Part shown: positions 1 through 64,000 of the stretch, piece after piece
How the letters are laid out: each line of letters starts with the position of its first letter
Position numbering within the stretch: the stretch's first letter is position 1
NCBI RefSeq assembly: GCF_963921235.1
Contig: NC_086097.1
Location: forward strand, 22,818,001 to 22,882,000
Direction of reading: 5' to 3'
From: Mobula hypostoma
Taxonomy: Eukaryota
Length of the DNA stretch: 64,000 nucleotides
Notes under the pieces: generated by a model
The model's database searches: none
What the model saw: only the letters and a program-made list of their open reading frames with translations
What the model was told of the DNA's origin: nothing
Made by a program: the position numbers and the translations under genes

Positions 1-192
1 TCCAGTCCCTAGTGTGCAATGTGGGTGGTTCACCCGGAATTGGAAGTAACATTGGTGACTGGGACACACACGCTTGTAGCAGGTTTAAGGCCCCGAGTAA
101 AATGGGTTCAGGCTGAAGCCATCATGACCCCCTCCTGTTAATAAATGTGCTAGCATTAAAACCCACACAAAGTTTGTCTTTTATCAAGAACA
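1..192 (+). repeat. 5' LTR (partial) of Gypsy element
   Basis: Aligns by eye with 2035-2223 (gtgcaatgtgggtggtt...ctcctgttaataaatgtgc...atcaagaaca); ends in CA directly before the PBS. Confidence 0.9.
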
Positions 193-205
193 TGGTGTCA
201 GAAGT
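193..205 (+). other. Primer-binding site, tRNA-Leu type
   Basis: TGGTGTCAGAAGT directly after LTR-terminal CA; complementary to the 3' end of tRNA-Leu (...ACTTCTGACACCA). Confidence 0.8.
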
Positions 206-634
206 TGGCATGAGGTCTAAATATGAGGTGTAACTGAATACCACGAGTGATTATGAAAGAGATGCTAGGTTCCAACGGAGAGAAGCTGCTGGCAAGAGAG
301 GAGCATCATGTTTGAAATATGCAAATTGTTTTCTTGTGAACAGAAACAAGGCATTAGCTTTCATTGATACTTAGCTGAGTTTGGAGATTGGAGAGACTTA
401 CTAGTCAGCAATAAAATAATTTGCGGCATCCCAGATAATGAACTTAGAGAACACCTGCTCTGTGAAAAACACTGGAAAAGGCTGTGGATATGTGCAGAGC
501 AGTGGAGACCACATGGGTGCAAGCTGAGGACCTGCACAGGGCAGAAACAATAGTGCATGCTGTGAAACCAGAGGGACAGAGCACAACACATTTCTCTAAG
601 CAACAGCATAGCAAGAGGTAGGCTCAATAATAAA

Positions 635-1228
635 TGCAGCAAATGTGGAGCTAGGTACATCTCGAAGAAGTGCCCTGCTTATGGAAAGTCCTGTGATAAG
701 TGTGGGAAGAAGAATCATTTTGCAAAGTGCTGCAAAGCTGGGGCTGCCAAGAGAAAAGTGCACAAGGTTGCTGAAGAAATTGAGAAAGTCTTTGTAGATT
801 CTCTACAGACAGCTGGTGCTGGTAAAATAGAATGGATTGTTCCAGTGATTGTGAATGAGGCAGTAATACCATTCAAGCTTGACTGCAGAACCATGGTAAA
901 TCTGTTATCTGTGGATGATTACAAGTCTCTCAAACTAAAGAGCAAGATTTTACTCAGTGAGGTTAAAAGTGACAGGCTATACTAGAGAGGACGTTCCAGT
1001 AAAAGGAGGCTGTATAGTGACTTTCAAGCACAAGGGGCAACACCTAAAGACACAGCTACTGTTTGTTGAAAAGCAAGTATAGCCAATATTAGGTCTAACT
1101 GCACATGAAAGGCTCAACCTGGTGGAAAAAGTTTTCGTAGTGGCTTCACAGACATAAGGTTACCAGGCAACACTCAAGATGGAGTACACAGATGTCTTCG
1201 ATGAGGGGCTTGGATGCTTACCTGGTGT
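635..1228 (+). pseudogene. gag zinc knuckles and aspartic protease remnant (frameshifted)
   Basis: Translates CSKCGARYISKKCPAYGKSCDKCGKKNHFAKCC (635-733); then IPFKLDCRTMVNLLS (decayed FKLDTGA), VKVTGY, PILGL and EYTDVFDEGLGCLPG. Confidence 0.85.
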
Positions 1229-1998
1229 AACTTGAGAAACTCATAACAGCATCCAGGAGAGATCCAGAGAGGTTATGCAAGAGAAGCACAAGAACTCCAC
1301 CTTCCACAGACATCTGTATCAGCTACACCAGCATGACAGTCTGGATGCCAGTGCTGAACAGAGAGACCACGAAGAAGTCACCAGTCTTGCTTCCACATCA
1401 TGCAGCTTTGATTCAAAATCTGTCTCTCATCATCTTCCAGATAAAGATTGGAAATCAAAATAAATATCTCCATGATCCTCTCTGAAGTCGAAGAGGAAAA
1501 ATAAAAAAAGAACATGGGGAGAACAACAGCAAAACTTCAACACAAATCAACAGGAGTTACTATGATATGCAGCCAAAAGGAGCTCTGTGAATTGAGACAA
1601 AATCAGCTGGAACTTGTGTAAAGACTAACTAATCATGTAGAGGTAGTTCAGGGCTCCATTATGAGGAACATGGAGTGAATTATCACACAGCAAGAACAAG
1701 AAGAGACAAACAGATAGGACCCTGACAGAAGGATGTAAAAGAGACAAACATGTTGACTGGGATTCTCAAAAGGACAGTGGTATTAATGCAACAAGTGAAA
1801 GCAAGGCATCTGTGGAAACAGATGGCAGTCCAAAAGGGATCATTAAGCCACCACAGAGATGGATTGAGAGTGTCTGAGTGAATAAGGGACTGTATTTCCT
1901 TATTACAATTGGTTAAATATCTTTGTTGGAAAGCATCATTGTGTCTTACAGGTTTATGAGGACATACTATTGTGTTTGTTTTCTTTAAAGGAGGAAGA

Positions 1999-2223
1999 TG
2001 TGTTATTATATGTGTACATAATAAAGAACTTATGTCACCAGGGTGCAATGTGGGTGGTTAACCAGGAACTGGAAGTGATGGTGGATAGGACACACACACT
2101 TGTGGTGCTAGGAAGGCCCGGAGTAAAATGTGGTTGAGCTGAAGGTATCATGACTGTCTCCTGTTAATAAATGTGCCTGCATTAAGACCCACTTAAAGTT
2201 TGTATTTTTTTAAATCAAGAACA
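1999..2223 (+). repeat. 3' LTR of Gypsy element
   Basis: Starts TGT after the PPT, contains AATAAA, ends ACA; homologous to 1-192. Confidence 0.9.
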
Positions 2224-2399
2224 GGCATAACGATTAGGACTGGAAAGGAAGGGGGAAAGAGGAAAACAGAAATAGCTTGTCTGATTTTTTACTTTAAGTA
2301 TTAGAGATAAAAAATGACCACAATCTGTTTTTGGGAAGATCTTTCTAATGACATGGAATGCTGGAATCCCCACAGATGACAACTGTTGTCATTGCACGT

Positions 2400-2590
2400 G
2401 TCAGAAAGGCTCAGAAGGTCGCTTGCATCGGTGATGTGCTGGGGGGAGCCCACAAGTGTCACCACACTTCCAGCGCCAACATAGCACGCCCACAACTGAC
2501 AAACCCTCACCTGTACGTCTTTGGAATCGGGGAAGAAACTGGTGTAGCCAGGGTCACAAACTCCTCACAGAAAGTTGCAGGATTCAAAGA
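2400..2590 (-). mobile_element. HE1-like V-SINE fragment
   Basis: Same sequence as copies at ~31050 and ~48830 (gtgctgggggcagccc...gccaacatagc); adjoins the reverse complement of the V-SINE core. Confidence 0.65.
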
Positions 2591-2599
2591 GAGTGTGAT

Positions 2600-3050
2600 G
2601 TGTGCCCCTGGTGAAGGACACACCAACAGTAGCTAGGGGGAACCAACCTGATTCTGGTACCGGTGGGCAGAGACTCCTCAGAGCCAACTGGGGCCAGACA
2701 AGGACCTTCCTCCTATTTTGGGAGGTCTCGCTACCAGTGTGTGCGGGGTTTTACCGAACGGTGTGGTCTGCAAGCGCCCTTAACCTGCCCCTCCCACTGC
2801 ATCTTCGGGTGGAACAACTGGGGGATCCTCTGAGACTCAGGGAGCACAGCCTCAGTGCCAGGGTGGAGCCCCCAGCTGCCATTGGCCAGAATTGACCACG
2901 TGGACCGGGCCCTTGTCAGTGCCATTGTGGAAACTCCGAGCAATACCGAGCTGAACCTGGAGCTGGAGCAAGGTCGGTTCCTGTTGCCGGAGAATGGACA
3001 CCAAGGTCCAACCCAGGAAAGTACCCTTGTCAAATTTCACCAAGAAACAA
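2600..3050 (+). mobile_element. GC-rich decayed element, possibly an L1/Tx1 ORF2 fragment
   Basis: Frameshifted QLGPDKDL...LPVCAGFYRTVW weakly resembles the Tx1 post-RT region; not secure. Confidence 0.25.
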
Positions 3051-4897
3051 TCAGATCAAACTACTTCAGGCAAAACTGGTCGGGATAACAAACGCCCATT
3101 GACACGCAGAAATGTCAACATTTAAAAATAGAGATAAATCAATGTAAAAACAAATTTAGTGGTGGAGGAGTGAACACTTGGATGCTGGGATGGATGGGAT
3201 AGGAATGGTCTGTGGTTTCTCAGCATCTCCATGACTCAGTTGACCCGTGGAGGGGAATGGTGGTGGCTGTTGAGTTAGCACAGAGGTGGATGGTATGGGA
3301 GACATTGAGGGACTGACCGGTTCGATTGCAGTCACAGTCTGCTGTCTCAGGATAGTATTGTGCACTGGACAATCACGGCATCATCGCTGGCTCATGCAGT
3401 GAAAGCCTCCATTTCCCTGTGTTCAGAAGATGCCACGGTTTCTAGCGGACTTGTCCCTCAGGAAGAAAGAGAAAGAGAATTCAGCAGTTTACATCTGGAC
3501 AACGGCAGAACTGTTTTCACTTAGGGTCACAGATTTACATCGCAGGAGTACCTGTCCACACCTTCACTACCCTGTCTACCTGTGTGGCCGCTTTCAGGGA
3601 ACTTTGTCTCTCTGCTTTACAGCCCTCCCCAAGCCCATTCATTCACTCTATATGTTCTGCTCTGGTTTAACTTCTGAAAATCTGTCATGTTGCACTTGTC
3701 GCTGTTAAGTTCCACCTGCCGTTCCTTGGCTCACTTTCCACTTTCCCAGCTGGCTTCCATCCCATTGTAACTTTAACTCTCACTTTCACCACACACCAGC
3801 TTAGGTGTCATCCACAGACTCCCTTATTAGGCCGCCTACATTCACCTCCAAATTGCTTACAGATGTGACAAACAACAGATTACAACAAGACAACTACAAG
3901 ACTGTTTACACTAAATGCAGCAGGTTCCCCAGTCGCCGGTTGGACTTTGGGCAGCATCTGACATCATTGAAGGGTCTTTATGAATCACCCTGGCTGGGTG
4001 AACTGGGAGCAGCTCCTAGCAACGGCCCAGGACAGTGGGCCATTGCTAAGGAGATTCAAGTTCCATTGTCATTCAACCATACATGAGCACTCATGACTAC
4101 AGCCAAATGAAACAGCGCTGCTTTGGGGCGAAGGTGGAAAAAAACACAGTGCCAACAGTCACACACAGCACAAAACACATATAGCACATATGAATGTTGC
4201 AGAGATTTTCAGTCAGACGCAGTACAGCTTATCTTCTGCTGAGTGAGCACTGGGTGGCACCACCGACTCCAGCATGGACCCCAGACCACACCACCTCCGA
4301 CACCTCTCTCCTGGGTGGCTGTCAACTGGCGTCACTGTGCCTTGAGGCCTAGTCCTCGTACAAATGAGCCCATGCAGCTCTTGGGCCCTATGCCCTGCCA
4401 GCTACCAATAAAACAGTGAATTGGGCTTGCAGCAATCACTGCTACAAACAATAATTTGCCATATTTACCCAGAGTAGACTCCAAATCTCAACGTCTAATC
4501 TATCATCCCTTTCAAAGAAAATCACTGTAATTGTCCCCTTAAGAAATGGAAGAAATCAGTACATTGTCTCGCAGTTACTGGAGTGCTTTTTCTCAGTGAG
4601 TCTCTTCATCTGCTTCAGGTTTCTTCCTTCCCCTTCAGAAATCTTCCCTATTCTCCGTGTCTGTCTCTCTTTACAGTTTCAATGTGAAAGGTTTAGTCCA
4701 GAGAAGTCAGTCAAGTGTATGATGAAGTCCCAGCAAGATCAGGATCTGGAATCTCAGAAAGAGGCCTTTTGGTCCATCCTGGTGCTGCTACAATCTGAAC
4801 ATCATGGCCCAAGGATCAGCAAAATTTGTAGCCCAGAAAAAGCATTTGAAAGCATCATGTCTGCACCAGCCATGCTGAGGGTGGTTCTTCCGGCTCT

Positions 4898-5262
4898 GGT
4901 CTTTTTCTTCTTCTCCGTCTTGTTTTACGACGGTTGGCACCCAGCTTTATGATGCATTACTGCCACCTTCTGCTCCAGAGTGTGCACTAGACTTACATTT
5001 TAAATCCCTTCACCCAATCACACGCACACACATACCCTAACCTACACTTTATCCTCCCATCTTTGGCCATCCTAGTACCCTATTCCTGCTTATCCGTCAT
5101 ATCCTTTAAAAAAACCCCTGTGCCCCTTAAGAAAGCTAAAAATACCCTAAGCTGTGCTCTCTCACCCATGCCATTTTAATGTGAGTTCCTGCACCTCAAT
5201 TCCCTTAGTTTAAGTCTCATTATCTCTCTCTGTATCCCATACTTTCTGCCTCTCGTCTCCTG
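4898..5262 (-). mobile_element. Nimb/I-clade LINE 3' end
   Basis: Minus strand ends GAAGGTGGCAGTAATGCATCATAAAGCTGGGTGCCAACCGTCGTAAAAC followed by an AAG-rich tail, the Nimb-type 3' signature. Confidence 0.6.
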
Positions 5263-6194
5263 GTGAACAGAGTTTAAATCCTGTATGATGCTGCATCTCA
5301 TTGTGATGTGTCCCACTGGTGTCACAGTGGGCCTTGTGATGTCAGTGTGTTTGACCTCTACCTAAGTGGTCACACCTCAGCTTCTCCGTATTGTGGATCA
5401 AAATCAGAATCAGGTTTAAAATCATGAGCATTTGTTGTTTTGCAGCAGCAATACGTTGCAACACATAATAAGAAATGTAAAAGTTACAATGAGAACTATA
5501 TATACAAACATTAAATTAAGTAGTGCAAAAGGAGCAAAAAAAGTGATGGGTTCATTGTTCATTTTGTTTTTATATTTGTACAGTTTGTCTTCTTTTTCAC
5601 ATTGGTTGTTCATCTGTCATTTTGTGTCTGTAGATTTGGTGGTGATATGTACTATATATACTTAGATAATAAATTTTATTTGAGCATTGAACACAGTGAA
5701 GTTACTGGTGACTGCCCCGGTCATCTCACACTTGAGACCCCTTGTGAGCACAGCCACGCTTCTGGGAGCTTCCTCTGATCACTGCTCCACACCTGGGATT
5801 CTGCCTTGAACACTCCCACTGTCCCACCAACATTCTTGCAAATGTCATGCAACTCCCAGTGATCACTTGCAAACTTTGTCCGTTCCAAGGGCATTGCCTG
5901 TAAATAGTGTCCTATTCATCAGTGCCATACTCCTGGGGCCTCCAGGGTACATTGTCACTCTTGGGTCAATGTAACATATGAATCTTCCTCCACTATTCCT
6001 ACTGCCTATTCTGAAAACAATTCCAGATTCTCCAAACCTCACATGAAACCAAAGTTCTTCGTCCATGGAATAATTTCAATAAAGTTTTTTTGCTCCCATT
6101 CCAGATCATAAATTTCTTTACTAAAGCATGGCCCCAGCAGAGAGGCGTTCCAGAATTCAGTAACCCAGGTTTCACCCTGAGCTTGGGTGCTCCC

Positions 6195-6390
6195 TGTTGG
6201 AGCTTGTGATTTCTCTCTGTGACCGCGTGAGTTTCCTCCATTTGCCCTGGAGTCCTCGCACACCCCAAAGCTGTGTGATTTGGGGTGTGCACCTCATGTG
6301 GGTGGTTGGCAGGAGAATAAATTGAAGGGTTATGTGAAAGGGAATAGGTTACAGGGAATAGAATTGCCTTCAAACCAGCATGGATCTAAC
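6195..6390 (+). mobile_element. HE1-like V-SINE fragment
   Basis: tctctctgtgaccgcgtgagtttcctcc core. Confidence 0.55.
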
Positions 6391-6391
6391 A

Positions 6392-6826
6392 CCATGAGAC
6401 CATAAGACGAAGGAGCAGAATTAGCCCTTTTGACCCTTTGAGTCTGCTCCACCATTCCATTATGGCTGCTTTATTATTCCTCTCAATCCCATTCTCCTTC
6501 CTTTTCACTGAAACCTTTGACACTCTTACCTGTCAAGAACCTATCAATCTCCATTTTAAATATACCAAATGACTTGACCTCCACTGCCATCCGTGTCATC
6601 AAATTGCACAGACTATCCACTCTCTGGCTAAAGAAAGTCCTCCTCACCTCTGTTCGAAAGAGAGACTCTTATTATTGTGAGGTTGTGCCCTCTGGTCCAA
6701 GACTTCCTCCACTATAAGAAACATCCTCTCCACATTCGCCATAGCCTTTCAATAGTCAACAGTTTTCAATGAGATTCCCCCCGCCCCCAGTCATCTAAAC
6801 ACCAGTGAGTACAAGTCCAGAGCTTT
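6392..6826 (-). mobile_element. CR1/HER1-type LINE 3' fragment
   Basis: Reverse of the CR1 3' tail (tctgctcct...tcttatggtc) and FFSQRVxxLWN-type coding remnant. Confidence 0.85.
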
Positions 6827-7180
6827 AGATAATCATTAATTTTAAGGGGGTAATTATAAAAATGGATAGGTCTGGTCCTCAGGTTGTGATTCTAAATTGG
6901 GCAAAGGTTAATTTTAATGGTACCAGAAAGGATCTGCAAGTACGGATTGGGCCATATGCCTTCTTAAGCATGTTATCGACCTGGGTAGCCACTTTCAGGG
7001 AGCTATGAACTTGCACACCAAGATCACTCTACTCAACTCATCAACCCATCAACCCTTTCAGGGGCTTCCCCTTAACAGTGTACGGTCTCCTGGCATTTGA
7101 TTGACCAATGTTCAACACTTCACATTTGGCTGAGTTAAACTCCATCTGCCATTCCTCTGCCCATATCTGCAACTGACATG

Positions 7181-7689
7181 CAGTACTGTGCAAAGTCATA
7201 GGCACATATATATAACTAAGGAGCCCAAGACTTTTGCACACTACCATATTTGCTAACGCGGAACAGAGAGCGAGTTTGTAAATCTGGTGAAAGCAAAGGA
7301 GGTTTGGAGTAGTGAGGGTGTTGGACAGATGACAGAAAAGGAGTACTGGGGCAGGAGTTGGGACAGGTGAAGACATACTCAGCCATGAGACACCAGGCAA
7401 GGTGATTTGATTCCAAACAATTGGTTTATTGATCAGTACAGAATGTCTCTATGATGCTTCCTGCTCCCTCCCCTCTCCCTTCCCCTTTTACTAACTATAA
7501 TTTCCTTCCCACTCTCAGTCCACAACAGAGACCCATCTGACAATCAAGTTTATCATCACTCACATATGTTATGAAATTTGTTTTTTTGTGGCAGCAGTAC
7601 AGTGCAATGCATAAAATTATTACAGTACTGTGCAAAAGTCTTAGGCACTCTAGCTATATATGTGTACCTAAGGCTTTGGTAGGGTACTG
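7181..7689. mobile_element. Composite non-autonomous Tc1/mariner-type element, copy 1
   Basis: Mini-MITEs at 7181-7246 and 7623-7689 (CAGTACTGTGCAAAAGTCTTAGGCAC ends) flank a cargo shared with 27268-27770; interrupts a CR1 fragment at a TA. Confidence 0.8.
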
Positions 7690-7852
7690 TATATCACTCA
7701 GTATCATTGGAAAACACGACCAGTTTTTGCATCATCAGCAAGCTAAGATGTTCTCATCCAAATCATTGATACATATGACAGACAACAAATTCCAGCCACT
7801 AATCCCTATTGGTTTCAGAATTCCAGTTAGTAAAACAGCCCTGCACCATGGG

Positions 7853-8510
7853 AGACACTAGAGGCTGCAGATGCTGGAACCTAGAAGAGCAATCTGCTGA
7901 AGCAACACACAGAAAATGCTGGAGGAACTCAGCAGGTCAGGCAGTGTCTATGGAAGGGAATAAACAGTCGACATTTGGGCTCGAGACCCTTCATTAGGAC
8001 TGGATAGGAAAGGGGATAAAGCCAGAATAAGTAACTGGGGGGGGGGTGCAGGATGGAATACAAGAGGAGAAGGCAGGTGCAGGGGGGCGTTGAAACAAGA
8101 AGCTGGAAGGGATAGGTGGAAAAGGGCTGAAGAAGAAGGAATCCAATAGGAGAGGAGAGTGGACCATGGTGCATAGAGGGGAAGGAGGAAGGGCACCAGA
8201 GGGAGGTTGCAAGCAAGTGAGGAGGAGAGAAGGGTTAAGAGGGGAACCAGAATAGAGAATGGAAAAAGAGAGAAGCAGGAGGGGGAATAAGTTACTGGAA
8301 ATTAGAGAAATTATGCCACCAGGTTGGAACTACCAAGGTGGAATATGAGGTGTGGCTTTTCCAACCTGAGAGTGAGAGTAGAAGAAGCCATTCACTGACT
8401 GGGAGAGGAGCTCAGATCAATAGCCTGCATCCAGATCTGAAATGTTGAAAATTCCTTTCCTCCCACAGATGCCACTCAACCCTCCTGACTTCCTTGAGCA
8501 TATTGTGTGT
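7853..8510 (-). mobile_element. Penelope-like element, family A, 3' part with decayed hammerhead cassette and inverted partial terminal repeat
   Basis: Minus-strand RLEKPHLIFHLGS (GIY-YIG C-terminus), pyrimidine-rich 3' UTR, cassette tccagtcctaatgaagggtctcgagcccaaatgtcgactg (7963-8002); inverted decayed copy at ~8417-8510. Confidence 0.8.
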
Positions 8511-9840
8511 GGAACCTTCCACCATTGTCTTCTGCCTCCTATTATCAAGCAATATTGAATCCAGTTTGTCAAAGCATCTTCGATTCCACGTGCTGTAACA
8601 TTTTGGATAGGCCTACTGTGCAGAATCATATCAAAAGCTTTGCTAAAGTTGATATACTGTATATCACACCTGCCACCTATCTTTCATTAATTTTCTCAGT
8701 CGTCTTCTCACAAAACTCGGTCAGATTTGTGAGGCAGGATTTCCCATGTACAATATCAGCCTCTCCAAGTAAATTCAGTTTGAGCTTTGAACTTCACTCT
8801 CTGCATCACTGATCTGATTCCACAACCCATTGACTCACTTTCAAGGACTGTACAATTCATGTTCTCTGTCTTATTTGTTTGTTTATTTATTTATTATTTT
8901 CTTTCTCATTTTTGAAATTTACACAATTTGTTGCCTTTTGCACATTGGTTGGTTGTCCGCCTGTGTTTGTGTACAGTGTTTTATTGATTTTATTGTGTTG
9001 CTTAGTATTTAAAGTGAATGCCCACAAGAAAATGAATCTCAGGACAGTATATGATGACATATGTACCCTTTGATAATGAATTAATTTTGAAATTTGAAGT
9101 GATCATACATCTAAGAACTCTTTTCCAAGTGCTGACTACGACCAGTGTAGCTTACTGACCGTATCCCTCCTGCCCTTACTGAATTCCATGCAGTGCAGCA
9201 GTTAGCATAATGCGATTACAGGCTCAATTCCACTGCAGTCTGTAACGAGTTTTGTGTTCTCCCTCGTGACCACATGGCCTTCCTTCTACATCCCAAAAGT
9301 GTGCAGGTTAGTCAGCTAATGGGTCACATGGGTGAAACTGGGTGGTGCAAAGGTTTTGGAGGTGCAAAGGTCTGGCAGACATTCCACTACCTTGCAGCTC
9401 ATCTTACTTAACCCTGGACCAAGATCTCACTGAGAGGCATTAGCCCACTGGCTCCCACCCTATCACTGACCTCACCATTTTCGGATATCACACACTGACT
9501 CTCTATCTTCCCCTCACCCTCTCTCCCCTCAACTCTCTTTCTTCTACAGTTCCACATCTCTTTCTGGATATAAAACTGTGTTTGAAATGAGGGTGACCAT
9601 AAAAGAAAACAACAGAAGAGGTTAGCTCCCCAAGAGCAAATATTGATGGACAGTAAGTGGCAGCATTGCCGGAGGTGCCCACATCTTGCCAATGAATGTT
9701 TAAGAAATTTAAAAGGTTGACTTCTATAGGACATTCATAATGTGTTTACTGCCAACACAGCCCACTCTAAAAAGTGGGGCTCTTAGCTTCGTATGTATGG
9801 TGTGACATCTTAAGGGCTATTCATAGAAGTATTACACACA

Positions 9841-10366
9841 AAAACATAGAGCATAGAACGGTACAGTGCAGTACAGGCCCTTCGGCCCACAATGTTGTGC
9901 CGACCTTTCAACCTACTCCAATATCAATCTAACCCTTCCCTCTCTCATAGCCCTCCATACTTCTTTCATCCATGTGCCTGAGTTTCTCGAATGTCTGTAA
10001 TGCATTTACTTCCACCACCACCTCCCACCACTCTCTGTGTAAAAGACCAACTTCTGTCATTCCCACCTGTACTTTCCTCCCAACACCTTAAAATTATGCC
10101 CTCTCATATTAGCCATTTCTGCTTTGGGAAAGAGGTCTCTGGCTGTCCACTCAATCTATGCTTCTTAACATCTTGTAAACCTCTATCAAGTCACCTTCTA
10201 TTCTCCTTTGTTCCAAAGGAAAAAAAACGCTAATTCATTCAACCTGTCCTTACAAGACATGCTCTTTAGTCCAAGCAGCATCCTGGTAAATCTCCTCTGC
10301 ACACTCTCTAAAGCTTCCATGGTCTTCCTATAATGAGGCAACCAGATCTGAACACAATAGTCTAAC
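9841..10366 (-). mobile_element. CR1/HER1-type LINE 3' fragment
   Basis: catagaac-type tail followed by tacaggcccttcggcccacaatgttgtgccg and decayed RT C-terminal coding. Confidence 0.85.
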
Positions 10367-10619
10367 ATTATGCATCCATTGTTGTTCTGCCATCATCCTT
10401 ACTAGTGTCCCACTCCAATCAACTTTGACCAGCTCCTCTCTCATGCCTCTGTAATTCCCTTTACTCCACTGTGATACTGATACATCTGACTTTCGCTTCT
10501 CTCTCTTAAACTGCAGGGTGAATTCTATTATATTATGATCACTGTCACAATACTAAACACCACTAGGACAGTCCAAAAGTTCCTAGTAATTGAGAAGTGA
10601 GTGTGCTTGATAATGCCTG

Positions 10620-11035
10620 TACTTCAGGTTTTACCGACTTGAGCTGAGAAATAACAAAAATGTAACAATAACAAATAAAAATAAATGAGCAAATAAATAA
10701 ATAAATATTATGAGAACATTCGTTTTTGAGTCCTTGAAAGTGTGGGCAACATTGTGGGCATAGGTTGTGCAATAGTTCAGAGATGAAGTGAGTGCAGTTA
10801 TCCGTCCTGATTCAGGAGCCTGATGGTTGAAGGGTAACATCTGTTCCTGAACCCGGTGATGTGGGACCTAAGGCTCCTGTACCTCCTTCCCAATCACATC
10901 ATCGATGGGAGATCATGGATGGAGAGGGCCCTTGATGATGGATCCAGCTTTCTTGTGGCAGCACTCTTTGTAGATGCGCTCGATGGTGGGGAAGGCTTTT
11001 TGTGTGATGTGCTGAGCTGTATCCAGCGCTTTTTT
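10620..11035 (-). mobile_element. Rex1/Babar-type LINE 3' fragment
   Basis: ctgttcctgaacc...ctcctgtacctccttcc (reverse of LPSGRRYRSL...RFRNSF motif). Confidence 0.75.
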
Positions 11036-11599
11036 ATGTTCTTGTCAATGTGTTATGAAAATGATGATATTCCTCAAACACAATTAGAGAAGAAAATCTC
11101 TGAATTAAATTAATGCGGAAATAACTAGAAAAATGATGCAAAGTATCTGAGGAAAATGAAATATTCCACAGGATGCTTTCCGCTCCTCCCCTCCCTTTGT
11201 AATAACCATCGCAGACCCTGTCAAAGTGCTCTTTACCTTACTGAGAAATTGTATTGATCCAACCATTCTAATAATTCAGACTGAGGCATGACACATATTG
11301 AACAAGCTTCTGTCTTTTCTTATGGAGCCTATTATGTTTTATTAGGTTATTTGCAGTATTGTATTTTTGTCCCTGCTCTTAACAATATCTTAAAGATCTC
11401 TTAAATCACTGAAATGGCTTTCAATTTTAGTCAAGTAAGGAAGAGAAAAAGATTGCAGTGAGCATAGAGAGAAAACTGGTTTTCCAAATGGAATGAAAAT
11501 TTTACCAGATATTCCCCTCAGGAACGCACATTGAAATGAATTGGATCAGTACCATGCAAAGCACTTAACATGCACGTACGAAGAAACACGTTGGTTTTA

Positions 11600-11770
11600 A
11601 ATCACAAGAAATTCCGCAGATACTGGAACTCCAGAGTCTATGAAAATCAGTCTGTGCCCCTGATGAAGTCTCTTGGCCCGAAACGTTGTCTTGGCCTGAA
11701 ATGTTGAATGTTTATTCCTCTCCCTGGATTCTTCCCAACCTGCTGAGTTCCTCCAGCATTTTGTGTGTGA
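11600..11770 (+). mobile_element. Penelope family A terminal cassette with short inverted partner
   Basis: cctgatgaagtctcttggcccgaaacgtt...ctgctgagttcctccagcattttgtgtgt, preceded by an inverted fragment at 11600-11638. Confidence 0.75.
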
Positions 11771-12329
11771 CTTTGTATTGATTGTGATTTTGCTCTTCCT
11801 GACAGCAGTAATTTTAGATATCCCTCTCCTCTCAAATAATAATTCTAATATGAGACTGACAAGGTTCTAGTTCCCAACAGTTGAGGACCAAGAGCTTCCT
11901 TGCAAAACCCTAACAGTTGCTGCAGCTGGTGACTTGAAACTCCAGGAAGACTTTGTCTTCAGCTTAATCAAGCTCAGATTCCTCGAAGGTCAAGTGCTGA
12001 TTCCATTTCAGCAACATGGATATAACTATGCTTTCTGATTGATGTCAGGTGTCCAAAGAAAACGATTTGAGCTTTTTGGTGGAAGCTTACATGTTATCCA
12101 TCTGCTATTAACATTTTGATTACTTGACAACTTCGACAAAAACCTTCAAAAGCTGAAAACAATATTGGAGGGGATTTAATTTTTGATTTTGCTTTACTTT
12201 TATGAAGAGCATGAATAAGAAATCTGGGTGTGATTGTGTGCAATCATTTTCTGACACTATTACTAAAAGGTTTAGTTAAAGAGACTGCAATTCTTTGACT
12301 ATCTTTTGGAACCAATCAAACTTTGTTAT

Positions 12330-13470
12330 ATACCTTGCACTCAATGTCAGTAAGACAAAAGAACTAATTGTTGATTTCAGGAAGGGTAAAATGAGGGAAC
12401 ACGCATGAGTTCTCATAGAAGGATTAGAAGTGGAAAGAGCGAGCAGTTTTAATTTCTTTGGTGTCAATATCTCTGAGGATTTAACTTGGAGCCAATATAT
12501 CGATGCAGCTATAAAGAAGGCATGATGGCAGCTGTATTGCATTCTAACTGGCTGCATCACTGTCTGGGGCAGATGTTTCACAGTATTGAAAGAATCTGCA
12601 AAGAATTGTAAACCTTGTCAGCTCCATCATGGGCACTGTGAGAGTGATTTTTGGGTTTAGGACATATACATTTAGCAATTGGCTTGGGCTACCAGTCTTC
12701 ATAACTGAAAAAGTATTGTGAATTTAATTTGGAGTGCAGCTCTGAACAACGGGTCCTAAAAGCTGTGAATCCCAGTTCAGACAATGCTGATTAAAATTCA
12801 TTTGGATGTCTGTGGTGTGGATGCAAAATCAGGAGGTGTGAAATTTGTGCGGAGTTTCAAAGAAAGCATTGTCCATATATTGTAAATAGGGAGTTGTCCT
12901 TTGATGCTTGGCTCATAAAATATTGAGCCCCATGTTGGACCAGCGAGACCCTTCGACTGAAAGCATCTCCATATGATGCCTGCTGTACCTTGTTTTGTCG
13001 AATAAAGAAGCTGCTTTGTATCTACCAGTAATTTTCTCCAGTGACCTCAGGCACTGGCCTCCATAGTATCCAGGACATCTTCAGGGGCGATGCCTCAAAA
13101 AGGTAGCATCCATCTTTAAAGATCCCCATCACCCAGGTCATGCCTTGTTCTCATTGCTACCATCAGGGAGGAGGTACAGGAGCCTGAAGGCACACACTCA
13201 GCGATTCAGGAACAGCATCTTTCCCTTGCCATCCGATTTATAAATGGACATTGAATCCATGAACACTGCCTCACTACTTTTTTATTTGTATCTTTGTACC
13301 ACTTATTTAATTTAACTATTTAATATTTATATATCTGTGTATTTTATATATATATATATACACGCACTCATGTAATTCAGTTTTTTTCTATTATGTATTG
13401 CATTGTGCTTATGCTGCAAAGGCTACAAATTTCACGACATAGGCCGGTGATATTAAATCTGTATCTGATA
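12330..13470 (+). mobile_element. Rex1/Babar-type LINE 3' part, interrupted by a solo LTR
   Basis: LNVSKTKELIVDFRKG, SSFNFFGVNISEDLTWSQYID, LLPSGRRYRSLKAHTQRFRNS; tail acaaatttcacgacat...taaatctgtatctga. Confidence 0.9.
12637..13049 (+). mobile_element. Solo LTR (413 bp) with 5-bp TSD
   Basis: TG...CA ends, GGCAC at 12632-12636 and 13050-13054, AATAAA near 13001; host Rex1 sequence resumes on both sides. Confidence 0.8.
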
Positions 13471-13804
13471 TACTCTGTTATCCTATTGGTTGTGTATTTA
13501 GCTTCAGTATGAGTAGAATTCACCAATTACCTCCTTTGTCCTTTTTCAGATAAGGTTTACTCAGTGATTACGGTATCCCATAATCATAATCCTTCAATAT
13601 TCCATGAGTTACGCTATTTATGGTCAACAGCTTCTAATTACAACACAGTCGTCATTATGCAGAAAGCACTGTAGCCCCTGTGTTGCCCACCCAACTGAGA
13701 TTGTCTCCAATGTACCCCTGGATTCCTTTTTGAAGTAAGATTGCGCTGGCATTGGAGAGAGTCCAGAGGAGGGTTGCAAGTACCCCGGGGATGAAAGAGT
13801 TAAC

Positions 13805-14222
13805 ATAATGGCTCTGGGCCTGTACTCACTGAAGTTTAGAAGAATGAGGGAGGGGAGGGAATCTCATTAAAACCAACTGAATATTGAAAGGCCTATATAG
13901 AGTGGATGTGGAGAGGAGTTTCCAATAATGGGGGAGTCTAGAACCAGAGGGCACAGTCTCAGAATAGACAACGTCCCTTTAGAGCAGAGTAAAATTACTT
14001 TAGCCAGAGGCTGGTGAATCTGTGGAAATAATTGCTGCAGAATGCCGTGGAGGATGATTTATTGGGAAAATTTAAAGCGGAGGATGCTAAGTTCTTGATT
14101 GTAAGGGCATCAAAGTACAGGGTGAAGGCAGGAGTACAGGGGTTGAGAGGGATAATAAGTCAGCCATGATGAATGGCGGAGCAGACGCATTGGACCGAAT
14201 GGTGTAATTCTGCTCCAATGAA
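13805..14222 (+). mobile_element. CR1/HER1-type LINE 3' fragment
   Basis: ALGLYSLKFRRMR...FSQRLVNLWK; tail ggtgtaattctgctcc. Confidence 0.85.
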
Positions 14223-14339
14223 TGGACGCTGCGTGCTCCTTCCCAAGAGACACCCAGACTCTGATGTAACTGTGGAAGAGTGGCAGGCAATCAGCTTGGC
14301 TGAACCCACAAATGCCCACCATTACCATTATTTTTTTGT

Positions 14340-14488
14340 CTGTCCTTATTCTCTGTTATTTGAATATTATCGTCGTCGTTGTTTCCGCGTCTTGTGGGCA
14401 CCAACCTTGCCATTTCTTCAGCATGTTGTTTGCTTTTTTATGACACTGAGTTGCTAGCTCGACACTCAACCCAGCACGGATGGAAAGA
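14340..14488 (-). mobile_element. tRNA-derived SINE fragment, same family as 39950-40130
   Basis: Reverse complement of ctttccatcc(a/g)tgctgggttgag...gctagc. Confidence 0.7.
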
Positions 14489-15624
14489 TCGACTATCTAT
14501 CAATTTCATAGATGCTGCCTGAGTTCCTCCAGCATACTGCGTGTTTAAGAAAACAAACTTTTTCAGTCCTTGTGATCCTGATTCCTACACCTGGCTGCCT
14601 CCCCGGTAATTAACCCACTGGATTTACCTGTACAGTCTGTTGAATTAAAGTTGCACTTAAGTTCTAATGAACTCATTATAATAGGGCAGTTGCCCTTCGG
14701 GCTCTGGTCGAGATTGTTTTAAACTGGTCAATGATTTTCCAGATTTGTGGTATGCAAAAATAACCTGCATTACATTAATTGGTTGCTAGGTACCGATAAT
14801 TGAATGATTAGTACAGAGAGGGTAGGCCAGACTTGTGGGACAAGTTACAAGAAGGTATGTTGTAATAATTGGTGTATTAGATGCAGCCTGTGTTTCATTT
14901 TCTCCGCTACAATGTTAAAGAAAGCTTTGATCTAGACAGTATGACCAATTTATTGTTCAAGTAAAAACAATTAAATGATGGTTAGAATTGCTTACTTGAT
15001 TGCAGTATCAGCAATCCTATATAAGAACTGTAATTACCTGGTGGTGACCTGAGTATTGTGCGACTAGCAATGTATTTGGAGAAAAAAAAGAATTATGGTG
15101 AATCAACTCCCATAGAAGTTACTAGAACACTGAAATGAAATTAACCTTTATGCATACTAATACTCTTGCTATAAATCATTACCTAGTTATGACAATGAAT
15201 TATGAATGGTATTGTAAATTAACACTGCAAACCTCACTCATGTAGTAGTCACTGTGAAGAAAAGAACCATATTTATTCAGTTAATAACAATAGTGTATAG
15301 TCACGAACCTTCTTCACATTTATGAGAGGGAATGGAATAAAGGAAGCAGGCACTACTGAAGCAATTTAATATAATTGCATTGAAATTAGCATTTTCTCCC
15401 ATATTTACTGACTGCATGATGCTGGTAGAAAATTAACGTAATTGTTTAGTTAGTGGATCCCATTATTTAAGATTTCATGGTACCTGGCTTGAACTGGGGG
15501 TGGGGATGGTTTGTACAGAATATGAATCTGGGAGCAGTATAACTGTTACTTACTAGATTACTAATTTCCAAAGTGGAGCATAGGTCATGGATGACATCCC
15601 GTCTCCAACATCCTCTGAAGTTAG

Positions 15625-16110
15625 AGGTTCAAAAGGTTCAAAGTACGTTTATTATAAAAGTATGTATAAACTATAAAAGCTTGGGATTCGTCTGCTCACA
15701 GGCGAATCCCGAAAGAACCCGATTAAGGTAAGACCAACACCCAATGTGCAGAGAGAAGGAGAGAAAAATCAACAGAAATCTTGCAAACAATAAAAGCAAA
15801 ACGGCATTCAGAATGAAATTGAGCTCGTAGACCCGAAGCCCCGAGCAGGCCCAGAGCCTCAGTCTCAGTTCATCACACTACGGGGCAAATCATCACAGAT
15901 CTCACAGGCACGAAGCCTGGAGCGGTCTCAGGCCCTCAGCGCCGCGGAGAGGGGAGTACACGTCACGGTGGAGTGAGCAGAATTGGCCTGACCCTTGCCT
16001 CTGGTCCTGACACCCTGCCTTTTCAGTCTAACTGGTTTATATTGTCCAAGCACCAGGTCATCCCCTGCACTAGGACCTGGGCCCCGCTGCAGTGATACGC
16101 TCTGGACCTG
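15625..16110 (-). mobile_element. GC-rich non-autonomous retroposon with Rex1-like tail
   Basis: Minus strand ends aataaacgtactttgaaccttttgaac, a tail seen on other elements here; CpG-rich body. Confidence 0.5.
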
Positions 16111-16495
16111 GACGATGGTGTGGTTGGAGTTCATCAACATTCCTGCAGTTCATTGCATCCACTGCACAGCTGAGCGGGAATGGCTGGCCTTACCCACTTC
16201 CAACTCTCACAACGGGGACTTAAGGTTGGACTTGAGAGGTAGTATAACTGTGTTACACAAGTAATTTGTTTCTTAATGAAATTGAATGATGGCCTAAACA
16301 GAAAAGACCATGAGACTCAGGAGCAGAATTAGGCCATTTGGCCCATCGAGTCTGCTCCGCCATTTAATCATGGCTGATCGTTTTGCAGAAGGTCCATCTG
16401 GAAGTTGGGAAGTTCAATGGAACACCAGAATCAAGGGTCGACCAAAGCAAAAAAAAAACCCTAGCAATTTACAGATAGAAATGAATGAACATGTA

Positions 16496-17027
16496 CATTC
16501 AGTGGTCACTTTATTAAGTACACATTTACACTTGCTCGCTATTCCAAATGTCTCATCAGCCAATCATGTGGCAGCAACTCAATGCATAAAAGCATGGTCA
16601 AGAGGCTCAGTTGTTATTCAGACCAGACAACAGAATGGGGAAGAAATGTGATCTGAGTGACTTTGACCATGGAATTGCTGTTGGTGCCAGATGGGTTGGT
16701 TTGAGTATTTCGGATACTGCTGATCTCCTGGGATTTTTACTAACAACAGTCTCCGGAATTTCCATAGAATGGTGCAAGAAACAAATAAAAAAACATCCAG
16801 TGAGCTGGTGTTCTTTGAGGGAAAAAGCCTCGTTAATGAGTGAGGTCAGAGGAGAATTGCCAGACTGGTTCAAGCTGACAGTAACTCATAAAAGCACACG
16901 TTCCAATTGTGGGGTGCAGCAAAGCATCTCTGAATGCACAACATATTGAAACTTGAAATGGATGGGCCACGGCAGCAGAAGACCATACTGAGTTCCACTC
17001 TTGTACTAATATTGTGGCCACTGAGTG
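16496..17027 (+). mobile_element. Internally deleted Tc1-family DNA transposon
   Basis: TA|CATTCAGTGGTCACTTTATTA...TAATATTGTGGCCACTGAGTG terminal inverted repeats; transposase N-terminus MGKKCDLSDFDHGIAVGARWVGLSISDTADLLGF (paired-like HTH). Confidence 0.9.
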
Positions 17028-17109
17028 ATTAACCTCAATACTACCAAGAGACAGCATTTGTTATTAAGCACTTATGAATAGATTTTTAAAGAGCTGTGAG
17101 AAGAGGGGA

Positions 17110-17270
17110 GGAACCCAGCAGGTCAGGCAGCAACTGTGGAGAAGAATAAATAGTTGAGGTTTTGCGTGGAGGCCCTTCATCAGGACACTGCGTGTTGCCC
17201 GATCCGCTGAGTTCCTCAAGCAATTTGAGTGTGTTGCTTTGGATTTCCAGCATCTCCAAACTTTCTCATG
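17110..17270. mobile_element. Inverted pair of Penelope family A terminal fragments
   Basis: Minus copy with cccttcatcaggac (CTGATGA on minus strand) abutting a plus copy gctgagttcctc...ggatttccagcatc. Confidence 0.7.
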
Positions 17271-18159
17271 TCTTTAGCAAGCATTCAAAAGCCTGGCTAT
17301 TTAAAAAAAAAGCTTCAAAATGGAAGGGAGTAAAACTGCAGGTACTGGAAATCTGAAACAAAAAGAAAAATTGTTGGAAATGCTCAGCAGAGTAGGTAGC
17401 ATCTATGGAAAGAGAAACAGAGTTAACTTTCTGGCATGGGGTCTCAAGTAAATTACTCCATTCTATAAGAAAAAATGAATTTTCTGGTTTCATTATGAAA
17501 CGGATTAATTTATTCATTGAAGCACAAAGCTCTATGCAACTTAGAGAATAATGACCATGCTAGAAAATTATATTCCTCACATATAGTTATGAATGCAATT
17601 ATTTCAAGATATTTATCCTTTGTTATTGCACCTGTTCAAATCAGTAACACATTTTGATAAGACAACATGAGGCAGCAAATTATTATTTTTCTGTTTTTAG
17701 TTTTCTACAGCTTTTTAATTTGCTGTTCAATGTTTTTTTTAATTTATTACTTCAGTATAATTAGGAATACATCAAAAATCTAGCCATAGATTTTGTCATT
17801 TATAGTTATTGATAGAAAATAGCATTTTCTATTTGTTGAATGCCATTGACATAACATTGGCAGCAAGTCATAAAAACACTTAGTAGATTTTCTTTGTGGG
17901 ATGCATCAGTGATTGTGATATCCTGGCTTTTTATTTACTCCAGATGTCAGGAAATAGGAAAATTTATTCAAATTTCAATATGTGTCATCAAATTCATTGT
18001 TGGTCCAAAAATCGATGACAGAAACAGTGGAAAAGGTAAACAGGACTCTTATGTTATATTAGCTTATTTTGTTATGTTACTTATATTAGCTCAGTGATAG
18101 AATATAGATCAATGGACCTTGCTAGTGTACGAAGCCTTGAAGAGGTTTGAGATAAAAGG

Positions 18160-18425
18160 GGTGGCACTGCAGAGCAGTGGTCAACAGAGCTGCCACTGCC
18201 TGTAAGGAGTTTGTACCTTCTCCCCGTGACTGTGTAGGTTTCCTCTGGGTGCTCCAGTATCCTTCCACAGTCCAAAAGCATACTGGTTAGTTAGTTAGTT
18301 GATTGGTCATTGTAAATTGTTTCATGATTAGGCTGGGGCCTCATGATTAAATGGGAGATTGTTGGATGGAGTGGCTCTAAGGGCCAGAAAGGTCTATTCC
18401 GCACTGTACCCCAATAAATAAAAAC
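18160..18425 (+). mobile_element. HE1-like V-SINE
   Basis: tgtaaggagtttgtaccttctccccgtgactgtgtaggtttcctctgggtgctcc core; aataaa tail. Confidence 0.85.
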
Positions 18426-18617
18426 GTATTATCTAAAACATATTATAGGCTCACTGTAGGAAGGCTGGAGTTGCCTGACAGAAGGTCAGAAATAATCTCA
18501 ATTTACCGCCACAGAAAATAGGTGCAGAAGTTGATTATTAATTAGATAATATGTTATCTACCCATTTTGCTTTTGTGCTTAACTGAATTTGAAGAAGCAC
18601 ACCGCTTGGGATGATAA

Positions 18618-18985
18618 TTGACTTTTGATGTTGTGGTGTTTGCCGAGCTTGGCAATTACCTTGCAGACATTTCATCACCAGTCGAGGCGACATCCTTAGT
18701 GCACAGTTGTTGGTGCTTCTTTCTGAGAGTGCTCGCATTTATACAGGCTCCTGTTCGCCTGGCTTGGTCCTGATTGGCTATTCCTTCAGTTGACCTTTGA
18801 ACTCTATTGGCTTGCATTTCTTTGGCTCTTAAGGGTTCATAGATGATCTCTATTTCAATATGTTTGTTTATGAGTCATCAGAAGAGAAACACGCTTCTAA
18901 AATTTCTCATGCCTGCTTCATGTTTGTCTTTGCCAGAACCTTCACAGTGTTCCAGTTAAAATTGTGTTCTTCTTGGTCCTGAATT
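18618..18985 (-). mobile_element. Penelope-like element, family C, 3' end
   Basis: Minus-strand DQEEHNFNWNTVKVLAKTNMKQA*EFLEACFSS (HxFDW...REFLEAW GIY-YIG C-terminus); decayed hammerhead at 18661-18704. Confidence 0.8.
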
Positions 18986-19282
18986 TTAGACCAGGATTCA
19001 AAATCTAGAAAACTTATGCATAACTAATTTACCAAGATTTTAGCCTGTCTGGTAGTTTGCACTATTTTAATTAATCTTGCCCAAGTTGCACTGTCTGTCC
19101 TTTCTCTCTGCCAAAGGCATAATGTGACATACACCTGCACTATCTGAGTTCAGTGGAACCAAATTGGAGAAGTGTAGCTCAGTGCACAAATTTCAGGAGA
19201 TGAACTTCTTGACCTATAAATTCTAGTTGTGACCATTTGACATGTAAGGAACTATAGAGAAATATAGCTTAGAATTAATTGC

Positions 19283-19830
19283 CGTAGAGTCACAGAGCAC
19301 TACAGCGTAGACAATGGCCCTTCAGGCCGTTTAGTCCATGCCTGCCTGGTTTTCTGCTAGTCACATCTACCTGCACCCTGGCCACAACCCTCCATATCTC
19401 TCTCATCCATGTGTCTATCCAAACTTGTTTTAAGTGTTACAATTGAACTTGCATCTCCCACTTCTGCTGGCAGCTCATTCCACACTCACACCACCCTCTG
19501 AGTGAAGAAGTTGCCGCGCCCCCCCCCAAATTCCCCTTAACAGTTTCACCTTTCATCATAAGCCTATTACCTCTAGTTGTAGTCTCACTCAGCTTGAAGG
19601 GAAAAAGTCAGCGTGCTTTTGTCCTATCTATACCCCTCATAATTATGAAAACCTGCATAAGATCTCCCCTCATTCTCCTTGGGAATATAGTTCCAATCTA
19701 TACAATGTTTCCCAACAACTCAGGTCCTCAACATTCTTGTGAAATTTCTCTACTCTTTTTCAAGCTTGCTGATACCTTTCCTGTAGGCAGGTGATCAGAA
19801 CTACACACAATGCTCCAAATTTGGCATTGC
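19283..19830 (-). mobile_element. CR1-type LINE 3' fragment
   Basis: catagag-type tail; ccaccctctgagtgaagaagttg (NFFTQRVV on minus strand). Confidence 0.85.
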
Positions 19831-20144
19831 ATGGGTCTATTCCCACCCTTCCTAATCAAGTCATGTCAACTTTTGATTCCTTTCTCCCCGATTTATTTAT
19901 CTGGCTGTCCTTCACCACCTCAGTGAAATGTTATAGAAATCCATATTGCAAACTGTGATTAAAGAGACTTCTCCTGAATTCTCCGCTCAATTTGTTCATG
20001 ATTATCTTAAATATATGAAGGGGATGATCTGTGAAATCCAAAAGAAATGTTAAATGTCTATGGGTTAATCCTAGGTGTTTGCTTTTCTGGAGAGCCTGTA
20101 TTTTTCTGTATTTCTTGATAAATAGATCCTTCCAAGGACAAGCC

Positions 20145-20430
20145 TGGGCTACAGCGTAATGGTTACGGTGATGCTATTACAGTTCGGCAAGTTGGAGTTC
20201 AGAGTTCAACTCCGGTGCCATCTGTTAGGATTTTGTACATTCTCCCTGTGACTGCATGGGTTTCCTCTGGGTGCTCTGGTTTCCTCTCACAGTCCAAAGA
20301 CATACCGGTTGGTAGGCTAATTAGTCATTGTAAATTATCCTGTGATTAGGCTGGGGTTAAATAGGTGGGTTGCTGTGTGGTGTGGCTCATTGGGCCTGAT
20401 CTGTGCTATATCTCTAAATAAATTAAAAAA
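20145..20430 (+). mobile_element. HE1-like V-SINE, near full length
   Basis: tRNA-like head (agcgtaatggtta...gagttcaactcc), core tctccctgtgactgcatgggtttcctctgggtgctctggtttcctc, tail tctctaaataaa. Confidence 0.85.
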
Positions 20431-20474
20431 TGTGGACTTTGTGACAACAAATTTGAAAGCTAGTTGAAATGTGA

Positions 20475-20612
20475 TTTGAAAGGAAAGATTATTGACATTT
20501 AGGGCATACTCATTGCTAAAATCATCAGCTGATTGGCTTTTCATGAAAAGCCAATCAGCTGATGGTTTTAGCAATGACTATGCCCCAAATGTCAATAATC
20601 TTTCCTCTCAAA
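20475..20612. repeat. Loop-less palindrome 1 (69-bp arms)
   Basis: Checked base by base: centre between 20543 and 20544, 4 mismatches in 69 pairs. Confidence 0.97.
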
Positions 20613-20720
20613 ATCTGAAACTACTGCAAAAATTGGCAATATATAGCAGAAAGATTAGCTTTCATGAAAAGCCAATCTTTCTGTTATATATTGCCAATTT
20701 TTGTCATAATTTCAGATTTT
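20610..20720. repeat. Loop-less palindrome 2 (~55-bp arms)
   Basis: aaaatctgaaactactgcaaaaattggcaatatatagcagaaagattagctttca | tgaaaagccaatctttctgttatatattgccaatttttgtcataatttcagatttt; centre 20664/20665. Confidence 0.95.
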
Positions 20721-21119
20721 CAGCATTCGCAATTTTCATAGAATCAGAAAACGACTTCAGCCCATCTTTCATAGAGTTAACTGATTTATCCTCCTTCCAC
20801 GCTCAGAAATTTGTACTTCTTTGAAGTATAACTATAAATACCTTTTGAAATTAGTGAATTTGCATCCACCTCTCTTCATGCAGAGCATCACAATCAGTGT
20901 GTAAAGGATATATCATCCTCCGAGTGCTTGGTATTTGGGCAATTATCACACACCTATATCCTATGGTTACTGACGTCTCTGCAAACAGAAACAGTTTATC
21001 CTCATGTATTTTTAGGATCCAAAAACTTCCATGATTGTGAGCATCATTATCAAACCTCTTCTTGATGTTCTCTTGCTGAAAGTTAACTTGATGACCTAAT
21101 TCTGCTCCTGTGTCTTTTA

Positions 21120-21412
21120 TTTACTTCTTGTTTAGAGAGATAAAGTGAGGACAGGCCCTACCAGTCCAATGAGCTGCACTGGCCAGCAACACACCTATTT
21201 AACACTAACCTAATCACAATTTACAATGACCAATGAATCTACTAACCGGTCTATCTTTGGACTGTGGGAGGAAACTGGAGCTTGCGGATGAAGCCTATGT
21301 GGTTCACGGGGAGAACGTACAGGCTCCTTATAGGCGGCTTCGGAATTGAACTCCAAACTCCAGGACACTCCAAGCTGTAATAGCATTGCGCTAACCACTA
21401 CTCTACCCCGGC
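21120..21412 (-). mobile_element. HE1-like V-SINE
   Basis: Reverse of core (cacggggagaacgtac...ctcctta) and head (ctgtaatagcattgcgctaacc). Confidence 0.85.
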
Positions 21413-21944
21413 ATCTTATGGTCTTATATGTGTAACCCCATTCTGCCCAGACTCTATTGTCTCACGTTGTTGAAGTTTAATTGTAGAAGCTGACTGTAAA
21501 CACCTGCAAGGTTATCTGTACACTTTAGAGAAATGGATTGTTCCTCAGTATATACCGTATACTTCGCCACAGTAAGCTTTGTAGTATGTTCCTGTCCCCT
21601 CCTGTGGCTTTTGATAACGACAGATGGAAGATGCTCAGCTATGTGTTCACAGAGACAGCTAGACTGCAGATGGATATCTGCACTGTTAACTTCCCTTTTA
21701 GAGACAGCCAGATTTTGTTTTGAAAAGAATATTCCCTAATTTATCTATTTTCCAACTAATTTCCCTTTCAGGTGACAGTTGTCAGGAGAAGCAGCAACAT
21801 GAATGTTCAGACGTTCTTCTCCTTAATCTAATTGATCATAGATCCTAGTGTTTCATGATGGGACGGTAGAGTCGGGGATGGGCCGGGGGGTGGGGGGGAG
21901 CAGCGAGGAAGAAAAGCACGCCTGAATGCTGCTACTTTTGTTTA

Positions 21945-22570
21945 CCTATCAGATTCTTTCTTCTTCAGCCTTTTACCTCTTCCACTTAGACCATCTTAGA
22001 CCATAAGACCATAAGACATAGGAGCACAATTAGGCCACTTGGTCCATCAACTCCACTCTGCCATTCGATGGTAGCTGATTTATTATCCCTTTCAATCCTA
22101 TTCTCCGGCCTTCTGTCTGTGACCTTTGATGCTCTGACTAATCAAGAACCTATCAACCTCCGCTTTAAATACACTCAATCACTTGAACTCCTCAGGTGTC
22201 TGGATCAAAAATTCCACTGATTCATCACCTCCGACAAAAGAAATTCCTCATCTCTGTTCTATGCTGAGGCTGAGCCCTCTGGTCCTAGACTGCCCGACTT
22301 TAGACAACATTCTCTCCACGTCGGCCTATCTCCTCCCAGCTTCTCACTTCATTTCCCCCCCCTCCACTCCCCCAACCCCCTGCCCCTTCACCTGATCTCG
22401 TCTATTACTTGCCCACGTACTCCTTCCCCTCCCTCCTCCTCCTTATTCTGGCTTCTTCCCCCTTCCTTTCAAGTTCCAATGAAGGGTCTTGGCCTGAACC
22501 ATCGACTGTTTATTCCTCTCCGTAGATGCTGCCTGACCTGTTGAGCTTCTCCAGAATTTTGCATTTGCTA
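21945..22570 (+). mobile_element. Penelope family A 3' UTR interrupted by a CR1 fragment (21988-22322, minus)
   Basis: cctatcagattctttcttcttcagcc resumes after the CR1 at cctatctcctcccagcttc; decayed cassette at 22470-22508. Confidence 0.75.
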
Positions 22571-23094
22571 CATTTGCTTGCGTTTTGATTTTGATAGAAG
22601 TAGTTAATGCAGAATTTCAGTCATCGTCTACGTGTGAGTGTTACATCCAGAGTGTATATTGCTGTCACATTCAGCTGTTGTGCTTTTGCTTGCGACTTCT
22701 CTGAACCAAATAAATTCTATGAAACTGCAACCAATCACAATATGGAGTGGATTAAAGATTAAAGATGGTGCTGGCAATACACAGTGATGTTTTGCAGGCA
22801 GCTCACAAAACTATCAGTTATGTTTCTTCTGAACTGCAAAATGTAGAGCATACAGTCCAGTGCATCATGGGTAAAACACTCCCCACCACTGAGCACAGCT
22901 TACACAGAGCACTGCCACAGGAAAGCATCATCCATCGTCAGTGACCCTCACCATCCAGGTCATGCTCTCTTCTTGCAGCTGCCACTAGGAAGCAGGTACA
23001 GGACTCTCAGGCCTCAGATCAAATATACAGAAATATTTTCACTGTAATCTAGTTTCCAATTCAAAGGTGACATTTGGTTGAGTTTCTTTTGTAA

Positions 23095-23705
23095 GGTAAC
23101 AATAGATCAAGTGGATAGCCAGAGACTTTTGCTCAGGGTGGAAATGGCTATTTTGAGGGGCCATAATTTTAAGGTGATTGGAGGAAAGTATGGAGGGGTT
23201 GGTCAAAGGTACATTTTTTACACAGAGGGTGGTGGCTGCATGGTGATGGTTGGGGCAGATACGTTAGGGACACTTAAGAGACTCTTAGGTGGGTACATGG
23301 ATGAAAGAAAAATGCAGGGCAATGTAGGAGGGAAATGTTAGATTGATCTTGGATAGATTAAAAGGTTGGAACAACATTGTGGGCTGAAGGGCCTACAGTG
23401 TGTTGTAATGTTCTATGTTCTAATTTCTGGTAATATCTCCCCCTCCCTTCTTCTCCCGTTTCTGGAGGAAAGTAGAGGGGGATTGTCAGAGGTAAGATTT
23501 TTACACAGAGTGTGGTCAGTGTGTGGGTGGAGGTGGAGGCAGCTACACAAGGGATATTTAAAACAGTTTGATAGGAACATCATGGAATGAACGAAATATG
23601 GACGGCTATGTCGGAGGGAAGAGTTAGATTGATCTTACAGGAGGTTAAAACGTCGGCACAATATCCTGAGAAGAAAGGCCTGTTCTCTGTTCTGTGTAAT
23701 TGATG
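23095..23705 (+). mobile_element. Two tandem CR1-type LINE 3' ends
   Basis: IDQVDSQRLL...RGHNFKVIGGKY; tails ttctatgttcta and cctgttctctgttctg. Confidence 0.8.
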
Positions 23706-24604
23706 TTTTTCAGTTTCAATCCACCTTTTGACTTCAGTTGAAAAAGAAGAGTTTTGGCCTTTAACTATGGCAGAACATTGGACTCTATTAGTGAACAGCT
23801 CTGTTGGGTCCAGCAGTGATTGGAATCCTGCTATTTTTCTGGATATAGACCACAAGGAGGCACGCAGCATCAGAAGGTTGCCATGCTCTGCATTCTTTCA
23901 TAAGCAGATGGCTGGGAGTACTCTCTACTGAGAGTATTCCCTCTCCAATTAGCATAATAGAGCTATCTTAAAACGGGTCACGGTAAACTCGATGATTGAT
24001 AACGCACTAACTGTTACAAAGAGGACTCTGTTATGTACATTGAATTTCCACGTTTGGCAACAGCGTGTTGTGGTTTTTATGTAAGTTTTAACATTCCAGT
24101 CAGCAATTTTTTAACCAGCAACCTGAACATCTTGGAAAATATCGGCCAGTACAAATAGTGGATGCTCACGTGTGCCTGATAACTGGCTGCCCGCTGTACT
24201 CAGCTCACTGCATTCAGATTCCATTTACTTTAATGGATTTGAATGTACAGGGTGAACATAACTGCTGATTGATACTCATGCCTGCATTTAACACTGACAA
24301 AAAAGAACAGATCTCACTTCCCCCCCCACCAAGATTTATTGTCTTCTTTTCGGTACACGAACATAAAGGAGAACAAAACGATTGTTATTCTGGATCCGAT
24401 GCAGCATAAAAAAAAACACAATGAGCATAAAAATACAATAAGTACCAATATAAAAGCAATCCTATAAAACACAATGTACAAGTAACTGTTGAAAGTGGCT
24501 ATACATAGATAAAATTAGCCTATAATTTTATCGGATTATAAAATGATTGTATGTTGATGTTATGTGCAGCAGTATCTGATCTTCAGGGGACTCTGACAGG
24601 AAGT

Positions 24605-24905
24605 TAGTTTATTTATTTATTTAGAGCTACAGGGCAGAATAGGCCCCTCCCGCCTAATGAGCCACGCTGCCCGGCAACCTCCGATTTAACCCCAGTCTAA
24701 CCACAGGACAGTTGACCATAACCAATTAATCTACTAACCGGTATATTTTTGGAATGTGGGAGAAAACCAGAGCAACCGGTGGAAACCCATGCATTCACGG
24801 GGAGGACTTGCCAACTGACAGACGACATCAGAATTGAACTCTGAACCCTGACCCCTCCCCCCACTCCAGAGCTGTAATAGCATCACGCTATCCGCTAGAA
24901 ATGGT
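24605..24905 (-). mobile_element. HE1-like V-SINE
   Basis: (ttta)n tail then ggaaacccatgcattcacgggg...ctgtaatagcatcacgcta. Confidence 0.85.
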
Positions 24906-25524
24906 AGTGACAAAGTGACTCTCGACAAGAGGGACTCTTCATGGTAGCAGCAGGGCAGATGTAAACACAGTAGGACAGTAACTGTGTCAGCATGGGTATG
25001 AAGTGTGGAGTGTTAAGTGTAGAGTGGTGGTGCATGGGGGGATGAACAGTGCTGAGGGGCTGTGGAGAGGAATGATGTAGTAGTGGTGGGGTGTGTTAAT
25101 GGGTGGAGATGTTGGTCAGCCTGATAGTTGAGAGAAAGTAACTGGTTTTGAGTCTAGAGATCCTGGCGTGAATGCTGCATAGATTCTTCCCCGATGGGAG
25201 TGGGAGTGAGGAGTCTATTACAGGAAGTGAGAGTGGTGTTGAGGCAGGAAGTCCTGGAGCTTGTTGTATAGACAGCAGATAGCTGTGGTATCCGCTGCCA
25301 TTTTTAATGATGAAAATAGTGCAGGAGATCGGAATTGGAGGTGTACAGAGGTATTGAAAACTATATAGCTATTGGTAGATAAAAAATGATAACACCATTC
25401 TGAAAACAAGATGAAATTTTTTAAATAGGACTGTCGTAGAATTGGACATCAATGTAGATGAATGAGCAAGGTTGGTGGTTGAACAGACATTAAATTTGCC
25501 AAGATTAAAGGGATGTCAGTGTGA

Positions 25525-27267
25525 ACTGGAAATGACATCACCTTCTTGCTGACAATGAAAACAGACGCACCTCAAGGATGCGTGCTTAACTCACTGTCAT
25601 AGTCTCCCTACATTCATGACTGCGTGGCTCAGCACATCTCACACATTATCTATAAATTTCCTGGTGTCAACACTGTTGTGGGCAGAATTTCAGAGAGCAA
25701 AGAAGAAGCATACAGGAGTAAGATAGATCAGCTAGTTGAGTGGTGTTGTAAAAATAACCCTGCACCCAATCCCAGCAAAATCAAGGAATTGACTATGGAC
25801 TTCAAGAAGGGGACCTTGGAAGAATACACACCAGTCCTCATCCAGGGGTCAGCTTTGGAAAGGGTGAGCAGCTTCAAGTTCCTGGCCATCAACATCTCAA
25901 AGGGTACGTCCTGACCCAACATATTGATACAATCAAAGAAAGCACCAGCAGCAAGACTATTGGAGTTCAAGGAGTATGTCACCAAAGACTCTCTCAAATT
26001 TCTACAGATGGAGAGAGCATTCTGACTGGTTGCATTACCTCCTGTGACAAAAGACCAAGTTATCAGAAGATTGATGTCGATAAGAGAGATAAGAGAGAGA
26101 CAATGGAGAAACATTCTAAATGCTAATAAGAGAGAGAGGAGAGAGATTAACGAAAAGAGACACAGTTCCAAGTATTGTCAGACCGGTTGCTTTGAACCTG
26201 AACTGTTTGAAGTTTGATGGACAGGCAATACCCCAGCAGGGGGATAAGAGGAACAGGTTCGCTAAGGCAAGTGACACACCACGACACCATGAGATAACGA
26301 GACCCTGGAAGTGTGGTGTGCCCCCCCACAAGTTGGTGGGCATTTTGGAGGTCTGGTCACAGGACCGACCATAGACGCACAGGGTGAAAAGGTACGATCG
26401 GCGGGAACCTGGTGTGTGTGTCCGCCTTTGCCTGGGTGCCGGGTTCACCGCAGAAGAACGATCGTACCCGGAATGGAGGGGTCACAGTCGGTGACCTCAG
26501 AAGACATTACAAAGGGCTCGCCCGAAAGCTAACTGCGAGGAATATCAAAGGTCTGTTTGAATCTGATTTGAATATCATCATTCGCTCTCTCTCTCTCTCT
26601 CCCCAACGGCACGGCAGCGATTACTGCAAACTGAACTAAACTGAACTGAACTCTGCGTCACTTGAGACTGATCATTTTACCCCTAGACTGCGATAGAGCT
26701 TGGTTGATCCTATTATCCTAGATCTGTGTACGTGTGTTTATTCATTGCTAACCTGTTGCATTTATATCCTTATGATTAGAGTACTGTGTTACTTATTTCT
26801 TTAATAAAACTTTCTTAGTTCCAGTAATCCAGACTCCAACTAGATGGTCCATTTCTGCTGGTTTGGCAACCCAGTTACGGGGTACGTAACACTCCTCATA
26901 TGGAGGTTTCAGTGTGCAAGATCAAAATAGTCTGCATACTTAGCTAGCTCCATCACAGATACAAACCTCCCCACTACTGAGGACATCTTCAAAAAGTGAA
27001 TCATCAAAAAGGCGGCATCCATCATTCAGGATCTCCACCACCCAGGGCATGCCTTCCTCTCATTACTACCATCAGGAAGGAGCCTGAAGGCCCACACTCA
27101 CCATTTTAGAAACAGCTTATTTCCCTCTAGATCAGATTTCTGAATAGTCCATGAACACTGCCTCACTATTTCTCTTCTGTAACATTTATTTACTTATTTT
27201 TTTTGCAATTTACAGTAATTTTTTATGCCTTGCACTGTACTGCTGATATGACAAATTTCACAGCATA
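25525..27267 (+). mobile_element. Rex1/Babar-type LINE (RT to 3' tail), interrupted by an 849-bp solo LTR
   Basis: APQGCVLNSL..YIHDCVAQHISHIIYKFPGVNTVVG (decayed GAPQGCVLSP...YKFADDTTVVG) and IDQLVEWC..NNP; resumes after 26895. Confidence 0.9.
26043..26891 (+). mobile_element. Young solo LTR (849 bp) with 4-bp TSD
   Basis: TGTGAC...GTAACA ends, CTCC at 26039-26042 and 26892-26895, AATAAA at 26803-26808, CpG-rich. Confidence 0.92.
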
Positions 27268-27770
27268 CAGTACCATACAGAAGTCTTAGGCACACATATA
27301 TAGCTAGGGTGCTTAAGGATTTTGCACAATACTGTATTTTCCAACATGGAGCGTACAGCGAGTTTATAAATCTGGTGGGACCAAAGGATGTTGGGAATGT
27401 TGAGGGTGGAGCGTTGTGGGAGGGGTGTGGGACAGGTGGTGGAGAAAGAGTGCTGGGGCAGCAGGATGGTGTGAGTGCAGACACACCCAGGCCTGAGACA
27501 CCATGCAAGGTTATTTGATTCCAAACAATTGGTTTATTGATCATTACAGAATGCCTCTCCCCTCCTTCTCCTTTCCCCTTTTCCCAACCATGATTCCCCT
27601 CTCCCCACCCCTTTCCCACTCTCAGTCCACAATGGAGAACCATATCAGAATTAGGTTTATCATCACTCACATAGGTCATGCAAAACATAAAATTACTGCA
27701 GTACTGTGCAAAAGTCTTAGACATCCTCGTCATACATACAGTATGTGCCTAAGATATTTGCTCAGTACTT
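27268..27770. mobile_element. Composite non-autonomous Tc1/mariner-type element, copy 2
   Basis: Mini-MITEs at 27268-27334 and 27699-27770, TA on both sides (27266-67, 27771-72); cargo homologous to 7247-7622. Confidence 0.8.
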
Positions 27771-28699
27771 TATGTTCCAATTTAAAATAAATTTATTATC
27801 AAAGCACATATATGTGTTTTCAATAAACTACCTTGAGAGGGAAGTGGCTATTGCAAAGTTCAAAGTAAATTAATTACCAAAGTATGTATGTATATGTCAC
27901 CATATACTACCTTGAGATTCATTTTTTGCAGATATTTACAGGAATATAAAGATATATAATAGAATTTGAAAAACTATTCATAAATAAAGACTGAAAACAC
28001 CTACCGTGCAAAAGGAAACAAATTCTGCAAGTAATTATTATAATTGTAAGTAAATAAGCAATCCTGAGAACATGAGCTGTGTATTAACAGTATATCTATT
28101 ATTATGTATATTGTGGTATCAGTATCGCCCAAGATTAGGGAAGGATGGGTTTCTGCTTATATTCTCAGTCTTCTTCAGCAAACATTTTGGTAAGTATGCT
28201 TTAATGGAGAATACATAAATGTATTTGAAGGAATAAATATGAAGAAAATCCATTTGTCTGCAAATTTCCTCAACAGGCTTTGTAGGACAACACCTTGTTG
28301 TAATCTTTGATCTGAAATTTTTTTCAATTAAAGTCATTGTTGTGTTACACTGAGGTCCTCTGTAGTACCTTTGGAACCTTTAGAGGAGATGGATCTATTG
28401 AGTGATTATAAAACGAGAACTTGCATTGAGGTAATAATTCTGATGTATAAGTGTCCCAAACCGGTCCGCAGGGAGAAATATTAAACCAGAGTAGGAAAGG
28501 TAAGACTTATAACTGAAAATATTGTTTTTCAGCAAGGATTTAAAAGTATTTATTATACTGTAGAGGGAGCCATCAATTGCATGGATCCCAGAGAAGAAGA
28601 TTAAACCACCAAAGGGTTTGCTACCATTTGTGGAAAGAAAAGGAGATGCTTCCCCAAAACCACATGTTGTTGAAGGGGATCATAAGGCTAAGTCACGTA

Positions 28700-29230
28700 A
28701 AGACTATAAGACATAGGAGTAGAATTAGGCAATTTTGCCAATCCTGCCTGCTCCACCATTCGATTGTGGCTGATTTATTATTCCTCTCGACCCCATTCTC
28801 ATGCCTTCTCACCATAACTTTTGATGTCCTTGCTATTCTAGAACCTATCAACTCCGTTTTTAATACACACAGTGACTTGGCCTCCGCAGCAGTTTGTGAC
28901 AATGAATTCCACAGATTCACCACTCTCTGGCTAAAGAAATTCCTCCACTTTGCTGTTCTAAAGGGATGTCCATCTATTCTGGTCCTAAACCCTCCCACTG
29001 CTGGAACAATCCTCTCCACACCCTCTCTATCTTGGCCTTTGAGTATTCAATAGGTTGCAATGAGACCCCCCCCCCCCCACCATTCTTCGAAGCACTACCG
29101 AGTATAGACCCGGTGACCCGGTGACCCGGTGCCATCAAGTGCTCCTTACACATTAACCCTTTCTTTCTCAAGGACCCTCTTCAAAGCCAGCACATCCTTT
29201 CTTAGATATGGAGCCCAACACTGCTGACAT
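28700..29230 (-). mobile_element. CR1/HER1-type LINE 3' fragment
   Basis: ORF 28693-29019: RIDGHPFRTAKWRNFFSQRVVNLWNSL. Confidence 0.9.
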
Positions 29231-29374
29231 TACTGATCTAGGTTCAAATGAAAATATAGAATGTAAGTCATTGCCGATTCAGATCTGCTTGATCATTCAG
29301 TATTGTCAGGGCTGACCTTCTAACTCAACTCTGTTTCTCATTCTTTCCCATATCCCTTGATTGTCCTAAATCGG

Positions 29375-29660
29375 GTAGAGCAATGCGATGGTTAAGTTGC
29401 CTATCTGGTGATCAGGGTTCAGGATCACTGATTCAGCAGCATGGGTTCGAATCCTACCATGACAGGTGAGGAATTTATAACCAAATAATTTAAAAAAGAA
29501 TGAAAAATAACAAACCCAGTTTCATTAATAGTGCACAGAAAATAAAAAGATTGTTGCAGAGACCCTCCCTTGTTCACACATACCCATTAGGGAGGAAATC
29601 TGCCATTCCTATCTGGTTTCAGTGTAACTTCAGACCATCAATATTGTTGACCTTAAGCTT
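29375..29660 (+). mobile_element. Old tRNA-derived SINE
   Basis: B-box GGTTCGAATCC; body agggaggaaatctgcc...cagacc...ttgaccttaa resembling an old shark SINE. Confidence 0.55.
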
Positions 29661-29897
29661 TTTCCTCAGTTCAGAGTCATGCTTATTATCACTGACATAG
29701 ATGACATGAAATTTGTTGTTATATGGCAGCAGTAGAGTGCAAGATGTAAAATTACTATAATTACAAAGATAAATAAATTGTACCAAAACAAAATGAATAA
29801 CAGCATAGTGCCAATTTAGCATGGTTAATAAATGATGGAGCTGCTGGTGATGATCACAAATTGAGGCCAAGTAGGTAAATCTGTAAATTGAGAATTT

Positions 29898-30556
29898 TAA
29901 ACTCTCAGTTTGGAGGAGTAACACCTCATATTCGTTCTAGGTGGCCTCCAACCTGATGGCATGAACATCGATTTCTCTAGCTTCTGGCAATTACTCCACC
30001 CTCACTCTTCTCTCTTCGTCCACTCCTCATTCTAGCTCTTTCTTGAAGATGAACTCAGCAGGTCAGGCAGCATCAATGGAGAGGAATAAACAAATGGTGT
30101 TTCTGTCTAAGACCCTCCATCACTTCAGCTTCTCTTGATTTCCATTCCCCATCCTGGCTCCCCTCTTACCCTTCCTCTCCTCTTCATCTGCCCATCACCT
30201 CCCTTTAGTGCCACTCTTCCTTCCCTTTCTTCCATGGTCCACTGTCCTCTCCTATCAGATTCTTTCATCTTCAGCCCTTTACCTCTTCTACCTGTAACTT
30301 CCCAGCTTCTCACTTCATCCATTCACCCACCTTCCCTCTCACCTGGCTTCACCTATCACCTGTCAGCTTGTACTCCCTCCCTCTACCTTCTTATTCTGGC
30401 CTCTTTCCCCTCCTTTCCAGTCCCAATGAAGGATCTCGGCTTGAAACATCGACTGCTTATTCCTCTCTGTAGATACCTCCTGATCTGCTGAGTTCCTCCA
30501 GTACATTGTGTCTGTTCCTCAAGATTTCCAGCATCCGCAGAACCACTTATGTTTGT
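29898..30556 (+). mobile_element. Penelope family A 3' part
   Basis: LEE*HLIFVLGGLQPDGMNIDFSSF; cassette at 30418-30455; inverted fragment inside at ~30050-30122. Confidence 0.85.
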
Positions 30557-30689
30557 GAAGTTTGAACATATTACGGTATATTGATGCTGTGGGGAGATTT
30601 ATAAATGTGTTCATGACATTTGGAAGCCTGGATAGCCAGTGGCAAAGTCAATCTGAGCAATAACAAAATTATGATTAGTGGTTAAAGAT

Positions 30690-31300
30690 TAATGATAAAT
30701 ATCAACTTTATTTGTCACACGTACATCAAAACATACATTCTGTGTCAACAGCCAACACAGTCCAAGGATTGTACAACAACTGTAACTTACGGCCTGCAAA
30801 TGTCATTGTGCGTATGGCTTTAGACTGGGGGAGGAAACAGGAGCACTGGAGAAAACCCACACAGTCACAGGGAGAACGTACAGACTCCTTACAGACAAGT
30901 GAGGGAATTGAACCCTGATCTTACAGCTGGTGCTGTAAAGTGTTACGCTAACTGCTAAACCACTGTATCACCTTAATAAACTATTGACATGCGTATAGTC
31001 GAAGCATACAGAGAAATGCGTCATTTCTGTCACATTAAGTTAATAATAAAGTGCTGGGGGCAGCCCACGAGTGTTGCCCTGTTTCCGGCGTCAACATAGC
31101 GTGCCCACTGCTCACTCACTAACCCTAATCTGTACGTCTTTGGATTGTGAGAATCCAAAGAACCTGGAACACCCAGAGGAAAGCCACGTGGTCACGAGGG
31201 AAGAGCGTACAAACTCCTTACAGACAGCAGCTGGAATCAAATGCCAGTGGGTGATCACTGTTGCAGTAAAGTGATTGTGCTAACTGCTTCACTGCTGTGT
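30690..31300 (-). mobile_element. Two HE1-like V-SINEs in tandem
   Basis: Each has the reverse core cacag(t)cac(a/g)gggagaacgtaca(g/a)actccttacagaca. Confidence 0.8.
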
Positions 31301-32539
31301 ACGGGCAAGTTTGCAAAGAACAGGATGAAGTTCAACTTTGGGCAGAAATCACCTTGGTTCTGCATCAACTGGTTTAGAGGGAAAATGTTAGCCCAATAGA
31401 GGAAATCTATGACAGCGTGCAGGACTTTTGTTGGGTGTTTATTAGTTTGGCTTCTATCACCCTAATATTATATTAGTGGAAGTTTTGACTCGTTCAATAT
31501 TTGTTGCTGTATGGACTGTCTGACATTTGCAATATTATATTTCTATCCCTTAACTGCAATCTCACATCAACCCCCAAAGATATGATGCAGGGACACCAGC
31601 TCGGTTTAGAGTGATGCTGCGGTAATGAAAAACAGCACAGTGGTGTCAATGGCCATTTGAGCTCATGTGCAGCGAGATAGTACTGAACTTTAAGGAGAAG
31701 CATATTGATTTCCTGTGTCATTAATATATCTAGGGTATTTAATAGATATTACAAAGCAATCTGCACTTTGGGTTAAACGCAAAGTTTGCCTATTTCCCTT
31801 GTGCATGGGAAATGTAATATTTTGGACTGGCTCTGGTGACTTGCTTTAAAATCACTATGATGTGCCGGCCCTGCAATTTTCACATTGCCGCTCGGATTCT
31901 GGTCTCCCTCTCATTCCAAAGTTAATGGCCACTCCGGTGATGATCAATTTTTCAGATATCAAGGTCTAAAGCTCTGGAACTCCTTTTTATTAACCTCACA
32001 ATTTTGACACCTCTCCTTAATACCTATCTCTTTTGATTAAGTGCAGTACATCGACCTGAAAAACTCATTACATAGCTTGATCAACTTTAGTTTGATCATT
32101 ATTCCTTTGTGATGATTTACATTAAATTTGTCATTGTTATTCTGGTTTTGTCCCTCTTCCTCTCCAGTCCTGATGAAGTTTCCCAGCTCAAAACATCGAC
32201 TGTTTATTCCCCTCTGACCTGCTGAGTTCCTCCAGCATTTGCTGTGCGTTGCCGTTGTCATTGCCTGGTTGGGTCTTTTAATGAAGTTTTAAATCTTGAT
32301 GGTTTTAGTGAATTATTCTCATGTGATCCTCATGGTGTATTTGTGATAATTAGTTTACCATGGCAGTTTGAATTTGTCTGGCTTATCCTAATTCCTGACT
32401 TAATGGTCATGAGCTATACTCATTTTTTTCAGAATTAGTCTTTGAGTTTAATTTTAACATCATGACAATTGCAGGAAAACTGGCAAATTTTGAAATAATG
32501 AAAACTGCTATTTGATCTCCAGTGTTAGTCTTAAATATT

Positions 32540-32865
32540 TATTTATTTCGAGAGCCTGCACGGTATTAGGGCCTTCTGACCCAGTGAGCCCCTGCCACAG
32601 ATTTACACCCAATTAACCTACAAACCCATTCATCTTTGCAACATTACAATGTACTGCTGCTGCTGTGAAAGCAACAACTTCCACAACATATGCCGGTGAC
32701 ATTAATGCATTTCTGATTCTGATTCCACGGGAGAAAACCAGAGTACCCAGCGGAAAGCCATGCAGTCATGAGGAGAACATACAGACTCCTTACAGACTGC
32801 AGTGGAATTTAACCTAGGTCATTGGCACTGTAATAGCACTATGCAAACCCACTACACTCTCGTGC
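32540..32865 (-). mobile_element. HE1-like V-SINE with an embedded Rex1-type tail
   Basis: ggagaacatacagactccttacagac core; plus-strand acaacttccacaacatatgccggtgac...ttctgattctgattc at ~32640-32725. Confidence 0.7.
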
Positions 32866-33262
32866 ATGAGATGAAGAATATTTAACCAAGAATTTAACCT
32901 TATTATTAACCAGTACCGTGGTTATGAGAGCAGGTCGGGACCAATTAGAGTGTGTTTCATCTTCTGAGGCATCAAAGATTTTCAGTTTCCAAATACTTCT
33001 GTACAAAACAGGAGGCCATTCAGCCTATCAAGCCTATGCTGGCTTGCAGAGAATTTAATTGTCCCACTAATTTTCCCTTTAATATATTCTTCCAAAGTTC
33101 CGATTGATTTCCTTGAGATTATACTACTGACCTATACAGCAGGGACAATTCAGAGTAGCTGGTGAACAAATTACAAAAAGCTACCAGAATCGGATTTATT
33201 ATCTCCAACAAATGTCAAGAAAATTATACTATAAATTATATTTTTTTTACTATAATAAATAA

Positions 33263-33456
33263 GACCATAAGACCATAAGACAAAGGAGCAGAAGTCGGCC
33301 ATTCGGCCCATCGAGTCTGCTCCGCCATTTTATCATGAGCTGATCCATTCTCCCATTTAGTCCCACTCCCCCACCTTCTCACCATACCTTTTGATGCCCT
33401 GGCTACTCAGATACCTATCAATCTCTGCCTTAAATACACCCAATGACTTGGCCTCC
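33263..33456 (-). mobile_element. Short young CR1 3' end with 9-bp TSD
   Basis: AATAAATAA at 33254-33262 and 33457-33465; close to the 3' end of the copy at 40186-40894 (KSLGVFKAEIDRYLSSQG). Confidence 0.9.
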
Positions 33457-33684
33457 AATAAATAAATAGTGCGAAAGGAGAGAAAAATAATCAGGTAATG
33501 TTGATAGCTCATGAACCATTCCAAAATCTGATAGTGGAGTGAAAGAAGTGGTTCCAAAAATGTTGAGTGTGCATCTTCAGATTCTTGTACCTCCTGTCTG
33601 ATGGGACTAATATATGGAGGATCCAATTAAGTAAGCAATGCAAAAAGATTTCCAAGTCCTTGCGATGTAGCAGGAAGCCAGAAT

Positions 33685-34375
33685 AAGAAGGTGAGAGCAT
33701 CAGAAGGAGTGAAAGCTAGGAGATAAAGTTGAGTCCTGAGGAAGGGCCTCAGCCCAAAACAGCGACTGTTACACTTTTCCATCGATCCCGCCTGACCTGC
33801 TGAGTTCCTCCAGCGTTTTGTGTCAGTTGCAGGAGATAGGTGAAGCCAGGTGGGGGGGGGGGGGGGAATTGGGTGAGTAGGGAATGGCGGGGCGGCGAAG
33901 TGAAAAGATGGGTGATAAGTTAAAAGAGTAAAGGGCTGAAGAAGAAGGAATCTGACAGGAGAGGTGAATGGAACATGAGAGAACAGGAAGGAGGAGGGGC
34001 ACCGGGCCGAGCTGTTGGGCAGTGAGGAGAGGAGTAGAGGCAGAAGGGGAGCCAGAATGGGGAACTGAAGGAGAGAGAACAGGGAAGGGGAATACTACCT
34101 GAAGTTAGAGAAATCGATGTTCATGCCATCAGGTTGGAGGCTACCCAAAGGGAATATGAGGTTTTGGCCCTCCAACCCGAAAGTGACCTCACCGTGCAAG
34201 TCGAGAACACCAAGGACTGACATGTTTGGAACGGTAATAGGACATGGATTGGAATTAAAACAGTTGGCCACCAGGAAATCCTGCTTGGTGCGGTCAAAGA
34301 ACAAGTGCTCTGCAAAACGGACTCCCAGTCTACATTGGGTCTCACTGATGCCAAGGAGGCTGCATCGGCAGCTCC
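33685..34375 (-). mobile_element. Penelope family A: GIY-YIG endonuclease remnant and 3' UTR, with an inverted cassette at 33731-33830
   Basis: Minus-strand CRCSLLGISETQCRLGVRFAEHL (CxxC-YIGETxRxLxxRFxEH) and VANCFNS...LEGQNLIFPLGSLQPDGMNIDFSNFR. Confidence 0.9.
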
Positions 34376-35048
34376 GGAATTATCAACACCGAGATGGGAA
34401 GTGTGAACTTGCTAAAGGTAGATATTTGATTAGATGTTGGAAGAAAAGAATTAGGGATGATTTTTTGGACAGATAATAACAGGGCAGTATGACTGATGTC
34501 CCATTTAACTGGAAGTAGTTTTGCTTTTTGTGATTATGGCAGCATCATGAAGGGAACCTCTGACAACTTAAGTTCAGCATGATCGTTATAAGCAAGCAGT
34601 CATTCTTGCTTGCTTTATATTCCTGCTTTACCCTCAGGGAAACAGTTGATAATTGGGAATTGATGGCAGATTGAAATCTAATCAGGGGGTTTACATAATA
34701 TCATCTGAATCCCTCAAAATTTGATTATATCCCTGTCATCACATTCAGCAATCTATTATTCTCAACAGTAAAATAAAATCAGACCCATTGGATTAAATTG
34801 CAGACTAGTAATCACTGCCAGCTATTTATTATACTCTGTGATTGATACTGCAAAGTCATCTTTATTTAATTTTTAGACCATTTATTTTTCTAACACACGT
34901 CATGACAGTATGCTATAATGTCAGTGTCCTGATGATTGATTATGTGATTTTATCACTGGAGGTTTATTGGGTGGTAACCAATAGTTTATAGTAAAAGAAA
35001 CACAGAAATTGCTTCTTTGCAATGATGTGGTTGTGTGGTAGCAAGATA

Positions 35049-35591
35049 CTCCCAGTGACCATTTTATTAGAAACAACGTAACACCTGCTTGTTAATGTAA
35101 ATATCTGAACAGCCAATCACAAGGCAGTAAGTCAATGCAAAAAAGCATGCAGACATGGCCAAGAAGTTCAGTTGTTGTTCAGACCAAACTTTAGAATGGG
35201 GAAGAAATATATCCATGTGAAGTTGACCATGGAGTGATTATTGGTGCCAGATAGGGTGGTTTGAGTATCTCAGAAATTGCTGATCTCCTGGCACACCAGT
35301 CTCTAGAGTTTACAGAGAATGGTGCAAAAAATGAAACTAAACCATCCAGTGAGCAGCAGTTCTTTGGGCGAAAACACCTTGTTAATGGAAGAAGTTAGAG
35401 GAGAATAGCCAGACTGGTTCAAGCTGACAGGAGGATAACAGTGTCGTAACTAACCATGCATTACAACAGTGTTGTGCAGAAGAGCATCTCTGAAAGCACA
35501 ACATGTTGAACCTTTAAGTGGATGGGCTACAGCAGCAGGAGACCACGAACATACACTCAGTGGAGGTACCCAGTAAAGTGACCACTAAGTG
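35049..35591 (+). mobile_element. Internally deleted Tc1-family DNA transposon, second copy
   Basis: TA-flanked, decayed CACTCAGTGGCCACTTTATTAG-type ends; homologous to 16496-17027. Confidence 0.88.
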
Positions 35592-35829
35592 TATTTGTGA
35601 TTTTATCAATTAATGGATGGTTGAAAGGCTTACATCTTCTTGTGTACACATTCTGACGAGATCCCTAAATATGTGCTATCAAACATAAAACTTGTACCAC
35701 GTACAAGAAATATTCTGGATTATCTCCACTTCAATGGAAAAGAAGTGCCTTTGCTATTGCTGCTCTCCTCAGTTCTACACTGGATGCTAATATAGTTATT
35801 GTGCTTAATCCCTGCAGTTGGTTGCATCA

Positions 35830-36400
35830 ATCATAGAACATACTATAGAACATTATGTACAGTACAGGCCCTTTGGCCCATAATGTTGTGCTGACCCTAT
35901 AACCTACTCTAAGTTCAATCTAACTCTTCCTTCTCACTTAGCCCTCTATGTGCTTATTGAAGTTTCTTAAATAACTCTAACATATCTGCCTCAGCCACCA
36001 CCCCTGACAAGTCATTCCAGGCACCCACCACTCTTTATGTAAAAAACTTACCTCTGACATCCACGTGCCCTCTCCCCATTCTTTCCTCCAATCACCTTAA
36101 AATGATCCCCCTTGTATTAGCCATTACTGCCCTGGGCAAAAGTCTCTGGCTATCCACTCGATCTAGACCTTTTATCATCTTGTATACTTCTATCAAGTCA
36201 CCTCTCATCCAGTCCTGATGAAGGGTCTCAGCCTGAAACATCGACTGTGTGCTCTTTTCCATTGATGCTGCCTGATCTGCTGAGTTCCTCCAGCATCTTG
36301 TGCGTGTTACTCTGGACTTCCTGCATCTGCAAACTCTATAGTGTTTGTGATACCTCTCAGCCTCCTTTGCTCCAAAGATAAAAGCCATAGCTTGTTTCCA
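35830..36400 (-). mobile_element. CR1-type LINE 3' fragment hosting a hammerhead cassette
   Basis: MRGDLIEVYKMIKGLDRVDSQRLLPR; interrupted at 36208-36351. Confidence 0.88.
36210..36247 (+). ncRNA. Minimal type I hammerhead ribozyme motif (Penelope family A), slightly decayed
   Basis: CAGTC-CTGATGA-aGGGTCtcaGCCT-GAAAC-ATC-GACTG: stem I CAGTC/GACTG, both catalytic boxes, weakened stem II; cleavage triplet GTC changed to ATC, consistent with CpG decay. Confidence 0.75.
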
Positions 36401-36744
36401 CAACTAGCTTTTATTTCTGGAATCTATTGACAGGAACCAAATTGCTCTTTTGTTTTAACTTAATACACTGCAGATGCTGGAATAAGTCTTTAACCTTTTT
36501 ATAATACAGTTCAAATCAATGTTGGAAATATTCCACACATCCACCATTGGGACTAATTGGAGCTCTGCATCGGTAATTATGTTTGCATAGATTTTTTAAA
36601 TCAGAATTCTGATCAAAAATTCTGGTTAATAAAACTCTTACTCTCTGCACCCTTCTTGAATTTATGAAGATGGGCTGATGTAATACTTACAATGCAGGTA
36701 CAATCCACTTGGTCCACCTGATTTACCTTGCACTCAGCAGGAAC

Positions 36745-37120
36745 GGCACTGCAGTGTATCAGTTGGCGTAATGCAATCACAGCGCCAGAAACCCAGCTTC
36801 AATTCCCGCCACTCTCTGTAAGAAGTTTGTAGGTTCTTCCCATAGCCACACCGGTTTCCTCCCACATTCCAAAGATGTACAGGTTCAATGGTTCAAGTTA
36901 ATATTAGAGAATGAATACAGTATATATCCTAAAATCCTTACTCTTCACAGACATCCACGAAACAGGAAAAAAAACCCCAAAGAATGAATGACAGGAAAAT
37001 GTTAGAACACCAAAGCCCTCCCCCTCCCATGCACAAGTGGCATATTATTTGGTCACATGGGTGGTGGGTGCTCACTGGATCTGGAGAACCTGTCACCGTG
37101 CTTTATCTCTAAATAAAAAG
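36745..37120 (+). mobile_element. HE1-like V-SINE with internal insertion
   Basis: ttcaattcccgccactctctgtaagaagtttg...ccggtttcctcccacattccaaaga; tail tctctaaataaaa. Confidence 0.75.
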
Positions 37121-37571
37121 TACAAAAAATAATATTTACAATGCAAATACGGACAACTTGGCTCAGTCAATTAGTGGTGCACACTGGGCTCCATCCACCC
37201 CACTTTCTTTAGCCCCCACCAGTGCTTCCCTGGTGAAAGTGTTAGCGGAATGAATGATTGACTCTCGACAATGTTTAAAGGGATAGCTTGAAATTGATTT
37301 TCACTTGTTCAGCATGCTTGTGAATTGCAGGAGATGTAAGCCTAGATTCCCAAAACTCATGTTCTGTTTGTTGGAATTCAGCGTGCTGTCAGATCAACTA
37401 TTTCATTGCCCACGTAGATGGCTGTTATATGCATCAGCAGGTTAGCTGCATGCTGCTTGTTCACATTGATTCATTTTTATGTGTTTAATGCTGCATTTTC
37501 ACAAACAATGAGAAAATTCTGAGTTTATAAGATTTACCTTGTTTTTTAAATGGAGTCAGTAATCTAAAAGG

Positions 37572-37890
37572 TGGGGCGGAGAGCACAATGCGAGGATATG
37601 GAGCTGGGGTGAAGGGATTTTGCTGGCTGCTTGCTCTGCAGAGTCTACTCTCTCCTTGGCATTACAGGGGCTACAAAGAAAAGAGCTACCAGAACTGCCA
37701 CAGAAGCTGCTGAGAAAACCTCCAGATAGCTATGGATCAAGAGGTGTGACCCATGAACCAATGCTGCTGGGATCTGACCAACCTTGGCTGGGTCGCCGGG
37801 GTGAGGGTGTCTGATGTTGAAAGACCGGAAACACCTGATGACCCCGGGATACATCACTGATGATGTGTCCCAGCGCATCTTAGGATGTAT
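37572..37890 (+). mobile_element. HERO-clade (restriction-like endonuclease) LINE 3' end
   Basis: RAQCEDMELG*RDFAGCLLCRVYSLLGITGATKKRATRTATEAAEKTSR*LWIKR, matching the EVGCRGF...AAERASRWLW motif; 3' UTR ggctgggtcgcc...gaaacacc...catcactgatgatgtgtcc. Confidence 0.75.
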
Positions 37891-37916
37891 CTCAGCATTG
37901 TAAATATGAAGGATAG

Positions 37917-38355
37917 TGTCATAGAGCAATACAACACAAAAAAAACAGGACCTTCAGCCCATCTAGTCTTTGCTGAACTCTTATTCTGCCTAGTCCCATC
38001 AACCAGCACCTGGACCATACCGTGCCCATACATGTACCTATCCAAATTTCTTTCAAATGTTGAAGTTGTGCGCCCCCCCCCATCCACCACTTCTGCTGGC
38101 AACTCACTCCACACTCGTTCTCTCTCATGTTCCCCTTAAACATTTCACCTGTCACCCTTAGCCCACGACCTCTAGTTCTAGTCTCATTCAAGCTCAGTGA
38201 AAAAAGCCTGCTAGCATTTAGCCTATCTATACCTCTCATAAGTTTGTGTACGTCTACCTAATCTCCCCTCTTTCTTCTGTGCTCCAGACTTTCCCTAAAA
38301 CTCAGGTTCTTAAGTCCTGGCAACATCCCTGTAAATTATCTCTACTCTTTCAATC
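37917..38355 (-). mobile_element. CR1-type LINE 3' fragment
   Basis: MRGIDRLNASRLFSL..ETRTRGRGLRVTGEMF. Confidence 0.85.
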
Positions 38356-38889
38356 ATTCAAGGCAGTTTCTGTTTAGGATTGAGAGAAAGTGACAGCATT
38401 GTCATATAGTGGTTCACTAACGCAGAGTATTGTGGGTTGTGGGAATCTGAAATTAAATCTAACAATGCTAGTAACATCAAGTGAAGAGAGAAACATAATT
38501 CTGGTTCAACAGCCACGAGGTAATGTTGCAGCTCTATAAAACTGTGGTTAGACCACATTTGGAGTATTGTGGTTCTGGTCATCTCATAACAGGAAGGATA
38601 TGAAAGCTTTAGAGAGGGTGCAGGGGAAATTTATTAGGATACTGCCTGGATTTGAGAGCAACCCTTATGAGGTTAGCTGAGTGAGTTAAGGCTTTTCCTT
38701 TAGGACTGAAGGAGGAAGAGAGGTGACCTCATAGAGGAGTACAAGATGATAAGTGGACAACCAGACACTTTCCCCGGAGGGCAGAAATGTCTGACACAAG
38801 GGGGCATAATTTTAAGGTGATTGGGGGGAAGTATAGGTAACAAATTAACGCTTCTTAGGCTTCCAACTGGGTACAGGTATCCATTTTAA

Positions 38890-38931
38890 CTTATGTTTCG
38901 ATGACAAACTCTGCCATCTTCATCAGGGATG
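38890..38931 (-). ncRNA. Hammerhead ribozyme motif (Penelope family B), decayed at stems I/III
   Basis: Minus strand CTGATGA-a-GATGGCA-gagtt-TGTCATC-GAAAC with an intact 7-bp stem II. Confidence 0.7.
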
Positions 38932-38957
38932 ATGGTTGGCCATCATGTCTAGTCCAT

Positions 38958-39268
38958 GTGGACATGTGGCCAAATGGTTAAGGCATTGGACTAGCTACCT
39001 GAAGGTCGTGAGTTCGAGCCCCAGCCGAGGGAACGTGTTGTGTCCTTGAGCAAGGCACTCAATCACACATTGCTCTGCGACGACACCGGGTGCCAAGCTG
39101 AATGGGTCCGAATGCCCTTCCCTTGGACAACATTGGTGTCGTGGAGAGGGGAGACTTGCAGCATGGGCAACTGCTGGTCTTCCATACAAACTTGCCCAGG
39201 CCTGCGCCCTGGAGAGTGAAGACTTTCCAGGCGCAGATCCATGGTCTCGCAAGACTAATGGATGCCTT
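38958..39268 (+). mobile_element. Young tRNA-derived SINE inserted in the Penelope family B copy
   Basis: A box TGGCCAAATGG, B box GAGTTCGAGCC, gtgtccttgagcaaggcact core; CpGs retained. Confidence 0.85.
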
Positions 39269-39949
39269 GAGCCTGGTGGTATTTATACCCCGTCGTCTGT
39301 CCCTCCTGATTGATTGGTCTGCATCCAATCAGGTTTCTGCTGTCCTACCTTGTTTACAATGAGATTTCAGTTCTTACTTAGAGCAAGACCTCCTGTCCGT
39401 GTTAAAATTTTTTCCCCTAGTTTTATTTAAATAGCTTCCTTCACCAAGCAGTCCCAAAATCAATGTCTGTACCCGGCTAGAAGCCTGAGAAGATTTTATT
39501 CGTCATATACGCCGGGAAAGCACTAGATCTTTTTCAAGTATAGGGTAAATTTCATTGAGATATCAGAGGTAAGTTTTTTTTACTGGGAGAGTGGCAGGTG
39601 AGTGGAACACGCTTTCAGATCTCTCTGTATCCCAGAGCTCCGTAATCACTATTTAGAGAATAAACTATTAATTTTTAGTTTTCCTGTGAGGTGTTATGAC
39701 ACTAATTAATGATAAAAGTGATTAGATTGTATAGTCTGGAGTTGGCTGTGGACGAAACAGCTTCAGAATTCCTTCTGTTGCTTGTTTTACGACACATTCC
39801 ACGATATAAATGGCAGAAATGGAGCAGTAGTTGATGGTACATCACTCCCAGTAATGTGGTTAGGATACGGAATCCTACTGGGGATTTACCGGCTGTTAGC
39901 CTGACCATTTCAATGTAAAAAGGTGATCACATGTTTGTGTTCAATTCAT

Positions 39950-40130
39950 AGCCAGCTGGTGGTATAGTGGCATCAGCACCGGACTTCGAGGTGAATGGCC
40001 GCGGGTGTGAATCCGGCCGGCTCCTTGCACGCTTTCCATCCATGCTGGGTTGAGCATCAAGCTAGCCTTGTAAAAAACAGACAAAATACCAAAGAAATGG
40101 CTAGGTTACTGCCTGATGCACCATAAGGGT
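39950..40130 (+). mobile_element. tRNA-derived SINE
   Basis: A box TGGTATAGTGG, decayed B box GGTGTGAATCC; body shared with 14340-14488. Confidence 0.75.
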
Positions 40131-40185
40131 AACAATTCATAACAAATAACTGAAAGTGGAAAAAAATAAGCTGCATTTATACTGC

Positions 40186-40894
40186 ATCTGACTTGGGAGT
40201 CCTCGTACAGGATACCCTTAAGGTTAACCTCCAGGTTGAGTCGGTAGTGAAGAAGGCGAATACGATGTTGGCATTCATTTCTGGAGGAATAGAGTATAGG
40301 TGCAGGGATGTGATGTTGAGGCTCTATAAGGTGCTGGTGAGACCTCACTTGGAGTACTGTGGGCAGTTTTGGTCTCCTTATTTAAGAAAGGATGTGCTGA
40401 CATTGGAGAGGGTACAGAGAAGATTCACTAGAACGATTCCAGGAATGACAGAGTTAACATATGAGGAATGTTTGTCTGCTCTTGGACTGTATTCCTTGGA
40501 GTTTAGAAGAATGAGGGGAGAGCTCATAGAAACATTTCAAATGTTGAAAGGCATGGACAGAGTGGATGTGGCAAAGTTGTTTCCCATGATGGGGGAGTCT
40601 AATATGAGAGGGCATAACTTAAGGATTGAAGGACGCCCATTCAGAACAGAAATGCGAAGAAATTTTTTTAGTCAGAGGGTGGTGAATCTGTGGAATTTGT
40701 TGCCACGGGCGGCAGTGGAGGTCAAGTCATTGGGTGTATTTAAGGCAGAGATTGATAGGTATCTGAGTAGCCAGGGTTATGGTGAGAAGGCAGGGGATTG
40801 GAACTAAATGGGAGAATAGATCAGCTCATGATAAAATGGCAGAGCAGACTCGATGGGCCAAATGTCTGACTTCTGCTCCTTTGTCTTATGGTCT
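40186..40894 (+). mobile_element. Young 5'-truncated CR1/HER1 LINE with open ORF2 C-terminus (204 aa)
   Basis: ORF 40193-40807: LYKVLVRPHLEYCGQFWSPYLRKDVLTLERVQRRFTR...NFFSQRVVNLWNLLP; tail tctgctcctttgtcttatggtctt. Confidence 0.95.
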
Positions 40895-42304
40895 TGTCTT
40901 ATTTTAATTAGCATCCACAAAGAGAAAATGCAGAAGAGAGTTTCATTTGCAGACTCGTCAGCATTATCATTATGGTAGACACTTGTGAAAAGAAAGTGTT
41001 TCACGTTCCTGCATTGGCTGTTGCCAGGTATTATGATAGCTACCAACAATCCCCATATATTCAAACATCACTGTGGTTTACTTACTACATTGATCAATTT
41101 GTGCTTGAGACTTTGGGACAAAATGCTAGATGAACTCAGCAATGGGACAGCATCTATGGAGGGGAATAAACAGCTCCCTCTCAGTTAGAGCACGAGACAC
41201 CTCTCAGTCCTGCTGAGTATTGCTGATTGACTCTGTCATCACCTCTCCACTTCCGTCTACCCTTTTAGGAGACTACTAGACAGGCATATGGAGGAATTTA
41301 AGGTGGGGGGTTATATGGGAGGCAGGGTTTGAGGGTCGGCGCAACAATGTGGGCTGAAGGGCCTGTACTGTGCTGTACTATTCTATGTTCTATGTATGTA
41401 CCCCTGGTGACCCTCATGAACTCAGACTTAACAAGTATTTGTCTAACTGCCGAAAATATTCAAAGACTACTTCCACCACTTTGAGAAGAGGAGTTTTGAA
41501 GAATCCTGAACCTCCTGGAGAGAAAAAAATGTTTCACATGTTTTAAATGAGTGACACCTCATTTTTAAATGATGACTTGTCATTCTAACTGGTCACATGA
41601 GGGTAACCTTGTTCGCCCCATGCATTGTCTCATTCTTATAAACCCCATGAGGCATAGGAGTAGAATTAGGCCATTCGGCCCATTAAGTCCTTGCCACCAT
41701 TCCTTCATTGCTGATTTATTATCCCATCAACCCCATTCTACTGCATTCTCCCTGTGAAATATGGATTGGTGCATGGGTGAGAGGGGCATGGAGGGTTATG
41801 GTGTGGGGCAGGTCAATGGGCTAGGCAGATTTATAGTTTGATGTGTCAAAAAGGGCCTATTTCTGTGCTGTAGTGTTCTGCGACTCTATGACTCTATAAT
41901 CTTTTACTACCTTACTAATCGAGAACTTATCAACCTCCACTTTAAATATATTCTATGATCTGTCCTTTGACCTTTCCTCTTAAGACTATCAATCTATAAC
42001 AACTATCAGTCTAATAAATTTCTCTGAATTTTCCAGTGGATAAACATCTTTCTTTGAAAAAGAGGTAACACTGTACACAGTAATGTAGATGTGATCTCTC
42101 CACTGCCATATGTAACTGAAGCACAACCTTGCCTTGAATCCATTTCCCTAGCAACAATATTCTGCTATTTAAAAAAAAATGCTTTACCTGTTTTTCATGA
42201 GTGACTCCATATTCTTAACTTGTGACTCCTAGTTCAAAATTGTCACAGAAGGGGAATCTTGTTATCCACATACATCCTATAAACTCCAGCAGAGTTTGAT
42301 CAAT

Positions 42305-43792
42305 TAATGTATAGAGTACAGGAGTTGGGATGTTACGTTGAAGTTGAAAATGACTTTAGTGAGGCTTAACTTGGAGTATGATGTGCAGTTCTGGTCACCC
42401 ACCTTTGGGAAAGCTGGATAAAATGGATAACGTGCAGAGAAAATGTACAAGGATGTTGCCAGGAGGTGAGGACTTGAGTTTAAGGGAAGGGTTGAATAGC
42501 TTTGAACTTTATTCCCTGGTGCGTAGGAGAAGGAAGAGAGATTTGTTAAGGGGATGCAAAATTATGAAGCGTATAGATAGGGTAAATGCAGACAGGCGTT
42601 TTCCACTGAGCCTTGGGGGAGACAAAAGCCAGTAGTCATAGGTTAAGGGTGAAAATTGATGTATTTAAGGGGAACCCATAAGATCATAGGGAGAAGAATT
42701 AGGCCATTCAGCCCATTGAGTCTGCTCTACCATTCCATCATGGTTGATCCCAGATTCAACTCAATGTCATACACCTGCTTTGTCACCATATCCATTGATG
42801 CCCTGACCAATCAGGAAATTATCAGCTTCTCCCTTAGGTATACTCACAGACTTGGCCTCCGCCACAGTCTGTGGGAGAACATTACACAGATTTACTACTC
42901 TCTGGCTAAAAAAATAAATCCTCCTTACTCTGTTCTAAAAGGTCATCTCTTAATTTTGAGGCTGTGCCCTCTAGTTCTGGGTATCCCTACCATTGGGAAC
43001 ATCCTCCCCACATCCACCTTATCTAATCCTTTCAGCATTCGATAGGATTCAGTGAGATCCCCTTGCATTCTTCTAAATCCCAGTGAGTACAGGCTCAAAG
43101 CTGCCAAATGCTCCCCATAAGGTAACCTCTTTATTGACAGAATCATCTTCGTGAACCTCCTCTGGACTCCCTCAACTGACAACACATCCTTTCTGAGATA
43201 TGGAGCCCGAAACTGTTGTCAATACTCCAAGTATGGCCTGACTAGTATCTTATAAAGCCTCAGTATTATCTCCTTGCTTGTATATTCTATTTCTCTTGAA
43301 ATAAATGCCAACATTGCATTTGGCTTCTTTACCACAGACTCACCCTGTAAATTAACCTTCTGGGAGTCTTGCAGGAGGACTCCTAAGTCCCTTTACACCT
43401 CTGATGTTTGAACCTTCTCCCCATTTTGTAAATAGTCCGCATTATTATTCCTTTTGCCAAAATGCATTATCATACATTTCCCAACACTGTATTCCATCTG
43501 CCACTTTTTTGCCCATTCTTCCAATTTGTCCTAATCCTGTTGCAATCGCATTGCTTCCTCAGCACTACCTACCCTTCCACCTATCTTCGTATCATCCGCA
43601 GCCCGAGGGGAAACTTCTCAGAGGTGGTGCTGCCATGAATTAGGTGTCAATTGCAACGTCGAAGAGAAATTTGGTTGAGTACTTGGATGGAAGGGATGTG
43701 GAGGGCTGTTGTGCAGGTGCATGTTGATGGATCTGGGCTGGACCAGATGGGCCAAAGGACCTGTTTCTGAGCTGTGGAGCTCTGTGACTCTG
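42305..43792. mobile_element. CR1 (plus; 42305-42676 and 43601-43792) with a nested CR1 (minus; 42677-43600)
   Basis: Outer: VQRKCTRMLPG...KRIDRVNADRRFPL; inner: ORF 42943-43185 LSVEGVQRRFTKMI...TRGHSLKI. Confidence 0.88.
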
Positions 43793-44177
43793 TGGACAGA
43801 AGGCCAACATGATCAAACTTTCTTCTTAAGACAGGGGCTCCCAGCCCCTCATTGTGCCATGGACCAATACCATTAGGCAAGGAGTCTGTGGGTCCCAGAT
43901 TGGGAACTCCTGTCTTAAGGCATTCAACCTATTTCAGATTTGATGTGGTATACTGCAACGTGGAAGCAGGTTCACAGGTTTAGTGAGTGAGACAGAAATC
44001 ACTGACTGCGAATAAGCATATTAATCAGTTATTTGCAAACAGTAAAAAAAAATTCGATCGAACACTTAAGTTCCCCCCAAGTTACACAAACTCCAAATTA
44101 AATATTCAACAAACAGATACTTAGTTAAAACACACCTTCCCAATGGTTCTGTGCAGCGTGCCCGAGGGCCAAAGGGA

Positions 44178-44311
44178 GACAAATAAAGCTAAACTCTCTT
44201 TAATTAATAGAAGTAAAAAAACACATTTAACTGTATGCTTCACATGCAGCAAATGATAATAATCTTTTTTTTTTACTTATATTAAATAATGAGAGTTTAG
44301 CTTTATTTGTC
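44178..44311. repeat. Inverted repeat with 21-bp perfect outer arms
   Basis: GACAAATAAAGCTAAACTCTC (44178-44198) and GAGAGTTTAGCTTTATTTGTC (44291-44311), imperfect AT-rich extension inward. Confidence 0.85.
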
Positions 44312-46296
44312 ACATGTGCGTTAAGTATTAAGTACTGGATCTATCCGAATGACAGAACTGATGATAGGTCTGTACAATCAAGTCTTGCCCCTTTTTCTTG
44401 CATAGTACTTTTCTAACCTTCCGGTATTAACAGCTGAAGGCACGGTCATCAATGGATGGGAAAATGAAATGGCACTTAACTTTTCCCCTGCTTGTAAAAT
44501 TCCAAATGCACACAAAATTCAATTCAAGTGACCCTGAGTTAAAAGGCTGTAGACTATATTATTTAGTGCCTGCCACAACACAATGAATGTGGATGAAGTC
44601 AATGGAATTACATTACGGAGAAAGCCTTTTCAGACTGTCTTTTTGGTGACTGTTCACCTGACACGATCTATTTTAATCTAATTTTGCCGTCTCCTCCTCA
44701 AAGATGCCTTTTTTTTTGTCCAGATACAGAACTATGACTGGTAAATCCTCCTTGAATAGTTGAACCGCTAATGGGCATTAATTATGTAATGTAAGGAAAT
44801 ATTTAGGAAAGCAATCTGGAGCTGTCACAATAGATGCACAACCAAATATCGAATCCCACTTTATCCTCTCCACATATATGCCAAACAAAATCCTAAAATT
44901 GACTGTAGTGCTTAGGTAAAGCTCAATGCTATATTTTCTCTTGGGAGCTTCGGTCAATACAATTCAATTAAAGGACTACATGCAACTTTCTGGAGAGCTT
45001 GAGGGAAGTGAAAGGTGATGTGCAGATTTGTTTCTTTTTGCAGCTTTGAGCTTAAAAATAATCAGAGACTTTAGGTAATTAACATCTCAGTTAATGTTCC
45101 GTTTTCATTTCAAAAAACGTACTCTCCCAAGCCATGGAAAAATGCTACATCTCTGGCAAGGTTTGCCTTGTGGGATACAATGTGCATTACCTGCTTTACA
45201 CTGACAGTAGGATCAATGTGATTCCTTCACTGTACGTCAGGCAGAATATGAAAGGCACCATGTTTAAAATATTGTACCAAGCATTACCCATTCATAAATC
45301 TTGTAAAAGCTCTTAGGATCCTAATGCACCATTTTGGAACAAATCCAACATGATATTCTAGATCAGGTAATAAACCTCACAATATCTTAGCTGCACAGGA
45401 TTCTATCCAAAGGGTCAAATATTAAATTATTACATTGTCTGTATTAAAAGATTTTTGAATATTCTGGTCCTTAATGATTACATCAATCCTTAATGTGTTT
45501 CAGATTTTGAGCTTCAGTCCCTTCATTGCCCTGTGAATATCTTTCATGTATTTTTAAATTTTGCTAGAATGATGTGCTTTGAAAAGAGAGCAGAGATGTG
45601 ATTGATTTGAAATGCAGTTTTTATTGATCTATTTTGTTTATGAGTTTAGGCAGCTGAGAGAAATTAATTTAGGGAAAACACTCAACATAAGCCTAATTAA
45701 TACAGTGTAATAATTTCAGATAATTGATACATGCTCTTTGTTTAATTCAGTCACACTGCTGACTGTCATTAGAAAACTGCTAGGATTCTTGCAGCTCTTT
45801 AATATCATCTATCTAGAGTCTCCTTGGAGGGAAGAGAAGTTGGGAGTAAGAGATACGGCAGTTAGTCCTCTTTCTCAATAAACATGGATCTGCTAATTTT
45901 CTGAAATCATTACTTTTAGTGCTCTTAAACCTTACCTCAGTCTAAAAATGTTCTTCATTTGAATTTAATTGGTTTGATATTGTCACATGTACCATGATAC
46001 AGTGAAAAGCTTGCTTTGCGTACTGTTCATACATTTCAGATTGTTACACAGTGCATTGAAGTAGATCAAGGTAAAACAATAACAGTGCTGAATAAAGTGT
46101 AACAGCAAAGGAGAAAAGTAGACAATAAGATGCAAGACCATAACGGGGTAGACTGTGAGGTCAAGAGTCCAATTTATTGTACTAATAACAGTTATTGCAT
46201 TGGCTTTTTATTGAATGCATTTCTAAAGGCAATGCAAGGTATAAAGAAAGAAGGGATCCATGCTTTTGGATTTTGAAACATTCCCGTTTCCAGAAG

Positions 46297-46622
46297 GCCA
46301 TAAGATACTGAATTAGGCTATTTAGCCATCCAGTCTGCTCAGCCATTCGATCATGGAGGATTTATCTCCTCTATCAGTCTCATTCTCTTGCCTCCTCGCT
46401 GTAACTTTTGACTAATCAAGAACGTATGAACCTCCATTTTAAATATACCCAATGACTTGGCCTCCACAGCCATCTGTGACAATGAATTCCACAGATTCAT
46501 CACTCCTTTGCTCAAGAAAAGGGACATTCTTGTATTCTGAGGCTGGTCCTAGACTCCCCCATCATCAAAAAACATTCTCTCTACTTCCATTGTGTCTAAG
46601 CCTTTCAATATTTGGTATTCTG
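46297..46622 (-). mobile_element. CR1/HER1 3' fragment
   Basis: aaatatacccaatgacttggcctccacagcc...gaattccacagattca. Confidence 0.85.
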
Positions 46623-47139
46623 TAAGCATCTTCAGCCATTGCTGTTTCCTATGGTTTGTCAACACATTTTTTTTCATGCATGGAAGAGATTTATCTTCAA
46701 ACTTTATGGAAGATTCAGTTACCAGATCTATTACCATGAAAATCATATTAAATGTTGGTCCTGTCAATCATGTAATCCATTGTGATCCATGCCCTGGACT
46801 GTTTATATGATTTTCACAGATTTGTTTTATAACGGCATTGAGTCATACTCTGGGATCCACTGTGTCACAGAGAACAAGCCAGACCTACGAAAGGAGAGAA
46901 TGAACAAACACAGCCACCACTTAATCCTGCCCACACTGCACCAGAATATGTGGATCCCAGATCCCATATCTACAGCCACATGAGGACCCACCAATAGACA
47001 ACCCCTTAGGAGAACATTATACTCAACTCAAGCGGTTGACCAATTACTGTCACTCTAGGCTTAGACAGAATTTTCCAAGAGTTCTGCCACCAACCACCCT
47101 TCAAGCAGCTTACAAAAAGGGAAATTCTATACTAATATT

Positions 47140-47360
47140 TCAATGAGAGATACAACAGGCCTTTCTGCCTGACGAGCCCATGCTGCCCAATTACCACGTG
47201 ACTTGCTGATCCATACATCTTTGTGATGTGTGAGGAAACCGGAGTACCTGGAGGACTTCTACGTGGTGACGGAGAGAGCGTTGAAACCTCTTACAAACAG
47301 CAGTGGAAGTGAACCCAGGTTGGTTGTGCTGTAACAGTGTTATGTTAACCACTACACTAA
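47140..47360 (-). mobile_element. HE1-like V-SINE
   Basis: gaggaaaccggagtacctggagga reverse core. Confidence 0.75.
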
Positions 47361-47959
47361 TGTAGGACTTTATGAGATTATTGTTTTCATTGATTAAAAT
47401 TGGTCTGTTATGAATGGACACTGAACTGCCTAACTAGATGATTTTAAAGGTGCCACTGGAAATCATTCCAGGATCTTTGAAGGTAGGTGTTCAACATTAT
47501 GTTTTTTGGGACAAGGAAAGTTATAGAATGTACCTTAATTCCTGAAAATCTTCAGAGATGTCTCCATCCTTTTTCCCCAACTTGCACACCAGGATTACCT
47601 CCCTCCCACCAAATGAAGATGTTTGAGCTTCTTGCTGGTTGTATAGAACATACGATCCCATCATTTCTATCCAGTACTTGTGTGGTGCCACTTGCAATGT
47701 TATACATGAGCACTGTAGTTCAATTGATGGCATCTTGTTATTGGATATATCACCAGATCAACCACTGATGATTATGTCCTGTGAATTTGTACTGTACTGT
47801 ACTGCCAAACCTGCTAAGTAATTACCACTTTCCTGTGGATTCCATATTTGAACTTTCACTATTTCCTCTTCTTCCAGTAGAATTTTACCCTCACTCTCTT
47901 TTGACATCTTTATGGTTTATAATCCCACACCAGGTTAGCTTGATGAGAAGTCATTAAAA

Positions 47960-48560
47960 TATAGGGTCGTAAAGAGAGCTTTGAGCGCATTGGTCCTCAT
48001 AAATCAAAGTACTGAGTACAGGAGTTGGCATGTCATGCTGATGTTGTACAAGACTTTGGTGAGGCCTGATATGGAGTATTGTGTGTAGCTCTGGTCACCC
48101 ACATCCAGGAAAGATTGAAAGAATACAGAGAAAATTTTCAAGGATGTTGCCGGGTCTTGAGGATCTGAGTTATAGGAGAGGTTGAATAGGTTAAAATTTT
48201 ATTCCCTGACGTGTAGGAGAATGAAGAGAGATTTGACAGAGGCTCACAATTATGAGGGTTTAATGCATGCAAGCTTTTTCTACCGAGGTTGGTTGACACT
48301 AGAACCAGCAGGTTAAGGTGAAAGGTGAAATATGTAAGGGGAACATGAGGGGGAACTTCACTCCGAGGGTGGTGCGAATGTGGAACAAGCTGCCAAGGGA
48401 AGTGTTGGATGCGGATTTGATTTCAAGTTCTAAGAGAAATTTGGAAAAGTACGTGGACGGGAGGGGTATGTAGGGCAATTTGATGAGAGTAGAAGAATAA
48501 CAATTCAGCACAGACTAGATGGGCCAAAGCGACTTTTTCTGTGCTGTAGTGCTGTATGAC
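47960..48560 (+). mobile_element. CR1-type LINE 3' part
   Basis: EYRSWHVMLMLYKTLVRPDMEYCV...RVVRMWNKLP. Confidence 0.88.
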
Positions 48561-48754
48561 GATGGCATTTTTTTTTCATTGGTAAGCCACAGTGATGAGC
48601 ATTGACCAGCGTTTCAACTTTAAGGACATACGATCAGACCTCGCTTCTATCTTGCCTAATTAATTATGGTCCAAAACATGTGTTTATACTTTGAGCTGTA
48701 GATGGGTATTTAGTGTTCCAGGAGTGAGTACTAGCCATTAATCATGAACATTTT

Positions 48755-49040
48755 AAAGATTAGCTTTATTTGTCACGTGTACATCGAAGCATCAAGGCAT
48801 GAAATGAAATGCATCTTTAGTGTTGAGAATGTGCTGAGGGCAGCTGCAGGTGTCGCCATGATTCTGCACCAGCATAGCATGCCCACAACTTGGTAACCTT
48901 GGCATGTGGGGGGAAACTGGAGCACCCAGAGGAAAACCACACGGTCATGGGGAGAATGTCTGAGCTCCTGACAGACAATGGCAGAAACTGAACTTCGATC
49001 TCATAGCTGGCGCTGCAGAGTGTTATGCTACCCCGCTGCA
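48755..49040 (-). mobile_element. HE1-like V-SINE
   Basis: ggaaactggagcacccagagga...gtcatggggagaa reverse core. Confidence 0.8.
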
Positions 49041-49264
49041 CTTTGTCACCATCTTGCTGCCCTTCTTTACAGGCTGCAGATAATCTTCTTCATGCAGGAA
49101 CACATATTGTGTTTAATCATGGGAAACATTAAACCTTCCGAGGGCTGTGGAAGATCTTGCTTCTGCCCTTCCTTAGCAATTCAATCTAACCCCTTCCTGA
49201 GTTGTAAGGAATTGCTAGTCACTTAAGCAGTTTCACCAAGAATTGAAAGGAAAAGCAAAATATT

Positions 49265-49695
49265 AGATCATAAGAGATAGGAGCAGAATTAGACCATTTG
49301 GCCCAATAAATCTTCTGCACTATTCCATCACAACAGATTAATTATCCTCCTCATCTCTTTTCTAAAGGTACGTCCTTCTACTCAGAGTATGTGCCCTTTG
49401 GTTCTCGACTGTCTGACTAGAGGAAACATTCTTTCCATGTCCACTCTATGAAGGCCTTATGATATTCGATAGGATTCAATGTGAGGCTCTCTCATTCTTT
49501 TAAACTCCAGTGAACAGTGGCCCAGAGCCAATAAACAAATACTCCTCATGCATTAATCCTTTCGTTCCTGGGATGATTTTCATGAACCGTCACTGGACCC
49601 TCTCCAATGACATCACATCCTTTCTTCAATAAGGGGCCCAAAACTTCTCACAGTAGTCTAAATGCAGTCTGACCAGTGCCTAATAAACTCTCAGC
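49265..49695 (-). mobile_element. CR1/HER1 3' fragment
   Basis: cataagagataggagcagaattag tail; ggggcccaaaac...cagtctgaccagtgcc. Confidence 0.8.
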
Positions 49696-50269
49696 TTTAA
49701 ATAAAATATTCATGTGGTTCACCTTTATATCTGGGTTAACTGCAATTAACAATGAGCAGAAGTACTTCGTTTGGATTCAGACGCTGAGCATGGATGGAAT
49801 GTGTTTAGTTAATGATAAAGGGTTGTTTAATGAAGGTTTAATTTAACCACCTCTGCCAAATCAGTTCATCACAATCAATTGATGGCACAGCATTTATTAT
49901 CCTTGTCAATCAGTTTCAAATAAAATACAACGCTCTTTTGGGTATCAGTCGTTTCTGAATTATGTTACATGCATATTATTGATTATACTTTACACCATGA
50001 AATCTAAAACTTTCATCAAACGTTAGAAGCATTGATTCAATTTGAGAAGGTGACCCTTGCAGCTAAGGGGCATCATGTTAGTGGATGTCATTTGGAGCAC
50101 AGTGCAAGTCTCAAAGGGTAATGTAGGAATCTAATCATAAACATACTGTATATTGCTGAAACGTGACAGTAAACTCATTTTGCTTTCTGGTCATGGCCGT
50201 ATGGTCCCTAGCTTTGGTTGCTCCACAAGTAGAAACTTACTTTAGATTTTCAGCTGCCATTATCTACTG

Positions 50270-53104
50270 ATGATAGTAAGTATTACAGAAGATATAAGCA
50301 GCTGAAAGAAAAGGGTTAAAGGACCCTATGGGAGATTTCTATAGGTCTCCAAACAGTAGCCAGGATGTGGGGTACAAATCACAATGGGAGGTAGAATAGG
50401 CATGTTAAAAGGCCGATTTATGATAAGACAAAGGGGATCTCAATATGCATGTTCGTTTGTTACGTGCTGTGTTGTATGACATGGGCAATAATGGTCTTTC
50501 CATGACCATGATTGTTCTTGGCAAATTTTCCTGCAGAAGTGGTTTGCCATTGCCTTCTTCTGGGCAATGTCTTTACAAGATGGGTGACCCCAGCCAGTAT
50601 CAGTACTCTTCAGAGATTGACTGCCTGGTGTCAGTAGTCACATAGCCGGGACTTGTGATATGCGCCAGTATCTCATATGACCCTCTATCTCCTGCTCCCA
50701 TGACTTCACATGACACTGATCAGAGGGGGCTAAGCAGGTGCTACGCCTTGCCCAAGGGTGGCCTGCAGGCTAGTGGAGGGGAGGAACACCTCACACCTCC
50801 TTTGCTAGAGCCACCCGCCACAAAAATATGCAGGGAAATTGGGAAAATCAGGTTGGTGCTGGATCCAAAGAAAAATCATTTTTTAGAATCAGATGTCTTT
50901 TTAGAACAGTTCGTGATCAAGCCCACCAGAGAAAAGGCAATTCTAGATTTGATATTGGGAAATGAACCAGATTTGGTTAGGGAACTTGAGGTAAATAAAT
51001 CCTGAGGAGGCAGTGATCCTAATATGATAAAATTCACCTTGCAGTTTGAGAGGGTGAAGATAAAGTCAGATGTATCATTATCAAAGTTGAGCAAAGTTAG
51101 CTACAGAGGCATGAGAGAGGAGCTGGACAAAGTTCTTTGGAAGGATATACTAGTAGGGATGATGGCAGAACAACAATGGCTGGAGTTTCTGGAAGCAACT
51201 TGGAAGACGCAGGACTAGTTCACCCAAAAGAAGAAGTCGCATTTGAAAAGAATGATGAGGCAAACTTGACTGACAAGGGAAGTCAAAGACAGCATCAAAG
51301 CCAAAGAGGGGGCATAGAATATAGCAAAAATCAGTGACAGGCTGGAGGATTGGAAAGCTTTAAAGAAAAACAACAGAAGACAACCATAAAAAGCCATAAG
51401 GAGAGAAAATAAAAGAATACCAGAAGTTTTTTTTCAGATATATAAAGAGTAAAAGAGAGGCGAAAATGGGCATTGGACTGTTGGAAAATAATGCTGGAGA
51501 GGTAGTAATGGGGAATAAAGTGTCAGATGAACTGAATAAGTACTTAACGTCAGTCTTCACTGAGGAAGACATAAGCAACATACCAGGAATTCGATGTAGC
51601 CAGGAGGCAGAAGTGACAGTAGTTGCTATTTTTATGGAGAAGGCGCGTGTAAAGCTGAAAAAACTGAAGGTAGATAAGTTACCTAAACTGGTAGCCTTCA
51701 GTGCATGATTCTGAAGGAGCTAGCTGAAGAGATTGTGGAGGCATTAGTAGTGATCTTTCAAGAATGATTGAATGATTCTGCAAGACTGAAAATCACAAAT
51801 GTCACTACACTCTTTAGGGTGGGAGGGAGGAAGTCAGGCTAGTTAGCCTGATCTCAGTGTTTGGTCAGCTGTCAGAATCCATTATTAAAGATGAGGATTT
51901 GGGATACCTGGAGCACATGATAAAATAGGTCAAAGTCAACACGTTTTACATCAGGGGAAATTTTGTTTGACAAATCTGTTGGAATTATTTGAGGAACTAA
52001 CAGGCTAGATAGACGAGGGAGAGTTCGAAAGCCTTTGACAAGGTGCTGCACAAGATAGAAGTCGGTGGTTTAACAGAAAAGATAATATTATGGATAGACG
52101 ATTGGCTGTCTAGCAGGAGGCAAAGAGTGGGTATAAAGGGAGCCTCTCCTGGTTGGTTGCTGTCGACTAGTAGTGCTCCACAGGGATTGGTATTGGGACC
52201 ACTACTTTTCGGGTTATTTGTTAATGATCTGGATGATGGACGTGATGGCTTTGCGGTCAAATTTGCGGATGATTGAAAAAAGATTGGATGGGCAGGTAGT
52301 TTTGAGGAAGGAGGGAGCCTATAGAAGGACTTTGACAGATGAAGAGAATTGGCAGAGAAGTGGCAGATAGAATACAGTGTTGGGAAGTGTGTGGTCATGC
52401 ACTTTGGTAGAAGGAATAAAGTCACGGTCTGTTTTCGAAACTGGGCGTGAATTCAGAAGTCAGAGGTGCAAAGGGAGATGGGAGCCGTATCCTAGTGCAG
52501 GAATCCGTAAAGGTTAATCTATAGGTTGAGTCGGTGGTAAGGATGGCAAGAAATGGGTCAGACTGTACTTGGATTACTGTGAGCGGTTTTGAGTCCCTTA
52601 TCAAAGAAAGGAAGTGCTGGCATTGAAGAGGGTCCAGAGAAAGTTTGTAAGAATGATCCTAGAAAAGAAGGGTTTAATATAAGGAGTGTTTGATGCCTCT
52701 GGGCCTGTACCGCTGGAGTTTGGAAGAATGAGGGGAGGGTTCTAATTGAAACCTACTGAATATAGAAGGGCCAAGATAGAGTAAATTTGGAAAGGATGTT
52801 TTCTATAGTGGGAAAGGCTAGGACTAGAGGGTATAACTTCACAATTGTAGGACCTCCTTTTAAAATTGAAATGAGGAGTAATTTCTTTAGGGTGGTGAAT
52901 TATTGGGGTTCATTGCCACAGATGGTTGCAGAGGCCAAGCCATTAGCTATATTTAAAGCAAAGGTTGATAGGTTCTTGATTAGTTAGAGTGTCAAAGGAA
53001 AAGATGTTGGAATGGGGTTGAGAAGGAAAATAAATCAGCCATGGTTGAATGGTAAAGCAGACTCGATGGGCTGAATCGCCTAATTCTGTTCCTATATCTT
53101 ATGG
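50270..53104 (+). mobile_element. Long degenerate CR1/HER1 LINE ORF2 (endonuclease C-part, RT, 3' UTR)
   Basis: FLEQFVIKPTREKAILDLILGNEP, LNKYLTSVFTEED, KAFDKV, WIDDWLSSRRQRV, SSAPQGLVLGPLLF..FVNDLDD...KFADD; many stops and frameshifts. Confidence 0.95.
50450..50824 (-). mobile_element. Short retroposon with RTE-type tail nested in CR1, 8-bp TSD
   Basis: GAAGGCAATGGCAAACCACTTC on minus strand (RTE-type 3' motif); AATATGCA at 50442-50449 and 50825-50832. Confidence 0.75.
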
Positions 53105-53107
53105 GGT

Positions 53108-53462
53108 TACAGAAACATAGAAAACCTACAGCACAATACAGGCCCTTCGGCCCGCAAAGCTGTGCCGAATATGTCCTTATCTTAGAAATTACCGAGGGTT
53201 TCCCATAGCCCTCTATTTTTCTGAGCTCCATGTACCTGTCCAGGAGTCTCTTAAAAGACCCTATTGTATCTGCCTCCACCACCATCGCCGGCAGCCCATT
53301 CCACGCACTCACCACTCTCTGCGTAATAAACTTACCCCTGACGTCTCCCCTGTACCTACTTCCAAGCACCTTAAAACTGTGCCCTCTCGTGCTAGCCATT
53401 CCAGCCATAGGAAAAAGCCTCTGACTATCCATGATCAATGCCTCTTATCATCTTATACACCG
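53108..53462 (-). mobile_element. Young CR1 3' end, tail-to-tail with the long CR1
   Basis: SQRLFPMAGMASTRGHSFKVLGSRYRGDVRGKFITQRVVSAWNGLP. Confidence 0.92.
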
Positions 53463-53984
53463 ATATGGTCTGAATAACAGAGTATTGAACTTTGCCTCAT
53501 TTAACATTATAATAGATCTCCCTGCTGTTAAATTACTTAAAATTAATTTTCCATTAATGTGGGTTGGCTGAAGAAGAAGAAATGGTATAAATTCCAAATT
53601 ATATCATAAACCTTTTCTACTATTGCAACATATAGATGGCAATTCTATAGTGTGCCAGGTATCAATGCGGCCAAGTGCTTGTTATATTGCAACACAAGAT
53701 TTAATTTTAAGAGACTGCAAGGCAGCATTACTGGCCCTGCAGAATTACCCTGGAGTATCTAGGAATTTATGATTAAGTTGAACGAAGCTGAATAAGACCC
53801 AAGATGAAACAAAACCTCAAATGGCATTAAAAACATAACTTATTGAAAATAAATATCGAGAGAGGAAGGACTTTTGACTGAAAATCAAGAAATACCTAAA
53901 ATAATTGTTATCTTTTTACTCTTATGGTCCCTTCAGGATATCCCAGAGCTTTAAATAACAGTATAATACTACTTTAATGTTGTG

Positions 53985-54355
53985 AGATGCCGTAAAAATT
54001 AGGCCATTCAGCCTGTTAATTCTGCTCTACCATTCCATCATGGCTGCTCTATTATCCCGTTCAACCCTATTTTCCTGCTTTCTGCCCATAATGTTTGACA
54101 CCCTGACTAATCAAGAACCTTTCAACCTCCACTTTAAATATACCCAATGACTTGGCGTCCACAGCCATCTATGGTAATGAATTCCACAGATTCACCACCC
54201 TCTGCCAAAAGAAATTCCTTCTCATCTCTGTGCTAAAGGGGCATCCTTCTTTTCTTATCTGTGCCCTCCACATCCACTCCAGTTAGGCTCTTCAATAGGT
54301 TTCAATCAGAACTCCCGGACATATTTCTAAACTCCAGCGAGTACAGCCCCAGAGC
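53985..54355 (-). mobile_element. CR1/HER1 3' fragment
   Basis: ttaggccattcagcc...gaattccacagattcaccaccctctg. Confidence 0.85.
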
Positions 54356-54599
54356 ATCATTTTGCATTGATAACCACAGATATCCTTAGGCTATAGAAGA
54401 CTCTAGATTAACACATATCTTCCTAATTGTTTTGTGTCATGCTACATCCATAGTTTTCTCTTTCTTGATTCAATGCGGTTTGCAGGCTGATAAGGCATTT
54501 CAAGGATCATTCGTCTTTTGATAGATCTACGCACCGAAAAAGTCTTCAAGATTTTCCAACCAAAGTCACTGAGATTTTCTCAAATTAAAAAGATTATTT

Positions 54600-55412
54600 G
54601 ACCACCGGTCAGCAATGGTACAGTGATTCAGCGAGATACAGTCTTACACACTGTTCATACAGATTACACTGTGTATTGAGGTAGAACGAGGTGAAACAAT
54701 ATCAGAATGCAGAATAAAATGTAAAGGCTACAAAGAAAGTACAGTGCAGATAAACAACAAAGTGTAAGATCATAATGAGGTCGATTGTGAGGTCAAGTTC
54801 TTATACCAGGGGACAGTTTAATAGTTTTATAACAAAGGGGTAGAAGCTGTCCTTTAGCCTAGTTTTATGTGCTTTCAGGCGTTTGTATATCCTGCCTGGT
54901 GGGAGAGGGAGAATCAGAATCAGGTTTAATATCACTGGCAAATTTCTTAACTTTGCGAGAGCAGTACAATGCAATACACGAAAAATATAGAAAAAATTGA
55001 ATTACTGTAAATATCTATGTATATTAAATAGTTAAGTTAAAGTAAGTAGTTGAAAAACAGAAGTAAATTTTAAAAAGCAGTGAGGTGGGTGTTCATGGGT
55101 TCAATGTCCATTTAGAAATCGGATGGCAGAGGGGAAGAAGCTGTTCCTGAATCGCTGAGTGTGTGCCTTCAGGTTTCTGTACCTCCTTCCTGATGTTAAC
55201 AGTGTGAAGAGGACGTGCCCTGGGGTGATGGGGGTCCTTGATGATGAAAGTCACTTTTCTGAGGCACCGCTCCTTGAAGGTGTCTTGGATACTTTGGAGG
55301 CTAGTATCCATGGTGGAGCTGATTAATTTTACAACTCTCTGCAGCTTCCTTCAATCCTGTGCAGTAGCTCCCCCCCCCCCCCAATCCCAGATGGAGATGC
55401 AGCCAGTCAGAA
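54600..55412 (-). mobile_element. Two stacked Rex1/Babar-type LINE 3' ends
   Basis: MDTSLQSIQDTFKERCLRKVTFIIKDPHHP; gaatcagaatcaggtttaat tail at ~54911. Confidence 0.85.
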
Positions 55413-55938
55413 GAGAGAATATTCGCGGTGGGTGAGGTTCTTGATTATGCTAGCTGCCTCACTGAGACAGCAAAAAGTAGAGACAGAAACGATGGAGAGG
55501 AGGCTGGTGACATGTTTAAATCAAACCTGTTAAACCATTACTGTCTGGTATGGTGGGGCCAATGCGTGGGATCAGGAAAATGCTGCAGAAAGTTGCAAAC
55601 TCAGCCAGCTCCATCAAGGGCAATAGCCTCCCCAGCATCGAGGACATCTTCAAAGAACAATGCCTCAAAAAGGCATCATCCTTCATAAAGGACTCCCATC
55701 ACTCAGGGCATGCCCTCTTTTGAACAAATTCAGTGTTGAAATGAAAATAAGACAACAGCAAATTTGTGCATAACAAGATCCTGCAAAGAACGATAAACTT
55801 TTTTTTTTGGGTGCTGAATACTGACAAAAACAAGAAGAGTTTTCTCCTGGTGATTCACCTGAGAGGGCAGCTGACATCTCTTCTAATGGAGGGAACTCTC
55901 ATCAGTTCAGAATATTTTAACTAAGCTCATGGAATATA

Positions 55939-55996
55939 CACTCAATGGTCACTTTGTTAGGTATACCTGTAGACTTGCTCATTAATGCAAATATCT
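55939..55996 (+). mobile_element. Tc1 terminal fragment
   Basis: TA|CACTCAATGGTCACTTTGTTAGGTATACC. Confidence 0.7.
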
Positions 55997-56594
55997 TTGT
56001 GAACTTCAGTTCAGAACATTATTTGCTTATGCTTATTGTTTATTTTTTTTCCCTCTGCGCATTGGGTGTTTGACAGTCTTTTTTTAAATGGGTTCTTTTG
56101 GGTTTCTTTGTTTTCGTGGCTGCCTGTTAGGAGATGAATCTCAAGGGTGTATAATGTATATGCACTTTGATAATAATGTACTTTGAACTTTGAACTTCAG
56201 TTCTCTTTCCACTCCATTACATTTTTTTTACACAGCTAGCTATTTCATTTTAGTTTTGATTTCCAATCTAAATTCTCTAATATTGTTCTGGGCAATGAGA
56301 CAACATCTAAAGTTTTATAGGAGTATATCTAACCTAGTTATTAGCTATAACATAATAAGAAAAATTTAGAGATAACGTCAATGAGAATTTAAGGAGCACT
56401 GTGCCTCAGTACGTTTTACATTCTTTGCAAGCACTTTTATAGAAAGAAATATAAATATTTATGTCAATTGGTAGCAATACCAGAGGAATTTTTCCTAAAT
56501 GAGTTTAATCAAAACTGCTTGGTGGCTGAGACTTTTCAAGTAATATTGTAGTTCTACTCAATTGACTGTCCAATATTCTACAATTATATAGAAA

Positions 56595-56845
56595 GATAGA
56601 TAGATAGATAGATAGATACTTTATTGATCCCAAAGGAAATTACAGTATCACAGTAGCATTACAAGTGCACAGATATAAACATTAGAAGAGAAGTAGAAAG
56701 AATAAAAATAAGTTACTACAAACAGTCTAACAGGAGGGGGGTGGTGTCATCACTTCCCTGGCTATAGGTTGACTTATTACAGAGCCTAATGGCTGAGAGT
56801 AAGCATCACCTCATATCGTGCTCTTTGGAGCAGCCTGTTGTCTTA
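56595..56845 (-). mobile_element. Non-LTR element 3' end with (TATC)n tail
   Basis: (GATA)6 at 56595-56618 followed by ctttattgatcccaaaggaaattacag (AATAAA on minus strand). Confidence 0.7.
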
Positions 56846-56984
56846 GTCAGTACTTAGTCATATGGAAGTGCTGTCAGTTTAAATCCAAAAACAGTTGGTA
56901 AGAAACGTTGGAAAGAGCTTAACAGTCTTACTGGAGACCATCTTTTTTTCATTCTGCTTAAATACATAGACTATAATGTAGATT

Positions 56985-57225
56985 ATAGTCTTGATGAAGG
57001 GTCTCAGGCTGAACTGTTGATTGTTTATTCATTTCCATAGATGCTGCCTGACCTATTGAGGTCCTCCAGCATTTTTTGTGGGTTGCTCTGGACTTCCAGC
57101 ATCTGCAGAATCTAAACTGTCTGGAAATCCAGAGTAGCACACACAAGATGCTGGAGGAACTCAGCAGGTCTGCCAGCATCTGTGAAAATGAATAAACAGT
57201 CGATGTTTCAGGCCGGGATCCCTGT
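56985..57225. mobile_element. Tail-to-tail inverted dimer of Penelope family A cassettes
   Basis: Plus copy ~56985-57112, minus copy ~57120-57222; flanked by CTATAATGT at 56971-56979 and 57228-57236. Confidence 0.85.
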
Positions 57226-57819
57226 GTCTATAATGTGGGTTGTCCTTGTGGTGTAGGCCAAATTTCCTCTATGCTCAGTTGATCTTCATAGCCAAAAAAA
57301 AAAGCCAAAGAAAAAAATTTTCCAGTGATAACGTTGAGCACATTCTCTTGAGCATTCAAAGTAAAATTTCTTTCCCCTGCTTCTGTTAATGAATGTGCAA
57401 TAACAGTTTATGTTACTGACTTCACTAATTAAAATGCACTTAATCTGTGGTATGGAAACGAGAGATACAGTTCCTTTTAGTCAAGTGTGGTGTGAAAGTA
57501 GTTTGTCTGGCTGGATATTTGAAAGCTGTCAAGCATTATTTTCACTTTTCCTCTGGTATTTTGCAGAGCTGCAACTGATTTCTGTTATTTACTGCTATTC
57601 ATCAGGTTCTAGTTAATTCAGAAGTAGACGTCTGATATTTACAAGCTGAGTAGCTTGACAGAATCACGAGTGAAAGTCACTAGCATGCATTTACATGCAG
57701 ATTGTTGAATATTTTGTTCATTTGATGTGAAGAGTTGAAATGGTCTTTAAATTTTAATCAGCAATCACTAGTTCAGGAGTGATTTGTGGAGTTTTCCGGG
57801 AAGTTTCAATTCCTCAACG

Positions 57820-58465
57820 GTACAACATCACCTCCCTGAATAAGAAGGCACAGCAGCACCTCTACTTCCTAAGGAGAGTGAGGCAGGCAAGGCACCGACC
57901 CCCCCCCCCACCCTACCCTTAACTGAATTTTACAGATGTACCATTGAGAGCATCCTAACAAGCTGCATCTCCATCTGTATAGGAGCTGCAGAGCACACTG
58001 GACTGGAAGTCCCTACAAAGGACTGGAGAATGGGCGACAGGATCATAGGGGTCTCCCTACCATTCATCGGGACCATTTGTCAGGAGCGCTGTGTACACAG
58101 GGCCCTTAGTATTATCAAGGATCACAGCCATCTATCCAACATCCTCTTTGACTTTCTACCACCAGCCAGGAGACTCTGATGCATAATGACGGTCAGGATG
58201 GGGAATTGTTTCTTCCCTCAGGCCATTAGGCTTTTGAACTCCCTGCCACATCGCATTCAAAGGGTCACCGGTTAATTTGTTCTGTACCCGACAATATTTA
58301 ATTTATGTACTGTTTAATTTATGAGTAATTCATTTTTAGATTTTATTCTTACTTTCCAAAGATATTGTGTGTTTAATGTGTGTTATGTGCTTCACACCCT
58401 GGTCCGGGGAACTATTGTCTCATTTGACGATATACATGTATATAGTTAAATAAACATGACTTGAC
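57820..58465 (+). mobile_element. Rex1/Babar-type LINE 3' part
   Basis: KKAQQHLYFLRR, FYRCTIESILTSCI, FFPQAIRLLNS. Confidence 0.88.
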
Positions 58466-59129
58466 AATTATCAGAAAACTCAAAAATATTCTGTTCATTT
58501 ACCATTAAGCAATTAAACATGAATTTATTGCTGCCTTTAATTGAAGTCAACAGTTGTATGCTATTTGGGTGTAAAGCTGTGGTTCACAATAAGAATCAAT
58601 GTTATGTTTTGTATCTTCAAAACATGAAACTAATTCAAAAAAAGACACATAAGTCAGAAATACAGATCTAACTTTGCCTTTCAGTGAGGTGCACATGTAA
58701 CACGTGGTAGTGTGTTGACATATGGAATTCACGTATTTTACATATAATCCATAATCAATGATTTAAATAAACAAGAATGCTTTGTCTGCCTATATACACA
58801 AGATTACTCAAATATTATTGAAATATTAAATACACAACATTCAGAGATGTTGATTTTTTAAAATCTGACCATTGTGGCTTCAAAGTTATTCTTCTTACCT
58901 TGAATAATTTCTCTTTTGAATGTGGAAAACAGTCCCAGCCTAACCAACCTCTCCTTGTATCTCAAACCTTCCAGTCCTGTCAGCATCTGTGGGCACCTTT
59001 TCTGCACCCTTTCTTAATCACATCCTTCCTGTCGCATATTGGCCAGAACTGCACACGATATTCCCAGTATGGGCTCGGTAGTTCTTGAGCAACTGTCATA
59101 ACTTTTGTACTCAATGCCCTGACCAAATT

Positions 59130-59610
59130 AAGAATCAGAATCAGGTTTATTACCACTGAGGTATGTCATGATATATGTTGATTTGGGCAGAAGTACGGTG
59201 CAATTCATAAAAATTACTGTAAGTTACAATAAGGATGTATAAAAACTAAATCAATAATGCATAAAAAGAGCAAAAGAGGGAGGTGGTGCGACAGCTTAAT
59301 GGACCGTTTGCAAATCTGATGGCCGAGGGGAAGGCTTGTTCCTGAAACATTGAGTGTGTGTTTTCAGGCTCCTGTACCTTTTCAATGATGTTATTAATGA
59401 GAAGATGGCATGTTCTGGATAGTGATGGCTCTTCATGACGGATGCCACCTTCTTGGGGCATCAGCTTTTGAAGATGCCCTCAATGGTGGGGAGGCTAGTG
59501 CCCGCGATGGAGCTGGTTGAGTTTACAACCCTCCGCGGCCTTTTCCATTTCTGTGCATTGGCGCCACCATACCAGGTAATAATGCAACCAATCGAAGTGC
59601 TCTCCGAGGT
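59130..59610 (-). mobile_element. Rex1/Babar-type LINE 3' part
   Basis: ESTSIGCIITWYGGANAQKWKRPRRVVNSTSSIAGTSLPTIEGIFKS. Confidence 0.88.
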
Positions 59611-60177
59611 ACCACGGCACCAAAGAAGGCAAGGATGCCATATGCCTTCTTTCACCTCTACCATTTTCAGGGAACTCTGTATTTGTCTGTCTGTGCTGCA
59701 ACACTCCTTATAGGCCCTTCCAGTCACCAAAATGCATCTTCTTGAGTAAATTCTATCCGACACTGGACCGCGACTGAGGATTTCTTAATATAAGGTGGGG
59801 GGGGGGGGGTAAAGGAATGTGCTCTGATTTAAAATAGCAGGCATGGTTTGTTGGTGTAATTAGTCATAGTGTTTTTTATTCATAAGCTGCGATTGCATTT
59901 TGTTTGGACCAGATTGCAAGGCGGATAGCAAATTACTTTGTGACCCTTTTAACCTGTTACAAACAACACTCTAAAACTGTCATTACCCGTTAAAATTGCT
60001 TTGTGCTCAGAAAGGTTAGAGAAGGAATGCAGAAACCCACTCTGATGCACTTTCAATGCTGTGTACTCAATAATGATGATGCAATGCCAACGACACAATG
60101 TTTGGTTTCCCTTGGGGGGGAGAAAAACATACTAATTCTGGAATACAATCTTCAAACTATTGATAAAAAATAAAGGA

Positions 60178-60700
60178 TAGAATCAGAATCAGGTTTATTA
60201 CACCAACATGTGATGTGAAATTTGTTAACTTAGCAGCAGCAGCAGTTCAATGCAATACATAATATAGAAGAGAAAAAAAGAATAAATAATATAATAAATA
60301 AGTAAATCAATTACAGTATATGTACACTGAATAGATTAAAAAAACGTGCAAAAAACAGAAATACTGTATATTTTAAAAAGTGAGGTAGTGTCCAAAGGTT
60401 CAATGTCCATTTAGGAATCGGATGGCAGAGGGGAAGAAGCTGTTCCTGAACCTCTGAGTGTGTGCCTTTGGGCTTCTGTACCTCCTACCTGATGGTAACA
60501 GTGAGAATGCCCTGGGTGCTGGAGTCCTTAATAATGGACGCTGCCTTTCTGAGACACCGCTCCCTAAAGCTATCCTGGGTACTTCGTAGGCTCATACACA
60601 AGATGGAGCTGACTAGGTTTACAACCCTCTACAGCTTCTTTCAGTCCTGTGCAGTAGCCCCCACCCCCATACCAGACAGTGATGCAGAATGCTCTCCACA

Positions 60701-60734
<34 letters not shown>

Positions 60735-60875
60735 GTTTTTGAGTGTATTTTTTGACATGCCAAATCTCTTCAAACTCTTAATGAAGTGTAGCCGCTGTCT
60801 TGCCTTCTTTATAACTACATCGATATGTTGGGACCAGGTTAGATCCTCAGAGATCTTGACACCCAGGAACTTGAA
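60178..60875 (-). mobile_element. Rex1/Babar-type LINE 3' part with internal (TA)n
   Basis: FKFLGVKISEDLTWSQHID...LKRFGMSKNTLKNFY...CITVWYG; agaatcagaatcaggtttatt tail. Confidence 0.9.
60702..60731. repeat. (TA)15 microsatellite
   Basis: Direct read. Confidence 0.95.
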
Positions 60876-61285
60876 ATGAGTCTAGTATTTATCCCATTAA
60901 CACACCATAGTAGTGCATTGCTGTGTAAAGGAACTGCCAATGATGGTGGTGAACCCAAGTACAGCGAAAGATCTCAAATTAGCTCAGACTCAGACTCGAA
61001 ATAAACAAGACGCCACAAGTGCAATCCATGGGTGAAATCACAAACAGTAGTTCTAGAATTAGCACTCCTATGATTGAGCACAGAGTGCTCATCACGGGGC
61101 TTTTGGGTACAGACTCTCCATGAAGGAATGTGCCAGGCAGTAATTGGCAGTCTGAGTCTTAAAGAGACAGTGGCAGCTGACCACACTCCGGAGAATTGGA
61201 GTGCCAAAACTTGGATGCCTGCCGCTGTATAGTCGGGACCACAACAAGCTATCGTTTTAGTGGTTCTTAATCTGTTACTGTAAAC

Positions 61286-61640
61286 CAGTTTTTCCCAAAC
61301 TTCTTTGAGTTATCACCCCTTTGGCTCCAGACCATATTCCCAGTGGTTCCCCCCCCCCCATTTCAGCCCATTCCATAAAAACTGGATGAACTTTGACTTA
61401 TGATGCACAGTGAACAAAAATATGAACTTCAAATTCAAAGCAGTGACAAATAATAGCAAAAAATTATTGAAATCTATTTAATTTCACAAATAAAATTATT
61501 CCTTTATTTAATTACAGTACAAACAAATCATCAACAATTTTAGAGTGTCATTAGTAGTCCAACTATTCGCTACTTCATTGCTTTTTCACCTTTCAACGAG
61601 TTGATTGGGCTTGGTGCAGTGATGTCAGCTTCAGCTTAGG
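61286..61640 (-). mobile_element. hAT (Charlie-like) DNA transposon end
   Basis: CAGTTTTTCCCAAAC terminus; minus-strand KLTSLHQAQSTR* resembling the HQAHPSH* transposase C-terminus. Confidence 0.5.
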
Positions 61641-62268
61641 AAACTTAACATCTCAGGGCATACGCTGATGAAATTTTACTCAGCCATCAGTGAGAGTGTT
61701 GTGACCATCTCTATCACCGTTTGGTTTCCTGCTGCCTCCTCCCTCTCCAAGTCCAGGTTGCAGCTAGTGGTCCACTCAGCTACCAACATTAAAAGTCCTG
61801 TTCATCACCAGAATGAAGGAAAGAGCTGAGAAAATTACTGCTGATTCCTCCCACCCCAGTAGTCATCTATTCACCAAATTGCCATCAGGGAGGCACTACA
61901 GGTCCATCACCACCAGGACTACATGTCATCTCCGAAGCTTCTTTTCTGTAGCTATCCAGCTCCTCAACAAAACTCACTCAGGTGTAATAACCTAACTATC
62001 CCTGCACAACATCCGTTCATTGGTCTTTTCTGCTCTCCTCGTTCTGTCGATAATGATTGAGTCTGTTTATACTTTCACATTTATTTAAGTTTGATTATTG
62101 ATGTTTGTGTATGTGACTGTCCAGCAAATTGTTTATTGCTCATTGCTGACTTGTAAACTGTTGGTTGCTATTATGTTGTCTGTTTTGGTATTGTGTTTTA
62201 TGCTTGGCACCGAACCACAATCATTGGTAGTACGTTTCACATACTGGCAATAAAGTGATTTGATTCTC
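61640..62268 (+). mobile_element. Rex1/Babar-type LINE 3' part
   Basis: FYSAISESVVT..ITVWF, RAEKITADSSHPSSHLFTKLPSGRHYRSI; tail ggcaataaagtgatttgattct. Confidence 0.85.
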
Positions 62269-62667
62269 AACATCAGGGTGAATGTCACTCAGGCAGATTC
62301 TCAGATCCCCATGTTCAGTAATTTGCAGTCTGTTCGTTGCTTTGAAAGAAGCTCGACTGCACTGAAACTACACTCCACTAAGTGTGATGTTGGAGAGGCA
62401 ATGAATATCTTGACCTTTTTCCTACAGTGCAGGATAGTTTTCAGAGATTTCGTTCTGCAACCGAAAGTCTCGATATGAGTTTTTGAACCTCAGCTTCAGC
62501 TCAGTCATTTTGTAGTGAAATCTGTTCCTTCTCTATCCTTCCTGTTAATTCCTCATTACAAGAGTTCAGGAATGGATTTATTTACCCAATCTGGAACTTG
62601 AATTGAGAGAGGATCCTGAGATCTTGTTGACGTTCTTTACGTAGCTCATCCAGGTAGGCATAGCATA

Positions 62668-62806
62668 CTTGAAAACAAGAGATCCTGCAGATGCAGAAAA
62701 TCCAGGACAGCACACACAGAATGCTGGAGGACCTCAGCAGGTCAGGCAGCATCTATGGAAACAAATAAACAGTCAACGTTTTGGGCCAAGTCCGTTCATC
62801 AGGACG
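62668..62806 (-). mobile_element. Penelope family A terminal cassette
   Basis: Minus strand gtcctgatgaacggacttggcccaaaacgttgactg. Confidence 0.8.
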
Positions 62807-62899
62807 CTCATCATCTGGTATTCTTTCTTTTCTATATCTTATGGTCATAAACCCCAACTCCAATTATTTCTCATGAGATTCTCTTTGCTCAAACATATT

Positions 62900-63255
62900 A
62901 AATACCCTACCCACCTTGGACATTCAGTCTTCTCCCCTTTCCTATTGGGCAGAAGATACAAAATGCTGAAAGCATATACCATCAGGCTCAAGGACAGCTT
63001 CTACCTTGCTGTTATAAGACTATTAAATTGTTCACTAGTATGATAAGATGGACTCTTGACCCCACAATCTACCTTGTTATGATCTTGTACCTTACCTGCA
63101 CTGCACTTTCTCTGTGGCTGTTTGACTTTATTCCACATTTTTATTGTTTTACCTTGTTCTACCTCAATAATCTACTGTGTGAAAATGGTATTCAAGAAAA
63201 GCTTTTCACTGTATTTTAGTACGTGTGACAATAATAAACCAATTCCAATTCCGAT
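62900..63255 (+). mobile_element. Rex1/Babar-type LINE 3' end
   Basis: PTHLGHSVFSP..LGRRYK.LKAYTIRLKDSFY; tail aataaaccaattccaattcc. Confidence 0.85.
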
Positions 63256-63514
63256 GATTAGTTTAAAATCACCTTTGCTGAAACATAATGTTTAGAACGA
63301 TGGCTTCCGAAGTGGGTGATATCACACCACCGCCAGGGGGCAGTAAGAGTTTCTAAAGGTGTGATAAGAATAAAGGGGGTGGTGTGGGGGGTGGGAAACG
63401 CTTGGTAGGTAGCAAGAGGGGCAGCTGATGAATTACAGATTTAATTTAAAAAATGAATTACTTATTGTATTTGATCGTCAGTGCCTCATAATTGATGACA
63501 ATGATCACATAATT

Positions 63515-64000
63515 GTCTCACCTCTTGGTGATGCAGCTCTGTAAAACCCTGGTTAGACCATACTTGGAATATTGTGTTTAGTTCTGGTCACCTCATTATA
63601 GGACGGCCATGGAAGCTTTAGAGAGGGTGCAGAGATTTACCAGGATGCCACCTGGGTTGGAGAGCATGTCTTATGAGGACAGGTTGAGCGAATTAGAGTT
63701 TTTTCTCTTTAGAGTAAAGGAAGACAAGAGGTGACTTGAAAGAGATGTACAATATATTAAAAGGTATAGATCAAATGAACAGCCAATGACTTTTTCTCAG
63801 AGTGGAAATGGTTTGTATGAGGTGATTGGAGGAAGTTTTTTTTTGGGGGGGGGGAATGTCAGAGGTAAGTTCTTTACCCAGGGAGTGCTGGGTGCATGGA
63901 ACACCCTGCCGGGATTGGTGGTAGAGGCAGATACATTAGAAATATTTAAGAAACTCTTAGCTAGGCACATACAGTAGGTGATTGAAAAATGAAGGACTAT
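63515..64000 (+). mobile_element. CR1-type LINE 3' part, running off the window
   Basis: QLCKTLVRPYLEYCV..WSPHY, RGKFFTQGVLGAWNTLP. Confidence 0.9.

Follow-up and report, generated by a model that had tools for sequence, protein, structure and literature searches.

Twin loop-less palindromes with one shared 26-bp centre: a probable scar of replication errors at a short palindrome

How do two neighbouring palindromes come to share one centre and yet to have unrelated outer arms? The question is raised by a locus in a 64,000-nucleotide stretch of DNA from Mobula hypostoma (the whole of which is called here the window), where a sequence-only reading had described such a pair and had proposed for it a range of functional, mobile and structural explanations. 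On balance, we regard the locus as a neutral, locus-specific scar of replication errors at a short palindrome, and it is with good confidence that we assign it to local routes, meaning this scar and the repair of a break at a cruciform taken together. The features to which the text refers are listed below (P1 and P2, the two palindromes; p and q, flanks; c' and c, core halves).

20473-20480, plus strand: left outer end, an imperfect direct repeat of the right outer end
20475-20543, plus strand: P1 left arm (p c'), running continuously from the left flank in an orthologous contig of sequencing run X5 (20400-20554)
20531-20556, no strand: core 1, a perfect 26-bp palindrome in the window sequence
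20544-20612, minus strand: P1 right arm (c p'), an inverted copy of 20475-20543, found in runs X5 and X12
20544-20664, minus strand: middle segment of 121 bp, running from one axis to the other (c p' q' c'), which in the single-unit rebuild is what was added and inverted
20607-20615, no strand: junction, overlap of both inverted copies, whose reverse complement resembles both outer ends (GATTT)
20607-20664, minus strand: P2 left arm (q' c'), an inverted copy of 20665-20723, in four of the four runs examined
20653-20677, no strand: core 2, a decayed copy of the 26-bp palindrome, inverted over 20655-20675 in organism E
20665-20723, plus strand: P2 right arm (c q), the original right flank, continuing unbroken into 20724-20736
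20680-20736, plus strand: decayed 3'-end fragment of a multi-copy, presumably Penelope-like repeat, identical at 40 of 60 columns to 17332-17391 on the minus strand
20715-20723, plus strand: right outer end, an imperfect direct repeat of the left outer end
20724-20736, plus strand: unduplicated end of the same fragment, 13 nt past the P2 right arm
17332-17444, minus strand: reference copy of the same 3'-end family, outside the locus (HMM E = 4e-23, the copy itself being in the training set of the HMM)

The 69-nt arms of P1 meet without a loop and differ by four mismatches, the inner 21 bp being perfect, and those of P2 (limits approximate) differ at 7 of 49 columns over 20617-20713. Both palindromes are thus present as described, but they are more than abutting, since they overlap by about 6-9 nt at 20607-20615, and the order of the locus is p c'c p' q' c'c q. 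The description of essentially the same centre with unrelated outer arms was borne out: the centre common to P1 and P2 is exactly 13+13 nt, exact in P1 and carrying one substitution and a 1-nt gap in P2, and local alignments between the outer arms gave p values of 0.79, 0.72, 0.90 and 0.64 (3000 shuffles each), by which the arms are ruled out as distant homologues. The arms of core 1 with the adjoining bases read AGCCAATCAG, which we take to contain a putative CCAAT/NF-Y-like word. At up to three mismatches the 26-mer has one match in the window (0.00 expected from 100 shuffles), and its gapped second copy at the P2 centre was picked up by BLAST; the statement that no other repeat of the window is matched holds for the 26-mer, but the P2 right arm does match the Penelope-like 3' end at 17332-17391 (minus strand). 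Leaving TA runs aside, the window has no further loop-less perfect palindrome with arms longer than 7 bp. Folding gives z-scores of -19 (DNA) and -22 (RNA), and not one of 100 shuffles does as well in either case; the cruciform-forming potential suggested earlier is supported. Elsewhere in the window, at 44178-44311, AT-rich arms of 52 nt with 7 mismatches form an inverted repeat around a 30-nt spacer, which is not among the self-matches listed. A 114-aa frame across the palindromes (20480-20824) has no Pfam match at the curated cut-off, as is true of all five open reading frames of the window compared with Pfam, of which it is one. A frame at 566-985 shows a Cys/His pattern, presumably resembling a retroelement gag zinc knuckle, with no Pfam match at cut-off. 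The locus is flanked by copies of a multi-copy repeat at 20153-20430 and 21136-21404, in opposite orientation and about 75% alike, which we take to be SINE-like.

Long palindromes are easily mis-assembled and the locus is spanned in full by no examined contig, which would suit a fold-back artefact of assembly, a possibility raised by the sequence-only reading itself. Part of this region is present in 20 of 24 listed sequencing runs (12 studies), with no RNA run among them, which carries no weight as to expression; our orthologue comparison, which left out the four best-matching runs (possibly the source sample) and rows with small shares, used contigs of four runs (X5, X9, X11 and X12) from four studies and four other organisms, placed at 80% likeness to the window. 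Both P2 arms occur in all four runs, each run with differences of its own, and both P1 arms occur in X5, each with distinct letters, whereas P1 has no coverage in X9 and X11 and its left arm is covered by 15 nt in X12. At core 1 one X5 contig ends at 20554 and the next starts at 20533, and a 34-nt record of the same run (20529-20562) has a depth of 15.0, twice that of its flanks (7.0-7.4), which fits a 38-bp perfect palindrome present once, as expected of a 31-letter graph. The locus is confirmed as real and as inherited across several species; the orthologous contigs from four studies refute a fold-back artefact for P2, and to an artefact at the locus altogether we assign a negligible probability.

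The layout becomes simple once a single original palindrome is assumed: the centres match because both would descend from it, and the arms differ because they would be its former left and right neighbours. A shared centre then needs no shared function, since a palindrome whose two flanks are each duplicated in mirror image will itself be found twice. Joined directly, the P1 left arm and the P2 right arm give a single unit p c'c q containing a palindrome with 13-bp arms, and this unit, after a 122-bp tandem duplication and an inversion between the axes, differs from the window at 11 of 322 columns, which equals the number of arm differences (4 + 7) and leaves no filler DNA. The fit is partly built in, as any such layout can be rebuilt likewise; what it shows is that foreign DNA is unneeded. 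The P1 left arm would accordingly be the sequence that stood to the left of the ancestral 26-bp palindrome from the start. The ancestral unit is a reconstruction; neither the single unit nor a tandem intermediate occurs among the four runs, all of which carry both P2 arms and no joint.

The number of events needed was approached by a symbolic enumeration of four-point template switches with intermediates of up to 10 symbols. From the single unit it returned 0 one-event routes and 6 two-event intermediates, from the tandem dimer 9 one-event routes, and from either unit deprived of the palindrome 0 routes of up to two events; routes of two switches exist in which no return point lies behind the first switch. 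The word GATTT is found at both outer ends and at the internal junction. Perfect microhomology of at least 5 nt arises by random joining in 0.6% and of at least 4 nt in 1.9% of cases, with the reservation that the best gap-free register gives 3 perfect nt and the GATTT overlap needs a one-letter slip in the T run, so the overlap lends mild support to one-step joining routes. Template switches are documented as a source of inverted repeats and of inverted spacers (PMC5453318), and inverted repeats as the setting of 17-33-nt microinversions (PMC8755829); the component events of our scheme are known mutation types.

The history which we propose would run as follows. An old, 5'-truncated 3' fragment of a Penelope-like repeat would have sat at the site and decayed, of which part can still be read there. 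A perfect 26-bp palindrome c'c may then have arisen at or near the 5' end of the fragment, giving p c'c q. Next, either a unit of about 122 bp would have been tandemly duplicated at the GATTT direct repeat and inverted between the cores, or, alternatively, two successive palindrome-seeded template switches would each have mirrored one flank. Finally, the arms have diverged by point changes and the P2 centre has flipped once in one lineage, as the contigs of the related organisms record.

The right flank provides the order of these events. Over 20696-20736 many contigs of other loci were placed, with depths of 54-65 against 6-7 for the locus (X5, X12); they carry 5-7 differences per 38-41 letters and have loose ends on both sides, two of which, upstream, resemble by eye the sequence upstream of the repeat copy at 17332-17391 (minus strand). 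Compared across the window, the match between 20680-20736 and this copy is not significant with the letters of the window (37 of 200 shuffles as high), but becomes so with orthologue letters (1 of 200 for X5, 2 of 200 for X9). The family link of the fragment goes through an HMM built from repeat copies of the window, which is dominated by another Penelope-like subfamily and gives the locus a match of only E = 0.9. The repeat family we take to be Penelope-like, a label drawn from a motif and from the paper cited in the next sentence. Relatives of the 17332-17391 copy in the window bear a hammerhead-type motif, CTGATGA...GAAAC, described as a mark of Penelope-like elements in the cited part of PMC4209133. 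A motif of the Penelope-like subfamily had 0 matches in metagenomes. The similarity of the locus to the repeat fades at about 20680, as judged by the one window copy of that subfamily available for comparison. Since the older repeat runs 13 nt past the arm end, the P2 right arm is native to the site and the left arm was copied from it, a conclusion that is independent of the Penelope-like label. In organism E one of 36 positions differs between the outer P2 arms, and the two share many departures from the repeat family. With arms so alike and a fragment so diverged (40 of 60 columns identical; 5-7 differences per 38-41 letters), the repeat would have decayed first and been mirrored much later, an order that should hold unless arm conversion was stronger than the data show; more conversion than is seen would weaken this dating.

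The rest of the locus has no such tie. Against Penelope-like copies the core scored no better than chance (96 of 100 shuffles as good), and the P1 arm gave p values of 0.08-0.91 in seven comparisons with six copies, on which its candidacy as a decayed hammerhead region of such a repeat was rejected. The P1 left arm was not tied to any native repeat either (scores as good in 39 of 100 shuffles and in 3 of 100). The same repeat class has left other traces in the window. At 56973-57223 a sense Penelope-like 3' end (56988-57112) and an antisense one (57121-57223) stand tail to tail. An inverted repeat with 10-bp arms lies where the sense copy begins at its 5' junction, and a short direct repeat can be made out by eye on either side, in contrast to the usual picture, in which the inverted copy is at the 5' side. 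A head-to-head fold-back of one subfamily occupies 17107-17263, 70 bp from the copy of the second subfamily at 17332-17444, and at 11671-11706 an 18-mer of the hammerhead region of one copy is tandemly duplicated. A decayed Penelope-like ORF end (94-aa frame, 34095-34379) followed by a pyrimidine-rich stretch lies at 33860-34400 on the minus strand, for which Pfam and Atlas brought no confirmation; in particular, GIY-YIG was not confirmed for the protein remnant at 34098-34379 by either (best Atlas score 0.76, no lead).

If the hairpins were maintained, substitutions in one arm should be answered in the other, and compensatory changes in orthologues had been proposed as a check. With the flipped centre set aside, 14 arm sites vary by substitution among the five organisms and 11 are scorable, the three unscored ones being changes of organism E whose partner arm lacks coverage. 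None of the 11 shows a compensatory change, and all seven scorable single-species substitutions break arm pairing; site 20675 may be a case of one arm correcting the other, or of two changes that arose separately. The palindromes show no shortage of substitutions relative to the flanks (Fisher p 0.08-0.78, with a trend towards more). In reading these figures it should be kept in mind that the differences of X11 (depth 2.6) and of one X9 contig (4.8) may include errors. Of what had been suggested from the low arm mismatch, a moderately recent origin is supported and maintenance by selection is not, given 0 compensatory changes and no substitution depletion. Three adjacent transitions at 20522-20524, in the P1 left arm of one X5 contig, may represent a small template switch.

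A change of another kind concerns the P2 centre, which in X12 (organism E) reads as the X5 centre reverse-complemented letter for letter. The flip extends over at least 21 nt and is supported by one contig with a depth of 5.95; the perfect arms around it measure 29 nt, just under the length that confuses a 31-letter graph. It appears to be a microinversion of a kind known between inverted repeats (PMC8755829, PMC5453318 and PMC8794818, in the parts cited), and by it the locus is seen to be capable of the inversion that the scheme needs.

In place of two or more replication errors, one event could have produced the same outcome. The 26-bp palindrome would extrude as a cruciform and be cut by a resolvase into two hairpin-capped ends, after which the hairpins would be opened or copied 58-69 nt from the tip and the mirror extensions joined at the GATTT microhomology. 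This route predicts two loop-less palindromes with the full centre in each, of equal age and with a microhomology junction, all of which are seen, and the cited part of PMC7999016 describes both the passage from cruciform cleavage through hairpin-capped ends to palindromic duplications and fold-back priming at short palindromes. The same source ties cruciform cleavage to palindromes of extrusion length and to large duplications, and our literature searches brought up no case of 60-70 nt additions occurring as a pair, one to each side. Sequence alone cannot separate this route from a replication-error scar, and we consider it unlikely; that the locus is a germline fossil of cruciform resolution, both hairpin-capped ends having been rescued by 60-70-nt mirror additions and microhomology joining, is put forward equally tentatively. 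Somewhat less credible is a single Penelope-like integration, in which P2 would consist of an inverted copy, a sense copy and a tail on one side, host flank having been mirror-copied by the reverse transcriptase as well. The P2 arms are indeed mostly Penelope-like 3' end, and adjacent inverted copies with one-sided tails are typical of these elements (PMC8557442, in the part cited); one other window copy, at 57121, likewise ends at position 112 of the profile, and the 5' junction of one copy bears a 10-bp inverted repeat. Of 14 copies, however, one showed such a junction repeat, which random 51-mers show in 0.7% of cases, an overall chance of about 9%, and the unduplicated end of the locus (20724-20736) has 13 nt instead of the 30-40 of Penelope-like tails. 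Moreover, the family departures common to both arms point to decay before duplication, unless conversion was strong, and P1 and the core remain without a Penelope-like match (p 0.08-0.91; 96 of 100 shuffles).

The proposals of a hairpin-type mobile element and of a selected paired site fare worse. Eulor relics are called hairpin-type, and one may imagine a low-copy non-autonomous two-hairpin DNA element, Crypton- or Eulor-like, inserted by a tyrosine recombinase or similar, or, as a variant, a hairpin-capped 121-bp unit, bounded by 13-bp terminal inverted repeats, whose circular dimer had been opened. Such repeats do bound the middle segment, an opened circular dimer would give the same order, and the 5-nt word at both outer ends recalls the 4-6-bp terminal direct repeats of Cryptons, which the cited part of PMC3212892 reports for fungal and oomycete Cryptons and not for animal ones; GATTT at both ends is also expected of slippage duplication. 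Yet where arms and core are covered their summed depth at 80% likeness is that of one contig (X5 7.0-7.4, X12 5.7-6.0, X9 4.5-6.7). Contigs show presence, not absence, and a rare or diverged family could escape this measure, but the same search was sensitive enough for 39-nt, about 85% matches to another family. The right end falls inside a native repeat and is marked by no element boundary, and the exact 26-mer core had 0 matches in viral contigs, metagenomes and prokaryote genomes. A tyrosine recombinase site has a 6-8-bp spacer between inverted repeats of 11-13 bp (PMC3212892); the core has no asymmetric spacer of this size and can be read either as 13-bp arms that meet directly or as 10-bp arms whose spacer is a palindrome in its own right. 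With single-contig depth and an arm running into an older native repeat, the mobile-element explanation is very unlikely. A MITE was rejected as well, because the outer ends are imperfect direct and not terminal inverted repeats and the 121-bp internal segment, which has 13-bp inverted ends, is flanked by mirror copies of itself; a hAT-type excision footprint was set aside by reasoning, as hairpins formed at target-site duplications would not have their midpoints on a single palindrome's axis. Selection, as paired CCAAT/NF-Y-type sites or as a precursor of double-stranded or small RNA, is compatible with a mutational origin and could draw on the very stable folds, on the constancy of core 1 over 20529-20562 in three organisms where covered, and on the finding that template switches can seed new miRNAs (bioRxiv 2023.04.19.537475, in the part cited). 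An unchanged stretch of 34-36 bp is unremarkable, though, at about 3% divergence; at least one CCAAT word of core 2 is lost in all five organisms and both in B, D and E, and Rfam gave 0 matches in the window at the gathering score. With no compensatory changes at 11 sites and substitutions no rarer in the palindromes than in the flanks, we see very little room for a selected recombinase or protein-binding site or an RNA precursor.

Our preference for a neutral replication-error scar has some consequences. As a single neutral scar the locus matters little on its own, but it offers a clean natural example of a compound palindrome-seeded rearrangement followed by a later flip of the centre, and it illustrates that neither selection nor a mobile element is needed to produce a conspicuous double hairpin with a common centre, which calls for caution against taking such hairpin pairs for recombinase sites. 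No description of the compound twin layout was found in the titles and abstract openings searched, most of the subscription literature lying outside this search. If the cruciform route were true, two neighbouring palindromes without loops, alike in the centre and unrelated in the arms, would be a searchable signature of past hairpin-capped breaks in animal genomes, and were the layout to recur genome-wide without tandem intermediates, it would become a countable footprint of their repair, which at very short palindromes has so far been known mostly from engineered systems and tumours.

Several known systems resemble the locus in part. Crypton-derived Eulor5 and Eulor6 and non-autonomous Cryptons (PMC5753468, PMC3212892) are likewise short, lack terminal inverted repeats at their outer ends and have no more than a short terminal direct repeat, but they form interspersed multi-copy families, whereas our locus is seen at one orthologous site; this comparison is by description only, and in the main texts of both papers the words hairpin and palindrome are absent. 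miRNA precursors prefer a stem of about 35 bp and a loop of at least 10 nt (bioRxiv 2023.04.19.537475), from which P1 differs by its 69-bp stem without a loop. Penelope-like fold-back insertions (PMC8557442, PMC4209133) share with P2 an inverted copy beside a sense 3' end and an unduplicated extension; theirs is a 30-40-bp tail, ours has 13 nt, the duplication would post-date the decay of the fragment, and the centre and all of P1 have no shown element origin. Hairpin-capped breaks (PMC7999016) also yield inverted duplications centred on a pre-existing palindrome, although their products are large and involve one broken end, while at our locus both flanks are mirrored over 60-70 nt and the chromosome is intact. 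The microinversions of Potapova et al. 2022 (PMC8755829) are exact reverse-complement replacements and match the P2 flip; they explain the flip and not the duplication, and the proposed middle inversion would be 121 nt. The four-point template switches of Loytynoja and Goldman 2017 (PMC5453318) have in common with the locus the local copying of a reverse complement, in pieces of 58-69 nt here; the twin layout differs in needing two such events, or a tandem duplication and one, and the flip of the P2 centre in organism E would be an event of just this kind.
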